Positions 1 to 64,000 of a stretch of DNA of 64,000 nucleotides are shown piece after piece; position 1 is the first letter of the stretch; every line of letters begins with the position of its first letter. A program made the translations under genes and the position numbers. This DNA is from Podarcis muralis. Lineage: Eukaryota. The notes under the pieces were generated by a model, which had not been told where the DNA came from, did no database searches, and saw only the letters and a program-made list of their open reading frames with translations. The DNA is taken from NCBI RefSeq assembly GCF_964188315.1, contig NC_135658.1, positions 50,654,001 to 50,718,000 on the forward strand. Reading direction: 5' to 3'.

Positions 1-1138
1 GGATAGCCTTTTGACAAAACATGGAAGATAGAACAGACTTCTTTGTCTCCTGTTTTGGATTCCCATCAGCAACAAACACCTGGAAACCTCAGGCTGGGGA
101 AGCCTCATCTAGACGCACATTGTTTCCACTTCAGGTGAACCTCTAATTCAGAAAGCTAGCCAATGTGCCGCATTTCAATGTGATGCGCTCCCCCTCCAAA
201 ATCACCCAAAATTGCAAATATTTATCCTTGTTCCACTTCTCTGAATGCCTGAATGCTGTTGAAAAGCAATGCTGAACTTCCACACATTTTCTCATTGTTT
301 AATTGGGTTTTGGCTAACTTAACTATTTATACCCTTAGGAATAAGAAAGGCTTCTAAGTTAAGGCAGGAGAAGTACTAGTAATTTAAAATGTCAGAATGT
401 TTGAGTTCATGGAGGTTTGGATATGATCTGCCACACAAATGTATGATCCGCAAAATGAATCTCCACCCTGCCTGCACAGCTGCTGGGATTTCCTCCCTCA
501 CACATCTATTCTTGGAACTGCTGAGGGAAAGTTTGTTCTACTTGTATAGAATAAATATGTTGGGATTTATTTAATTAAGTTAAATGTAATGCTGAAGCAA
601 TTCTTTAGAAGTTAGGTGTGCTTAGCTAATTTTTATTGACTCTTTGCTTTCACAGTGCCACTAGTCATAGGTGCATAGCTACATGTTGAGTCCAGCTTCT
701 GCTTGAGGGAAATTTAGGAACATGAAAAAGGGGGAAAGGAAACCGATTGATTATACTTCTTAGTATATAATGGGTAAGCTTGTAAAACAGCCTAAGGAAA
801 AGCTCACTAAATAATGATAGGGCTTTGGATCTGTAAGCTATTTAGCTGCATCACAAATGGAAAAACATATAAGTGCATCTCTATCCCTAGTTGTACACTG
901 GAAAAGACATGGGATGGTTTAAACCAGTTATGGGGAGAAGTGTGTGTGCTTGTCAGATGCACATCAAATCTTTCTGCCCGAACGTGTTTACAAATCTCCT
1001 CACTATCAGAAACTTAGGGTCATCAAAACTGTTTTTTTAAATCCATGCTGTCCACATCATTCTGGCTAATATTTTCACAATTTAGAAAAGGATTGTGTCA
1101 GTGTTTGTAAAAATAAATAAATGGTTCTGACCTCCCTT

Positions 1139-1410
1139 TGTTACCTCAGCCTGATCCTCAGACCCTTGTTGGCATAAAAGAGTCCACGAGAAGAATATCT
1201 TTGCAGAGTACTTTCTGCTTTTATTCTTAAAAGTCTTTCTGCAAAAGCGACTGACCAACTGTACACATCAACACTACCAGCTTTCACCAACCAACCCAAC
1301 CCAACTAACATTTCTCACTCTATATATACAACCCGGTGCAGACTGCTGACTCACGCTGACCCAGCTTTTTTAAGCATTAAAGAAACAGCGGCCAATTTTT
1401 AGCCGTGACA
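1139..1410 (-). mobile_element. Putative solo LTR (degenerate)
   Basis: TGTTA...TGACA termini. On the minus strand a TATATATA box (1321-1328) lies about 100 nt before AATAAAA (~1220-1226). No TSD recovered. Confidence 0.5.
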
Positions 1411-4400
1411 GATTGGACAAATTTGTTGAGAATACAGCTATCATTGGCTAGTAGCCATGATGAACTCTGCTACCACAACTGGAGGCAATAGTGCTTCTGG
1501 ATACCAGTTGCTGGAAGCCAGAGGAAGGGAGAATGCTCTTGTGGTCAGGTTCTGCTTGCCAGTTTTCCACAGCAATCTGGTTCACTACTGTGAGAACAGG
1601 GTACTGGACAAGACTGGTGAGTGGCCTGATCAGCAGGTTCTTCATTTGTTCTTGAGTTCAGAGCTCCCAACAACAAAGAGTCTTGTTAAGTGTGTTCATT
1701 CAAACACTTTCATAGGCTCTCCTCTGATTTTGCCACTCTCCATAAAAAAAAGTTGGGCTTGGAGTAGGCACTTCTGATGTATGTGGGGACAGTGCCGATG
1801 TGACTGGCATGTGCATGCCTACTCCCTTCTGCCCCAGCTTAAGCCCTCATTTCTTCAAATGAATACTTTGTGTACTTTGTGTACTTTAATGGAATGTAGT
1901 CAGAAGCTTGAAGGCCTTCCATTAAGGACAGAAATGGGAATCAGTGTACCATTACTCACTTTCCAAAACTGAATCAAAATGCATCTTATACAACCATACG
2001 AGTTTTGCCACCCTCCTTCTTATTCTGTTTTCTATCCTCAGGAAGTACCTGCTTTAACTTTTTAATTTATTGTGGCGTGCACGTGGTCTCATTTGGGCTA
2101 AGGGATAGTGCTTCCTCTTGGTGATTTATCACTGGCAGTTGAAAAAACAAAAACACAGCAACTGGTTTAGCAGATTTGAACTTGACAACTGATGTTATCT
2201 GGATGGTCCCCCACTAGTATTACTGCAGCATTTTCTAGCAGTTCTCAGTGCCTGCTTGCCCAAAGAGTTACTTAACCTAGTTGACAACAAAGAGAAATGT
2301 TAAAATAAAGTCAAAGGGTCTGCGTATTTACTATGGATCATCTATCATAGGAGCTTCCCATCCACTGGGTGATACATCACAATAAATAATGGAAGAAAGT
2401 TCAGATGTAAGTTTTGAGATGCATAAGCACTGTAAAACAAGCAAGTGGTCAAATAGATTTTTGTGTGCAACTGTTCACAATGCCATGAAATTAATCTGTA
2501 CAAGTAGCTGGAGTAAAATGTTGAAAATGTTATCTTGTATTGATTAATAAGGCACCCTAAGTCCCTCATAAGACATATAACACTGTGCAGGTTTATCGTC
2601 CTCGAATATACACTTCTCCTAGTCTAGAGTTGCTACCTTTCAATCTGTGTGCTTAATCGAAAGTGCTGTTTTATTCTTCTGAGAGGATCTAAAAAGAACC
2701 AATTGGTCTTTTATTGTCCCCCCACCCCATTGTAATCTGTTTGTTTAATAGGTTTTCTTTATTAGAAAGAGAATAAGCAATGAGAAGGGACATTTATTGC
2801 AGCATAGTTTAGATGAGGCCATTGATTTGTTTTATTCTTGGATCATTAAGTTTATTATTATTGTTATCCATTTCTGTTTTAACTTTAAGTAGGCAGAGTT
2901 CTCTACTTTGAACTTTTACTTTTAGTCAATAACTTCCATTCAATATAACTTCATGGCATATAACTAAGACATATCAGCAGCAATCTCCATTCTAATTGCA
3001 CTGGAGTAGTCCTGCTGGCATGGCTAGGACTACTTCAAAGTAAGAAGTTGCAATATTGATGCCTGCTCCACATGAACAATGATTAAATATTTTTTAAAGA
3101 AAGAAATAGTGAGATCAGCAAATCAAACGCAAACGAGACATGTGTAATGAAAAATTCAATATCCTACAAGTGCCCTAATACTTATTCAAGATTACCGCAC
3201 ATATTTTGTGAATAGCTACATTTCAGTTATGAGAGCAGAACTTACCTTTTGCATGACAAAAACAATTAGAACTAAATACAAAAAGAGAAATGTAAAATTA
3301 AGCTGTGCTTTTCATGCCCGTTCTGTGAAACATGTTCTGTCTGAAACCATCATAGTCCCTGTCTGTGGGCAAATCACAAACCGCATAATATTCTGGAAGC
3401 ATGACAGGGAGAAATGTGGATGTTATGTTATTATTATTTTGTTTTTACACATCTTCCTATAAGACCATTTAAGTAGGGGCACTGAACTTAATGGTTTTAA
3501 GTTCCTCATGGTCATTCTGTCTGAAAAGAACTGACTGTTTTTGGCCTGTTTGTAGGCTTCCCATATGTAGCTGATTTGGGCCCCTGTGAGAAACAGACAC
3601 TGGCCAAGATGGACCTTTGGCCTGATCCAATAGACCTTTTCTTTTGTTCATGTTCTCTCATAGCCATGTGACGCATTTGAGAAAAATAGGCTTCCCCTTC
3701 AGTGATCGATGTATCTTTCTCAATCTCCACCTGGTTTTGCATGTTCAGGAGAGATCCCAGCAGGACCTCCCTTGCTTGTCAGATGCTATCTTGAGGAGAT
3801 TTATGCAGTGTGAAGGTAAGTGGGAAGTAAACAGGAATTCTCCGGCTCAGATTTTAATCCAAATTTGAGAAGTTTGCAGTGCTCACCCCTACTTTGAGTG
3901 ATTCTTATAAAGTAGATAGGAATCACTGGGTGGAAAAAGTAAATAAAGATATTAAATATGACAGATAAATAAAACAATTGAACTAAAAATGAGAAACACA
4001 CAGCCCTCTTCCCTTTGAGATGAAATCATAAGGAAATACTTACAAATTGTAATGAATATATCAAACATATCACAACTGGTTTAATAAATATACCTGAAAA
4101 ATATTTGCTGGATTTGAATAAGTCATAATATAAAATAGCAAAAATAGTTGTAACTTTCCATACGTAAGGCTGAAATTGCAAAGTTAAACAAATCTCTCAC
4201 CTTTCATTTTTCTCTTCCTCATTCTTTCTCCAAAACCTGAGTTTCTCATGCATACTCATGCATACAGCACTTATCTCAGATTTCACCCCTGCAGGTGAAT
4301 TCCTCCTTCAGGCAACCATCCACTGACATTAAGAAAGTTAGCATCCTGTTATTAAAGCCCTGACCTTAAGGCACCTTGCAACCCTTAGCCAATTTCATAA

Positions 4401-5118
4401 CAATGTATTGTATTTTCAGCAAATGATGATGCTATATGCCTGGCTATGGAAAATTTTCCAGTTCAGTGTATATAGACAAAGCATGTTAAAAGAAACTAAA
4501 CCAGGGGGTGGGAGGAGATATATCTTGATATCTTGGTTGTGGTAGTAATATAAGTGGAAGATATTCTTACTCATTTAAGGATTCTAAAGAGTTATATGCA
4601 AAACTGATTCTTGGCTGAGCATTTTGGAAAGGCCTTACATGTACTCACAATAAACTCACTGTGTGTTGGTTTACAGTTTGGTGATGTTTTCCTGCAATGC
4701 CCACATAAATGTTCCAGAGTCCTGAATAACTGGAAACCATAGCTACACTGCTTTGCGCTACTGTGATGCTTTTGTTTACACTAGGAATGGTGAACCTGTG
4801 GCTGCCCAGATGTTATTGGTCTCTCACCCCATACCTGGTCATTTACCATGCTGGTTGGGGCTGATGGGAATTAAAGTCCAACAGAAGATGCAGGGCCACT
4901 GGTTTTCCCATTTCATGCTTACACAAATCAGAGAAACCTCATACAGTAAAACAAGGTAAATGGTACACATACATACAAAACTGATACAAACTCCAAAAGT
5001 TGCAGAAAATAGCATTCCAGTTTGCTGTTCGGTAAATGACCCTGCAAAATTGGTGAGCAAGTTTTGGCCCAGCGTTCCAAATAAGCTCACATTTTAAGAA
5101 TCATTGGCAACAGGACAG

Positions 5119-5493
5119 TGTTGGGATACTGCCAGGGAGACGGAGGCATCAGGCAGGCCTCCACGTCGTCTCCAGATGATCTCCGGTCTCCCGTGGAACA
5201 GCATCAGTCAAATAGCAACACGAGCCTCAGAGACATTCCAAGACCCATGCACACCTTTTCAACAGAGTCTCCACAACGATTCAGACAGGAGAGCGTATTT
5301 GCAGCTTTATTCAACGTAGTTTAGAACAAAGGAAAAACATGATGGCTTGCCTCCGTGTTTAAGAAAACAGCAGGAACAAAAGCCATATACAAAACGAAAG
5401 TTCCCAGCGAGACAGTGCTGGGAGTAAACAGGCATGTGATACACAACAATCATGCCTGACCCTTTTAAGGTGGAATGGAACTATTTCCTAACA
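5119..5493 (-). mobile_element. Solo LTR (Gypsy-like)
   Basis: Inverted termini TGTTGGGA...TCCTAACA. Flanks GACAG/GACAT are a 5-bp TSD with 1 mismatch. Minus-strand AATAAAG near 5305. Confidence 0.6.
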
Positions 5494-6453
5494 GACATAC
5501 AGTGTGTGCTTGCATCATTCAGTGGTGTGTTGCATGACCGCAGTGTGGAGAGCAACCAAAGAGGTAAGGGTCAAAGTCAAGCTTTAATACAATGGTCAAA
5601 TGGAACAGGGGACAGCTCACAGACTTGCTGAGAAAGCTTCCCCATATCCTGTTTCAGTAATGGATTGGCTTTTGACTATTATAACATACTGGAGACACTT
5701 ACTATGGGCACTTCAATAGGATAATGATAGATAAATTCCCGGTGATGAATTCTTTTCCTATGGTGTGCTGTAAATAATCAGGTATATTTTAGACACAAAG
5801 ATGAGAACAAGCCATTTGTTAAATGGCTTCTGAATTGGTGCTGTCCATTAAATGCATGTAGGCTTCCTTGCAAGTGTTCATTTTAAAAGAACTGAGTGCT
5901 CCTGTTACATATAAAAATGATAATAAAGGATGGCATAACCTCTCTGCAGCTGGGATCCTCCCTCTCTGGTGATGGAACCAAAGAATGTGATTGTTATGCT
6001 AGGCCAACATCTCCATCAGAGCAAAGTGGCGTCTGAAATGTTTCCTCTGTCTGATTCTGTAAGCATTAGGAATGCTCCATTGGACACTGGACAACAAATT
6101 AAACTGTGTCCTTGACACATATAGATTCAATGTTTTTGACTTACAGCATATTCATTTGATCCTATGTTGTGCTGAAGCAACTTTGCCAGTTCACATTTCA
6201 ACAGTTATAAGGAATGAAAAGAATATATCTTAAGAAAGGATAAAAACTAATGGTGTGTCAAACCCTGTACATCACTCCATGTGAACGTGACAGTCATTAT
6301 TCTATTATTTGCATGGGGCTAAGAATGTGGAATAATGATCTGGGGTGCCTGTGGGGCTTTTGCTCTTACCTTAGAAAGATTAAGGGATAGCTGAGATGGA
6401 GGGGTCTTCTCATAAAACTGATTGGCACATATTCAGTACAGGCTAGTATTGGT

Positions 6454-6454
<1 letters not shown>

Positions 6455-6507
<53 letters not shown>
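6455..6507. repeat. (TC)n microsatellite
   Basis: Directly visible dinucleotide run. Confidence 0.95.
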
Positions 6508-6510
<3 letters not shown>

Positions 6511-6634
6511 GCATTTTGCAGTTCAGTGCACCACATTTTGGCATTACATTTTTAAAAATTTCTCAGAAAAAAATTAATTAGCATTTTAGTACACATTTCT
6601 CCTAATATGCAAATTTATGCATGCAGGTACTGTA

Positions 6635-6842
6635 CAGTGGTACCTCTGGTTACGAACTTAATTCATTCCGGAGGTCCGTTCTGAACCTGACGTTAACTTT
6701 AGTTAATGGGGCCTCCTGCTGCTGCTGCGCCGCCAGCACACGATTTCTGTTCTCATCCTGAGGAAAAGTTCTTAACCCGAGGTACTAGTTCCAGGTTAGT
6801 GGAGTTTGTAACCCGAGGTGTTTGTAACCCGAGGCACCACTG
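6635..6842. mobile_element. Tc1/mariner (pogo/Tigger-like) MITE
   Basis: TIR CAGTGGTACCTC...GAGGCACCACTG, with TA on both sides (6633-34, 6843-44). Same family as 50364-50594. Confidence 0.85.
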
Positions 6843-7260
6843 TATACACCTTTTTACAAGAAATTTTCCAAATACAATCCATTTCCATGTACTTTCCATG
6901 GTTAGAAAGGCTGGAAGATGCTTAGCTTTTGACCTGTGTCCATGTTCACCAGGGCTGATAAAAACTAGCAGAGTGGACCCCAGTTGGAAAGGATACTTCA
7001 CTTCCAGTTTTGTTCCCACTTTACACATGATTTCTACAAGGTTTCAAAGTACCCCTTGATAGGGCTGTTACGTTTTCCATGTTTGGGAAACCTTTAAATA
7101 TGCAGAAACTGGTTCCATTTTTTTTTTTGCCAGACTGATGGTCATGGGATCACCAACTTCTCATTATTGTTTTTAATATTAAATAGATATGGAAAATTCT
7201 GCATACAAATGTGATAAAACACATATATTTAAGGCATTAAGACCAAAACAATTGCTTCTG

Positions 7261-7563
7261 CACTGGCAGAGGAACGGGGGTGCGGAGGGAGCGGATCGCC
7301 CCTGGCACCACTATTCTGGTAGGGTGCCATCACAGCGCCCCCCCCCCCAGAAACATGATGTGCACCCCTCTGCACGCCGGGCACCATGCCCCCACAGGCA
7401 GCGCATCATGCCCCCAGGATGCACAACACGCCCCTGAGGGTGCCATGCCACACCCCCAGGATGTACACCATGCCCCCGTGGTGCGTGTCACACCCCCGGG
7501 GGGACCAGCTATGCCCCCACCTGCTCTCCGCCCCCGGTAGCGGAGCATACAGCTTCGCCACTG
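7261..7563. mobile_element. hAT-superfamily MITE, GC-rich with internal degenerate repeats
   Basis: Perfect 8-bp TSD TGCTTCTG (7253-60, 7564-71). Imperfect TIR CACTGGCAGAG / CTTCGCCACTG. Confidence 0.8.
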
Positions 7564-7945
7564 TGCTTCTGAGATATACTTTGTAGATCTGAAACCTATT
7601 GTCATTCATAATCACAGTGACTGAATGAAAAATAAATGGGGTCATTGAGTACTGTAGGAGTACCAGCATCATGCATGCTTTGGAAAAAGGACTATGTGTA
7701 TTCTAAAGATCTCTCTGGTTAAATCATAATCCACTGTTGCTTATATTTTTATACAGCTGTAAAAGCATGTTGCACAAGCATTGGATGCAATTTGGTGGCA
7801 AATTGTACCTCACCTATTAATTCAACTATTGTCTGTTTGCTTCTGAAAAGTACACTTCTCCTAGGAAATAACAAAAAAGGGTGTTAAGTATGAATCACAA
7901 AAAATCCCCCCAACTGAATGGTAGCCCAAACATGTCTCTTTAGAA

Positions 7946-8056
7946 CAGGGCTAGAGGACCTGTGGTCCTCCAGATGTTGCTGGAATCCAACTTCCATCAG
8001 CTTTAGGCAATGGGATGATGGAACAGTTGTAACAACATCTGAGGGCAACAGGGACT
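7946..8056. mobile_element. Short palindromic squamate MITE (degenerate)
   Basis: CAGGG...CCTCCAGATGTTG...CAACATCTGAGGG self-complementary layout. Related copies near 4786, 18220, 24280, 32467 and 52345. Confidence 0.5.
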
Positions 8057-9233
8057 GATTGCTGTTTTCTCCAGTTAAAGTTTGCTTGTTTCAAAGCAAC
8101 AGAAGTAGACAGTAGAGATGTAACTCAATTTTAAACCACTTATTCATTTCATTTGTGGAGGCTTTCCTTTAATTCTGGTTATAGCAGTAACATGAAAGAT
8201 TTGTATAGGCGATGCAGGATTTTCAGCTTGTGACAACCTATCCAGGCCTTCTTTCCTTCATAGGGCACATACACTTGGTGTGAGGGTCTTATTTTAAAGT
8301 TCAATCAAATTTTACTTCCAAACTCACTTCTTCTCATTATGCAATAAAGCAATCTTGTCTCATCATGTGGGAATATGTGACCTATTATGCATTCAAGTGA
8401 ATTTTTCAAAGGCACTTTGCAATAGATGTGTTGTTCTTTATCGAAGGTAATGTGAAGGTTTTATGTATGTAAATGCACATCTCTCATAGTAAATGGGCTC
8501 ACTTTCTCTATGCAATTTTGCACGTGAATCAAATGGATAAACAAAATTAGATCAAAGCAGTACCATCATACAACATCATAGGCTGTTCAGCAAGAGGAAT
8601 ATCAAAGGTTATACCACTGTTACATGTTAAACAAACCCTTACGCAGGGGTAAGGAATATGATCCAAATATGTCATTGTTAAGTTCTTTTTATTCAACATC
8701 AATCCACGATTTCTGTGTGCTCTGCCTCAGAGGGAACAATCCAATGAGGTGAGGACAGCCAATCTGTGCTGAAAGAAACACAAAATCCCAATGTTGCTTT
8801 TTTTCACACTAGTCAGGACAGAAAGGGAGGGAGGAGGAGGAAATATGCCAGTTCCAGGACTGATGTAAATTTCCCCCAGTTCGAGGATTATGCTGGAGGA
8901 ATGGGGCAAACTTTGGGCAAATATATCTGGAACCCCCCCCCCCCCACCTCTGACATGCCCTCCCCCAAACTTTCTCTTTGTCCTTTCCACCATCAGAGCT
9001 CCAGAAGTGGAGGGACAAGTGTGGTGGTTCATTCTGCAGGCAGTTGGGAGACAACTTTCAAAGCAGATTTCCCTCTCTGCCCAAACATAATGATGTTCTG
9101 GCCAGCCAATCACTACTGTCCACTTGTGAATGACACATGTGGTTGCAGGGATTGGCCAACAAGAAGGAACATATCTCTGAAAGCAGTTCCAACAGATGAT
9201 CTAGTTCACTAATGTGTGTGGCTTAAGTACTTA

Positions 9234-9568
9234 TAAAGGTAAAGGTACCCCTGCCCGTACGGGCCAGTCTTGACAGACTCTAGGGTTGTGCGCCCATCTC
9301 ACTCAAGAGGCCGGGGGCCAGCGCTGTCCGGAGACACTTCCGGGTCACGTGGCCAGCGTGACAAGCTGCATCTGGCGAGCCAGAGCCGCACACGGAAACG
9401 CCGTTTACCTTCCCGCTGGTAAGCGGTCCCTATTTATCTACCTCTAGGTTGGCAGGCGCTGGGACCGAACAACGGGAACGCACCCCGCCGCGGGGATTCG
9501 AACCGCCGACCTTTCGATCAGCAAGCCCTAGGCACTGAGGCTTTTACCCACAGCGCCACCTGCGTTCC
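9234..9568 (-). mobile_element. Sauria SINE
   Basis: Minus strand has a tRNA-like head (TGGCGCTGTGGG A box, GGTTCGAATCC B box) and an (ACCTTT)n tail. Homologous to 47607-47965. Confidence 0.9.
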
Positions 9569-9795
9569 TTTTACTTATACTTATAATTAGAGTACTTATA
9601 ATTAGAGACAAATATCTGACAAGATGACAAAACATTAAAGAATAAGAAAGAATAATGAGATTTTTTAAGTTCTCAATTTAGTTCTCAATTTTCTGTTGTT
9701 AAAATACTTTTTAAAAAGTATCTATTGGGTCTAAACAATGTGTTGCTGTTATTGTTGTTTTAGAAATATAGTAATATTACCTATCTCCACCCTCA

Positions 9796-10090
9796 TTGTT
9801 CAGCTCTGAGGGCCTTCTGGTGGCTCCCTCACTACGAGAAGTGAGGTTACAGGGAACCAGACAGAGGGCCTTCTTGGTAGTAGCGCCCATCCTGCGGAAC
9901 ACCCTCCCATCAGATGTCAAGGAAATAAACAACTATCTGACTTTTAGAAGACGTCTGAAGGCAACTCTGTATCAGGAAATGTTTAATGTCTAATGTTTTA
10001 CAAAATTTTATGTGCTGTAAGCTGCCCAGATGAGTGGGGTATACATAATAAAATGAAAAAGTGTTGTTGTTGTTGTCATTATTATTATCT
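9796..10090 (+). mobile_element. L2-clade LINE 3' fragment
   Basis: Encodes RQRAFLVVAPILRNTLP...FRRRLKATLY, a typical L2 RT C-terminus. Followed by a 3' UTR, AATAAA and a short-repeat tail. Confidence 0.75.
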
Positions 10091-13000
10091 GTGATATCCC
10101 ATGCAAATTTTGTTAACAAATGCACTTTTTATGTGTACCTTAGCTTTCATGCTGCATTCCATTGCTGAAATCCAAGCTCATTTTCTTAGTGAAACCAATT
10201 TTCTTTCCCATTGGGTGGATAACTACACCACGCTCCCTTGCTGATGATTCCTGAAACCCTCCTAGATTGAGAACCATCATGTCCCATGTCCCCTACACCT
10301 GTATTCCAATGTCAACTTGAGGAGGATTAGATTACCACAAATCACATATTACCTTATTTGAGAATGGGAATATTCAACACCCTCTTCTACACCCTCATAG
10401 CCTACTGGCTTTTCCACCATCCTCAGATTTCCTTGCAGCTTCTCCTGCTCCACAGCCAGACAGGATCATGTGCCTGCAGAATTGGCTATGGGCCATTAAG
10501 GATTACACACAGCTCTGCTAGGGAGGTGGAGCCACTGGAAAGGAAGGTCCTCCTGGCTACCTTAAGCACTCCATTTGCTGAGACATTTTCCTCAGCTCAG
10601 CCAGTGAAGGCTTACCCTTGCTAACCCTTTTTGATTCCACTGTCCCCCCAAGCCCCCCAATAGAAATGGCACTTGCTGCTACCCACCATGCATTGTGTGT
10701 CAATGGGCACTGAACAACTGAAAAGGACTCAAGTCAAATTCTATCTCTGTAGAAATTAATTTCATACACCCATTGGCTTTAATCCATGACTCATTTAATT
10801 CTGCTATTGTATGAAGCTTCTTTCAAAGAGAATCATCCTTGACAAATTCTCCGTTCACATTCCATGACAGGAATTTGATCTGGAACTAATGGAATTGGGC
10901 TCCCAACATGTCTAGAGGGTGTAATTATTTCGGTATTTTTGATAGTAGAAAAAATTAAGAAGATATAAGAAATAGCTAAGTAACGGTATCTTGGACTCTG
11001 CTTCCTAAAAGCATAGCAGACAATTCCCCCCCACCCCCTTTGTACTCGGGAAGTTTTTATAGACTGTTTTGGCACAGCTTTGAAATGACGACATTTTGAA
11101 ATATCCAGAAAAGATTGAGACAATAAAGTGCTGCTGAACCAGCAGCAAAATCTGGTTGATAAGAAGAAAAATAATATGCTGCTAACCACAAGAATTAAAA
11201 GTAAACAAACTTTATTCAGAGTAGGCAAGGAAGAGTCAATATTAGATAACAATGGAAATCAAATAGCACTGTCCTGAGATGGTGAGATATGCCATAATTG
11301 TGTTCTATTGATCTTTAATGAGAGAGAAAACTAAATAATAGCACAATGGAGTTCAGCTAGAACATAAGCAAGTCAAGGGAGAGAATTAACAAAAGACGTG
11401 AGAATACTCTGATAACCCTTAAACCCAAACTCAGAGCTTATTTTCATTAATCTGTTCAAGGCAGTTGGGGGGGGGGGGCGTCAGCACACTTGGGTCCACC
11501 CCTCATTGTTGCAAAGCTATATGAGTGTGATCGTTGTAAGAGGGTGTGAGCATATACAGGCAGGTCTCTCAATCACACAAGGGTCCCCATTGTGTGAAAC
11601 TCCTATGGGAATCCAGATAACAGCAGTAGGCTCCTTACAGATGTCATACTGATGGACTCATGGAAGTTGGTGATGTATGGCCAAGTACATGAACTATGTC
11701 ACATTAGAGATGCCACCAAAGCTATTCAAAATCAGAATCAGAGACCTGTACAGTCTCATGAAAGCTTAGCTCAAATGAGAGATGAACTTTAAAAGTTCCT
11801 GAATTCTTCTTGGGTTTGAATCAAAATCAAAGTCAGAAAACTGTTCCCAGAAGAAAGGTGGGGAGAGCCTTCAGTAGGTGCAGAGATGTGGCCCAAATTT
11901 GGCCTGGTGCTGCCATGTGACTACAGTGGAACTGACTTGGAATCCAATAGGTAGATCTGTTGGTGTTTCTGTCTAAACATTTGGTGGCAAGAGGAAGTCA
12001 ACAGGAATGGATGGAGGAACACCTCTACCTAATTCAGATCACTCCTGGCTCAGCACAATGGATTGATCAGTGAGGCACTAAGACAAGACTACCTGTTGAC
12101 CTGGGCATTTTGAGAGTTTTAGTGTAGGGTTACCCACAGTAGGCTGTAGCCAGCTTGATAATTTTACCTGCCCTTATTGTTATTTTAAAAAATAAAAATA
12201 AAAATAAATGTTTATTGGCATAAACACATATTAAGTAAATTATTTTTTATGATTTAGGGCTGTTTTTTATATAATCCTATGGGAATTTTATCTAGTACCC
12301 CAGACTGTGATCTAATCAGTTTCAGGTTAGATTATCAGTGCTCTTAAAAAAATAAAGAAATGGTTCTCCAAAGGACACCCATGGTCTCCAACCATACCCA
12401 TCTACTACTTTTTAAACAAATAATTAAAAATTTTCTGGTTCATTCATTATTTATTTTGTATACTGCCCTTCATTTGAAGATTGCAGGGTGGTTCACAACA
12501 TAAAAATACAAAGTGAGAGTACAAAATACAAAACAACAACAAACAACACCCCCCCCCACACACACACACACAATAATTGGAGGTGGGTAGATTTCAGCAT
12601 CAGTATTCCTTGGAACTGAGCAAAGCACGTTATGATTTTCATTTGGTGTTAGATGCCCCTAAAGCATTTTTAAAGTTTAAGCACAAAATTGCACGCCGAG
12701 ACACTCATCCAGGAGCAGAAACATAACTCAGATTTTGCTGTGCACCTTGCAACTAGTTCCAGTGATAAATGGAACCGTTTCTAGCAACCACCTAGCACAA
12801 ATAATGCTTTGGATTGCTTGTTGTGCTCACTTGCAGAGCTGAAGGATCCATTTTTCTTCTAACCCTTAAGGACACAACTGCATTAGTCTTTCTAGCTCTA
12901 ATCCAATCAGTGACATTTCCCCCTCTCTGGTGGGTAAATGGCCAAGTAGTGCCGCTGTCTATCATTATAAAAAGTAGGGTGTAAAATGTTCCGTGTATCT

Positions 13001-13990
13001 CAGAATTTCTATCTTTATCCATAATCTGCTTTACTAAATCTCTGGAACTCGGGGAGGGGGAGAAACGATAAGGCCTGAGTAAAGGGATCAAATGGGGATT
13101 CTAAACTGCTCATTAAACTGCTTTCAGGAAGCCAATTGTCTACAAATTGTTTAAGAAAAAATAGCATTAATTTTATTAAGCACCTGGGTAGAACTATTTT
13201 TATGAAGATGAGTGGGGGGAAGGAGATCTGCTTAATTAATAGAATGTGCATTAACTGCAGCATCACCACACATTATCATTCACAAATGGTTCAAAAATTA
13301 TCTGCAGTGCAACTGAGAATTATTTTGCAGATCACCAAAGTTCTAGGCTTGTCAGTTTCAATGGAGAGGTATATGGAGGATAACTCATAGATCAGCACAG
13401 TGTGTAAATAGAAGATGACCTCCAGCTTTTATCTAAGTTTCCAGCTGGAAAATTCAAGAGCTGAATGTGGTAGATTCTTATACTATAAACTATTGACCTG
13501 TTTCACTTGACACGGTAAATCAAACGATGGATAAATTGTTTTTCTCTTTCCCAGTCCTTTTCATACACATGCTGTGATGAGCTAAGCTATGGTTTGGCAA
13601 ATAGTGTCACAGAAACCCAGGCTTATGGTTCAGATCTTTCTTCATTGATCTGGAGCTGGACTCCTTGTAGTCTGGGTTCATATGACATGCAAAGTCAAAC
13701 CTTGACTTCACTCAGTGCAGCATGAGAGTTAAAAAGGACTGGTGAAAAACAAAGTATCTCTGAGCTTATTTATAAGAGCTCACATATTTGCACACTCCTA
13801 GTAAGAAATCGTTTTGGCTCACTATGCCATGAAAACCAAACCATTCTTTTAAAATACAAAGCACCTTTTATGTCAGAAAGGTGGTTTATAAATGTCATTG
13901 CTCAATAAAGAGAAGTATGCTTATGAAGTCATTCTGACAATAAAAGCAAATATTGGTATTTTAATATTCCCCCCCCCCGAACCAGTATTT

Positions 13991-14268
13991 GAGGGAGGGG
14001 GTTACGTCACATGATGTATCCAGGACCGGGGGAGGAAGCTAGCTTGAAGCAAAGTTAATATAAGTTAATATAAATTTTCACTTTTGTCGTGTTCCAAGAA
14101 CTCGCATGGCTTTCAAAGCAAGCAGCACATGATGAGAAACTCATCCAAAGGTCCCCTACTTGGAATTACCGACTCAATAACATTGATGAGATTATGAACA
14201 AAGCAAATGGATTTCGTATCAATAGCTGCCTCGTGGAATCTTGTTACAATACATCCCAGGATGTGACA
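13991..14268 (+). mobile_element. Putative polypurine tract plus 3' LTR remnant
   Basis: GAGGGAGGGGG (13991-14001) precedes CGTCACATG (14005), and the segment ends GATGTGACA (14268), giving inverted (T)GTCAC/GTGACA termini. Confidence 0.4.
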
Positions 14269-16280
14269 CGGTGAATGGTAGATGGGTATAGATGAACAAT
14301 CTCTACTTTTTTAAGATACATAATACATGTGTAGATTAAAAAACACTTTCTAGCACATTCAAGGAGAGTATTACTTTATGATAATGTCAGTTAACACTTT
14401 GTGTCAGTTAACATTTTGTGACCATTTCTCTTTTGTAAACCAAATAATTTCAGTCTCATATATATATAATCTGCTGTGATTTATCTATATTCCATATTGC
14501 CTCACAAATTGACTTTTAAAATGAAATATTATTTTAGTATTAAATGTATGGAAAGGGAAATTTCTGTACTTCTGTTGAACATTTCTTGGTTCATAGAATT
14601 CATTTCACTGCATTTAGCATAAAAGTGGTATTTTTGCCAGTTTGCCCTCACTCTGCATAATTTCTGCAGGCTATAAAACTCCAAACTGTTAATCTTATCT
14701 CTGCTTACATGCTGAATTACTATACAACAGCCCTTCGTTACAGTGAGAAAACCCTAGAAATATTTTATCGAAAGTCTCTTCCATTTGTGTCTCATGAGCT
14801 GTGAAATATGGTTTGGATACAAGAGAGAAGATAAATAGTTTTCATTTGTAGCCCACAGAAAATGGTTTGTTCTGCACTGGTAGCTGGTAAATCTTAAAAA
14901 AAATGCCCTGTCATAAATCTTCTGTTCTCTTTAATAATAATGGGCCTTTAAGTGGATGGGCGAGTTCATTTCGCCTCGATGTGATGCATCAAGTCAAATC
15001 CTATTAAACATTTAATTCTACAGGCACTTAACATTTAAGAGCAATTTTTCATTTGATATAAAAATGTACAGTGTCCCTTTATCATGTAACAAAATTAAAA
15101 ATTAGTTCATCTGAACAAGTGTCTCAAATTTGCATTAGAATGATTGCCCTTTACATGACTTTATTTGATACTTACTTTGATCTGACACAGAAAGCAACAT
15201 ACACGTGTAGCATATTCCAGCTAGTTAGCTATTACAGCTGGTAGGAACTGTTGCAACACAGATATCCTAATAATACGAATGAAATTCATTTTGTAAAGGG
15301 CATCTCTATTAAACTATTATATTAATTAAACCCTGGAAAGTAGGGCATAATTTTGAAATCTCCTCTCAGACGGCTCCATAGTGTTCAGTTTCAAAGTTTG
15401 AAACTGGTCTGCTTCACAAGTTCCATTCACACATTACATTTTGGCTGGATTTCAGGTGGCCTTGGTAACAACGCTCAGCTTTCCTGACCAGAGTGGCAAG
15501 CTTTCTCCAGCATAGCTAACTGCTCTACCGCTTTCACTGAAGCTAAATAGAAGCAGATATAGAGCTCAATGTGTATTTTGATTTTTCAGTAAAGTCATTT
15601 TGGATGTGGGATAATTTATCACCATCCCTGAAAGGGAAAAAAAGGCGTACACCAGCTGGCTCCAACATAAATTCAGTGGAAGGTGTGGAAAATAAATTGA
15701 TGTGTGTGAAAACTGGTGACTCTGTTCACTGGCCTCCAAGCTTGGGAGGGTGGTGCTATAGAGGTGCCCTCATGATCATGGCATGGCTGCTGCTTACCTG
15801 GTCAGTGTGGGATCTGGGCAGGATGCTGTTTTGGTTGAGACAGCAGCACCAACAAAGCCAATCCTGTGTTTCTGCCAGTATGCCTGCACAGTCCCAACCT
15901 CACCTTCACCCCATCCCACTCTGGGTCATCCAGGAAAGAAGCAACAACGATGCTCTTGGGAGATTACCTTCATGGCACTGCCCTCCTGTGCCATCTACTG
16001 CATTGCGCTTTCTGGGGAAACCAGAGGAAACCTCCCAAGCCTTGTTATTCTTTATAATTATTTGCACACACACAACAAAGAGTCACCACATTAAGAAAAG
16101 CTGTGGTGAACAGCATAAAACCAACATTAAAATCACATTCAGAAAACAAGTACAAAATACACCACATGTCAGTACATGGATTTAGTACATTAATGTGGCT
16201 CAAACACACTGTAAGGAGTTTCCAGTAGACACCCAAATGTCAACTGATATTGTTCATATGGTAATATTCTAAAGTTGACC

Positions 16281-16340
16281 TACTCCAACCCATTCCCTAC
16301 TCCAACCCATTCCCTACTCCAACCCATTCCCCACTCCACC
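16281..16340. repeat. 17-bp minisatellite (TACTCCAACCCATTCCC) x3.5
   Basis: Three exact head-to-tail copies plus a partial one. Confidence 0.9.
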
Positions 16341-18376
16341 ACTTTTTCCATCAGTCAACATTCAGCGTTCCTTGTCTGAGCATACTCAGTCCTCATTGGC
16401 AACTTTCACCCAACCTCTTTTTAGGATTCCCCCCTAAATATTTTTTGGCACAGTTGTAAACCTGGGGGCTCCCCCCCAAAAAAAATCTGTTTGATACCTT
16501 CTGCATGGCTACAAATGGTGCCGCTGTAGCTACATAAACAGCCCTCATAGCCCAAACACTGGAAGTAGAGGGAATGATGCCTGTATTTTAAGAAAGCACC
16601 CCACCCAAGATACATCACTTGGTGTTTTGAAATAACGTGCTGTGCTACCATTGAAACAACAAAAAAAGTGCACCTAATCAACTATGATTTGGGCTGTGTG
16701 TTTTAAGCTTCAGAGTCAAAATGCCTTGTACAGGAGAAGCTGCACTCCAAAATCAACTGAACGACTACAACTAAGTCTTCATTTGAGCAACATTTTATTG
16801 TAGAATCAGTGAGGACTGATTGTTTTCTTCTTTGCAGTCCACACACATCACCTATAGCTATTGCTTTCCCTTCCTTTTTTTGATTCTGCATTACCCTGTA
16901 TTTTTGCAATTTGAAAACATCTGGCTATAGATGTAGGTGGTCCCAGCAATAGGAGGGTTTCCACACTTGCCCAGTGACACTGTGGGTGGGAGTATACCAA
17001 TATTGCCATCACCACTTCCTTCTTCATTCACCTGGGACATGTTCAGGGAGGAAAAGGCATGGATAATCTAATAAATGGGAGGGTTTTCAAACATATCAAG
17101 TAAGCACACCCAACCTTGTGGGCAGCAGACTCTAGAATCAACCTAGATTGAAAACAGCATGATGAGGAGGAGCATCAATGATTCAAAACTGAGAAAAACT
17201 ATACTTGGGGGCTGTAAATCTTTAGTGTGTACACAGCCTGTGATAAAGAATGCAGTTTCAAATGGTTAGCAGTGTGGCAGCTTCCTTTTCAAACTAAAGA
17301 TTGCATATTTAGGCACAACCCAGCAGCTGAAGGAATGAGTGAGGATACTTAACTTTGATCACTAGAAAACATTAAAAGGTTTGGGGATACTTTTGAGAAT
17401 GACTCTTATTATTTGGTTCTTTCAAAAGACGAAAATATAATAAGATTTTATCAGCTGTGCATAAAATATAGGGTGCCCTTTGCAATTATTATTGTATAAC
17501 AAAACATTAATAGGGAGCATACTTTTGGTTTGAAACAGCTTGATAATTTTATCATTTTCTGAAAAATGCATGGGGAAAATATATTATAACTGTCAGTCCA
17601 AACATTGCTGTGTTGCTGAGGACTTTCATTTTGATGCCAGTGAAAAGAACTTTGATGTTTACACTGTGTTGCCAGAAAATGCAGAACAACTACATTTCTA
17701 ATCCTATTATAATTCAGAGTTCTGACTGAATGTTTCCTTTGCTATTATTGAATGCACCCAAATCCTGAAAGTCCCTATGAGTATGACTATCTGAAAAAAT
17801 TGCTTCAAGTTTATATTCACATTCATGTTTTTAGAACATATAAAAGGTTATTATACTCAGAGTTATAGCACTCCTTGATCTACAAGTTGATGCAGTTAAT
17901 GAATATGTTTCCTGAAATTTTGATGGCCAATGAAGCAAACTGTGTACATTTCTGATTTTACTAAATCCATACAGAACCTGGTCTACCACAGGGCAGTGTG
18001 CGGCAGCAGCCCCTAACGGCTAATCCTGGCTGTCCTGAAAGGCAGCATGATGCTCATTATTTAATTTGTTATTATTGGGTTGGATCCAGATTAATCTTCA
18101 GAGAAACTGGGTGCTCCCTTAGGCGGAAGGTGGTGAAAACTATTTTTGGTGATTCCTTCTTCTTTCTGCAGCTGCTATGACCCATCCCAAATCTGTCCCA
18201 TACACTGGCTGACTCTCTAGGGGGTGGGAAATATTTGGACCACCAAATGTTACTGAACTACAAGCCCTTAAGCCCAAACAAGAATGGTCAATGGTCAATG
18301 GCCAAGGATGATGCGAGTTGTAACCAAAAAAAATTCCTTCCAGTAGCACCTTAAAGACCAACTAAGTTAGTTCTTG

Positions 18377-18414
18377 GTATGAGCTTTCGTGTGCATGCAC
18401 ACTTCTTCAGATAC
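18377..18414 (-). ncRNA. Minimal type I hammerhead ribozyme motif (PLE sense strand)
   Basis: GUAU-CUGAAGA-A-GUGUG(CAUG)CACAC-GAAA-GCUC-AUAC: conserved core, helix II, palindromic AGCU helix III and 4-bp helix I. Confidence 0.8.
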
Positions 18415-18594
18415 ACTGAAACAGAAGTTGCCAGATCCTTCTATATAGTGAGAAGGTGGGGAGGGGTATTACTCAGAAGGGTGGTGGGAATGGGTGATTG
18501 GCAGATAGCTGTGATGAGCCTGTTGACGACTCTTAACGACTGTAATAGGTCTTACAGGAAAAAGCAAGGGGTGAGAAGGTGAAAAATGGCTTTG

Positions 18595-18792
18595 TCATGT
18601 ATAATGAGATAAGAATCCAATGTCTTTGTTCAGACCAGGTCTCTCCATGGTTTTAAGTTTGGTAATGAGTTGCAATTCAGCAGCTTCTCTTTCCAGTCTA
18701 TTTCTGAAAGTCCTTTGTAGTAAAACAGCTACTTTGAGATCTTGTATAGAATGTCCTGGGAGATTGAAGTGTTCTCCTACTGGTTTCTCTGT
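18595..18792 (-). pseudogene. C-terminal 65 codons of PLE GIY-YIG endonuclease
   Basis: Manual translation TEKPVGEHFNLPGHSIQDLKVAVLLQRTFRNRLEREAAELQLITKLKTMERPGLNKDIGFLSHYT*. Contains the HF, R..E and GLN motifs of Penelope endonuclease ends. Confidence 0.8.
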
Positions 18793-18856
18793 AATTGAGA
18801 AATACCCCTCCCCACCTTCTCACTATATAGAAGGATCTGGCAACTTCTGTTTCAGT

Positions 18857-18894
18857 GTATCTGAAGAAGTGTGCATGCACACGAAAGCTCATAC
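18857..18894 (+). ncRNA. Minimal type I hammerhead ribozyme motif (inverted pLTR copy)
   Basis: Exact inverted copy of 18377-18414. Predicted cleavage after C18890. Confidence 0.8.
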
Positions 18895-20061
18895 CAAGAA
18901 CTAACTTAGTTGGTCTTTAAGGTGCTACTGGAAGGAATTTTTTTTGTTTTGACTATGGCAGACCAACACGGCTACCTATCTGTAACTGATGCGAGTTGTA
19001 GTTAGTGTAGCAGAAGGAAAACTCTTGATACTCAGGTAAGAATGGTGGGTACCATTCCATTCATGGAGGCAGATAGGTAGATGCAATCTATTGTAATTTT
19101 ACTGCCAGGGAGATTAAGAAGAAAAGTTTATAAAATGTATATATTAAGGGGAAATGTGCGTGACAATGAATATATTTATGAAAATAACATTAAGAAGGTG
19201 CATTATATTAGGGAAATTGCCTGTGAAAATATGCACATTAGTCAAAACTACATAGAAAAATGTGTTTTTTAGGAGAAATTTGCAGTAAAATCCTGATGAA
19301 TTGCCATGAGGATTTCTGCAAATTGCTGCAGCAATATGGAGAACTGAATTTAGGACTGGGGGGAAAATTAGAAACTAAGAGTACTGAAATTTCCAGATCT
19401 TTTCATCCCTATATATTATATATTTGCATCTTGATGAGGGAGGGGCATTTTCTGCATTGCCCCAGGCAACAAAATGGCTCAGGCTGACCCTGAATGCCAG
19501 ATCTCTATATTATCACACAATGAGAAACAGCATTTCTATGACACTGAGTTCATTCAGTGTTCATTCATTACCACAGCAAGCAAATGTCTGGTTGATAATT
19601 CAAGTGAAACTTACTTCAGAAAAAACATGGGTTCGGTTAGGCACTAAGAATAGGAAGTCCCATCTCCCTGCATATTATTTGTCAAATATGTAGTCTATTT
19701 GTCAGCACAATGTTCACAAGGCAGGTAACAATAAAATCCAATATAAAATCATAAACACCCAACCTAATAACAACAAAAGATACAGGCAAGAATTCATTGC
19801 AAATATAGACAGCAGCTAGATTTCCGAAAGGAAGCACAAAATCTTGGTTGGGGAAGCTTCTGTAGGAAAACATTTTGTTATATAGACTATCACTTCCAAA
19901 AAGCATAAAAACTCATAGTATCTCTGATGTTTTGAAGCGTAAAAGCTCATAATGGCAGCCCCTAAGCCATACCTCTAAGGAGAGTCCATAGGCACACTAC
20001 CTGGTTGATCTGCCCCAAAGATTGCTACATAGCATACTATACTGCCCATTTTATTAGAATT

Positions 20062-20272
20062 GTTCTTGTTTTTGTTTAGTCGTTTAGTCGTGTCCAACTC
20101 TTCGTGACCCCATGGACCAGAGCACGCCAGGCACTCCTGTCTTCCACTGCCTCCCGCAGTTTGGTCAAACTCATGTTCGTAGCTTCAAGAACACTGTCCA
20201 ACCATCTCGTCCTCTGTCGTCCCCTTCTCCTTGTGCCCTCCATCTTTCCCAACATCAGGGTCTTTTCCAGGG
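20062..20272 (-). mobile_element. Bov-B (RTE clade) LINE, 5'-truncated 3' end
   Basis: 12-bp TSD TTTATTAGAATT (20050-61, 20273-84). Nearly the same sequence as 48467-48753. Confidence 0.9.
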
Positions 20273-20420
20273 TTTATTAGAATTAGAAGGTGGCAAAAGG
20301 TAGTGTAGTGATTTGAATGTTAAACTTTGGCTGAGGTGACCTAGGGTTTTTGTCCCTGATCAAAAGGTACACTGGTGACCTTAGGTCAGTCCCTGTCTGA
20401 GTTTAGTCTACTGAAGAAAG

Positions 20421-20978
20421 GGTTCATGTGCCAGGCCAGACCTGTCCCCTAACCACCTGAGCTTACAACACTATCAAAGCCCATTCCAGCAGATGATGTC
20501 ATTATTCCTGCTGATGTCATACAGGAGTTGTTGTCCCCCATGTTCCTGCTTCAGTGCACCTCTGACCAGAGAAAAGAGGATATAGCAAGGACTCTCCTCC
20601 CTGCAAGAGAGGGGAGTGGTTGTGGGCGGGAGCCCGAGCTCCGCCCCAGCAGGGGGCGTTAGCCCCCTGCCTCCATTACCTGGCTGGTGCCCACGCCCCT
20701 CGGCAGGCATCCAACCAGGTGCCTGAGGGGGGCGTGTTTAGCAGCTTTTTGCTGCGGCACCAGCCTCTCCCTGGCCTCATTCCTCGTTGTCCCGCTCCGA
20801 GTCAACAGGCTCCACCTTCTGGTGAATAAACCCACTTGTTTGAGAAATCCAATGCCTAAGCCAATACCTTTTCACTGCTGTAATCAATAAAGTTGTGGCC
20901 TTTCCTTGCCCATTAACCTTATATCACGTGTCCTTGTGTATTCTTTCCACACTGCGGGGGTCGGGTCCTTGAACCACA
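20421..20978 (+). mobile_element. Putative solo LTR
   Basis: GGTTCA...TGAACCACA inverted termini (left end lacks TGT). AAAG on both flanks. GC-rich middle and AATAAA near 20825 and 20886. Confidence 0.5.
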
Positions 20979-21431
20979 AAAGACATTTACAGCCAAAGAA
21001 GGCAAAGGAAAGGACACGTGCAAAATCCAAGCGTTCTCTAAAATTTAAGAAAACAATTTCCTCTTGGAGCATCTTGTTGCTGCTTCCTGAGCAAGAAAAG
21101 GACAGGGAGATATGCCCTTTGGGTTAAAGGAAACAAGGCAAATCACTGGGTTTTGAAAGGTAACCTGCATGCCCTTCAGAAAATTGGAATGAATAGATGA
21201 ATGAATGGCCCATTTCTCCACAGAAAAAGATGTTGATGGAGAAAGAGTTTCCTACACAATGCATGAACCAAGAAGATGGCTCATTTAAATGTAAGGAAAG
21301 AAGATATTAGAGTAAGCATTGATAGGCCTCAGAGCACCCCAGGGCTTAATGGAGCACTGCTTGTCCTCTGGAGCCCCAGTCCTATAATGTCCCTATTGCA
21401 CCCACCCCTAAAGTGAATAATTGTTGCCTTT

Positions 21432-21577
21432 CATGCAGACAATTCCATGTGTCCCCAGGTAGGGCTGGGAAAAGCTCTAGCCTGAAACTCTGGAAGGCCT
21501 CTGCCAGCCAATGGAGAGAGAAAATGAGCTGGATGGACCAATAGTCTCAGTAAAGGGCACTTTCCTATATTCCCTTA
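21432..21577 (+). mobile_element. tRNA-derived squamate SINE (Squam3-like), degenerate
   Basis: CCAGGTAGGGCTGGGAA...CTGAAACTCTGGA...GCTGGATGGACCAAT core, shared with copies at ~52055, ~52230 and ~52816. Confidence 0.5.
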
Positions 21578-23047
21578 TGTCTCCAGCATGTTAATGCCCA
21601 ACACATAGACCTATTGAATAATCACTCTGTTTGTAAATTCAATGAATTGGCCAAATTGTTGAAGAAAACTCATATATGGATCTGAAACAAAAATACATCT
21701 CAAGGGTAAAGAGCTAGACCCTCCTCCTCAAGATGAAACTTGAGGATCTATTTCTTTGGGGGGATATATTTCTTTACGGGATACATATGTTTGCCTAAGG
21801 TTCACTGCTTAGACAGAATCTGCCAGCTTGGGCAAGTAAGAGTGAAAACAAACAATCATAATATGGGAACGGTACTCCTTTAATTGAACAGAACAGCCTT
21901 TTGTGCTAATACACACACAGAACAGAAAATTAGACATTTATTCACCCTGGTTTCCATATCAGTACAGGTACAGGCTTATTCAATGTATTTATGTGTCCTA
22001 GAAGTCTAATGAGAAATGGTTTAAAGGCATAATTGAATTGTAAGAAGATATTAGAACAAGCATCACTGTAGATGGTAGAACAGCATATGCAAAATCAGCT
22101 AGAAGGGGAAATGTTTTCAGTCTCTGCATAATTTGCAATTTGAAAAATAATGGCTGAAAAAGAAAGATTAGGTAACAGTTGGGTTTGTGGCATACTAAGC
22201 TCTGAAATCACATTCACTAGCAGAAAACTGAATATGTTTCAAAAGGTGAATGCATGACAAAACTGCTGATACGTTTGCTTGAATCTACATCTTAGTTGTA
22301 TGCTAAGTTACATTTCTGCAACTGTGTATTAGAAAGTGTAGTGAAACACTGAAGTAAGCATTGGGTGGGTTTTGTTGTTGTTTTTTGGGCACACCATATA
22401 ATAATAAACAGGAATTATTTGCAAACATTTCATAATATGTAAAATAGTAGCTCTCAGTTTTCTGTAAAATATACTGATGAGTTGCTAAATCTTTTATGAA
22501 AGCAAGATAATTCATCTAATTATTGCCATGTTTCATCCAAAATCAGAAAGAATATTTCAGTTTATTATCATATCAATTTGAGGATAATGCCCCAAAGACT
22601 GTGGTGGCCATAACTGCAAATTTAACAGCAACTGTAGCCTGATTGTTCTGCGGTGGCAGCAACAATGCTGGCCTGGCATTTCTTGTTAATGGCCAGGGAA
22701 ACATCTTGGTAGAAACGAAAAGCCCATCTGCATTATGCATTTAAACCAGTATCATACCACTTGTTGTGGCTTCGCCCAAAAGATCCTGGGAACTGTAAGG
22801 ATGCTGAGAATCGTTAGGAGACCCCTATTCCCCTCACAAAACTACAATTCCCAGAGTTTCCCGGGAAGAGGGATTGTGTGGATGGGGCTTAACTGTTATA
22901 AGATGATGTGGAATGTGAAAGCCAACAGCTTGAGGCAAGGAGGGAGTGAAAGGCATCTTGGGGTTGGCTCTATAAGAATATGATAAAGGGCAGATAATTT
23001 GCATTGCAGGATGTCTTCAACTGTTTTCCTCTATCAATGTCCCACTA

Positions 23048-23343
23048 CAGTGGTGCCCCGCTAGACGAAAGGGTTTTCCGTTTTCGAGTTGCTTCGCAAG
23101 ACGATTTTCCCTATGGGCTTGCTTTGCAAGACGGAAACGTCTTGTGAGTCTTGCGGGGTTTTTTCGCTCCCCCCCCCTTTTTCTAAGCCGCTAAGCTGCT
23201 AATAGCCTTTTAGCCGCTAAGCCGCTAAACCGCTAATAGTGCTAATCCGCTAAGCCGCTAATAGGGTTGCTTCGCAAGACGAAAAAACCACTAGACGAAG
23301 AGACTCGCGGAACGGATTATTTTCGTCTTGCGAGGCACCACTG
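23048..23343. mobile_element. Tc1/mariner (pogo/Tigger-like) MITE, second family
   Basis: 22-bp TIR CAGTGGTGCC(C/T)CGC(T/A)AGACGAA with 2 mismatches. TA on both sides. Confidence 0.85.
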
Positions 23344-25779
23344 TAGTATATTTGTAAATATATATTACAAAAACACAATCCGTCTCCAGTGATCTTCCTA
23401 CCAAACAAAGTCAAATGCCGGTAAGCATTTCCCTTGGAACTTCTTGCCACTTGGGGAAGAGCAGAGCACATAACAATGACAACAAAGGAGATTAATAAAA
23501 ATGGAACATTACTAGTGGCATGGTTCAACAGGGACCAGGGGCTCTCTAAATGCCAATGGACTCCTGATTAAGCTGTTCCAACAACACTTAATTCAGCCCC
23601 ACCCCCCTCAAGTTGTGCATGTAAACCAAACCAAAATAGCTTGTGCCTTTTTTGTTCTCTGTGTAACTACTGGTTATACCATGTCTACATTTTTCTTGAA
23701 AAGAGCAAGAAAGATTCTTAGACCCTCTAAGGGGCAGTGCTAATTCAGCCCACCATGGGATTGCCCGAAAGTAAAAGACATATTACCAATAAAATTCCTC
23801 AGTAGCTCTCAAGACTCCAGAATCACTGGAATGCTTGAAAGGAGCTTTCTCTCTGTGGCTTGATCTATGTCTCAAGGACATAATAGAAATCTTACTTCCA
23901 TTTTCATGCTGACATAACAGCAATTTGCTAGAGAGATGATCGTATAAACAAGGTGCTACAGGTCATGCCATCATCCAACTCGTATTTTCTTTCAGACTGA
24001 GGTCTACATGATTATAATGATAAGGAATATTTTCTAGGGAATACTAAAGTGAGCAGACCTTTTTCGATGTTAGAAACATTACGGGTAGAAATAGAACTAC
24101 ATAAATTCACAACTGCAGAGCGGCGGCTGCAAAGAGGGTATAGCAGCCATGCCAAACTTGGATCCCTAGTTGTTGCTGGACTGCAGCTGTGATCATAATG
24201 AGATTCTAAGCTTGGAAATCCCTCTTGATTGTGGAAATGAAGGTGATGATGAAGCAGCTTTTCCACTCTGATTCTCTGTAGCATAGGTTGTGAATCTGTT
24301 GCCTTCCAAGAGCTGTTAGGTTACAACTGGGCACCATCCCTGACTGTTAGCCATGATAGTTGGGGCTGATGGCAGCTGGAGTCCCTCAACATCTGAAGAT
24401 TCATAGGGTCTCCATCACTTCCATATAGTTTGGCCCTGGTGAGGTATGGGAAGACAGGCAGCCTATGCTCCCTCCTATTATAACCATTTCCCATTCTGCC
24501 TTTGAGGAACTAGGGAGACAGGGGGAGGCATGAAACATTTGTCTTGTATCTGGAATACAAATGTCTGTCCCTCATATCTGGGATAATGCTTATCATTCCT
24601 TGATGTTCCTGTTTCCTAAATTGTATTAATGTGATTCTCTCAGAGAATGAATAGGATATGGAATCAACTGGGTTGTGCTTTGCAGAGCAGTTGCTGAATA
24701 CTATTGTATGCCCTTCAGAACAGGGTTCAAGGCTAAAAATATACACCCACACCTCCCTACTCACAATAGTTCAAAATAAATAAATAAAACAGAATCAGGC
24801 TGTTGCATTCGCAGTTACAAGTATGGAGACTGCGCCTCTACTCATCAGATAAGCATAAAATACTGGCATCTCCATAGTGTAGCATTATGTAAGACTCCAA
24901 CAAGAATACATGACCTTGACAATGCTTTCTCTTTAGCAAAATGCACAAGGACTGGAGCCTTTTCCTCCCTTGTTTATAATCAATCCTCAGCTTGGAAAGG
25001 ACTTTATTTGTGGGCATAAATTAAGCCTTGCCTGTCAAAGGAGAATATCCTCCAAAGCAACATGCTAAATGTGTTTGCACCATTGACCTACAAATGCAGA
25101 AAGACAGTGGGCAGCTCCTTGCTGCGTGAGGAGGTTAAAAACAAAACTTGCTTATATTTTTTCAGCACCTTTACTTAAATGGATTAAGACTGCCATCTAT
25201 AGCATTAGATGCCAGAAGTGTGAATTTGTCCTTTCAGTTCTCCTCTGAGTTATTTTCATGCTGGGAACGCTCTCACACTGAAGGGTTTTGAATTTTCTTT
25301 TTGAAGTTTTAAAACATGCTAATTTAAAGAACATTGCAGATCTCCGAGCGCTATTGCGAGACTGCAGGATTTGTTAGCTCTGAGTAAACACTTAAGGCTA
25401 CTCTACATCATCAGATTCATCCAAGTAATTATTTCTGCAGGGAGAAAGGTGCTATGGGCTTCACACTAGGAGACATGACAGCAATTACTGTGACCCTGGT
25501 GACATTCTTCTCTCCAGCAGCCTATTGCAGATCAGACTGTAGGCATGTGTAGCTAGCATGGATATGGCTGTTAGCTCTTTCACCTATATCCTGGCTAATT
25601 CTAGACCAGAGCTGAAGAACCTCAGGGTTGGGTTCTCTCTGTCCAAAAAGAGTCACTCTGCCTAAGACATGCCCTTCTTCCTGTCACCCAGCCATACTGT
25701 CCCTGATTTTCCCTGGCTAGAATGTGTCCCTGGCCTAGAATGTACATTTCACCATCTTTACTTGTAGCTGTTACCTAGA

Positions 25780-26300
25780 GCCAAAGTGACTGTGGAGGCC
25801 AATTTTGGATCCACACGTCCTTCCAAAATGGGAACAATGGTTTCTGGCCAGGAGTTGATCACAGTGGGGATTTGCCAAGAGTGCCTTCCTCTTAGCAAGT
25901 TTTTCCGTTGCGTCCTGAGTTTGAGTGTCTTCAAAGCCCATGACACCTTTGGTAAAGGCTGTTCTCCAACTGGAGTGCTAGCAGGCCAGTGTTTCCCAGT
26001 TGTGAATGTTTAAACTACATTTTTAAAGATTTGCCTTGAGACAGTCTTTAAACCTCTTTTGTTGACCACCAGCATTAATCTTTCCATTTTTAAGTTCGGA
26101 ATAGAGTAGTTGCTTTGGAAGATGATCATCAGGCATCCAAACATGACCAGTACAATGAAGTTGATGTTGAAGAATCATTGCTTCAACACTGGTGATCTTT
26201 GCTTCTTCCAGTACACTGACATTAGTTCGCCTGTCTTCCCAAGTGATGTGTAAAATTTGTCAGAGACACCGTTGATGGAATCTTTTGAGGAATATTTTGT
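25780..26300 (-). mobile_element. RTE-clade LINE 3' coding fragment (not Bov-B), decayed
   Basis: Minus translation LKRFHQRCL*QILHITWEDRRTNVSVLEEAK...LPKQLLYSEL...GGQQKRFKDCLK...CGSKIGLHSH, with in-frame stops. Confidence 0.8.
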
Positions 26301-28326
26301 CAGTACATTATTAGCCTCATGTTGCTTGTGGTTGTTCAGAGTTTACTGAATTTAAAAGCTGGAATCCTTTTCATAGGGAAGGGGTCATGCTGCTGCTGCT
26401 AATGCCACATCTCTCCTCCCCGCATCATGCTAGTGGCAAAGGTGGCACAAGAGGGACTGACGATGATCACATGCCACCTATGAACCACAGGTTGCCCACT
26501 TGTGATTTAAAGTGCCACATGTTACTTTTCCCTTCATGCAGGTGTTCATCTTTTTAAAAGCTTTTAGGTGTTCTTAATTTTCTTTTTTAAAAAGCAATGC
26601 CTTTATTTTCTTTTTAATAGTATTGGTTTTACTGCTACTTCATTGTTTAGTGCCCTGGGCTCCTTTGATAGGAAGGGAGTGATAGAAACCTACTAAAGAA
26701 ATACCGTATGTTGGAACATGTAGTTATTCATTACACTAGTATTCAAGTATAAATTCAGGTGAGGTCTGTTGTTTGTTATAAAGCATATACACTTGTAATT
26801 TTAAAGCGAGGGTTTTTTAAGGGTTCTCATCCATAGCATATAATCCAGAAAGCACAGTTTATGCATTGTGGTAGCCAACAGAAATATGCTCCTGTACAGC
26901 TTTTCTTGCAGAAATTCAATATATACCATAGCTTGTCAAACTCCGAACATAAATAGTAGGTGCCTTAGGCATTTGTTTCCTTATTGTCTGCTGCTGTTTT
27001 AATAGCAATAAAAAAGCTTGTTTAAGCTTTAGATATGGTTTAACAGTTTAGTTCAAACAGTTTTCTGAAATGATACAGAATTCAGGGTATAAACTAGATT
27101 AGAAACCATTGCTTGTGGGGTATTTTAATGTTGTCCAGGCAACTGTGTCTACCAGAATATATTCACACATATGTTAAAAACTAGAAAATTGCTTCTTCTT
27201 ATCCAAATAGTTGTATAGCTACATCTATATGCCATGCCAAAGTTTCCTTGGAATTCTGAATTTCCCCGCTTCTATTTCTGGTGCATTTCACCACATCAAT
27301 TCATACAAACAGAAGCAATACACATTTCTATTAATTTCCAATAATATATATGTCCATATTTCCGATCATTTCTAGTAATAGGTTGAACTGAATCACTGAA
27401 AATCTAGGATTCAGGTGTGCATTTGATTGCAGCTGGCTGTGAGAAAGCAGCAGCAATGTTGCATTGGCTGTGTAAGTCTGCAGGAAGCCTGACCAGCAAT
27501 AAATCAGGTCAGGTTAGAGGTCAGGGCTCCTTTCTCTGCATGCAGAGATAAAGCAGAAACACTGAGGTGGAGGTGCAGGCTTGATGAACAACCAACCAGA
27601 AAGAGAAAAACCAAGAGAAGCAGGAGAGTGGAGATGAATAGAGAAATTGCTGGGATGCATCCCATTCTACTTGCAGAGACTATTTTGAAGAAACAGAGAT
27701 AAGAGAGTGGAGCCCGCTAGGAGTATCCAAAGAAAAGTGAGAAGAGAAAAAGGATTTGGAAGTGAGGGACTCAGAGTACTTAAGAAGGCAACAAGAAACA
27801 GAGGTGTTGGATCTAGGTTTGGGGACAAAAATTCCTAACAGCAAGCCTATAACAGGAGATTGGTGGAATGTAAGGGAAGTAGGGGTAGGATGCAGAACAA
27901 GCTCAGGGGACGATTCCAGTGTTGAAAATGGCATCTGAGCTCTGGGGCAACTCAGATGGGCAGGGTACAAATAATAAAATTCTTTTTGTTATTGTAGCAC
28001 CGAGTATACTCTGAAGTAAGAATATACTGGCACTGTAAAGATCCTCAGGTGTGGCAGGGAGACGTGGTAGATAAACATAGAGTGAAGGTAAAACTGATTG
28101 TGAGCACCATGTGTGGTAAATTAATTTTTAAAACTATTAAACACAGGGGAATGGATCCAGACTAAGTACTTAAGTTATGATTAACTTGCCCTATTGATTT
28201 CAATGGGATATAAATTGACCTTCATTAATCTAAATCCAGTCCAAGAAAATCAACCCATTTTATTAAGTGTGACACTTTGCTTTATTAATGAAAGCAGCTT
28301 CCATTCACAGAAGGGGTCCTTCTATT

Positions 28327-28464
28327 CAGTGCTATTTTTCTAGAAAAAGAGGTGCTGGAACTCACCATGAACCCTCTCTCATCTTCTTAGATTAGCTAAG
28401 GGGCCCACCTGAAAGGGGCCAGAACTGAGTTCTGGTGATTTGCTGGCTGAAAAAAAAAACCCTA
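28327..28464. mobile_element. hAT MITE
   Basis: CAGTGCTATTTTTC...GAAAAAAAAAACCCTA ends. 8-bp TSD CTTCTATT/CTTCCATT with 1 mismatch. Confidence 0.7.
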
Positions 28465-28508
28465 CTTCCATTACTGAAAGTCTTCTGTGAATAGAAGGAT
28501 TTTCTGTT

Positions 28509-28904
28509 TGTCAGGACTAGAGTCAGACACAGGTTGGTGATAAAAGAAGCAGATCTCCATTACCTGTGAAGTTAACTCTTTATTCAAGGAAACAAACATA
28601 CAACTCGGCCTAGTTGTCTCAGCAACACTCCCCAGGAGGTCTTGCCCCTATGGAACAGTTGCCAGAACTGAAGGTCCCTGCTTTTCACCATTTCTAAGGC
28701 TCCTCCTCTCCTGGATATTTCCCAAGCAGTCTCCAATTGCTTCAGCACTCCTCTGACCTGATCTTCTCATTACCCTGCGAGATTTTGGAAACCAGGTGGG
28801 GAGGGGAACTTGTTGCAGCAGGAGAGGGAGACACCCTGGATTCTTCAGCAGTCCCTTGAGCCCCCTCCTCCTCATGTGCCTGTGGCAGCAATTGAAATTT
28901 GACA
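28509..28904 (-). mobile_element. Degenerate solo LTR, probably of a sushi-like chromovirus family
   Basis: TGTCA...TGACA termini, 396 bp. AATAAAG about 70 nt from the 3' end, as in the 40466 LTR. Purine-rich U3. No TSD recovered. Confidence 0.55.
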
Positions 28905-31900
28905 CTCACTACGCTTTTGTATCTATTAAACAGATTTTGCAGGGGTTTTGTCTTGTTTTGCAAAATCTGTCTGATGCCAAGTGACAGTTAGCTTAGAAGA
29001 ATGTGTGCATAAAACATGGGGAACTACTTTTAACTGCAGTATTCTAAAATTGTTCAACTCCAACATTAAATACAAGAGCTGTAAATCCAAATCTCTGCTC
29101 ATTAATGGATTTGGTAGTTCTGAATCAAAATCAATATCTCAGTTTCCCCATTGGTATATAGGTATTGTTCAGACAAACAAGGCAAAACATTTTCTGCAAG
29201 TACGTAGCTGCTATCTTTTATTTTTAAAAAGTGATCCACAACGAAAGGTAACTGAAACAGTAAATTAATAATATTTCTTTGAGAAGGGGACTTATTAGTA
29301 GAGGAGGAGAGGGGAGCAGCAGTTTTTTCAAATGCTTTTTTCATTTATAAGTTATGCTTGAAATTAAATTTAATATGTCAAATTGCAACACAGTTTAGGT
29401 GTAGCCAAAGCCCAGTACATTTCTATCGCCTTGTTAAGCCTTCTTCGGGCATTCAGCAACGGGGAGTGGAGGAATGTGCATGCTAGCTCTGTCCCCATCC
29501 AGTCTCCATCACCCTCTGCAAGTTGGAGGGTGAGGAAATATTCTGTACCAAGGCAGGCTTTTGCATGAGGCAGAACTCTGGATAATCAGGGTCTTACATC
29601 ATGTGGGAATCCAACACCAGTAGATTCAGGCTTATTACTTCAGATAGTTGTCCTCCATCTCATGGAGGAATGGGGAAGGAAGGTGGGGCAAGCATGCTCC
29701 TCCACGTGGTCCCTCTACACGTGCTGCTTCTCCCATCCAAAGAGGACTTCAGTCCACTCTATTTTAGACTGAAGATGAGAGTCCATGAAATGCCTGCCTA
29801 TGAAATGACAAACACTTCTTTGGGAAGGTAGCATACCACTCAATTGCAACAAAAAAACATTCAGAGGCTGTATATCAGAAAGAACGACAGATTAGAATGA
29901 TATTGAATAGATGCCTCAAGATTAATTAAAAAGAAAAGCATCTGGCATAAGCAGAGATGACAAGCAAAGAAAAAAATGATAATGTACTTCTGACAAAATG
30001 TGATCATTAAAATCAACTAAATATAATTTTAATCATCTCATTAGGTAACTCGTGATGTTAAAAAAAAGATATTACCAGCTGGATTAAATCTCCAGAACTC
30101 AGTGCTCTCTGAATGACTCTTCATGTTTCCCAATTAATTTTCTTGATATTAAAAAATACATATGTATAGTATTAAATGTGTCTTGGAGGCTGCTATGAAA
30201 ATAATTTCAGCAGAAGAATTCATGTTGCTGTCTTACACAGAACGTAAAGATTATTAATAGATTCTGGCATGAAATAGTTGAGGCGGCTTGTATCTGTAGG
30301 AACTCCAAATGTGCACAGATATGCAAAGACAATGGAGGTAAAATATACTTTCAGGATTGTCAGAATCTATCTCTGAAAATATATTCTAATACATTACTAT
30401 ATAGGGGCGCATGCATAGACACATGGCGTACAGCACAACCACAGTGCTTGCCTGAAGATGGCTATAGGCCATTGTCACTTTAATCATGGGTTGCATGTGT
30501 TCAGCTACTTGGGCTGAACCTTGGTGGATCAACCTTGCTTACATTGGTGGATCAGCTGCATGGCAGCTACCAGCAGAAAAACAATGCATCCATCATGGGT
30601 GCAGTGAGTTCCATTTCCACTTGCTCAACCTGTCCAAAGTTTTTGACGGCAGCTCTTGTCTAGTATGACCCCAGAGAAGAACAAGGGTAAGAGCATCAAC
30701 CATCTTGGGTACATATGGGGTCTGCAGTTTTTCTTCCTGTACTAGATTTGAGTAGAATTTGATTTTAAGAATCTTTTGTAACCACCTGGGAGGGGCAGGA
30801 TATGAGCATTCTTATTCTTGATAAATAAACTCCATATATAAATAGCATCATTCTTGTATATGGACTCCAGATATGTATAAAATACGTTGCTTTTTGCTGC
30901 TAAGCTGACACTAAAAATAAATGTTAGTGGAGAAAGAAAATTTGTTTTGGTATGAACATTTTTAGATGTCCTTTTTTAAAAAAAGATGCTCATTTGTGCT
31001 ATGTAATATGTCATGCATATTATAGTGGGTTTGTTTGTTTTTAAAGAGATCATTGTGGGAGAATTATAGAATGATGAACATGTTTCATAACAGCTTGTCC
31101 TGAAGGTAAAGAGCAAAAGCTCCCAAAAATATTTGCAGCAGGATAACTATGGTGAAAATGAGCCTAAAATTTCTGTGCCTCTTTAGCTATATTGATAGGT
31201 CTTTCACCCTTGTTGTATACAGTGTGAGTATGAAAGCGGTTGGGGTTTTTTTCTTTATTTGGCTCTGAGTATTAGGGGATTGTGCAATTTCTGAAGTTTG
31301 CCTGCAGCTGACTTCCTTTTCAAACTATCAAGACATTTGCCTGAATCAATCTGGCCTCCTTAATCTAAGTCTCAAGGTTCTGTTTAACCATTTATATTTT
31401 GTTTCCAATGCAGTTCACACACATCAACTCTGGTTTTTGTCTTACTACCAGCCGGGTGAGGGAGGAGGCACCATCCATTTGCCCACTGGCAAAGAGCAAT
31501 CTATTTTGTTATACTAAGGAATATGGTTAGGCACCCATTAAGTCACCAAGAAACTTGCCTGGCTAGTTCAACAATGGAATCCTCCATTAGATTTTATACC
31601 CATTCTGGACCCAGGACCCCAGCAATTAGAAGCGGCTCGGGCAACATATAACCTATAGACTCTCCCCCCGGTCATTCTGAGACACCATGTGCCTTACAAC
31701 TGCACGCCTCCAAAGACATTTTTTTATTATCTTTTCTTTCCTCGTACTTTTAAAAAGCATGAAATGAACCAGTCTTGTTAAAAATGAGTTAGTGGGAAAG
31801 TGCACTATGTTATGTAATTGAAAATGTCATGAATTTTTCAGCTAGATTTGATGCACAATAAACCAGAACAGCTCCTCTACAGCTACGGTGTTGCAATCTT

Positions 31901-32048
31901 TCAGGTCACTGATCTACTATTCAGATATTCTTTGAGTGTCAGGAGCTAGAGATGGAGTAACTTTGTAATTAGACTGTGTGAATATCATAAACAGAAGCAA
32001 ATCCCACTGAAATGAACATTATCTAGAGCCCATGCACTTAACTTCTCT

Positions 32049-32049
32049 C

Positions 32050-32110
<61 letters not shown>
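32049..32110. repeat. (TA)n(CA)n compound microsatellite
   Basis: Directly visible. Confidence 0.95.
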
Positions 32111-32112
<2 letters not shown>

Positions 32113-32466
32113 GATAACTTGCAGAAGTTCATTTCAGCTGAAATCCTAACAGCTCTTTGCCACACACCCAAACACACACACACATATTTACAGCTACATA
32201 AAGGATAGTTGTTGGTGCAACTAGATGTGACATTTTGGTTACATAAAAAGTTGTTCCTTAAATATTATTCCTCACATGCACACAGAGATATGGAGGAGGG
32301 ACTCGTAACTCCCTATAGGTATGTGGGGATCTAGCACTCTTAAAACATGATATAGCAGAATTTGGATCATATTCATAATTTTTACTGAAGTCATCACTAT
32401 GTCGGATATTGAGCAGGACTACCAGAGAGCAGCATCAGGACTACCAGAGAGCAGCTTGCACTAAAT

Positions 32467-32605
32467 CAGTGTTGGAGAACCTGTAACCCTCCAGATGTTG
32501 CTGAACTCCAACTCCTGTCAGCCCATGCCAGCATGGTCAATGGTTAGGGATTGTGGGAATTGTAGTACAGAAACAATCGGGAGGGTCACATGTTCCTGAC
32601 CCCTG
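32467..32605. mobile_element. Short palindromic squamate MITE
   Basis: CAGTGTTGGAGAACCTG...CCTCCAGATGTTG...GAGGGTCACATGTTCCTGACCCCTG quasi-palindrome. No clear TSD. Confidence 0.55.
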
Positions 32606-33899
32606 AATTACGGTAAATAGGTGAACATGGGGAACAAATATTGCAAGTTTGATTGGATTGTATGGCTCAGAACAGAACACTTAATGATTTTTACATCACA
32701 ATGTTATGGGAACTGTCCCAGAATTGTGTTACAGCTATGACTTGCAATGGTACAGAACCCCTTTGAACAATAACATTATATAAAATGCCAGTGCAGGATA
32801 TGTAGGTGAAATAGTAGCCAAGCATGAGGCTTTGTTCATGAGATTCTTCAACGGAAAGCAAAATATGCTTTGCAACAAGGAACACAGATTTCCAGGAAAG
32901 GAAGCATCAGGATTCCTATACTTCTAAAATGGATAATCTACTTAAGAGACAAAAATGGTAGCCAGATCATTCTACAGAATTATCCCAAGTTTTTTAAATA
33001 GTAAACTGTCTTATGAAGAGCAATCATTTTGAAACTAGCAAAGGGGGCAACCAGAAGAAGTGCAGAGATCCGTAATAACACTAAGAATGAATACATTGTT
33101 CTTGATGTACTTCACTTTACAGAAGTTGGAGGTCTCCATAATTCATATGTGTCCTATTCAGGATAATGCTGCCTCCCACTTCTCAGCACAAAGTCTTTAA
33201 ATGCACTTTATTAAATGGACTACATAAATGTACTGTAGATACACGATATATAACAAAAGGCCCAGCTAGCTGCCAGCATCTTACTCTTACATACAGAAAA
33301 GCATTATCATTGAGGCATTTTCAGAAAATTGCTTTCTACCATGATAGTGGTGACCCTTATTTAGACTCTGGAGGTGACAGAGAAACTTGTGAGAATTGTA
33401 TCCACAGGTTTAAATTAAGAGGAAAAGGGGGATGACTGGAAAGCTGATGAGCTTTTGACATGACAAAGTGCATACACTTCAAAGTGTGTTATTGAGTATG
33501 GCTGTGCACAAAGATGAGAGAAGTGCACATGCAGAAAGTTATTCACTTGCTGCTGTAACATCAGCAGCTCTCCCTGCTGAAGAAGCAAGCTGCTCTTTAA
33601 ACTGGAAAGCAAGCTTGCCTCTTTGCATTGGGAACTGCAACAGTGGAGTTCTGGGTGTAAATGTGCATCTCTCGCATGCGTCCCAGTCTGATGTTTCTAC
33701 AGCAGCGACATAAAGACCACAAAAGGCAATCAACTGTTTAATCAGCTTGATTCTTCTGCCGATAATTTTCTCTGCCTCTATGAAGCTGCATGACCCTAGA
33801 GGCCATCTAATACTGGATGCATAGAAGAAATTGGTAAGCACCATAGGTCATCAGGTCATAGGTTGTTTCAGCAAGGTCAGTGTTGGACAAATATGAAAG

Positions 33900-35101
33900 T
33901 ATACGAGACATCCATTTCTTTCTGGTATAGTTCCTCTGTGTATTCTTGCCACCTCTTCTTGATGTCTTCTGCTTTTGTTAGGTCCTGTCTTTTATTATGG
34001 AAATCTTTGTACGAAATGTTCCTTTCATATCTCCAATTTTCTTGAACAGATCTCTGGTTTTTCCCATTCTATTGTTTTCCTCTATTTCTTTGCATTGCTC
34101 GTTTAAGAAGGCCTTCTTGTCTCTCCTTGCTATTTTTTGGAAATCTGCATTCAATTTCCTGTATCTTTCACTATCTCCCTCGCATTTTGCTTGCCTTCTC
34201 TCCCCCGCTATTTGTAAGGCCTCATTGGACAGCCACTTTGCTTTCTTGCGTTTCCTTTTCATTGAGATGGTTTTAGTTGCTGCCTCTTGTATAATGTTAC
34301 GAGCCTCCATCCATACTTCTTCAGGCACTCTGTCCACCAAATCTAAATCCTTAAACCTGTTCCTCACTTCCACTGTGTATTCATAAGGGATTTGACTTAG
34401 ATTGTATCTTACCGGCCCAGTGGTTTTTCCTACTTTCTTCAGTTTAAGCTTGAATTTTGCTATAAGAAGCTGATGATCTGAGCCACAGTCAGCTCCAGGT
34501 CTTGTTTTTGCTGACTGTATAGAGCTTCTCCATCTTTGGCTGCAGAGAATATAATCAATCTGATTTCGATGCTTCCCATCTGGTGATGTCCATGTGTAGA
34601 GTCGTCTCTTATGTTGTTGGGAAAGAGTGTTTGTGATGACCAGCTTGTTCTCTTGGCAGAACTCTATTAGCCTTTGCCCTGCTTCGTTTTGAACTCCAAG
34701 GCCAAACTTGCCAGTTGTTCCTTTTATCTCTTGACTCCCTACTTTAGCATTCCAATCCCCTATAATGAGAAGAACATCCTTCTTTGGTGTCATTTCTAGA
34801 AGGTGTTGTAAGTCTTCATAGAATTGGTCAATTTCAGTTTCTTCAGCACCAGTGGTAGGTACATAAACTTGGATTACTGTGATGTTAAAAGGTCTGCCTT
34901 GCATTCGTACTGAGATCATTCTATCATTTTTGAGATTACATCCCAGTACAGCTTTTGCCACTCTTTTGTTGACTATGAGGGCCACTCCATTTCTTTTACG
35001 GGATTCTTGCCCACAGTAGTAGATGTGATGGTCATCCGAACTGAATTCACCCATTCCCTTAGTTCACCGATGCCCAGGATGTCAATATTTATTCTTGCCA
35101 T
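33900..35101 (-). mobile_element. Bov-B LINE internal fragment (APE endonuclease to pre-RT linker)
   Basis: ORF 33978-35054 has APE motifs (NGVALIV, IQVYVPT, IIGDWNAKVG, NQIDYIL, GSDHQLL). Homology continues out of frame (DLTKAEDIKKRWQEYTEELY) to ~33900. Confidence 0.9.
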
Positions 35102-35884
35102 CCCATCCAGATTAATTGTAACCAGATTTTAATTGTTGTAAGTGGCTTTGGAGAACCTTTTTAGAGCTAAAAAGTGACATACACACGTGCCGTTTTAAAC
35201 AAATGCATACATAAAAATTGATAGGATATAATCACAGATCCCATTAATTTCATCAGAAGCTTTTTGCATTCAAGGGCTCTAAAGCATACTTACAACCTTA
35301 CAGCTCAAAATATATATCAAGCTTTCTTTTAATGAGTCAGAACTTTGGAGCTTGTTAAGTCTATGTGGCTTGACAGTAGTCCTCCAAAGTGGCCCAGCCA
35401 TAAGATCCTTTTAACTGAAGCCAAATAGTGAACCTGGGAGATGCCCCATGCAAAGCACTGCTCTATTGCCGTTTCTCTTCCCGATGCACATCATTTTAGC
35501 ATTCCCTTGATGGGCTTCTGGTGGCTCTCGGATGCATCCAGCTGGCTGCATCAACCCAGCATTTTGAGAGAATGCAGATAGCTGCCAAGATATACATGGA
35601 CTTGTATTTCGCTGGTGTCCAATTCATTTCTGGACTCTATTCAAATTGCTGTCTATTGCCTTTAAAGTTGTAAATACTAGCAGTCGTAAAGACTGGGGCC
35701 ATGATAGTTTAGAAGAGGAACACCTCCCCTTTCAACCTGCCCATTCACTAAAATCAGCTTAGCAGTCCTTTCTGTGCCTTGCTGCTTATCTAATGAACGG
35801 TTACAGATAGGTAGCCGTGTTGGTCTGCCATAGTCAAAACAAAAAAAATTCCTTCCAGTAGCACCTTAAAGACCAACTAAGTTC

Positions 35885-35928
35885 TTGGTATGAGCTTTCG
35901 TGTGCATGCACACTTCTTCAGATACCAA
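35885..35928 (-). ncRNA. Minimal hammerhead ribozyme motif with 7-bp helix I
   Basis: UUGGUAU-CUGAAGA-A-GUGUG(CAUG)CACAC-GAAA-GCUC-AUACCAA. Confidence 0.75.
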
Positions 35929-35964
35929 ATCTGAAGAAGTGTGCATGCACACGAAAGCTCATAC
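35929..35964 (+). ncRNA. Minimal hammerhead ribozyme motif with truncated helix I
   Basis: Core intact, but only AU remains of the 5' strand of helix I. Confidence 0.6.
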
Positions 35965-37540
35965 CAAGAACTAACTTAGTTGGTCTTTAAGGTGCTACTG
36001 GAAGGAATCTAATGAATGGTTAGCAGAAACACCTTGCCCTGTGACAGTCATCTGCCTCTCCAAATGGAGAGAAAAAATGTTGACTGTGAGATACTGTGAA
36101 CCACTTAGAGGTCTTTTGTTCTAGTAAACAGTATATACATTTTGTTGAAAAAAAGAAAATAAATACAAGATCATCAACAATCACTATGATCCCACACTGC
36201 CTGTTTCTTCTGTCCCCTCCTTTTTAGAGATTTTGTTTTGTTTAATGTTTTATTATTTAATGGATTGGTGTTTTGTTTTGAAGTGGGCCTCCATGGTCAT
36301 TTAATTTTTATTATAATAAAATGGAAAGGCAGAATATAACCATTTTCTAGAAGTATATAAAACTTTACCATCACTCTGAAATGGAAATGACGGGAAACAA
36401 TGGGCCCAAAAAGGCCAACAGAAGGCAAGACCATTCAGCAATAACAGCCAGACAGCTGCAGCATTCAGTTTGGCCCCTCACAGAGTTCGTGCAAGGGGGA
36501 CATCTTCCCTTGCAGGCCAGTTGAAGGAACAGTGGGTGAGTTTGGATTATGTGTAAGCAGCAGAGTCTGTAAAAGTAAAACCAAATAAGCAGGAGTTTAC
36601 CAAGCCTCTGTGTTCGGTGGATTACATTCAGTATGCATAACTGTGGCAATCTCAGGTGAATTATTCTTAGTTACTGATGCAAAATATTACAGCAGCACCA
36701 CATGGAGACAAATTTACAACCCATGTGTTGTCAGCTCTGACAGGGCCCATCACCCCAGGAGGTCCTACCACTGATGTCTGCTCCACCCCCTTTTCAAATA
36801 TATATATTTAAAGGGGGGGGGGCTTGTATTGTAAGCAGTGTCAAGCAACATAACCTATCTGCTTTAATTTCCCACAATGCTCAAGAGTGATGCTACACTG
36901 GAGATATTAGGCCTGATTTAGCTGGTTCTTATTATGTTCAGGAAGCCAAACATATCACAGAAAGATATTCCTTTATGCACTAGGAATGTACAAAACTCTC
37001 CTGAGAAATTTGACTAATCTTATTAAAACTGTTTCAGCTCCTCTTGAAAGACACATATTTTGCCTAAGGAGGAACCTAAACACATTCCAAGCTAGCTCTC
37101 AATTTCACTTAAGATGTCGTTTCAGCTGCAGCTGTACAATGATGATGAACAAAGCAGCCCATTTCTGCTGGTCCAAGTCCCATTTATATGGGATCCCTCA
37201 TTTCAACTCATTTCAGATTGCTCTCTCAGACACATTCAAGTGGTGCTAAAACCAGGGGATAACTGAGTTCCACTCTGCACATTAATCCAGAAGGTTTAAA
37301 TCATGTCAGTTTATATAGGGATTTGTGAAGACTGAATTTCCTGGGCAACCCTAATGATGCTCTGACTTGCAACTTTCCACTAACCTGTTGTCCTAAGTAC
37401 TCCATTTCATATATCTCTGTAAGATCTTCTCATAGTCTGCTGTCCCATCTTTGAAACTGTACAGGGCATGTATCAGCAGCACATATACAATATACAATAT
37501 CTTTATTGTCATTGTCCCTTGTGGAACAATGAAATTGAAA

Positions 37541-37635
37541 ACTACATAAAACTACATAAAAACTACATAAAACTACCACAAAACTACATAAAACTACATA
37601 AAAACTACATAAAACTACATAAAAACTACATAAAA
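37541..37635. repeat. (ACTACATAAA[A]) x9 tandem array in the Rex1 3' UTR
   Basis: Nine 10-11-bp units. The second Rex1 copy has a single unit (~57300). Confidence 0.9.
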
Positions 37636-40078
37636 CATTCAAAAACCCCTAAAAACTCTAAAACCCCCATTTTAAAATACACTATACTACAGAGACCCCT
37701 TATGCTGCGTTTAGAAGCAGAATTGCATTAGCGTAGAAACTGTTTTTAGGCGGCTAGTCCTGGCCTTTATAACCCTATACCTTCTTCCAGAAGGCAGAAG
37801 CTGAAAGAGATCATTTCCGGGGTGCGTACTATCATGTGCTATCTCTGCCGCTTTCTTATGGCACCTGGCAGCATAGATTTCATCTAAGGTGGGAAGAGTG
37901 CACCCAATAATTCTCTCTGCAGTCTTTACAACCCTGGATAGCATTGTTTTTTCCCTGGCCATGCAGCTCCCAAACCACACGCACAGACCATAAGTTAGTA
38001 CGCTCTCCACAGTGCAATGGTAGAATGCCATCAACAGGTCCTTTGAGAGATTGTTTTTCCGGAGGATTCTCAGAAAATATAACCTCTGCTGTGTTCTCTT
38101 CACCAGGTCTTTGCTGTTCTCTCCCCAGGATAGGTCGTCTCTCAACTCCATTCCCAGAAATCGAAACACAGAGACCTGTTCCACGCACTTCCCCTCAATA
38201 ATAAGTGGCTGAATATTCAATTTACATTTCCTAAAGTCCACAATGATCTCTTTTGTTTTCTTTAAGTTAAGCAGTAAGTTGTTTTTCCTGCACCACTCCC
38301 CCAACTGCTCAACTTCCTTCCTATAGGCCGTCTCCCCCTCTCCAGCCGTAATTAAACCAACCACCGTTGTATCATCTGCGAACTTAATGATCTTATTACT
38401 GGGGTATTTGGGGGCACAGTCAACTGTATAGAGCGTATATAAAAGCGGGCTCAACACGCACCCCTGTGGCGTCCCCATATTCATGATGAGATCCGCAGAG
38501 ACGTGGGAACCCAACCTGACCCTTTGGGAACGGTTTGATAGAAAGTCTAATATCCACCTGCACAAACATGGTGGAAGTCCCAGGTCTAATAATTTGGGCA
38601 CCAATCTATGCGGATAATAGTATTAAATTCAGAACTAAAGTCTACAAATAACAGTCTCGCGTAGTCTTGCTTCTCCAAATGAGTCAGGACAGCATGTAAA
38701 GCCATTGCCACAGCATCCTCTGTGGATCTCTTTGCCTTCTACGTAAACTGGTAAGGGTCAAGTCCCACTGGCAGACAAGATAAGATGTGCTTCCTCACCA
38801 GTTTTTCGAAACATTTCATTATAATGGGTGTCAGCGCCATAGGGCCAGAATCATTCAGACTCTATCTTTGATGTTTTTGGCAGGGGTATAATGGTAGCGG
38901 ATTTCAGACAGGGTGGAACAGTGGCTTGGGCCAGAGACTGGTTAAAAATCTTCGTAAAGATTCCTGCCAGTTGGTCCCAACAATCTCTTAGCACCCTGCC
39001 AGCCACCCCATCCGAGCCCAGAGCCTTCCTCGTGTTTACCTCCTTTAATATTCACCTCACTTCTCCCTCTTCCACCCTGGCAGCAATTCCTGTAGGTAGT
39101 GACGCCAATAGCTCTGGCATCCCTGTTGGAGTCACTGTTGGTGTCACCTCAAATCGGGCAAAGAAGGTATTCAACTCTCCCACCAAGGAAGCAGTACTCT
39201 CTACCACTGATGAATTCTTTGATTTATAACCAGTCAGATGTTGGACTCCCTGCCACATTTGTCTAGTATCATGATTTCTCAGATGGTCCTCATTTTTTCC
39301 TCTGTACTCTGCTTTTGCTTTCCTGATACCCCTCTTTAAGTTCGCTCTTTCTATGCCATACAATACCCGGTCCCCAGTTCTAAAAGCAGAATTTCTGGCC
39401 TTCAATAATCCCCTAACCTCTCCTGTCATCCAGGGCTTCCTATTTGGATACAACTTAACATACTTTTCCCTGGTGACATTTGCTGTGCAGAATCTAATAT
39501 AATCCAGGACCGTTGATGTATAAGGTTCTAGATCTTGATAGTCGAAGATATTCCAGTCGGTCTCCTGGAAACAGTCCTGCAGTTGCTGAGAGGCTCCCTC
39601 AGGCCACACCGTAACCATCCGTGTTTGTATCTGGCCTTGTTTCCTGAGGGGTGTGTATACTGGTGTCAGAAGCAGGGACACATGATCTGAACCACCGAGG
39701 TGCGCCAAGGTCTTGACCTCATATGCCCATCTAATGTTCGTATACACCTTGTCAAGAGTATTTTCTCCCCTTGTTGCACACTCAATGTGCTGATGGAATT
39801 TTGGGAGTACTGCCCTCACATCTGTGTGATTGAAGTCCCCCACAATAATGTGCACAGCCTCCGGGTATCTGCTCAATTTAGCATTGATGTTTTCATGCAT
39901 ACTGCTCATGGCCCTGCATGCATTTGCAGTTGGTGCTATGTACACCGCTGTTAACACCACTGTTGTAAATTCCCGGGGAAGATAGAAAGGTCTGCATTTA
40001 ATTGTCAGAAATTCCACATCCGGAGAACAGTAGGTATCCAACTTGACAGAGTCCGTGCACCAGTTTTGATTTACAAAA

Positions 40079-40080
<2 letters not shown>

Positions 40081-40123
<43 letters not shown>
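40081..40123. repeat. (CA)n microsatellite inside the Rex1 endonuclease ORF
   Basis: 43-nt run that reads in frame as (Val-Cys)7. Confidence 0.95.
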
Positions 40124-40126
<3 letters not shown>

Positions 40127-40465
40127 TGTTTCTTGCCAGAATCCTGTGTCCTGTCCCACCGGTACGTTGTAAAACCTTGTAATTCAACAGCTGTGTCTGG
40201 AATAGCTGAATTTAACCATGTCTCTGTGTGTATCAGCACACAACAATCCCGGATGTCTTCCTCCACTCCTACATGAAGCCTCCATTCATCAAGTTTATTT
40301 GCCAATGATCTCACATTAGCGTAAAAGATACTTGGAAGAGGTAGTTTGCATCGTTGTTTCCTTATCTTCCTTATCTTTATTCTCTCTTTCATTTGACCTT
40401 GTCCTCTACAGCCTCTCTTCTGCTTCCGCTCTCTTCTTCTCCTCCTCCTCCTCCTCCTCCTCCAA

Positions 40466-40878
40466 TGTCATGGTATTGACGGAGTACGAAGGGGAGGAGG
40501 AGAGACGAGCAGAGGAAGGGGGGCAGGAAGAGCCAGTGCAGGAAAGGGGGAAAAGCCAGGAGGAGGAAAGGCTCTCAGATGCTGGAGCAGAGCCTCCACC
40601 CCGCACAGGAAGTTCTGGAACGGATAGCGATGCAGTGTCAGTTCCATCTGCTCAGGAACGGAGAGGGTTAAAGCGGAGAGGGCAGAGACGTCAGTTGAGA
40701 ATGCCGCACCTCTTCTGTTGGAAAAGGGGCGGACGTAAATCACTCCGGGAATCTGACTCACAGGATTCGGACGTGTAATTATGTGTGCTGCTTGTACATA
40801 TGTAAAATAAAGACTGTATCTATGTATCTCTGAGTGAGTAGAAGCACTTCTTGTGAAGAGTATTCTCAAGCCATCACA
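40466..40878 (+). repeat. 5' LTR
   Basis: Differs from 45517-45929 at 5 positions (40551, 40622, 40707, 40708, 40735). Confidence 0.97.
40726..40752 (+). promoter_or_regulatory. GC box, Initiator (predicted TSS A40742) and 11-nt self-primer
   Basis: GGGGCGG at 40726-32. TCACTCC matches YYANWYY with A at 40742. ACTCCGGGAAT (40742-52) is the exact reverse complement of 40881-91. Confidence 0.7.
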
Positions 40879-40880
40879 GC

Positions 40881-40891
40881 ATTCCCGGAGT
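40881..40891 (+). other. Primer-binding site (self-priming type, not tRNA)
   Basis: ATTCCCGGAGT starts 2 nt after the LTR. It does not start with TGG and is complementary to the predicted transcript 5' end. Confidence 0.8.
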
Positions 40892-40926
40892 CATCGTTCT
40901 CTTCGCGAGAAGGAAGAAGCGGAGCC

Positions 40927-42003
40927 ATGCAGAATCCATCGAAAGAGAAGAAAGGTACGCCAGAACCACCAAAGGGAGCGGTGGGGGGTACCACAGCAGG
41001 GCTTTCGGTGGAGGCAGTCTGGCAGCAAAATGTTTTACTACAAGCGCAGGTTGAGCAACTTGCCAGTAAACTGGACTTACAAGTGCAATTGTTGGAGGCT
41101 GAGAAAGCAAACAGGGGTAGCAAGATTGTGCCCTTACACCTCAATAAGTTTGATGGGAACAGTCAGAGATACTCCAGCTTCCGCACAGAGGTGCTATACA
41201 CGTTGGAGCTGAGGAAAAATGACTTTAAATCAGACCAAGAAAAAGTAGCGTTTGTGATCGCACATCTCGAGGGGAGTGCGAAAGATTGGGTGATTCCTTT
41301 GATGGCTGGGAATCACGCTGCTCTGAGGAGCGTGAAGGAATTTATAGATATGATGGACGCGGTGTTCCTGAGTACCTTGCATACTAAGGTCACGTCGCAA
41401 CAGCTCCTGAGCTTGAAACAGGGTAGCAGGCCAGTAAGAGTTTACTGGGCTCAGTTTGCTACGTTAATACATCAGCTGCAGTGGGCTATGGACTCTCCTC
41501 TGGTAGAAGCGATCTTCAGAGGGGGTTTGAACGCAGAGGTGCAGGATCAGCTTGCCAGGATGCCAGAACCCTCTAACTTTGATGAACTAGTGAGAATCTG
41601 CCTCCAGATTGGTTTAAGGGAGGAAGCCAGAGAGGCAGAGAGAAAGACTGCAGCCGGAAGAAATTGGCGCGAAAGTCGCATTCCAGAGATTCCAGAGCGC
41701 AAAATTGGCGGAGGGCCCAGAAAGAATGGGGAGGAGCCGATGGAACTGGGAGCTGTGCGCGCCAAAACCACTTCGACCGTTAGCACAATGGCAAAAGAGG
41801 GGAGGAGGGGCTGGAAGGAGACTAGGAAGTGTTTCCTATGCAGCCAGCCTGGACATATTGCCAAAAACTGTCCAAAGCGTCGTGCCTGGGAGTCCTTGTC
41901 AGGCGCAGAAGTGAAGGAGGGTAACGGAGCACAGGAGCAGGACCAGGGAAACGAGACAGCCTGGCTGGAAGAGGAGACCCCCAGCCGGGAAAGGAAGAAC
42001 TAA
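40927..42003 (+). CDS. gag: Gag (358 aa), retrotransposon capsid domain plus CCHC zinc knuckle
   Basis: First ATG after the LTR in GCCATG context. FDG...F, EKVAFVIAHLEGSAKDW, LKQGSRPV..Y...F, FRGGL and CFLCSQPGHIAKNC motifs. Confidence 0.93.
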   Translation: MQNPSKEKKGTPEPPKGAVGGTTAGLSVEAVWQQNVLLQAQVEQLASKLDLQVQLLEAEKANRGSKIVPLHLNKFDGNSQRYSSFRTEVLYTLELRKNDFKSDQEKVAFVIAHLEGSAKDWVIPLMAGNHAALRSVKEFIDMMDAVFLSTLHTKVTSQQLLSLKQGSRPVRVYWAQFATLIHQLQWAMDSPLVEAIFRGGLNAEVQDQLARMPEPSNFDELVRICLQIGLREEAREAERKTAAGRNWRESRIPEIPERKIGGGPRKNGEEPMELGAVRAKTTSTVSTMAKEGRRGWKETRKCFLCSQPGHIAKNCPKRRAWESLSGAEVKEGNGAQEQDQGNETAWLEEETPSRERKN

Positions 42004-42012
42004 GAGGTCTCC
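41946..42012 (+). promoter_or_regulatory. -1 programmed ribosomal frameshift signal (G-GGA-AAC plus H-type pseudoknot)
   Basis: Heptamer in Gag frame at 41946-52, then a 7-nt spacer. Stem 1: 41960-68 / 41981-89. Stem 2: GGAGACC 41973-79 / GGTCTCC 42006-12. The -1 frame is open into the protease. Confidence 0.88.
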
Positions 42013-42587
42013 GAGCCGGCACTCCAGTCCCTGGAATCACTTTGGAAGTGAAACTACAACTCCCAAATGGGCGACATCTGACTGTTCATGCATTAATTGA
42101 CTCTGGTGCATCTGCCGATTTTTTTGACATTGACTTGGCCCTGGAGCAGAGACTGGCATTAATTCCTTTAGATTTTCCCTTACAGGTCCAAACGATCGAT
42201 GGAAGGCCCCTGGTGGCGGGAGATGTCGCGTACCAGACCCCGCCTATGAGAATGGACATGGACCGCCATACTGAGACACTGTCCTTCCATGTGACTAAGC
42301 TGAGTGGACACCCCGTGGTATTGGGGATGAGTTGGTTAGCCAAGCACGACCCTGCCGTAGCTTGGCACCAAAGATCGCTCACGTTTGCTTCGGCCCACTG
42401 TCTTCAGAATTGTTTGGGGAGAAGAAGGGAGGATTCATTGGGAGTCCAGGGAGCTAAAGTGGGAGAGGAAGGGGTTCACACGGGGGAAGTGAACATACCT
42501 CATTACTATGCTGCCTACAAGGACGTGTTTAGTGAGAAGGAGGCAGACAAGCTCCCCCCCCCCACAGGGAGTATGATTGCAAGATAG
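41946..42587 (+). CDS. pol: Pol part 1: aspartic protease (reached by -1 frameshift), ending at a homopolymer frameshift
   Basis: ALIDSGA catalytic motif and PVVLGMSWL. The frame is lost in the C10 run at 42554-63. Confidence 0.88.
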   Translation, partial: GKRDSLAGRGDPQPGKEELRGLRAGTPVPGITLEVKLQLPNGRHLTVHALIDSGASADFFDIDLALEQRLALIPLDFPLQVQTIDGRPLVAGDVAYQTPPMRMDMDRHTETLSFHVTKLSGHPVVLGMSWLAKHDPAVAWHQRSLTFASAHCLQNCLGRRREDSLGVQGAKVGEEGVHTGEVNIPHYYAAYKDVFSEKEADKLPPPTGSMIAR

Positions 42588-45500
42588 ACTTGGTGCCAGG
42601 GGCCACGCTACCCCCTGGGAAGCTTTATTCTATGTCGGAGGCAGAAACGCAAGCTTTGAGGGAGTTTTTGGACGAAAACTTAAAAAGGGGGTTTATCCGA
42701 GAATCCACTGCAGCAGGGGGTTCCCCTGTTTTCTTTGTAAGCAAGAAAAACACGGATAGGCTTCGGCTGGTGTGTGACTTTAGATGGCTGAACAGTGTAA
42801 CGGTACCTATAGCCTACCCATTACCAAAGATTGGGGATTTATTGACGAAGGTCAGGACGGGGAAAATCTTCACGAAGTTGGATCTGAGGGGGGCTTATAA
42901 TCTGATCAGAATCCGAGAGGGGGATGAGTGGAAAACCACATTCTACACCCTATTTGGGTCATATGAGTTCTTAGTCATGCCCTATGGCTTACAGGCGGGA
43001 ACGGCCACATTTCAATCATTTATACAGCACGTGTTGGGGTCACTGCTGTACAAGAACTGTGTTTGTTATTTGGATGATGTACTCATCTTTTCAGAAACTG
43101 AGGAAGAGCATGTGAAGCACGTTACAGAGGTATTAGAGAGGCTGAAAAGGCATAAGTTGTATGCCAAGTTAGAGAAATGCCAATTCCACGTGAGAGAAGT
43201 GGAATTTTTGGGATACCGCCTCTCTACTGAGGGTATACACATGGAAAAGAGTAAGGTGCAAAGTGTGTTAGAATGGAAGCCACCCAAAACGAAAAAAGAT
43301 GTGCAAAGGTTCATAGGCTTCAGTAATTATTATAGAAATTTTATACCTAATTACGCACAAATCACGGCCCCCATAACCGATTGCCTGAGAGGTAAGAAGG
43401 CTTTCCATTGGACTATTGAGGCACAGGCCTCCTTTGAGAAATTAAAGAAGGTGTTTGCCTCAGAAGAATATTTGATACATGTAGAGCCAGGGAAGCCCAT
43501 GAGGGTAGAAACAGATGCCTCTGACAGAGCGGTGGGGGCCATACTATTACAAGAGGATCAAAAAAAGAACTGGAGGCCCTGTGCCTTTTATTCTAGGAAG
43601 CTAAGTCGTACTGAACAGAATTACACAATCTTTGACAAGGAACTTTTGGCTATAGTAGAGTCGTTCCGAGTTTGGAAGCACTTCCTAGCAGGTGCTCAAC
43701 AGCAGGTACAGGTGTATACAGACCACAAAAACCTAGAGTACTGGAGAAGGGCTAGGCTCCTGAATCAGAGACAAGTAAGATGGGCAGAGTTCCTGTCGGG
43801 CTTTAACTTCAAGATAGGGTATGTGCCAGGGGTGCAGAATGCAAGGGCAGATGCGCTATCCAGAAAACCCGAATACATGGAAGGGCAAGAGACTCCCACA
43901 GAGAGATATGTGTTCAAACCGGAACAATGGCAATGTGCGGCCACCATAGTAAGGGAGCAAGAACTGCAAACACTCACAGAAAGGGATGAGTATGCACAAA
44001 GGAAAGTGTTAGAAATAAGGCAAAACGAAGGCAGAGGGGGGAGTTTTGAGGAGAGAGAGGGTTTACTATATTACAAGGGGGTGTTGTATGTACCAGATGG
44101 GGAATTGAGGGCGAGAATTCTTAGACAACATCACGACAACCCGACGGCAGGGCATTTTGGGCGTAATAAAACTATGTATCTGATTACTAAGGAATTCTGG
44201 TGGCCCAAAATTAAGGATGACGTAGCAGAGTACGTCAGGGGCTGCGCAGTGTGCCAAAGGGCAAAGGGAGAAAGGGCCGCGGCTGCAGGCTTGCTCCAAC
44301 CTTTGCCCACACCTGATAGACCCTGGGAGATGGTCTCTATGGATTTTATCACAGACTTGCCGGCGTCTCAGAGAAAGACAGTGATTCTAGTAGTAGTGGA
44401 CATGTTGACAAAAATGGCACATTTCATACCCTGTACCAAAATGCCCTCGGCGCAAGAAACAGCCAAACTGTTTATAGACAATGTGTTCAGGTTGCATGGA
44501 ATAGCTTCAAGATTAATAACAGACAGAGGAAGTCAATTTACTTCACGTTTCTGGAGGAAGTTAATGGAGTTATTGGAGGTAGAAGTAAATTTCACCTCAG
44601 CTAGACATCCTCAAACCAATGGGCAATCAGAGAGAGTGAATGCTATATTGCAGCAATACTTGAGATGTTACGTAAGTCACCAACAAAATGACTGGGCTGA
44701 GAATTTGAGTTTGGCTGAATTTGCATATAATAATGCAGTGCACACCTCTACAGGGGTGTCGCCGTTCATGGCTAATTATGGGAGACACCCCCGAGCATTC
44801 CCTGGGAGGGAAGGAAGGTTGTTAGTGCCTGCAGCAGAAGAGTTTGTAGAGGAAATGGAATTCCTACATAGGATGCTGAAGGAGGACCTAGAAAGAGCAA
44901 AAATAGAATACAAGAGGACAGCGGATGCCAGAAGGAGGGAAGGAGAGAGGATACAAGTGGGAGACAAGGTTTGGTTGTCGTCCAGGGGGTTACCATTTAA
45001 GGGAAGGTGTAAAAAGCTGGAACCCCAGAAGCTGGGACCATTCGAAGTAATAGAACAGTTTAATCCAGTATCCTTCCGGCTCCGCCTACCAGAGAACATG
45101 AAAATACACCCTGTGTTTCACAGATCTTTACTATCACCATACAATCCTGCACACAGGTATCAACAGGAGGCAAGGGAAACTCCTCCATCTCCAACAGTGG
45201 TAGAGAATGGGGTGGAGGAGGAAATTGAAGAAATCTTGGATTCTAGGTGGTATAGAAATAGGTTGCAATACCTGGTGGCGTGGGAGGGTTGTCCAGAAAC
45301 TGAGAACTCCTGGGAACTGGCAGAATCCATTCACGCACCAGAATTGCAAAGGTCTTTCCATACAAGATACCCTCATAAACCTAGGCCACACGATTGGCAA
45401 TTAAGAGAAATTTTTGAGCAAACTGACGAGGAAGAGGGAGATTTCTTTGGTTTTCAATCCTCAGAAGAAAGTGAGAGTGACGTGGAGGAGGAGGAGGATC

Positions 45501-45829
45501 TTAGAAGAGGGGGTGATGTCATGGTATTGACGGAGTACGAAGGGGAGGAGGAGAGACGAGCAGAGGAAGGGGGGCAGGAAGAGCCAGTGCAGGAAAGGGG
45601 GGAAAGCCAGGAGGAGGAAAGGCTCTCAGATGCTGGAGCAGAGCCTCCACCCCGCACAGGAAGTTCTGGAACAGATAGCGATGCAGTGTCAGTTCCATCT
45701 GCTCAGGAACGGAGAGGGTTAAAGCGGAGAGGGCAGAGACGTCAGTTGAGAATGCCGTGCCTCTTCTGTTGGAAAAGGGGCGGACATAAATCACTCCGGG
45801 AATCTGACTCACAGGATTCGGACGTGTAA
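42563..45829 (+). CDS. pol: Pol part 2: RT, RNase H, integrase, chromodomain and LTR-encoded tail
   Basis: HREYDCKIDL, YLDD, TDAS...KELLA...TDH...ADALS, HHCC zinc finger, D-D-E (SMDF, ITDRG, QSER), GPF motif and chromodomain. Stop TAA at 45827-29 lies inside the 3' LTR. Confidence 0.95.
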   Translation, partial: HREYDCKIDLVPGATLPPGKLYSMSEAETQALREFLDENLKRGFIRESTAAGGSPVFFVSKKNTDRLRLVCDFRWLNSVTVPIAYPLPKIGDLLTKVRTGKIFTKLDLRGAYNLIRIREGDEWKTTFYTLFGSYEFLVMPYGLQAGTATFQSFIQHVLGSLLYKNCVCYLDDVLIFSETEEEHVKHVTEVLERLKRHKLYAKLEKCQFHVREVEFLGYRLSTEGIHMEKSKVQSVLEWKPPKTKKDVQRFIGFSNYYRNFIPNYAQITAPITDCLRGKKAFHWTIEAQASFEKLKKVFASEEYLIHVEPGKPMRVETDASDRAVGAILLQEDQKKNWRPCAFYSRKLSRTEQNYTIFDKELLAIVESFRVWKHFLAGAQQQVQVYTDHKNLEYWRRARLLNQRQVRWAEFLSGFNFKIGYVPGVQNARADALSRKPEYMEGQETPTERYVFKPEQWQCAATIVREQELQTLTERDEYAQRKVLEIRQNEGRGGSFEEREGLLYYKGVLYVPDGELRARILRQHHDNPTAGHFGRNKTMYLITKEFWWPKIKDDVAEYVRGCAVCQRAKGERAAAAGLLQPLPTPDRPWEMVSMDFITDLPASQRKTVILVVVDMLTKMAHFIPCTKMPSAQETAKLFIDNVFRLHGIASRLITDRGSQFTSRFWRKLMELLEVEVNFTSARHPQTNGQSERVNAILQQYLRCYVSHQQNDWAENLSLAEFAYNNAVHTSTGVSPFMANYGRHPRAFPGREGRLLVPAAEEFVEEMEFLHRMLKEDLERAKIEYKRTADARRREGERIQVGDKVWLSSRGLPFKGRCKKLEPQKLGPFEVIEQFNPVSFRLRLPENMKIHPVFHRSLLSPYNPAHRYQQEARETPPSPTVVENGVEEEIEEILDSRWYRNRLQYLVAWEGCPETENSWELAESIHAPELQRSFHTRYPHKPRPHDWQLREIFEQTDEEEGDFFGFQSSEESESDVEEEEDLRRGGDVMVLTEYEGEEERRAEEGGQEEPVQERGESQEEERLSDAGAEPPPRTGSSGTDSDAVSVPSAQERRGLKRRGQRRQLRMPCLFCWKRGGHKSLRESDSQDSDV
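45503..45516 (+). other. Polypurine tract
   Basis: AGAAGAGGGGG-TGA immediately before the 3' LTR. Confidence 0.85.
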
Positions 45830-45929
45830 TTATGTGTGCTGCTTGTACATATGTAAAATAAAGACTGTATCTATGTATCTCTGAGTGAGTAGAAGCACTT
45901 CTTGTGAAGAGTATTCTCAAGCCATCACA
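45517..45929 (+). repeat. 3' LTR
   Basis: 413-bp direct repeat of 40466-40878. Confidence 0.97.
45857..45862 (+). terminator. Polyadenylation signal AATAAA of the retrotransposon
   Basis: AATAAA 28 nt after the pol stop. Same site at 40806-11 in the 5' LTR. Confidence 0.7.
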
Positions 45930-45934
45930 TCCAA

Positions 45935-46133
45935 CCCCGATAATTTACGATTTCTGGAATCTCGCACGCCCGTAGCTGCTCCCACACAGCACAGTTTCTA
46001 CATCTGTATCTGCTGCTACTTCTGTCTCTGTACAACAGCATTTCGTATCGACTATAAATAATTCGTCCTAACAAACCCTGACTCCCCTCCCAGGAGCTCT
46101 CAGCCGCAGCGTCTGCACACGCCGACATCTTTA
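45935..46133 (-). mobile_element. 5' end of the Rex1 LINE, displaced by the chromovirus
   Basis: Begins AAGATGTCGGCG (ATG at 46128) and encodes IIYSRYEMLL. Joins in frame to 40460 when the chromovirus and one TSD are removed. Confidence 0.8.
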
Positions 46134-47606
46134 TCAATCATGTATGAGGTTTTCTGAAAATCTGGATATTGAGGATATCCAGCCGGGTTCTGCCACCCAC
46201 AATTCCTGTCTCGTTCCTTGATCTCAATGAGAAGCAAGAGTTATTTTTAACCTTTTCTGCTAAAAATGCAAACAATTATTGTGTATTCTATTAATTATTA
46301 TATGTATAATATTATACACATATTATACACTTATGCTTTCCAGTAGTTGTAAAGTAACCGGCACAAAAACTCATAAACGAGAATGCATGTGATAGTATAA
46401 AAATTCTTATGTATTAATAAATGATGCTGCAGAAATGAGAGACTTAACTCCTTTATATGCATATGTTTGTGTAAAATTTTGCACATTATTAAACAGGCTT
46501 TATTTTCTTTTTTAAAAAAATAACAGTGCATAAGTGGCTGGGACATAAGCTGGGCTCAGTGTAAGATCCTATTCAGGCAAAGCTTGACTAGCTTGAAAGC
46601 ACCAAGATTCATTTAAAATTATCTCCTTCTCCATCCCTACCTATGTATGTAAATACCTGGTGGATATAAGAAACTGCCAAACCTAGAGAAATAGGTACAG
46701 TTCGGCAGTAAGAAAGGGTTCCAGACCTCTACATCTCTTTACAAATTTCATTGTGTTCAGCCTTCCAGTTCATGTAACCTTTTGATGCCATTGTAGGAGT
46801 TGTTAAAGACGCACATGCAAATGGCATTCAGATTAAATGGAAACTGAACCACAACGTTCGTTTCAAATAAAACAAACAATGCATGAAACATTATGTCTCG
46901 AAACATCTAAGCATGTGTTACATTTTGCATAACGGCCAACTTACAAATTAAAACTCTGAACTGCATGGGATATTATGGCACAGTTGAAGAATTCTTTTGA
47001 CAGTGGCAATCTTGACATGTGCCTGTTACCTGGCCTGGGCTTTCTTCCAGCATGCTGAAATGATGACTAAGCTTCTGGGGGAAATGCTTCAGTTACAAAA
47101 GGAAGGCTGGCAGCAGCGCTAAATATAAAGTGCTTGTTCATAACTTGATAAAATGGCAGAACTTTTAGCAAAAGCACCTATGGCAGTTGGCCTCTATCCT
47201 CTCACAGTCAATATGGAACCTCTAATCTGATATGCCTGCCAACAGTTTTCTTAATCTCCCTGATATTACTTAGTTTGGTACATCTGCTACTTCAGATGGT
47301 AGCATATTGCACTACCAAAGTATAGCCTTTTGATTTCACTGTGAAGTCTGTAACAAAGGAATACAAAGAACTGAAGGTGAAATAAGCTTTTAGATCTTCA
47401 AAAATGTGCATGCTCTGTATCTTCAGGCATAATAACCTACACAATTTCTTGAAACAGGGTGTGAATGAACACAAAGCTCCGCCATGGTTTCTAATAAATT
47501 GGTCCAGGTCTACCAATCTTGGACGCAGCCTATGTCATCTTCAGTATGCTTATGGCAGTATTTGTCCTGAGTACATATTTATCAACCTGTATACCCATAG
47601 TAGATA

Positions 47607-47965
47607 GGGACGTGAATGGCGCTGTGGGGTAAACCACAGAGCCTAGGACTTGCTGATCGGAAAGTTGGCGGTTCGAATCCCCGCGATGGGGTGAGCTCCC
47701 GTTGTTCAGTTCCTGCTCCTGCCAACCTAGCAGTTCGAAAGCACCCCTAAGTGCAAGTAGATAAATAGGTACCGCTCTGGCGGGGAGGTAAACGGCGTTT
47801 CCGTGCGCTGCTCTGGTTCGCCAGAAGCAGATTAGTCATGCTGGCCACATGACCCGGAAGCTGTACGCCGGCTCCCTCGGCCAATAAAGCGAGATGAGTG
47901 CCGCAACCCCAGAGTCGGTCACGACTGGACCTAATGGTCAAGGGGTCCCTTTACCTTTACCTTTA
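47607..47965 (+). mobile_element. Sauria SINE, full length
   Basis: GGGACG...TGGCGCTGTGGG A box, GGTTCGAATCC B box (47670-80) and (ACCTTT)n tail. Confidence 0.92.
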
Positions 47966-48466
47966 TACCTGTAGTAACAGTTTTCTGAAGAAAACAGCTG
48001 TTTTCCTTTATCATCATAAGTCTAAACCCTCAAGGCAGCACATAATGTAATTCATTGTTATTATGCTTATTGCTTTGCCAGTACACTGCAACATTTTATA
48101 TTAGCAAGGCCTTATTAAAGGATGTGTTAAGAGGCTGTTGATATTGCAAAACAAATTTTAGTGGTATTTTTCCCTGCATGACTTATGCCCCAAAGTGTTC
48201 AAGCACCAAACACTTGAGAAGAAGTTAAGGACATTGATTCAACCCCTCCCACCCAAAAGGTAAGCAAGAGGGACTTACATAAATACATAGTACTGAATCC
48301 TGCAACAGGAATCCCCCCCACACACAATGATCCAGCCTCATTAATACAGCATTTGTGTGTGCATGATATCCTGGGTGCAGGACTTACCGTATATGCAGAA
48401 TTTAAGAGCACAATCATATATTATACTCGTCACTTGCAAAGAAAATGCACCCCAGTTCAATGGGGC

Positions 48467-48753
48467 GTGTTGTTGTTGTTGTTTAGTCGTTTAGTCGTGT
48501 CCGACTCTTCGTGACCCCATGGACCAGAGCACGCCAGGCACCTCTGTCCTCCACTACCTCCCGCAGTTTGGTCAAACTCATGCTGGTAACCTCGAAAACA
48601 CTATCCAACCATCTCGTCCTCTGTCGCCCCCTTCTCCTTGTGCCCTCCATCTTTCCCAGCATCAGTGTCTTCTCCAGGGAGTCTTCTCTTCTCATGAGGT
48701 GGCCAAAGTACTGGAGCCTCAGCTTCACGATCTGTCCTTCCAGTGAGCACTCA
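48467..48753 (-). mobile_element. Bov-B LINE, 5'-truncated 3' end
   Basis: ORF KLRLQYFGHLMRREDSLEKTLMLGK...GRQRTRWLD...VHGVTKSRTRLND. (CAA)n tail. TSD TCAATGGGGC (48457-66, 48754-63). Confidence 0.93.
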
Positions 48754-48925
48754 TCAATGGGGCATACTCTCTAGTAATTGGGTATAGGACTGCAGCCTAA
48801 GGCTACAATGCTATGCTCAGTTGCCTGGTCTCAATGGAACTTACTTTTCAATGGTAATGCATCAAATTGTGTTTTAAATGACACAACATCATTAAACTAT
48901 GGAATGAAGTTTTCTGTATATCAGT

Positions 48926-49113
48926 GGCTACTAGCCATGATGGCTATGCTCTGCCTCCACAGTTGGAGGCCAAAGCCACAGAAGGAGAGAGTGCTCTTGT
49001 TCTCAAATCCTGCTTGCAGGTTTCTCCCAAGCATCGGTTGACCACTATGAGAGCAAGATGCTGGACTAAATGGGCCATTGGCCTAATCCAGCTGGCCCCT
49101 CTTATATCCTTAT
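48926..49113 (+). mobile_element. Squam3-like SINE 3' part
   Basis: GGCTACTAGCCATGATGGCT...GATGCTGGACTAAATGGGCCATTGGCCTAATCCAGC. Related relics at ~1450 and ~3560. Confidence 0.5.
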
Positions 49114-49367
49114 TCAGTTGCTGTTGTTGTTGTTAATTGAATTTATATACTGCCCTATACCCAGAGGTCTCAGAATGGTTCACAGAATGAAATCAAAATA
49201 TAAAACCACAAAATACATAATCAAAATAAAAGGCACAACCCAATAACCCATCTAAAAAACCCCACATTTTAAAAGCCACATTTTAAAAGTCAGCATACCT
49301 TGCTGCATGTGAGTAAAATATGTGGTTGATCAGAAAACACACATATATATATATATTTAGATGATGA

Positions 49368-49625
49368 TGATAATAATAATAATAATAACAACAACAACAA
49401 CAATAATTTATTTATTATTTAAACCCCACCCATCTGGCGGGGTTTCCCCAGCCACTCTGGGCGGCTCCAAACAGAATATTAAAAACATGATAAAACATCA
49501 AACATTTAAAACTTCCCTAAACAGATGTCTTCTAAAAGTCAGATAGTTGTTTATTTCCTTGGTATCTGATGGGAGGGTGTTTCACTGGGCAGGCACCACT
49601 ACTGAGAAGGCCCTCTGCCTGGTTC
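49368..49625 (-). mobile_element. L2-clade LINE 3' fragment with (ATT)/(GTT) tail
   Basis: Reverse complement of the 9.8-10.1 kb element. Confidence 0.75.
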
Positions 49626-50363
49626 TACTTACTAATACTTAGCTTACTACTTCAATTTCATATTGAGGTCTTTATACTTCCCCCTGACTTTATGGAAGTT
49701 AGGCTCCTCATAAAAAATAAAATAAACAAATAGTACTTTGGCACTAATGGAATTCTGCCTACAACGACACAAATGGTGTTACATGAACCACATGAAAAAT
49801 TAATTTAGGTAATGCAGATTTCTTCTGTGTACAATAGAATCTTATCTAACCATCAGTAGCATTGTTTTTAAATTAAACATTATGGAAATACTTGCAATAA
49901 AGCCACAGAATAGCCATGCCTTGCTCTGTTTGATATGTAAAAGTTTATTTCTTGTAATTAACCCTTTACAATGATCTTATTGAGCTTCTGCCTGCCTGTA
50001 ATACCGCATCTATTTTAAATTGTGTTAAAAGCAAGCTTTTGGAGTGTGTTTATTTGTTCACCTGTATATGTGTTACTGATTTCAATAATGATGCATAATG
50101 GATGAGAAACAAAAGTCTAAGTGCCCTGGGGGCAGCAGTCATACACAGGCCAAAGCTGGCTCCATTGAAATCAGTTGACATTAATTGCTTAACAGTACAT
50201 TCAATTCCCACAGATTTCTGAGATGTCGCCAAGTAACCGTAACTTTGTATATGTACAAAATGCGGATGCAAGGCTGTGAAATCATGAAACTGAAGATGAC
50301 TGAAGCATGAAAGATGAACGACATACTGAAACTGTATGCAGTGATAAACATGCTAGCATTGTA

Positions 50364-50594
50364 CAGTGGTACCTCGGGTTAAGTACTTAATTCGTTCCAG
50401 AGGTCCGTTCTTAACCTGAAACTGTTCTTAACCTAAAGCACCACTTTAGGTAATGGGGCCTCCCGCTGCTGCCACACAATTTCTGTTCTCATCCTGAAGC
50501 AAAGTTCTTAACCCAAGGTACTATTTCTAGGTTAGCGGAGTCTGTAACCTGAAGCGTATGTAACCTGAAGCGTATGTAACCCGAGATACCACTG
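50364..50594. mobile_element. Tc1/mariner (pogo/Tigger-like) MITE
   Basis: TIR CAGTGGTACCTCGG...CCGAGATACCACTG with TA on both sides. Same family as 6635-6842. Confidence 0.85.
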
Positions 50595-50643
50595 TATCTG
50601 ACTATATCATAGTCTGACGCACTGAAAGCCACTTGGTCATGAA

Positions 50644-51011
50644 CATGGGTCGGCAAACTAAGGTCCGTGGGCCGGATCAGGCCCAATTGCCTTCTGGATC
50701 TGGCCCACGAACAGTGAGAATCGCCACATGGATCACCAGCACGCAGGTTCTTTCCCTCTCCCTCTCACACGGCTTTGTTGGTGCCAGCAGCAGCAGCGCT
50801 CGAGTGGCCTCCATTTTAAGCAGCCCCCCTCCAGAGCCCCTTTCTGTCCCGCCTCTGCTGCCAGCCCCTGCCTCTCACAAGACACAGGTAAGCACCCACC
50901 AGGGCTCATGGTGCTCTTGCATTATTATTATTTTTTCCCAAAATATAGTCCAGCCCCCCACAAGGTCTGAGGGACAGTGGACCGGCCTGCTAAAAAGTTT
51001 GCTGACCCCTG
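50644..51011. mobile_element. hAT MITE
   Basis: CATGGGTCGGCAAACT...AGTTTGCTGACCCCTG TIR. 8-bp TSD GTCATGAA/ATCATGAA. Confidence 0.8.
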
Positions 51012-51373
51012 ATCATGAATAAGGGTGCTTCCTAATAAATCTTTATAATGGGATTACTGTTCCCACTGCATGCAATGCTTTTTTTGCAGCGCCCACAAAA
51101 TGTCATGAGCATTAAAACGGTATTGTGTGGTTCCAACCCCTTTTATTTGAGTTTTCCCTTTCCAGGGAAAACTCTAATACCTTTAAAAAGCCCTGTTGCC
51201 AGCAACTCATTTGAAGGACCTCAAGGGCCTGTTTTTGGTATTAAGCCTCGATCAGCAAGCAGTCCATTGATTTCAGTGAGCCTACTCAGAGTGTGACTGA
51301 GATAGAAACCTTACTATTTAAAGCTCTAGACATGTCCTCATTATTGTTGTCACAAAGCAGACTAACATGGAAC

Positions 51374-51782
51374 TAGGGATGCGGGAGAAAATCGATGCCT
51401 CTTGCCTTTACAGGTGAACCTCCCTAATTTGCTCTTTCTGGAACAATATGAGAAAAGAACCATCCCTTCAAAATTCACACATTTCCAGTTTTCACAATGC
51501 AGTTATCCAGCCAAGTAATCTGTACAAAAATGCCTGTAAGGCGTGAATGAAAAAGCGTGCATTAGTGAAAATAGCATGTAAATGGATTAAATTAAGCAGA
51601 TTGCTTTGTAATAATGTGTGTGCTAGACAAAACTGCAGACAAACATGTTGCTGATGAATTTTCATACTTTTTAAACACGCACACAAACACGCAAAATGAT
51701 GTGGGTATGTGGAGAACTGAACTTGAGATTGGAAAAATGAGAAACTGAGACAAACCAAAATTGGCTGATTTGCCCATCTCTA
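51374..51782. mobile_element. Non-autonomous DNA element (TAGGGATG...CATCTCTA ends), degenerate
   Basis: Short inverted termini. Related fragments near 19.2-19.4 kb and 6.5-6.9 kb. Confidence 0.5.
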
Positions 51783-52815
51783 CATGGAACATAGGAAGGA
51801 ATACAGCGTTGTGTTATTCCGGTTGTTCTGTCAGCAAAAGCAGTTTAGCTTGTTTGATGGAACAATCTCCCCTCTCCTCCTCCAGCATGCTGTTCTAGGG
51901 TTCTCCAGACTTATTGGGACAAGGAGAAGCGTGGCCCTAGCAGGACTCATTACACTGGATCCTGCTAGCATACACATTTAGTTGAATCTGGTCCATAGGC
52001 AGAAAATCAGAGAACTGGTCTGCCTAGGTTGGTGTACTCTGATTTGTAATGTTTCTCCAGGAACTTTTCCCAGCTCTACCTGGAGACGCCAGTGATTGAA
52101 CCTGAGTCTTTCTGCATGCAAGTCAGATGTTTTCCCATTGAGCTACAGTCCCTCCCAATGGCTATTCCTCTGGAATCCAATATTGGTATTGTTGTTGCTT
52201 AGTTCAGGATAGCTACTTACAGTCCAGGTTTCAGACAGGCATTTCCCTCAGCTCTAGTTGGAAATGCCAGGGACTGAACCTGGGGACTTCTGCATGTACC
52301 CTCAGCATGGGCTCTTCTGTACAGATTGATTTAGACTGACCTTTCCCAACTGGTGGCTTCTAGATGCTGCTGGACTAAAACTCTCAACTATGCCAGTTGG
52401 GGCTGATTTGAGTTGTAGCCCAAAACATCTGGGAGACACCAGGTAGAAGAAAGCTAATTTAGATCAAGAATTTGGAATAGAGGAAAGCGTTAAATCTTCC
52501 CAGCCTGAGCATTGCTACTCCAAGCCAATTTGCACTCACAATCTCTGCTTTTCATTTTTTAAAAAAAGTGTTGGAAGAACCAATGTGACATGTAGTTTGT
52601 CCTTGAAGGTTAGGAAGCTGTGACATCATTAAGAGAGGAAGCAGAGAGTTTCCACTGTGGGTGGGAATTTAAAATTACTTCATTTATTTATTATAGCACA
52701 CTAGGCATTCTCTCTAAAGTCACTAGTGTGGTCTTGCACATGGTCAAGTAATTACTGATTTAGCAGATGGTGGTGGTGGTTTGAAATCTTACAAATAAGG
52801 GCCATACATACAAAG

Positions 52816-52985
52816 GGGAATGGCTTTACCTCAGTAGTAGAGGAGTAGTTTTGCATTCAGAAGGTCCCAGGTTTAATGTTCAGGTAGGGCTGGGAATGTC
52901 CCTCTGTCTGAAATCTTAGACAGCTGGTCTGTATGACCATGGACAATACTGAGTTAGATGGCCCCCTTTGATCAATGGATAGGCA
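52816..52985 (+). mobile_element. Squam3-like tRNA-derived SINE
   Basis: CTCAGTAGTAGAG...AGAAGGTCCCAGGTTTAA head followed by the CAGGTAGGGCTGGG core. Confidence 0.5.
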
Positions 52986-54420
52986 ATATGACAACTCCAG
53001 CAATCTATGAACAGATTGCTTTCAGACAAAGATTATATATGGACAAATATAATGATATATCAAACATATTTATTGAAACCATAGTGATTTGTGAACTGAT
53101 GTATACTTGAGGGAAATAATAAGCTCATCTACTTGCATACATATATACTACATAGTTTTGTAACCTTAATTACATTTTATTGTCATTTCGAGATTGTTTT
53201 CCTCTGCTTCCTTTTGTTTTTATGGATTTTCTTCTTCTTTCCCCCCTTTTCTTTTCTCTTCACTTTAATTCACTGTAAAACTTTAAATAATAGATGCACC
53301 AGTGGTCTGACTCAGTAGAAGGCAATTTCCTATGTCCCTAAGAAGCTGTGTGCTACTCATCTGATGTCTACCCCATAAATGGTTACTTAGTTAGCAAATT
53401 ACTTAACAAAACCAGCAGAGATTTTGTGCACACATTAGACATCAAAACATATTCTGAGAGGCAGAGAGATGTGCCATCTCTTGCTACTGCTTCCACTTTT
53501 ATATGTCCTCAGAGATGATCGGGTAACTTATTATCCAACAGTTTCCCCAGCTTACTGTAATCACTTCTGTCTGTTTGAAATTATTAACATGCATGAACAT
53601 GAACGGTAAGAACAGAAGGTTTTTACACATTTTCCTCCAAATTTACTGAAGACGCTTTAGCAGCAATTAAATTGGAAGCCCTTCAGAATTTAGATTAACA
53701 ACAGGCAACAAACAGTTCAGTTTAACCTAGGAGGTTATCCTTACTGTTTTCCAAAAGGCAATCGATCCAGTTTCCGATAGTGGAATCTAACACAATTCCC
53801 CACCTGCTTCACAAAAACCTCTTTCACAATACAGCATCATGCCGGAAAGGCATGAGTGGAAATGATGGCAGCCTGCAGCCTGAGGACATCCCTCTCTTGT
53901 TTACCATAGAGGGATTAGCTCAGTGTTTAGAATTTAAAGGGGTGAAATGATAAAACTAGCAAAAGGTAAGCTTACTCACCCCATCCCGCTTCTGTGACAT
54001 ATTTCATTGGATTCAATCACAGGCTAACTGGTTTAGAAAAGTGGCAAGCTGAATTTAAGATTGGGAAAATGAGATATAGAGAACTGATATGGGCAGTTTT
54101 GTCCACTCCTGTTGGGAAACACACATTTTACATGGTAATATTATGCCGATGCAAACCAGCCTTAAAACATTTCATTGACCAAAAGAGAGAACCAATCGCA
54201 TAGCCCTCTTAAGTGCTGTCTTATAATTTATCTTTCATCAACTAATCATGTAGGATTCTTTTCTTGCTTAAGAAACCACTGTCTGGTAAGTATGTCAAGC
54301 AGTTTTAAAAATAATGTTCTTGAGATCTTCTACATTACAAATCATTACTAAGACAGCATGTGGGTTTATCTAGTCAGCATGCCCACACTGAAAAATTCAA
54401 GTTGTACTTTATGCAGTGAC

Positions 54421-54457
<37 letters not shown>

Positions 54458-54583
54458 TTATTATTTCTATGTTGCGCATCTGGCTGGGTTTCCCCAGCCA
54501 CTCTAGGCGGCTTCCAACAGAAGATTAAAAATACATTAAAACATCAGTCATTAAAAACTTCCCTAAACAGGGCTGCCTTCAGA

Positions 54584-54586
<3 letters not shown>
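54421..54586 (-). mobile_element. L2-clade LINE 3' end with expanded (ATT)n tail
   Basis: Same family as 49368-49625. Confidence 0.7.

Positions 54587-54640
<54 letters not shown>
54587..54640. repeat. (CTTT)n microsatellite
   Basis: Directly visible. Confidence 0.95.
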
Positions 54641-55014
54641 AGAATGTAGGCTTGCCATACGTCAGGAAAATTCCTGACACGTACCGATTTTTCAGGTGTA
54701 AAAATGGCATCAGGAGAAATTTTGCCGATGTATGGCAATGCGATGGGAAAAGCAGTGGAAACAGTTTTGGGGAAATTTCTCTTTTCAAAATATGGTTTGT
54801 AAATTTATCCTTAGCCTGAAGATACAATTGGCCACTGAAAGTAAATGAGGTATCTGGTTGAGCCACATTGTCACCTTTGACAGGACTTAACCATCTAGAT
54901 ATCCTCTACCTTTTACCTTTATTGATGTAGGGGGGCGCTAAAAGTACTGTGCTGAATACCCCCTAAATTTTAGGGGGTAAGGTTAAAGCTCATTTCAGGG
55001 TTTAGGGCCTAAAA

Positions 55015-55341
55015 CAGCGCTTGGCAACATGTGGCCTATGGGCCAGATGTGGCCCTTGAAGACCATTTTACCAGCCCATGAGCCACCCCTGAACTGAGCC
55101 GCCCACTCGGCGAGTCCCCTGCACGCTGTGCTAAACGGTCACAGTGCGGGATTTGCTGAGTGGCGCGAAAATTGCGCCTGCGCACGCGGCAGATACTGGA
55201 AATCGCATCTGCGCATGTCCAGATGCTGAAAATCGCTTCTGCGCGGGCGCAATTTTCAGCGTCATGCAGTGCCAGTCCAGCCCACAGACAATCTCTGTGG
55301 GAGTGATCCAGCCCATGGCCGGTAAACCTTGCCCACCCCTG
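55015..55341. mobile_element. hAT MITE
   Basis: Perfect 8-bp TSD GCCTAAAA (55007-14, 55342-49). TIR CAGCGCTTGGCAA / TTGCCCACCCCTG. Confidence 0.85.
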
Positions 55342-56585
55342 GCCTAAAACCTGGAGTCAGCACTGCCAGTACCTCCATTTTCCACAGGACCCTTATTTCC
55401 ACAGGGTGCCTTAGTTCTGCAGCTGCTATTCTGAGCATTTTGACTGTTCTCCTGGCTTCAGAGCCACAGACTGAGCTGAACAGATTGTGAGCCTGAAAAC
55501 TTTTTAAATGTGTGCTAATAAAACTCAAAATGCATTTTGCCTGGGGTATCCCAAAGGCAACATACAGCTATTATGCTTTGAAATCATTTCAGAACAGAAA
55601 ACAAAGTCATACTTCTCATAACGTAGGTATTGTGGTATCCTTGGAAACAAACGGTTTAGGACGTAGAAGATGAAAGGGGAATGACTCTCAGCATTGACCT
55701 ATACTAAAAGCAGGTGGACTCTTGTCATTTTCTATTAAGCCAGGAGTCAGCATTTTAGTGCTCCTGCCTTGCTTTCTGAGGAGGAATTTCAGAATGCAAC
55801 ATTTTTTTAAAATGTTGCCATTCCATGTATTATTTATTTAGAGATTTATTGGTTAACAATTCTCTGGGCAGTTCACACACAATTCAAGCAGTAACAACAT
55901 TAAAACACAAAAAATCAATACAATATCCACATAATAACCAGTGAAAGTAGCATAAAATCATTCACTACACCATATTATGAAATGTGGGGGTGGGGGGTTT
56001 GTACACATTACTTAAAAGCAAAGATAGTAAGAAGAGAGAACAGAACCAAACACAGGAAGATATCTATTGCTTAGATAGTTTTTATGAGGCGACTAATAAA
56101 TATAACTAAATATTCTTCTAATGGAAAAACAATACTTCTGATTAAATCACTGTATTTCTTAAGCATTAACATCTCCCCGAAGATTTTTTTGGGGGGAGGG
56201 GGTCATTGCTTGAGACCTATTAATATTTATTTATCATTATTTATTCACTAGGGCTCAAGTCCTGAACTTATGGAGAAGAACTGAAGATTTGTGTTATTAT
56301 ATTAAAGGAGGTAAAAAATAATAATAGTATTAATACAATGTATTCTCTTCCCGCAAACTGCTTTTTCTCTGATTTATCGAATGGCATGCTTACATGTTAT
56401 GGTAACTATAGGAATGAAATTAAAAACTAATGGCAGGAGACAGGGCCAACCAGGATCTGGACCACAGTGCAAAGGCAGGAGGGTTAATGCCTCCTATCAC
56501 CATCCACTACTGAGGTACTGAAGAACGTTCCCTTTGAGCTGTTATTAGCCCAAGGAGAGAAGCTCCCATTGATGACAACAGAAAT

Positions 56586-56637
56586 CTTCCTTCCTTCCTT
56601 CCTTCCTTCCTTCCTTCCTTCCTTCCTTCCTTCCTTC
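56586..56637. repeat. (CTTC)n microsatellite
   Basis: Directly visible. Confidence 0.95.
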
Positions 56638-56860
56638 TAACAATCTAAAAGTGGTGACTTTCATTGGTATTTCAGGGGGAGGGGGGAAAGTGGTGAGATG
56701 TTTGAGTTGGCAATCCATTCCCCTTTCCCTCTTTACTGGCTTTATAAGTTTGCTTTCACATAATTAACACAATGTGTAGCTTGATCCTAAGTCTATCGGC
56801 AAGATAGATTACACTGGTTCTGCAGCATTGTTGGGCAGGATCTGATCAGATGCAGAACAA

Positions 56861-57369
56861 CGGCATTTTACCATTGTACTGTTGAGAGTGTATTAATTTA
56901 TGGTCTGTGTGTGTGGTTTGGGAACTGCACGGTCAGGGGAAAAACAATGCTTTCCAGGGTTGTAAAGACTGCGGAGAGAATAATTGGGTGCACTCTTCCC
57001 ACCTTGGATCAAACCTATGCTTCCAGGTGCCATAAGAAAGCTGCAGAGATAGCGCAGGATAGTGCTCACTCCAGAAATGATCTCTTTCAGCTGCTGCCTT
57101 CTGGAAGAAGGTACAGGGTTATAAAGACTAGGACTAGCCGCCTGAGAAACAGTTTCTATCCAAATGCGATTTTGGTTTTAAACGCAGTGTAAGGAGTCTC
57201 TATGGGAGTATATTGTATTTAAAAATGGGGTATCAGAGTTTTTAGGGGGCTAACCAGGTTGGGATAGCTGGGATAGCAGACTTGCTGGTTTTTGAATGTC
57301 TTACGTAGATTTTTCAATTTTGTTGTTCATGGGACAATGACAATAAAGATTATCATATCGTATTGTATA
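56861..57369 (+). mobile_element. Rex1/Babar LINE, 5'-truncated copy
   Basis: Aligns by eye to the 3' end of the 37.5 kb copy. Encodes LSRVVKTAERIIG...FQLLPSGRRYR...RLRNSFYPNAI*. Ends GACAATAAAGATT...TATTGTATA. Confidence 0.88.
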
Positions 57370-60300
57370 ACTGGTGTAAAAATCTAAGTGTGCTCGGTTC
57401 AAATTACTTATCGATTTGAATTAAACATTTTAAAAATGATTTGTTGCATTTATCTTGTCATTTTCCCTACTGATTTCAAGCAGCTTACATGTTCCTTCCT
57501 CCCTTTAAGCTTCAGAATAAACCAGAGTGATAGATGTGTCCGAGAGATAGTAACTGACTGAAGGCCATCTTATGGCTTTCATGGATGAATGGGGATTTGG
57601 ACTGCAAGCTCCAGTCCCATACAAACTTATTTGGGAGTAAATCTAATTGAACTCAGTGGGACTTACTTCTAGTAGACTTGCATAGGCTTCTGCTATCTAT
57701 CTCCACTGTATCACACTGCCTCTCAAGGATGTTCCCTTGCCAGTGTATTTGGGTCTTTCAGCACACATCAAATGCCATAAATCTCTTGCTGTGTACCTGA
57801 GAGCTTATAGTATATAATTAGCTACTTTTATCTCACAAGTAAAAATTTTAAATCACTTAAATCCTACCTTAGAGACAAAGCTTGTTCTTCCCTGTAAACT
57901 CAATTGTCAAGAAACACAGCTTTTTCATAGGGTTTTCCAAAACCATTACTATGGATTAGAATCCCCACTGCGCATAAACATGCACTGAAATGGTGGAATC
58001 TCCCTGTTATTACAAGCGTGGGTATGAGTGTAATGGGCGGTAAAGCTAAAAAGGTGGTAAGTGATGACTAATATGCCATTATCGTCTGCAGGTGGTCCCT
58101 ACTTCTGAAAATTACTCCTTACCTGAGTATCTTCCTGGAGCAATGTAAGATTTCATCCATTCATTATCTCACTCATACAGGCATCTGGAGGGCATGTGTG
58201 CTTTAGTTAGTCATTTAAATATGTATCTTGCTATGCTTGTAGCTGTTGCAAGCCATCATGAGTGTAAGATGGGTTAAACCTGGGGACGGGGCAATGAATA
58301 TAATTTGGAAAGAGGGAGGGAGATTATTAATATATACATATTGCAGGCAATACAACAATATCTGTAAAACTCTGGTCAAATATATGCTGAGAGTGGGAAC
58401 TTTAGAACCTGGGAGAAAAATATTGGGTCTGAACTTGGATGAACTTCTGTGGCTTGTGCCCATCTCTTATCAAAACCAATTAATCCAAATGCTAATTTAA
58501 TTTGATATGCCAACACAGTGCTCTGGGAAATATAGCAGTAAAGCTGGTTTTTTAATCTGCCAATTGTCTGTGTAATCAGGCTATGTTTAATAGAAAGACT
58601 GCTCATTTGCAAGCATAACCTTGTATGAACCGAAATTTGATGACATTCTATCACCCTCTACCACACGGAATAACTTCCTGTTCCCCATACATGCCCAGGG
58701 ATTCCAGAGGGGTTTCTCAGTGGAGCCATTACTATATTGCCAAGAGAGAGAAAGAGAGACAAGAAACATGCAGTGCAAACCTATCTATGCCTTCTCGATG
58801 CTATTGAGCAAATGGAACTAACCTCCAGGTAAGTGGTACATGGGATTGCATCCCTTCATCATAAAACATTCACCATTTCAACCAATTGTTATTATTTAAA
58901 TGTCAGGGTTTGTCTCCTTTTGTTTATCTGGCCCATGCCCTCATTCTGCCCCCAAAGGGAATGACTCCCTTTGGTGTTGCCCCTTCAGTGGCTGTCCCAC
59001 CCCAAGGCAGACTGGCTTTATAGTGCTGCCCCAAAAGCTGGTACAGTCCTAGCTAGGGCAGCAGGTGGTCTCTTTCAACCCAATACTGATGTTCTGTGTC
59101 TTATTTCTTCCACTGGCATGCACATGAGTCCACAACCCTGCACTGCAAGAGATTGGAGTAGAAAACCCATGGGATCCTTTCCAACATTATAATTCTATGA
59201 TTCTGTGTTCAGAATTCAATATACTATAGGTCCTGAGACATAATCTAGTTAAGTCTTTCTGTGTGCATATGGTCTATACGTGTGTGGGGGATGTGGGTGT
59301 GCTCTATGTCCAGATGTGCAATGGATGTCCTATGTGCTGGAGTGAGTATAGGGTTGCTACATCCACTTTGTTTTGGCCACAGCTGGAATGTACCTAAAGT
59401 TTATGATATGCTCTGGAAGATCATTCCAGAAACAAATAGGGAGAGGCATGAGAGAAAGAGTAGAAATGTTTGATAGAACACAAGAACTTGTATCCTAACG
59501 AGAAGAAGGCACATGAACAGGCTGAACATAAAAAGATCAAGCAGAGAAATGGGGTCAATTTAATAAAATGGCTTAAAATTGGGAACAAAACATTTAAACA
59601 TTTGCACCCTGTAAAAAGAACAAAAAGAAGTAATATAATCAAAATTACCAACCAGACAAAGAACTTTAAGCAGGAAAATTTAAAGCAAATCAAGGACTAA
59701 AGCGGCAATCCTGTACTCTCACACCTGGAGATAATATCATTGAATGCAATAGGACACCACCATCAAAGGTGATAGAAGGGTGGTCAAAAAGCCATACTTA
59801 ATCAAGTGAGACATTCTTGAAGACTGCCTTCTTGCAGTGGCAGGGCGGAGGGAAATGGGTACAATATTACAATGAGAGAAATTACACAGTTTTGCAATAG
59901 AATCAATCTGGTGGGATACAGAAAAGAGTCAAAGATGATATCAACATAATTCAGCATACTGTGGCAGATCAACAATTGTCCACATTTTATTTTTCTTTCT
60001 TTCTTTATTGAATGCCAGGAACCTGTAAAAGAGCCTTCTTGGAAGCACAGCAATGCCACCCAGCTCCAGATATAATTACTTCAGTTCAAAACTCTTTTGG
60101 ACCAAATGATAATTGCCTTCTCTAATGTTAATGGAACAGATAATCTTTTTATTGTATTTGTCTCTAGAAGACTACTTTTTTTGTGTGTGAGCTAAATGGA
60201 ACAATTTTTAGTAAAACATTTCCACATGCTTTTAAAATGGCAATTTCCACAGAACCTAAGGGATATTAGTCCATTAAAAGGCAGGCAGATTGGACTATGC

Positions 60301-63300
60301 ACATTAATGATAGATGAAATGTTTTAGCATTTACCAATTTATTTTCTGCAACTAGCAAATATATTTAAACAGTAAAAAAAAAAATGTTCTTAATGAGTTT
60401 TGTTGAGTGTTTTAGTGCTATCCTAGAATTTTAATGCGGAAAGATTCCTGAACTTTCCACATTCATATCATTTTCTGTCTTTAAGTATTCTCTACAAAAG
60501 TTGGAGCTAATGTATTGTGTGCAGATCATGAAGTATCTTTCTTAAAGGGATATTATCCTCCAAAACATAGCTATCCACACTGAGATGTTATGCTGCAACC
60601 CTCACGGTTTATGTTACAATTTAATTTAGCAGAGGAAATAAAAATTTCTTGGAAACTTCTTATTAAATTGACTAAAAAAATCATTTCAAAATGATACTGC
60701 TACCCTTCTCCTAAATGTGTCTGCTTTACATGTGGGTAAAGAATAACAGTGGCTTCCATGCTATCTTCAGGATTAGAGGCAGAATACATGCCTCTCTTGA
60801 ATGCTGGGGAACTACTGTAGGTGAGGGCTGCTATTGTCCTCCTGCTTGTGAGATTCAGTCTGATCTAAAGAACTGAGTTCAATGGGAAAACATGCATGCC
60901 CAGGTTAAGGTTGATGGCAACATTTATGGAGATATGAAACATGGACAGGGAGAATGGGTTTGTACCTCCCCGCCCCCAATGGCTTCCCACAACCATCATG
61001 CTCATATTGCCAGATATGTCATGTGACAGAATGAGTACATGGTGAGGAGGATTTCCACTTCTTGTAGCATGTGGCTCGGCACATTTGCTGGTGTCTTCTG
61101 AAGCTGCCATCTCTGCATGTGGGCATCTTTTTTTCATTCCTGCTCCATTCCTATATGTCACATTGTAGTCTAGATTTATGGCACTCTATGCAATTTACGT
61201 TCTGTACAATGTATTATCTATACAGTCTTGATGTGTAGTTGATTATGTCTTGTGATGGACAATAGGATTTGACAATAATTTGGTCTTTTCCAGATTCAGT
61301 ATTAGGATCAGCCCAACACTGTTGCTATAGAATGATCCCTGCAGTTAAAAAGTACTGCCTGTATGATATCTTCTGGGCACATCTGCTTTCTTGTCTCTTC
61401 TCAATGACCATGTAAATGTCCAGAAAATCAACATTTGGGGTAATCACTATGAATTAGATATGGTACAATATGGTTTTCGGTCAAGCAATGATCATGAATC
61501 ATATTCTGAGCAGAGGAGTGTGTTAAGGTGTGTGGCAAATTAAATCTTGAATAGTGGGGGTACATGCATTGCAATTTATTCAAATACCTGTACGCTTTTT
61601 TTCTGGGGAACTGAGGTTAGAGAAAAATAGTTCTACAGAATGGCAGATCCATTTTCCCTGCTCAGAGCAAGTGTTACTAATTTGATGTATTCATTGTGTG
61701 TTTGTGTTTAAAACAACAACAACAACGAATGCGTTTTAAATTGTACTGATTGTAAACAATGCTTTTAACAATAAATAGAGAGGCAAAAATCAGCAGTCAG
61801 TTCACAACTTTGTACATGCTATAATGGTTTGTTCACTGCAAAATTGGGATGTTGCTGAACATTCCATGTTCATTCACTGAGCCAGTCAGTGTGCAGTGCT
61901 TTACGGCTGCAAGTGAAATACTGTATAGATACTGCTATGTTTTCTGTCTAGAAATTGACTATTTCTCTTTTCCCCAGGGACGGAGTCAGCGCTCATGGAA
62001 TAATGTCTCATATTTCTATTGTTGTGCATTGCTTGTTGTAGAAAAACTCCCATGGCTGAAAAATCAAATTAATTCCTATTTTTGACACTGGGCTTTTCTT
62101 TGGCTTTGTACATAATACCCAACAGCCAATTATCCTAAATGGTGCTATTCACTAAAAACAATAGCTCAGTCCAAATTCCACCCATTAGAAGAAAAAAGTG
62201 TGGCAGAGCTCAGTTTCCCAAACTGCAAAGTTTCTTTAGAACAATGCAAAAACTCAGTGGTGCCAAACAAAATTTAATCATAATAGAATGGTGGGGCCCT
62301 GAGACTTTTGAGATACAACCTGCCACATTGAACCTATTGGGGCACTGAAGTTTAATCAATTGTGCAAAGGCATATACAGCCTGTATTTAAGGAGTCATTC
62401 AAAAAACCAAATAAATAAATAAATGGAGAACAGTAAAAAAATGTCTGAAGCTTGATGTTTGCTTGTAAATTGCACTGTGAGCTAACTCAATGTGCCAGGA
62501 GTTTTAAAATGGTGATGCAATGATTGATGCCACATTAACTGCATGACTACATAGTATGGGGATCAAAACTGTAGAAGCTGTAGAAGGGTAAAGATCTATA
62601 AGGTTACGTACTTCATCTTCCTGCCAATACCGCATTGTGCCCAAGGCAATTTTTTTCTCTTGTGCATTGCCCAGTCTCATTTGAGAGACTTATCTGCTTT
62701 ATTTTCCTAACCCGTAGACTTCCCTGTGTTTTTTCTTTCTGCCAAACCTATGACATGTACAGTGATTCTGAGGAAAGCATTCAAGCTTGTCTTGCTTGTT
62801 TATTTGTTCAGACTTTATATACTCTTTACACAAAAGTCCCAGAGCGATTTACATAGCAATGCTTTAAATTACACACAAAATCTGTTCAACTGATGTAATA
62901 ATAAAAAAACTACAGTATGTTCAATACATGGAAGAAAAATACTACAAAACAATCCAATTTGTCAACAGCTTCTAGACAACATTCATAATATTTTTGGAAG
63001 TCTCATGCATTTCCTGGATGTGGGCACAGTCTCAAGGAAGTTATCCTGCCTGCACAATCCTCAATGAAATTTCTGGAAAAACATGGTGATCCTTTTTTTT
63101 TCCACTGGGACTTGCACAGGAGACTTGGTCCTGCATTGACACATTCTTTTTATTGAGTACAAAAATATTGCTGATAATCTAAGTCTTCCCTTTTCTATTC
63201 TGCCTTGCCATAACCCCATGAGAGATAAAAGTCTGGCTTCTGTTTCCTCAAGCATTGTACCAGTATAATCTTACCTTCTTTTGTGCTAATGATTTGTGCT

Positions 63301-63941
63301 GAAAACTAATTTTGGATTACTTTTGGGGGGGGGGGAATTCTGTTAGAAAAAAGCAAGCTTCTGGGAAAAAGCACACAAACACCTGAAGGTCACTGCAGTC
63401 CTATTGTGATAAAAACACTATTCTGAAGCTTATTAATGAATCTCACTGCAGTAAATAAGGGTTTGAATGGGTTGGAGCAAAGAAGTAATACTTAAAAATG
63501 TATGTAGAATATTGAAAGCTGGAGAAAAAGCCATTTTTAGAGCAGATGAAATTTTGAGATTTAGCAAACCTTATGATTTAGTGATGACACATTTAAATTG
63601 TATTGGATTTAATACAGCATTTTTTTGAACAGGAAAAAAACCAGAATAGAATGTTCAGAAAGAGGCAATTTTGAAAGTGAAATCCTCTGTTGTTTCACCC
63701 ATCTTGCTGATGGAAGCTCCTGAGGAGAAATCAAATATGTTGGAGCATGTATTTGATGGAACTGCTGTGCCAAAGAACATTCAAACAGAGTATCCAAATA
63801 GGCTTTTAATAGTATTGTCTGTTGCAGAGGTATAATCCATCTTGAAGTCTTGATGCCTTGAGAAAGTGTGTGTGCTTAAGAAGCTACATGAATAAAAATA
63901 ATATTCTTTCCTGTATCCTTAGCTTATACTGTTGTTGTATT

Positions 63942-64000
63942 TGCGGACCCAGGCACTGGAGTGTGCGACAAACCAGGAGAAGAAATGAGACACGGATGGC
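63942..64000 (-). mobile_element. Possible LTR terminus cut by the window edge
   Basis: Abrupt change to GC-rich sequence at TGCGGACCC (minus strand ends ...GGGTCCGCA). Too short to confirm. Confidence 0.3.

What the first reader, a model, noticed from the sequence alone, without database searches (positions are those of the whole stretch)
45422..45481. Acidic FxGF motif after the chromodomain: candidate LEDGF/TND tethering module in a retrotransposon integrase
Seen: TDEEEGDFFGFQSSEESESD, an acidic stretch, F-F-G-F and CK2-type Ser/Thr sites in a predicted disordered tail. Established: host proteins MLL1, JPO2/CDCA7L, PogZ, IWS1 and MED1 bind the LEDGF/p75 integrase-binding domain and related TFIIS N-terminal domains through acidic FxGF motifs enhanced by phosphorylation. 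Lentiviral integrases use LEDGF through a different interface. Inference: this chromovirus may have replaced direct histone reading (degenerate cage) with short-motif mimicry of a host elongation or chromatin factor partner. I am not aware of this being described for an LTR retrotransposon, but could not search the literature.
Basis: partly seen in the sequence, partly recalled or inferred. Interest (0 to 1): 0.8.

Follow-up and report, generated by a model that had tools for sequence, protein, structure and literature searches.

The report
Host-like LEDGF-binding motif in retrotransposon integrase
A lizard-type Ty3/gypsy retrotransposon has lost the histone-reading pocket of its integrase chromodomain and carries, right behind it, a conserved short motif that closely copies the one host proteins use to dock onto the chromatin tether LEDGF/HRP2. 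This suggests, but does not yet prove, a new way for a retrotransposon to choose where it inserts.

Summary
Window 45422-45481 encodes TDEEEGDFFGFQSSEESESD, residues 945-964 of a 1079-aa RT-RNaseH-IN-chromodomain ORF. The ORF belongs to a complete chromovirus flanked by a target-site duplication (LTRs 40466-40878 and 45517-45929).

The motif is the core of a 41-aa cassette, the only sequence between the chromodomain and the polypurine tract. The cassette is a short hydrophobic helix, a 9-residue acidic linker, FxGF, then a Ser/Glu cluster.

The same module, single or in tandem, occurs in 11 related proteins. Nine are from Podarcis muralis and two are of unknown source. The anchor Phe, Gly and final Phe are invariant across 13 aligned modules.

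Module bearers form one 100/100-supported group on an integrase tree. All of them have degenerate aromatic cages. The sister element and more distant relatives keep Y/W/Y-type cages and lack the module.

A profile of the modules searched against the whole PDB gave the same top hit twice: the LEDGF IBD-JPO2/CDCA7L fusion 5YI9, aligned on JPO2's IBD-binding motif. E-values were 0.3-0.6, but the real peptide beat 5000 of 5000 composition-matched shuffles.

Binding itself is untested. This copy has Gly where the strict [E/D]xExFxGF consensus has Glu. I found no literature precedent. The scan also noted tandem FxGF motifs in another gypsy integrase of this genome (s1-152615).

The parts
40461..40465 (+). 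Target-site duplication TCCAA, left copy
   Evidence: Identical 5 bp flank both LTRs.
40466..40878 (+). 5' LTR (413 bp, TG...CA)
   Evidence: 408 of 413 positions identical to the 3' LTR.
40927..42003 (+). gag (Retrotrans_gag, zf-CCHC)
   Evidence: Pfam hits; ATG at 40927.
41925..42587 (+). Protease reading frame. It overlaps the end of gag in the -1 frame and ends at a stop at 42585-42587.
   Evidence: Pfam RVP_2; extent of the open frame.
42536..45829 (+). RT-RNaseH-integrase-chromodomain-tail reading frame. Its frame differs from the protease frame, so this copy has a frame break between PR and RT within about 42536-42587.
   Evidence: Pfam RVT_1, RT_RNaseH, Integrase_H2C2, rve, SH3_Tf2-1 and Chromo; frames.
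45221..45367 (+). Integrase chromodomain (residues 878-926) with a degenerate aromatic cage, E877/W898/C901
   Evidence: Pfam Chromo E 1.7e-10; alignment to CBX5; pLDDT above 90.
45392..45421 (+). Module part 1: DWQLREIFEQ, a predicted short helix with hydrophobic anchors L938, I941 and F942
   Evidence: The anchor Phe is invariant in 13 modules. AF2 models a helix over ORF residues 936-951 at low confidence. It aligns to LRRIF of the JPO2 IBM.
45422..45442 (+). Module part 2: acidic linker TDEEEGD with CK2-type T945. Nine residues lie between the anchor Phe and FxGF.
   Evidence: The T/S followed by acidic residues is conserved.
45443..45454 (+). Module part 3: FFGF (the FxGF core)
   Evidence: Gly and the last Phe are invariant; the first position is F, L or M.
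45455..45499 (+). Ser/Glu cluster QSSEESESD (CK2-type S957, S961, S963) and the acidic run VEEEED
45503..45513 (+). Polypurine tract AGAAGAGGGGG
   Evidence: It lies just upstream of the 3' LTR start. The same purine run followed by TGTCA occurs in L001 and L002.
45517..45929 (+). 3' LTR. Its first 310 nt also encode the last 103-104 residues of the pol ORF (stop codon 45827-45829).
   Evidence: The protein tail is conserved in A4.
45710..45778 (+). LTR-encoded basic tract RRGLKRRGQRRQLR and the LFCWKR motif near the C-terminus
   Evidence: A basic run followed by L[LF]CWKR is conserved in P0001, P0003, P0004 and P0121.
45930..45934 (+). Target-site duplication TCCAA, right copy

Best explanation
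The stretch is the core of a bipartite short linear motif at the C-terminus of a chromovirus integrase. It runs hydrophobic helix (LxxIF), then 9 acidic or phosphorylatable residues, then FxGF, then a Ser/Glu cluster. It sits in a disordered cassette inserted between the chromodomain and the polypurine tract.

It most likely acts as a host-mimicking IBD-binding motif, that is, an FxGF-type TND-interacting motif. In this reading it docks the integrase, and so the intasome, onto the TFIIS-N-terminal-type domain (IBD) of the H3K36me2/3 readers LEDGF/PSIP1 or HRP2/HDGFL2. CK2 phosphorylation of the flanking Ser/Thr would strengthen binding. Integration would then be steered toward transcribed chromatin. 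This would replace the methyl-lysine reading that the cage-less chromodomain can probably no longer perform.

Shown here: the motif, its architecture, its conservation, its clade restriction, the co-occurring cage loss, and its specific resemblance to the JPO2/CDCA7L motif.

Inferred: binding to LEDGF/HRP2, the phospho-switch, and any effect on insertion sites.
For: 1. The sequence and its placement are established.

2. Conservation. Eleven homologues carry the module once or twice: P0001-4, P0121, P0123, P0130, P0146, P0270 and P0271. In the 13 aligned modules the anchor Phe, Gly and last Phe are invariant, although the tails are otherwise barely alignable.

3. Phe and Gly codons differ between modules (TTC/TTT, GGT/GGG), so the constraint acts on the protein.

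4. None of the 100 other chromoviral pols in the first search has FxGF in its tail, across about 8,000 tail residues.

5. Module bearers form one group with 100/100 support on the integrase tree. The sister P0009 lacks the module, keeps a Y/W/Y cage, and runs from the chromodomain straight into PPT/LTR-like sequence. All module bearers have degenerate cages, whereas most other chromodomains in the set are YWY or FWY.

6. Module profiles searched against 177,635 distinct PDB sequences gave 5YI9_A as the only hit (A3) or the top hit (A5). 5YI9_A is the LEDGF IBD fused to JPO2/CDCA7L, and the match lies on the JPO2 motif. That peptide scores 18.7 bits against the module HMM, and 0 of 5000 shuffles reached this. 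It is 54% identical to this copy's module.

7. The architecture fits the published definition of a TIM: helix, acidic linker of 8-16 residues, and an FxGF that is essential for the LEDGF/HRP2 TNDs, with CK2 enhancement (PMC9987994).

8. The tail is modelled as disordered, with a helix just before FxGF.
Against: - No binding experiment or complex model exists.
- The PDB E-values (0.56 and 0.33) are not significant on their own.
- Other solved IBM ligands (MLL1, PogZ, IWS1, MED1 fusions) did not appear at E<=10.
- The DPF3a IBM peptide does not score above shuffles: 1.8 bits, and 22% of shuffles score as high or higher.
- This copy has Gly950 where the strict [E/D]xExFxGF consensus has Glu.
- Some Podarcis first modules read LEGF, MEGF or FEEF.
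- The module was found only in lizard sequences and two sequences of unknown origin.
- Cage loss and module gain are one phylogenetic event, not replicated.
- This copy lies beside LINE fragments, which says nothing about a preference for gene bodies.
Confidence: 0.55

Rival explanations
1. It is a genuine, selected short linear motif, but its partner is not LEDGF/HRP2. Candidates include another TND (TFIIS, Elongin A, MED26, PNUTS, IWS1), histones bound in the manner of acidic-aromatic chaperone motifs, or a nuclear import or other factor.
For: Conservation shows function but not the partner. TIMs are read by several TNDs (PMC9987994). The tail is strongly acidic, with 41 D/E in 153 residues, and has few aromatics. 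The PDB match is below significance. The DPF3a IBM does not score.
Against: According to the review, FxGF is specifically required by the LEDGF/HRP2 TNDs and is optional or absent for the others. The best structural-database match is a LEDGF-IBD ligand, and it shares the anchor, the spacing, the T-D linker and the F-x-G-F-x-x-S pattern.
Confidence: 0.25
2. The acidic module is an intramolecular regulator. It would fold back on the basic LTR-encoded C-terminal tract or on DNA-binding surfaces of integrase, for example as an auto-inhibitor or DNA mimic, rather than acting as a host tether.
For: A conserved basic tract (RRGLKRRGQRRQLR, followed by LFCWKR) lies about 90 residues downstream in the same tail. 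Pairs of acidic and basic tails are common auto-regulatory devices (general knowledge).
Against: Charge complementarity alone does not explain the invariant Phe...Phe-x-Gly-Phe, or the specific resemblance to the JPO2 motif.
Confidence: 0.08
3. It is a chance match in low-complexity acidic sequence and has no function.
For: FxGF is only three fixed residues. The tail is compositionally biased. The strict consensus is not met in this copy.
Against: A chance match has an estimated probability of 0.2-1.3% for this tail. The module is retained in every member of a clade whose integrases differ by 35-50%, with invariant key residues. It is duplicated in several lineages, and it is absent from 100 other tails.
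Confidence: 0.06
4. The conservation reflects a cis-acting nucleic-acid element next to the polypurine tract, such as plus-strand priming context or RNA structure, rather than a peptide.
For: In this copy the module ends about 50 nt upstream of the PPT.
Against: In elements with tandem modules, the modules lie at different and larger distances from the PPT. Synonymous codon differences occur at the invariant residues. What is conserved is an amino-acid pattern.
Confidence: 0.04

Closest known systems
IBD-binding motifs (IBM, or FxGF-type TIM) of host proteins, above all JPO2/CDCA7L bound to the LEDGF/p75 IBD (PDB 5YI9); also MLL1, IWS1, PogZ, MED1, ASK and DPF3a
   Same: Both are disordered. 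Both have a hydrophobic helix anchor (LRRIF in JPO2, LREIF here), an acidic Ser/Thr-rich linker of 9-10 residues containing T-D, an FxGF core, and a following Ser with acidic residues that give CK2-type sites. This copy is 54% identical to the JPO2 peptide (PMC9987994).
   Different: Here the motif is carried by a retrotransposon integrase, not a cellular transcription or chromatin factor. This copy has Gly instead of Glu/Ser at position -2. Binding is untested. The similarity to DPF3a is limited to the three Phe and the Gly.
Lentiviral integrase-LEDGF/p75 tethering (HIV-1)
   Same: The proposed host partner (the LEDGF/HRP2 IBD) and the proposed outcome (integration biased to transcribed chromatin) are the same (PMC9987994).
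   Different: HIV uses a folded surface of the catalytic-core dimer. Here a linear, host-like motif in a disordered C-terminal tail would do the job.
Gammaretroviral (MLV) integrase C-terminal tail binding the BET ET domain; Ty5 integrase targeting domain binding Sir4 (stated from general knowledge, not tested here)
   Same: In each case a short peptide in the integrase C-terminal tail acts as a tether to a host chromatin protein. Ty5 targeting is also regulated by phosphorylation.
   Different: The motif is different and so is the predicted partner.
Chromoviral integrase chromodomains that read H3K9 methylation (MAGGY and Tf1 class)
   Same: The element class is the same, and a chromodomain sits at the same position after the integrase SH3-like domain.
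   Different: Two of the three cage aromatics are lost here (E/W/C), and the module is appended. Relatives with intact cages lack it.
PogZ, a domesticated pogo transposase that binds the LEDGF IBD
   Same: It is a transposon-derived protein carrying an IBM (cited in PMC8022399).
   Different: PogZ is a host gene derived from a DNA transposon. It is not an active element's integrase.

Membership tests
LEDGF/HRP2 IBD-binding motif (FxGF-type TND-interacting motif) | F-x-G-F core | tested here: met
   FFGF at residues 952-955. Gly and the last Phe are invariant in 13 modules.
LEDGF/HRP2 IBD-binding motif (FxGF-type TND-interacting motif) | Strict consensus [E/D]-x-E-x-F-x-G-F (Tesina 2015, as quoted in PMC10538959 and PMC8022399; S is allowed at -2 per PMC7337902) | tested here: not met
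   This copy reads E-E-G-D-FFGF, with Gly at -2. The acidic context is otherwise present. The strict pattern is met in related modules of P0121, P0123, P0130 and P0146 and P0271 (read from the sequence).
LEDGF/HRP2 IBD-binding motif (FxGF-type TND-interacting motif) | Upstream short helix with hydrophobic anchor residues | tested here: inconclusive
   The pattern hydrophobic-x-x-hydrophobic-F is conserved and the Phe is invariant. AF2 draws a helix over ORF residues 936-951, but at pLDDT about 50-55.
LEDGF/HRP2 IBD-binding motif (FxGF-type TND-interacting motif) | Acidic, Gly/Ser/Thr-containing linker of 8-16 residues between the helix and FxGF (PMC9987994) | tested here: met
   Nine residues (EQTDEEEGD) lie between F942 and F952. 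The related modules have 9-10, and the JPO2 peptide has 10.
LEDGF/HRP2 IBD-binding motif (FxGF-type TND-interacting motif) | Lies in an intrinsically disordered region | tested here: met
   AF2 pLDDT is about 46-56 across the tail, against more than 90 for the chromodomain.
LEDGF/HRP2 IBD-binding motif (FxGF-type TND-interacting motif) | CK2-type phospho-acceptor sites in the linker or flank | tested here: met
   T945, S957, S961 and S963 fit S/T-x-x-D/E. This is a sequence-level match only; phosphorylation has not been shown.
LEDGF/HRP2 IBD-binding motif (FxGF-type TND-interacting motif) | Direct, FxGF-dependent binding to the IBD/TND | not testable with these tools
The test needs NMR, ITC or pull-down.
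Chromovirus (Ty3/gypsy LTR retrotransposon with an integrase chromodomain) | LTRs with a target-site duplication; gag-PR-RT-RNaseH-IN order; chromodomain C-terminal to integrase | tested here: met
Chromovirus (Ty3/gypsy LTR retrotransposon with an integrase chromodomain) | Canonical three-aromatic methyl-lysine cage | tested here: not met
   The cage reads E877/W898/C901 against Y/W/F of CBX5. The cage is degenerate in all module bearers.

The most novel reading that the evidence does not exclude
A clade of lizard chromoviruses switched its integration tether. It gave up chromodomain reading of methylated histone tails. In its place it acquired, by convergence or by capture from a host gene such as CDCA7L, one or two copies of a cellular-type LEDGF/HRP2-binding motif. 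This would be the first retrotransposon known to hijack the H3K36me reader pathway by linear-motif mimicry, and an independent parallel to lentiviral use of LEDGF.
Probability: 0.5. Interest if true: 0.8.

Novelty: new variant of a known kind. Interest (0 to 1): 0.68.

Why it matters
Where a retroelement inserts decides both its own fate and the damage it does to the host. Known tethers are few: LEDGF for lentiviruses, BET proteins for gammaretroviruses, Pol III factors or Sir4 for the yeast Ty elements, and H3K9me for chromoviruses.

A retrotransposon that carries a copy of a host protein's LEDGF-docking motif would have three consequences:
- It would show that the LEDGF/HRP2 hub has been exploited independently, and by a different molecular route, outside the retroviruses.
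- It would give a natural example of an element changing its chromatin niche by swapping a reader domain for a short motif.
- It would add a ligand from outside the cell's own proteins to the TND/TIM interaction code.

The proposal can be tested directly with a 40-residue peptide.

Tried and rejected
- A phmmer search of the 55-aa tail piece against the PDB found nothing at E<=10. Only profiles of several modules reached the JPO2 fusion.
- A word-indexed homologue search scored on the tail alone (residues 921-1079) gave no hit. This is uninformative, because the nearest relative, P0146, is outside that tool's length window.
- Read laying was meant to measure selection among genomic copies. The internal region is low-copy, and no variant was listed between 45155 and 45557 in four runs, so no dN/dS-type test was possible. 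The reads did show that the LTR is about 10-30 times more abundant than the interior.
- The DPF3a IBM peptide aligns by eye but scores no better than shuffles, so I do not count it as support.
- My loose regex flagged P0028 and P0076. Those hits are the conserved FLGF of reverse transcriptase and are irrelevant.
- Complex prediction was not attempted.
- The bacterial, viral and plasmid DNA collections were not searched, as they are irrelevant to a vertebrate retroelement.
- The genomic neighbourhood (LINE ORFs on the minus strand) gives no information on target preference from a single insertion.
Full report
**The observation.** Window 45422-45481 on the + strand translates to TDEEEGDFFGFQSSEESESD. 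These are residues 945-964 of a stop-free 1079-codon frame (42590-45829). Pfam resolves that frame into reverse transcriptase, RNase H, integrase zinc finger, integrase core, a Tf2-type SH3 domain and a chromodomain at residues 878-926.

- AlphaFold2, run on an alignment of nine tails, models the chromodomain at pLDDT above 90 and everything after it at about 50. A low-confidence helix ends exactly at the FxGF.
- Four Ser/Thr fit the CK2 pattern S/T-x-x-D/E: T945, S957, S961 and S963.
- Aligned to human CBX5, the three aromatic cage positions Y/W/F read E877/W898/C901. The "degenerate cage" is therefore real.

**The element.** The ORF belongs to a complete LTR retrotransposon.

- It has 413-bp LTRs at 40466-40878 and 45517-45929 that differ at 5 positions. 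They have TG...CA ends and a TCCAA target-site duplication.
- gag runs from 40927 to 42003. The protease frame (41925-42587) overlaps the end of gag in the -1 frame.
- The RT-IN frame is open from 42536, but in a different frame from protease. This copy therefore has a frame break between PR and RT.
- The polypurine tract AGAAGAGGGGG (45503-45513) lies just before the 3' LTR. The pol frame reads through it and 103-104 codons into the LTR.
- Between the end of the chromodomain fold (…HKPRPH) and the PPT-encoded LRRGG there are only 41 residues. They are DWQLREIFEQ, TDEEEGD, FFGF, QSSEESESD and VEEEED. The finding is therefore the core of a discrete cassette, not a random part of a long tail.

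**Is it more than chance?** Shuffling this 153-residue tail 200,000 times gives FxGF in 1.3% of shuffles. FxGF with an acidic upstream context appears in 0.18%.

Conservation carries more weight.
- In a search scored on the integrase C-terminus, only the four closest relatives align through the motif: P0001-3 from Podarcis muralis and P0004 from an ENA assembly, at 49-55% identity. All four carry an acidic FxGF preceded by W-x-x-V/M-F.
- An exhaustive profile search of 1.84 billion representatives, and a third word search, added P0121 (a Logan contig) and P0123, P0130, P0146, P0270 and P0271 (all Podarcis).
- Several of these carry two modules in tandem.
- In an alignment of 13 modules, the anchor Phe, the Gly and the last Phe are invariant. 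The first FxGF position is F, L or M. A Thr/Ser followed by acidic residues, and a Ser three positions after the motif, recur. The rest of the tails hardly align.
- Phe and Gly codons differ between modules, which argues for constraint on the protein.
- None of 100 other chromoviral pol proteins from the first search has FxGF in its post-chromodomain tail.
- A bipartite regex (hydrophobic-x-x-hydrophobic-F, 8-11 residues with at least 4 acidic, then [FLM]xGF) hits only module bearers in 196,278 residues of collected proteins. It hits only this site in the six-frame translation of the window.

**Phylogeny and the cage.**
- On a maximum-likelihood tree of 60 integrase regions, the five full-length module bearers form one group with 100/100 support. 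This copy is the earliest branch under midpoint rooting.
- Their sister, P0009 (also Podarcis), lacks the module and keeps a Y/W/Y cage. It passes from the chromodomain directly into sequence resembling the PPT/LTR junction.
- The next relatives, including amphibian elements, also have intact cages and no module.
- Across all chromodomains collected, every module bearer has a degenerate cage. The bulk of the others are YWY, FWY, WWF or WWY.
- In the window and in the two DNA loci fetched (L001, L002), the modules are followed by a purine run and the same TGTCA LTR start. The architecture chromodomain, module(s), PPT, LTR is therefore shared.
- Cage loss and module gain thus map to the same branch. 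That fits a functional swap, but it is a single event.

**What the module resembles.**
- The TND review (PMC9987994) defines TND-interacting motifs as an obligate short helix with hydrophobic anchors, an acidic Gly/Ser/Thr-containing linker of 8-16 residues, and an FxGF. The FxGF is optional in general but present in, and essential for, all known ligands of the LEDGF and HRP2 domains. CK2 phosphorylation of the linker raises affinity.
- The module has all of these parts, with a 9-residue linker.
- A profile of eight modules, searched against all 177,635 distinct PDB sequences at E<=10, returned a single hit. It was 5YI9 chain A, the LEDGF IBD fused to JPO2/CDCA7L, aligned on the JPO2 motif EELRRIFIEDTDSETEDFAGFTQSD (E 0.56).
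- A profile of 13 modules again ranked it first (E 0.33), followed by two designed proteins.
- These E-values are not significant by themselves. But that one of the few such ligand chains in the PDB ranks first twice is hard to ascribe to chance.
- The JPO2 peptide scores 18.7 bits against the module HMM. The mean of 5000 composition-matched shuffles is -0.6 (sd 2.8), and none reaches the real score.
- The peptide is 54% identical to this copy's module.

Several limits apply.
- Other solved IBM fusions did not appear.
- The DPF3a IBM peptide (PMC7337902) scores no better than shuffles.
- This copy has Gly at the -2 position of the strict [E/D]xExFxGF consensus. Five related modules meet that consensus fully.

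**Mechanism proposed.** The integrase tail presents a host-like IBD-binding motif. CK2-type phosphorylation would tune it. It would dock the intasome on LEDGF/PSIP1 or HRP2/HDGFL2, which read H3K36me2/3 through their PWWP domains. That would bias insertion to transcribed chromatin instead of the H3K9me heterochromatin targeted by cage-intact chromoviruses.
- Shown here: the motif's architecture, conservation, clade restriction, co-occurrence with cage loss, and resemblance to the JPO2 ligand.
- Inferred: binding, phospho-regulation and any effect on targeting.
- I put this reading at about 0.55.
- The main rival, at about 0.25, is a real motif with another partner (another TND, histones, or a transport factor).
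- Intramolecular regulation, chance, and a cis-acting nucleic-acid constraint are less likely, for the reasons given under rivals.

**Novelty.** Full-text searches combined FxGF, LEDGF, TND/TIM, LTR retrotransposon, chromodomain and chromovirus. They found the host-protein literature and the fly JIL-1/JASPer case, but no retrotransposon integrase carrying such a motif. In kind, this is a C-terminal integrase peptide tether, as in MLV-BET and Ty5-Sir4 (general knowledge). The predicted partner is LEDGF, known from lentiviruses, but reached by a different, host-mimicking interface. I class it as a new variant of a known kind. Another first-stage note reports tandem FxGF-like motifs in a different gypsy integrase of the same genome (s1-152615). 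I did not examine that locus, but it matches the tandem form seen in the Podarcis proteins.

**Other data.** Contigs of four public runs of the same organism cover the chromodomain-to-PPT stretch, with no listed variant between 45155 and 45557. LTR sequence is 10-30 times deeper and highly variable. Two of the runs may be RNA, but that is only a guess by the tool. The insertion lies next to LINE endonuclease and RT ORFs on the minus strand.

Noticed in passing
window 45517-45829: The pol frame reads through the PPT and 103-104 codons into the 3' LTR. The LTR-encoded end carries a basic tract followed by L[LF]CWKR and an acidic Ser-rich terminus. This end is conserved at protein level in P0001, P0003, P0004 and P0121, so U3 appears to be genuinely coding. 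This agrees with note s1-181871.
   Followed up: partly
window 42536-42587: The protease frame ends at a stop at 42585-42587, while the RT frame is open from 42536 in another frame. This copy therefore has a frame break inside pol despite 98.8% identical LTRs. It could be a real mutation or an assembly error.
   Followed up: partly
window 41925-42003: The protease frame overlaps the end of gag by about 78 nt in the -1 frame. This is the layout expected for programmed -1 frameshifting. No slippery site or structure was examined.
   Followed up: no
window 45517-45929 versus 44600-45512: In genomic contigs of two DNA runs, the LTR is about 10-30 times deeper than the internal region and carries many variants. 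This suggests numerous solo LTRs, or LTRs shared with other elements, while the coding interior is low-copy.
   Followed up: partly
window 45099-45585 and 44681-45475: Contigs from two small runs that the tool guesses to be RNA (X10, X17) span the chromodomain, the module and the LTR junction with 1-10 differences. This is a hint of transcription, not proof.
   Followed up: no
window 33978-35054, 37711-38604, 39052-40392 (minus strand): LINE-type ORFs (endonuclease/exonuclease/phosphatase and RVT_1) lie immediately upstream of the insertion. The chromovirus landed in or beside an older non-LTR element, within a CTC-rich run. A (CA)n microsatellite lies at 40073-40122.
   Followed up: partly
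P0001-P0003 module 1; P0270 module 1: In tandem-module elements the first module is often degenerate in the FxGF core (LEGF, MEGF, FEEF), while the second keeps FRGF. This may mean relaxed constraint on one copy after duplication.
   Followed up: partly
P0009 C-terminus (Podarcis muralis): The cage-intact sister lineage goes from the chromodomain almost directly into a Gly/Arg-rich stretch (…RGGPGRGDGVM…). That stretch resembles the PPT/LTR-junction translation of this element. The module therefore looks like an insertion at that junction.
   Followed up: partly
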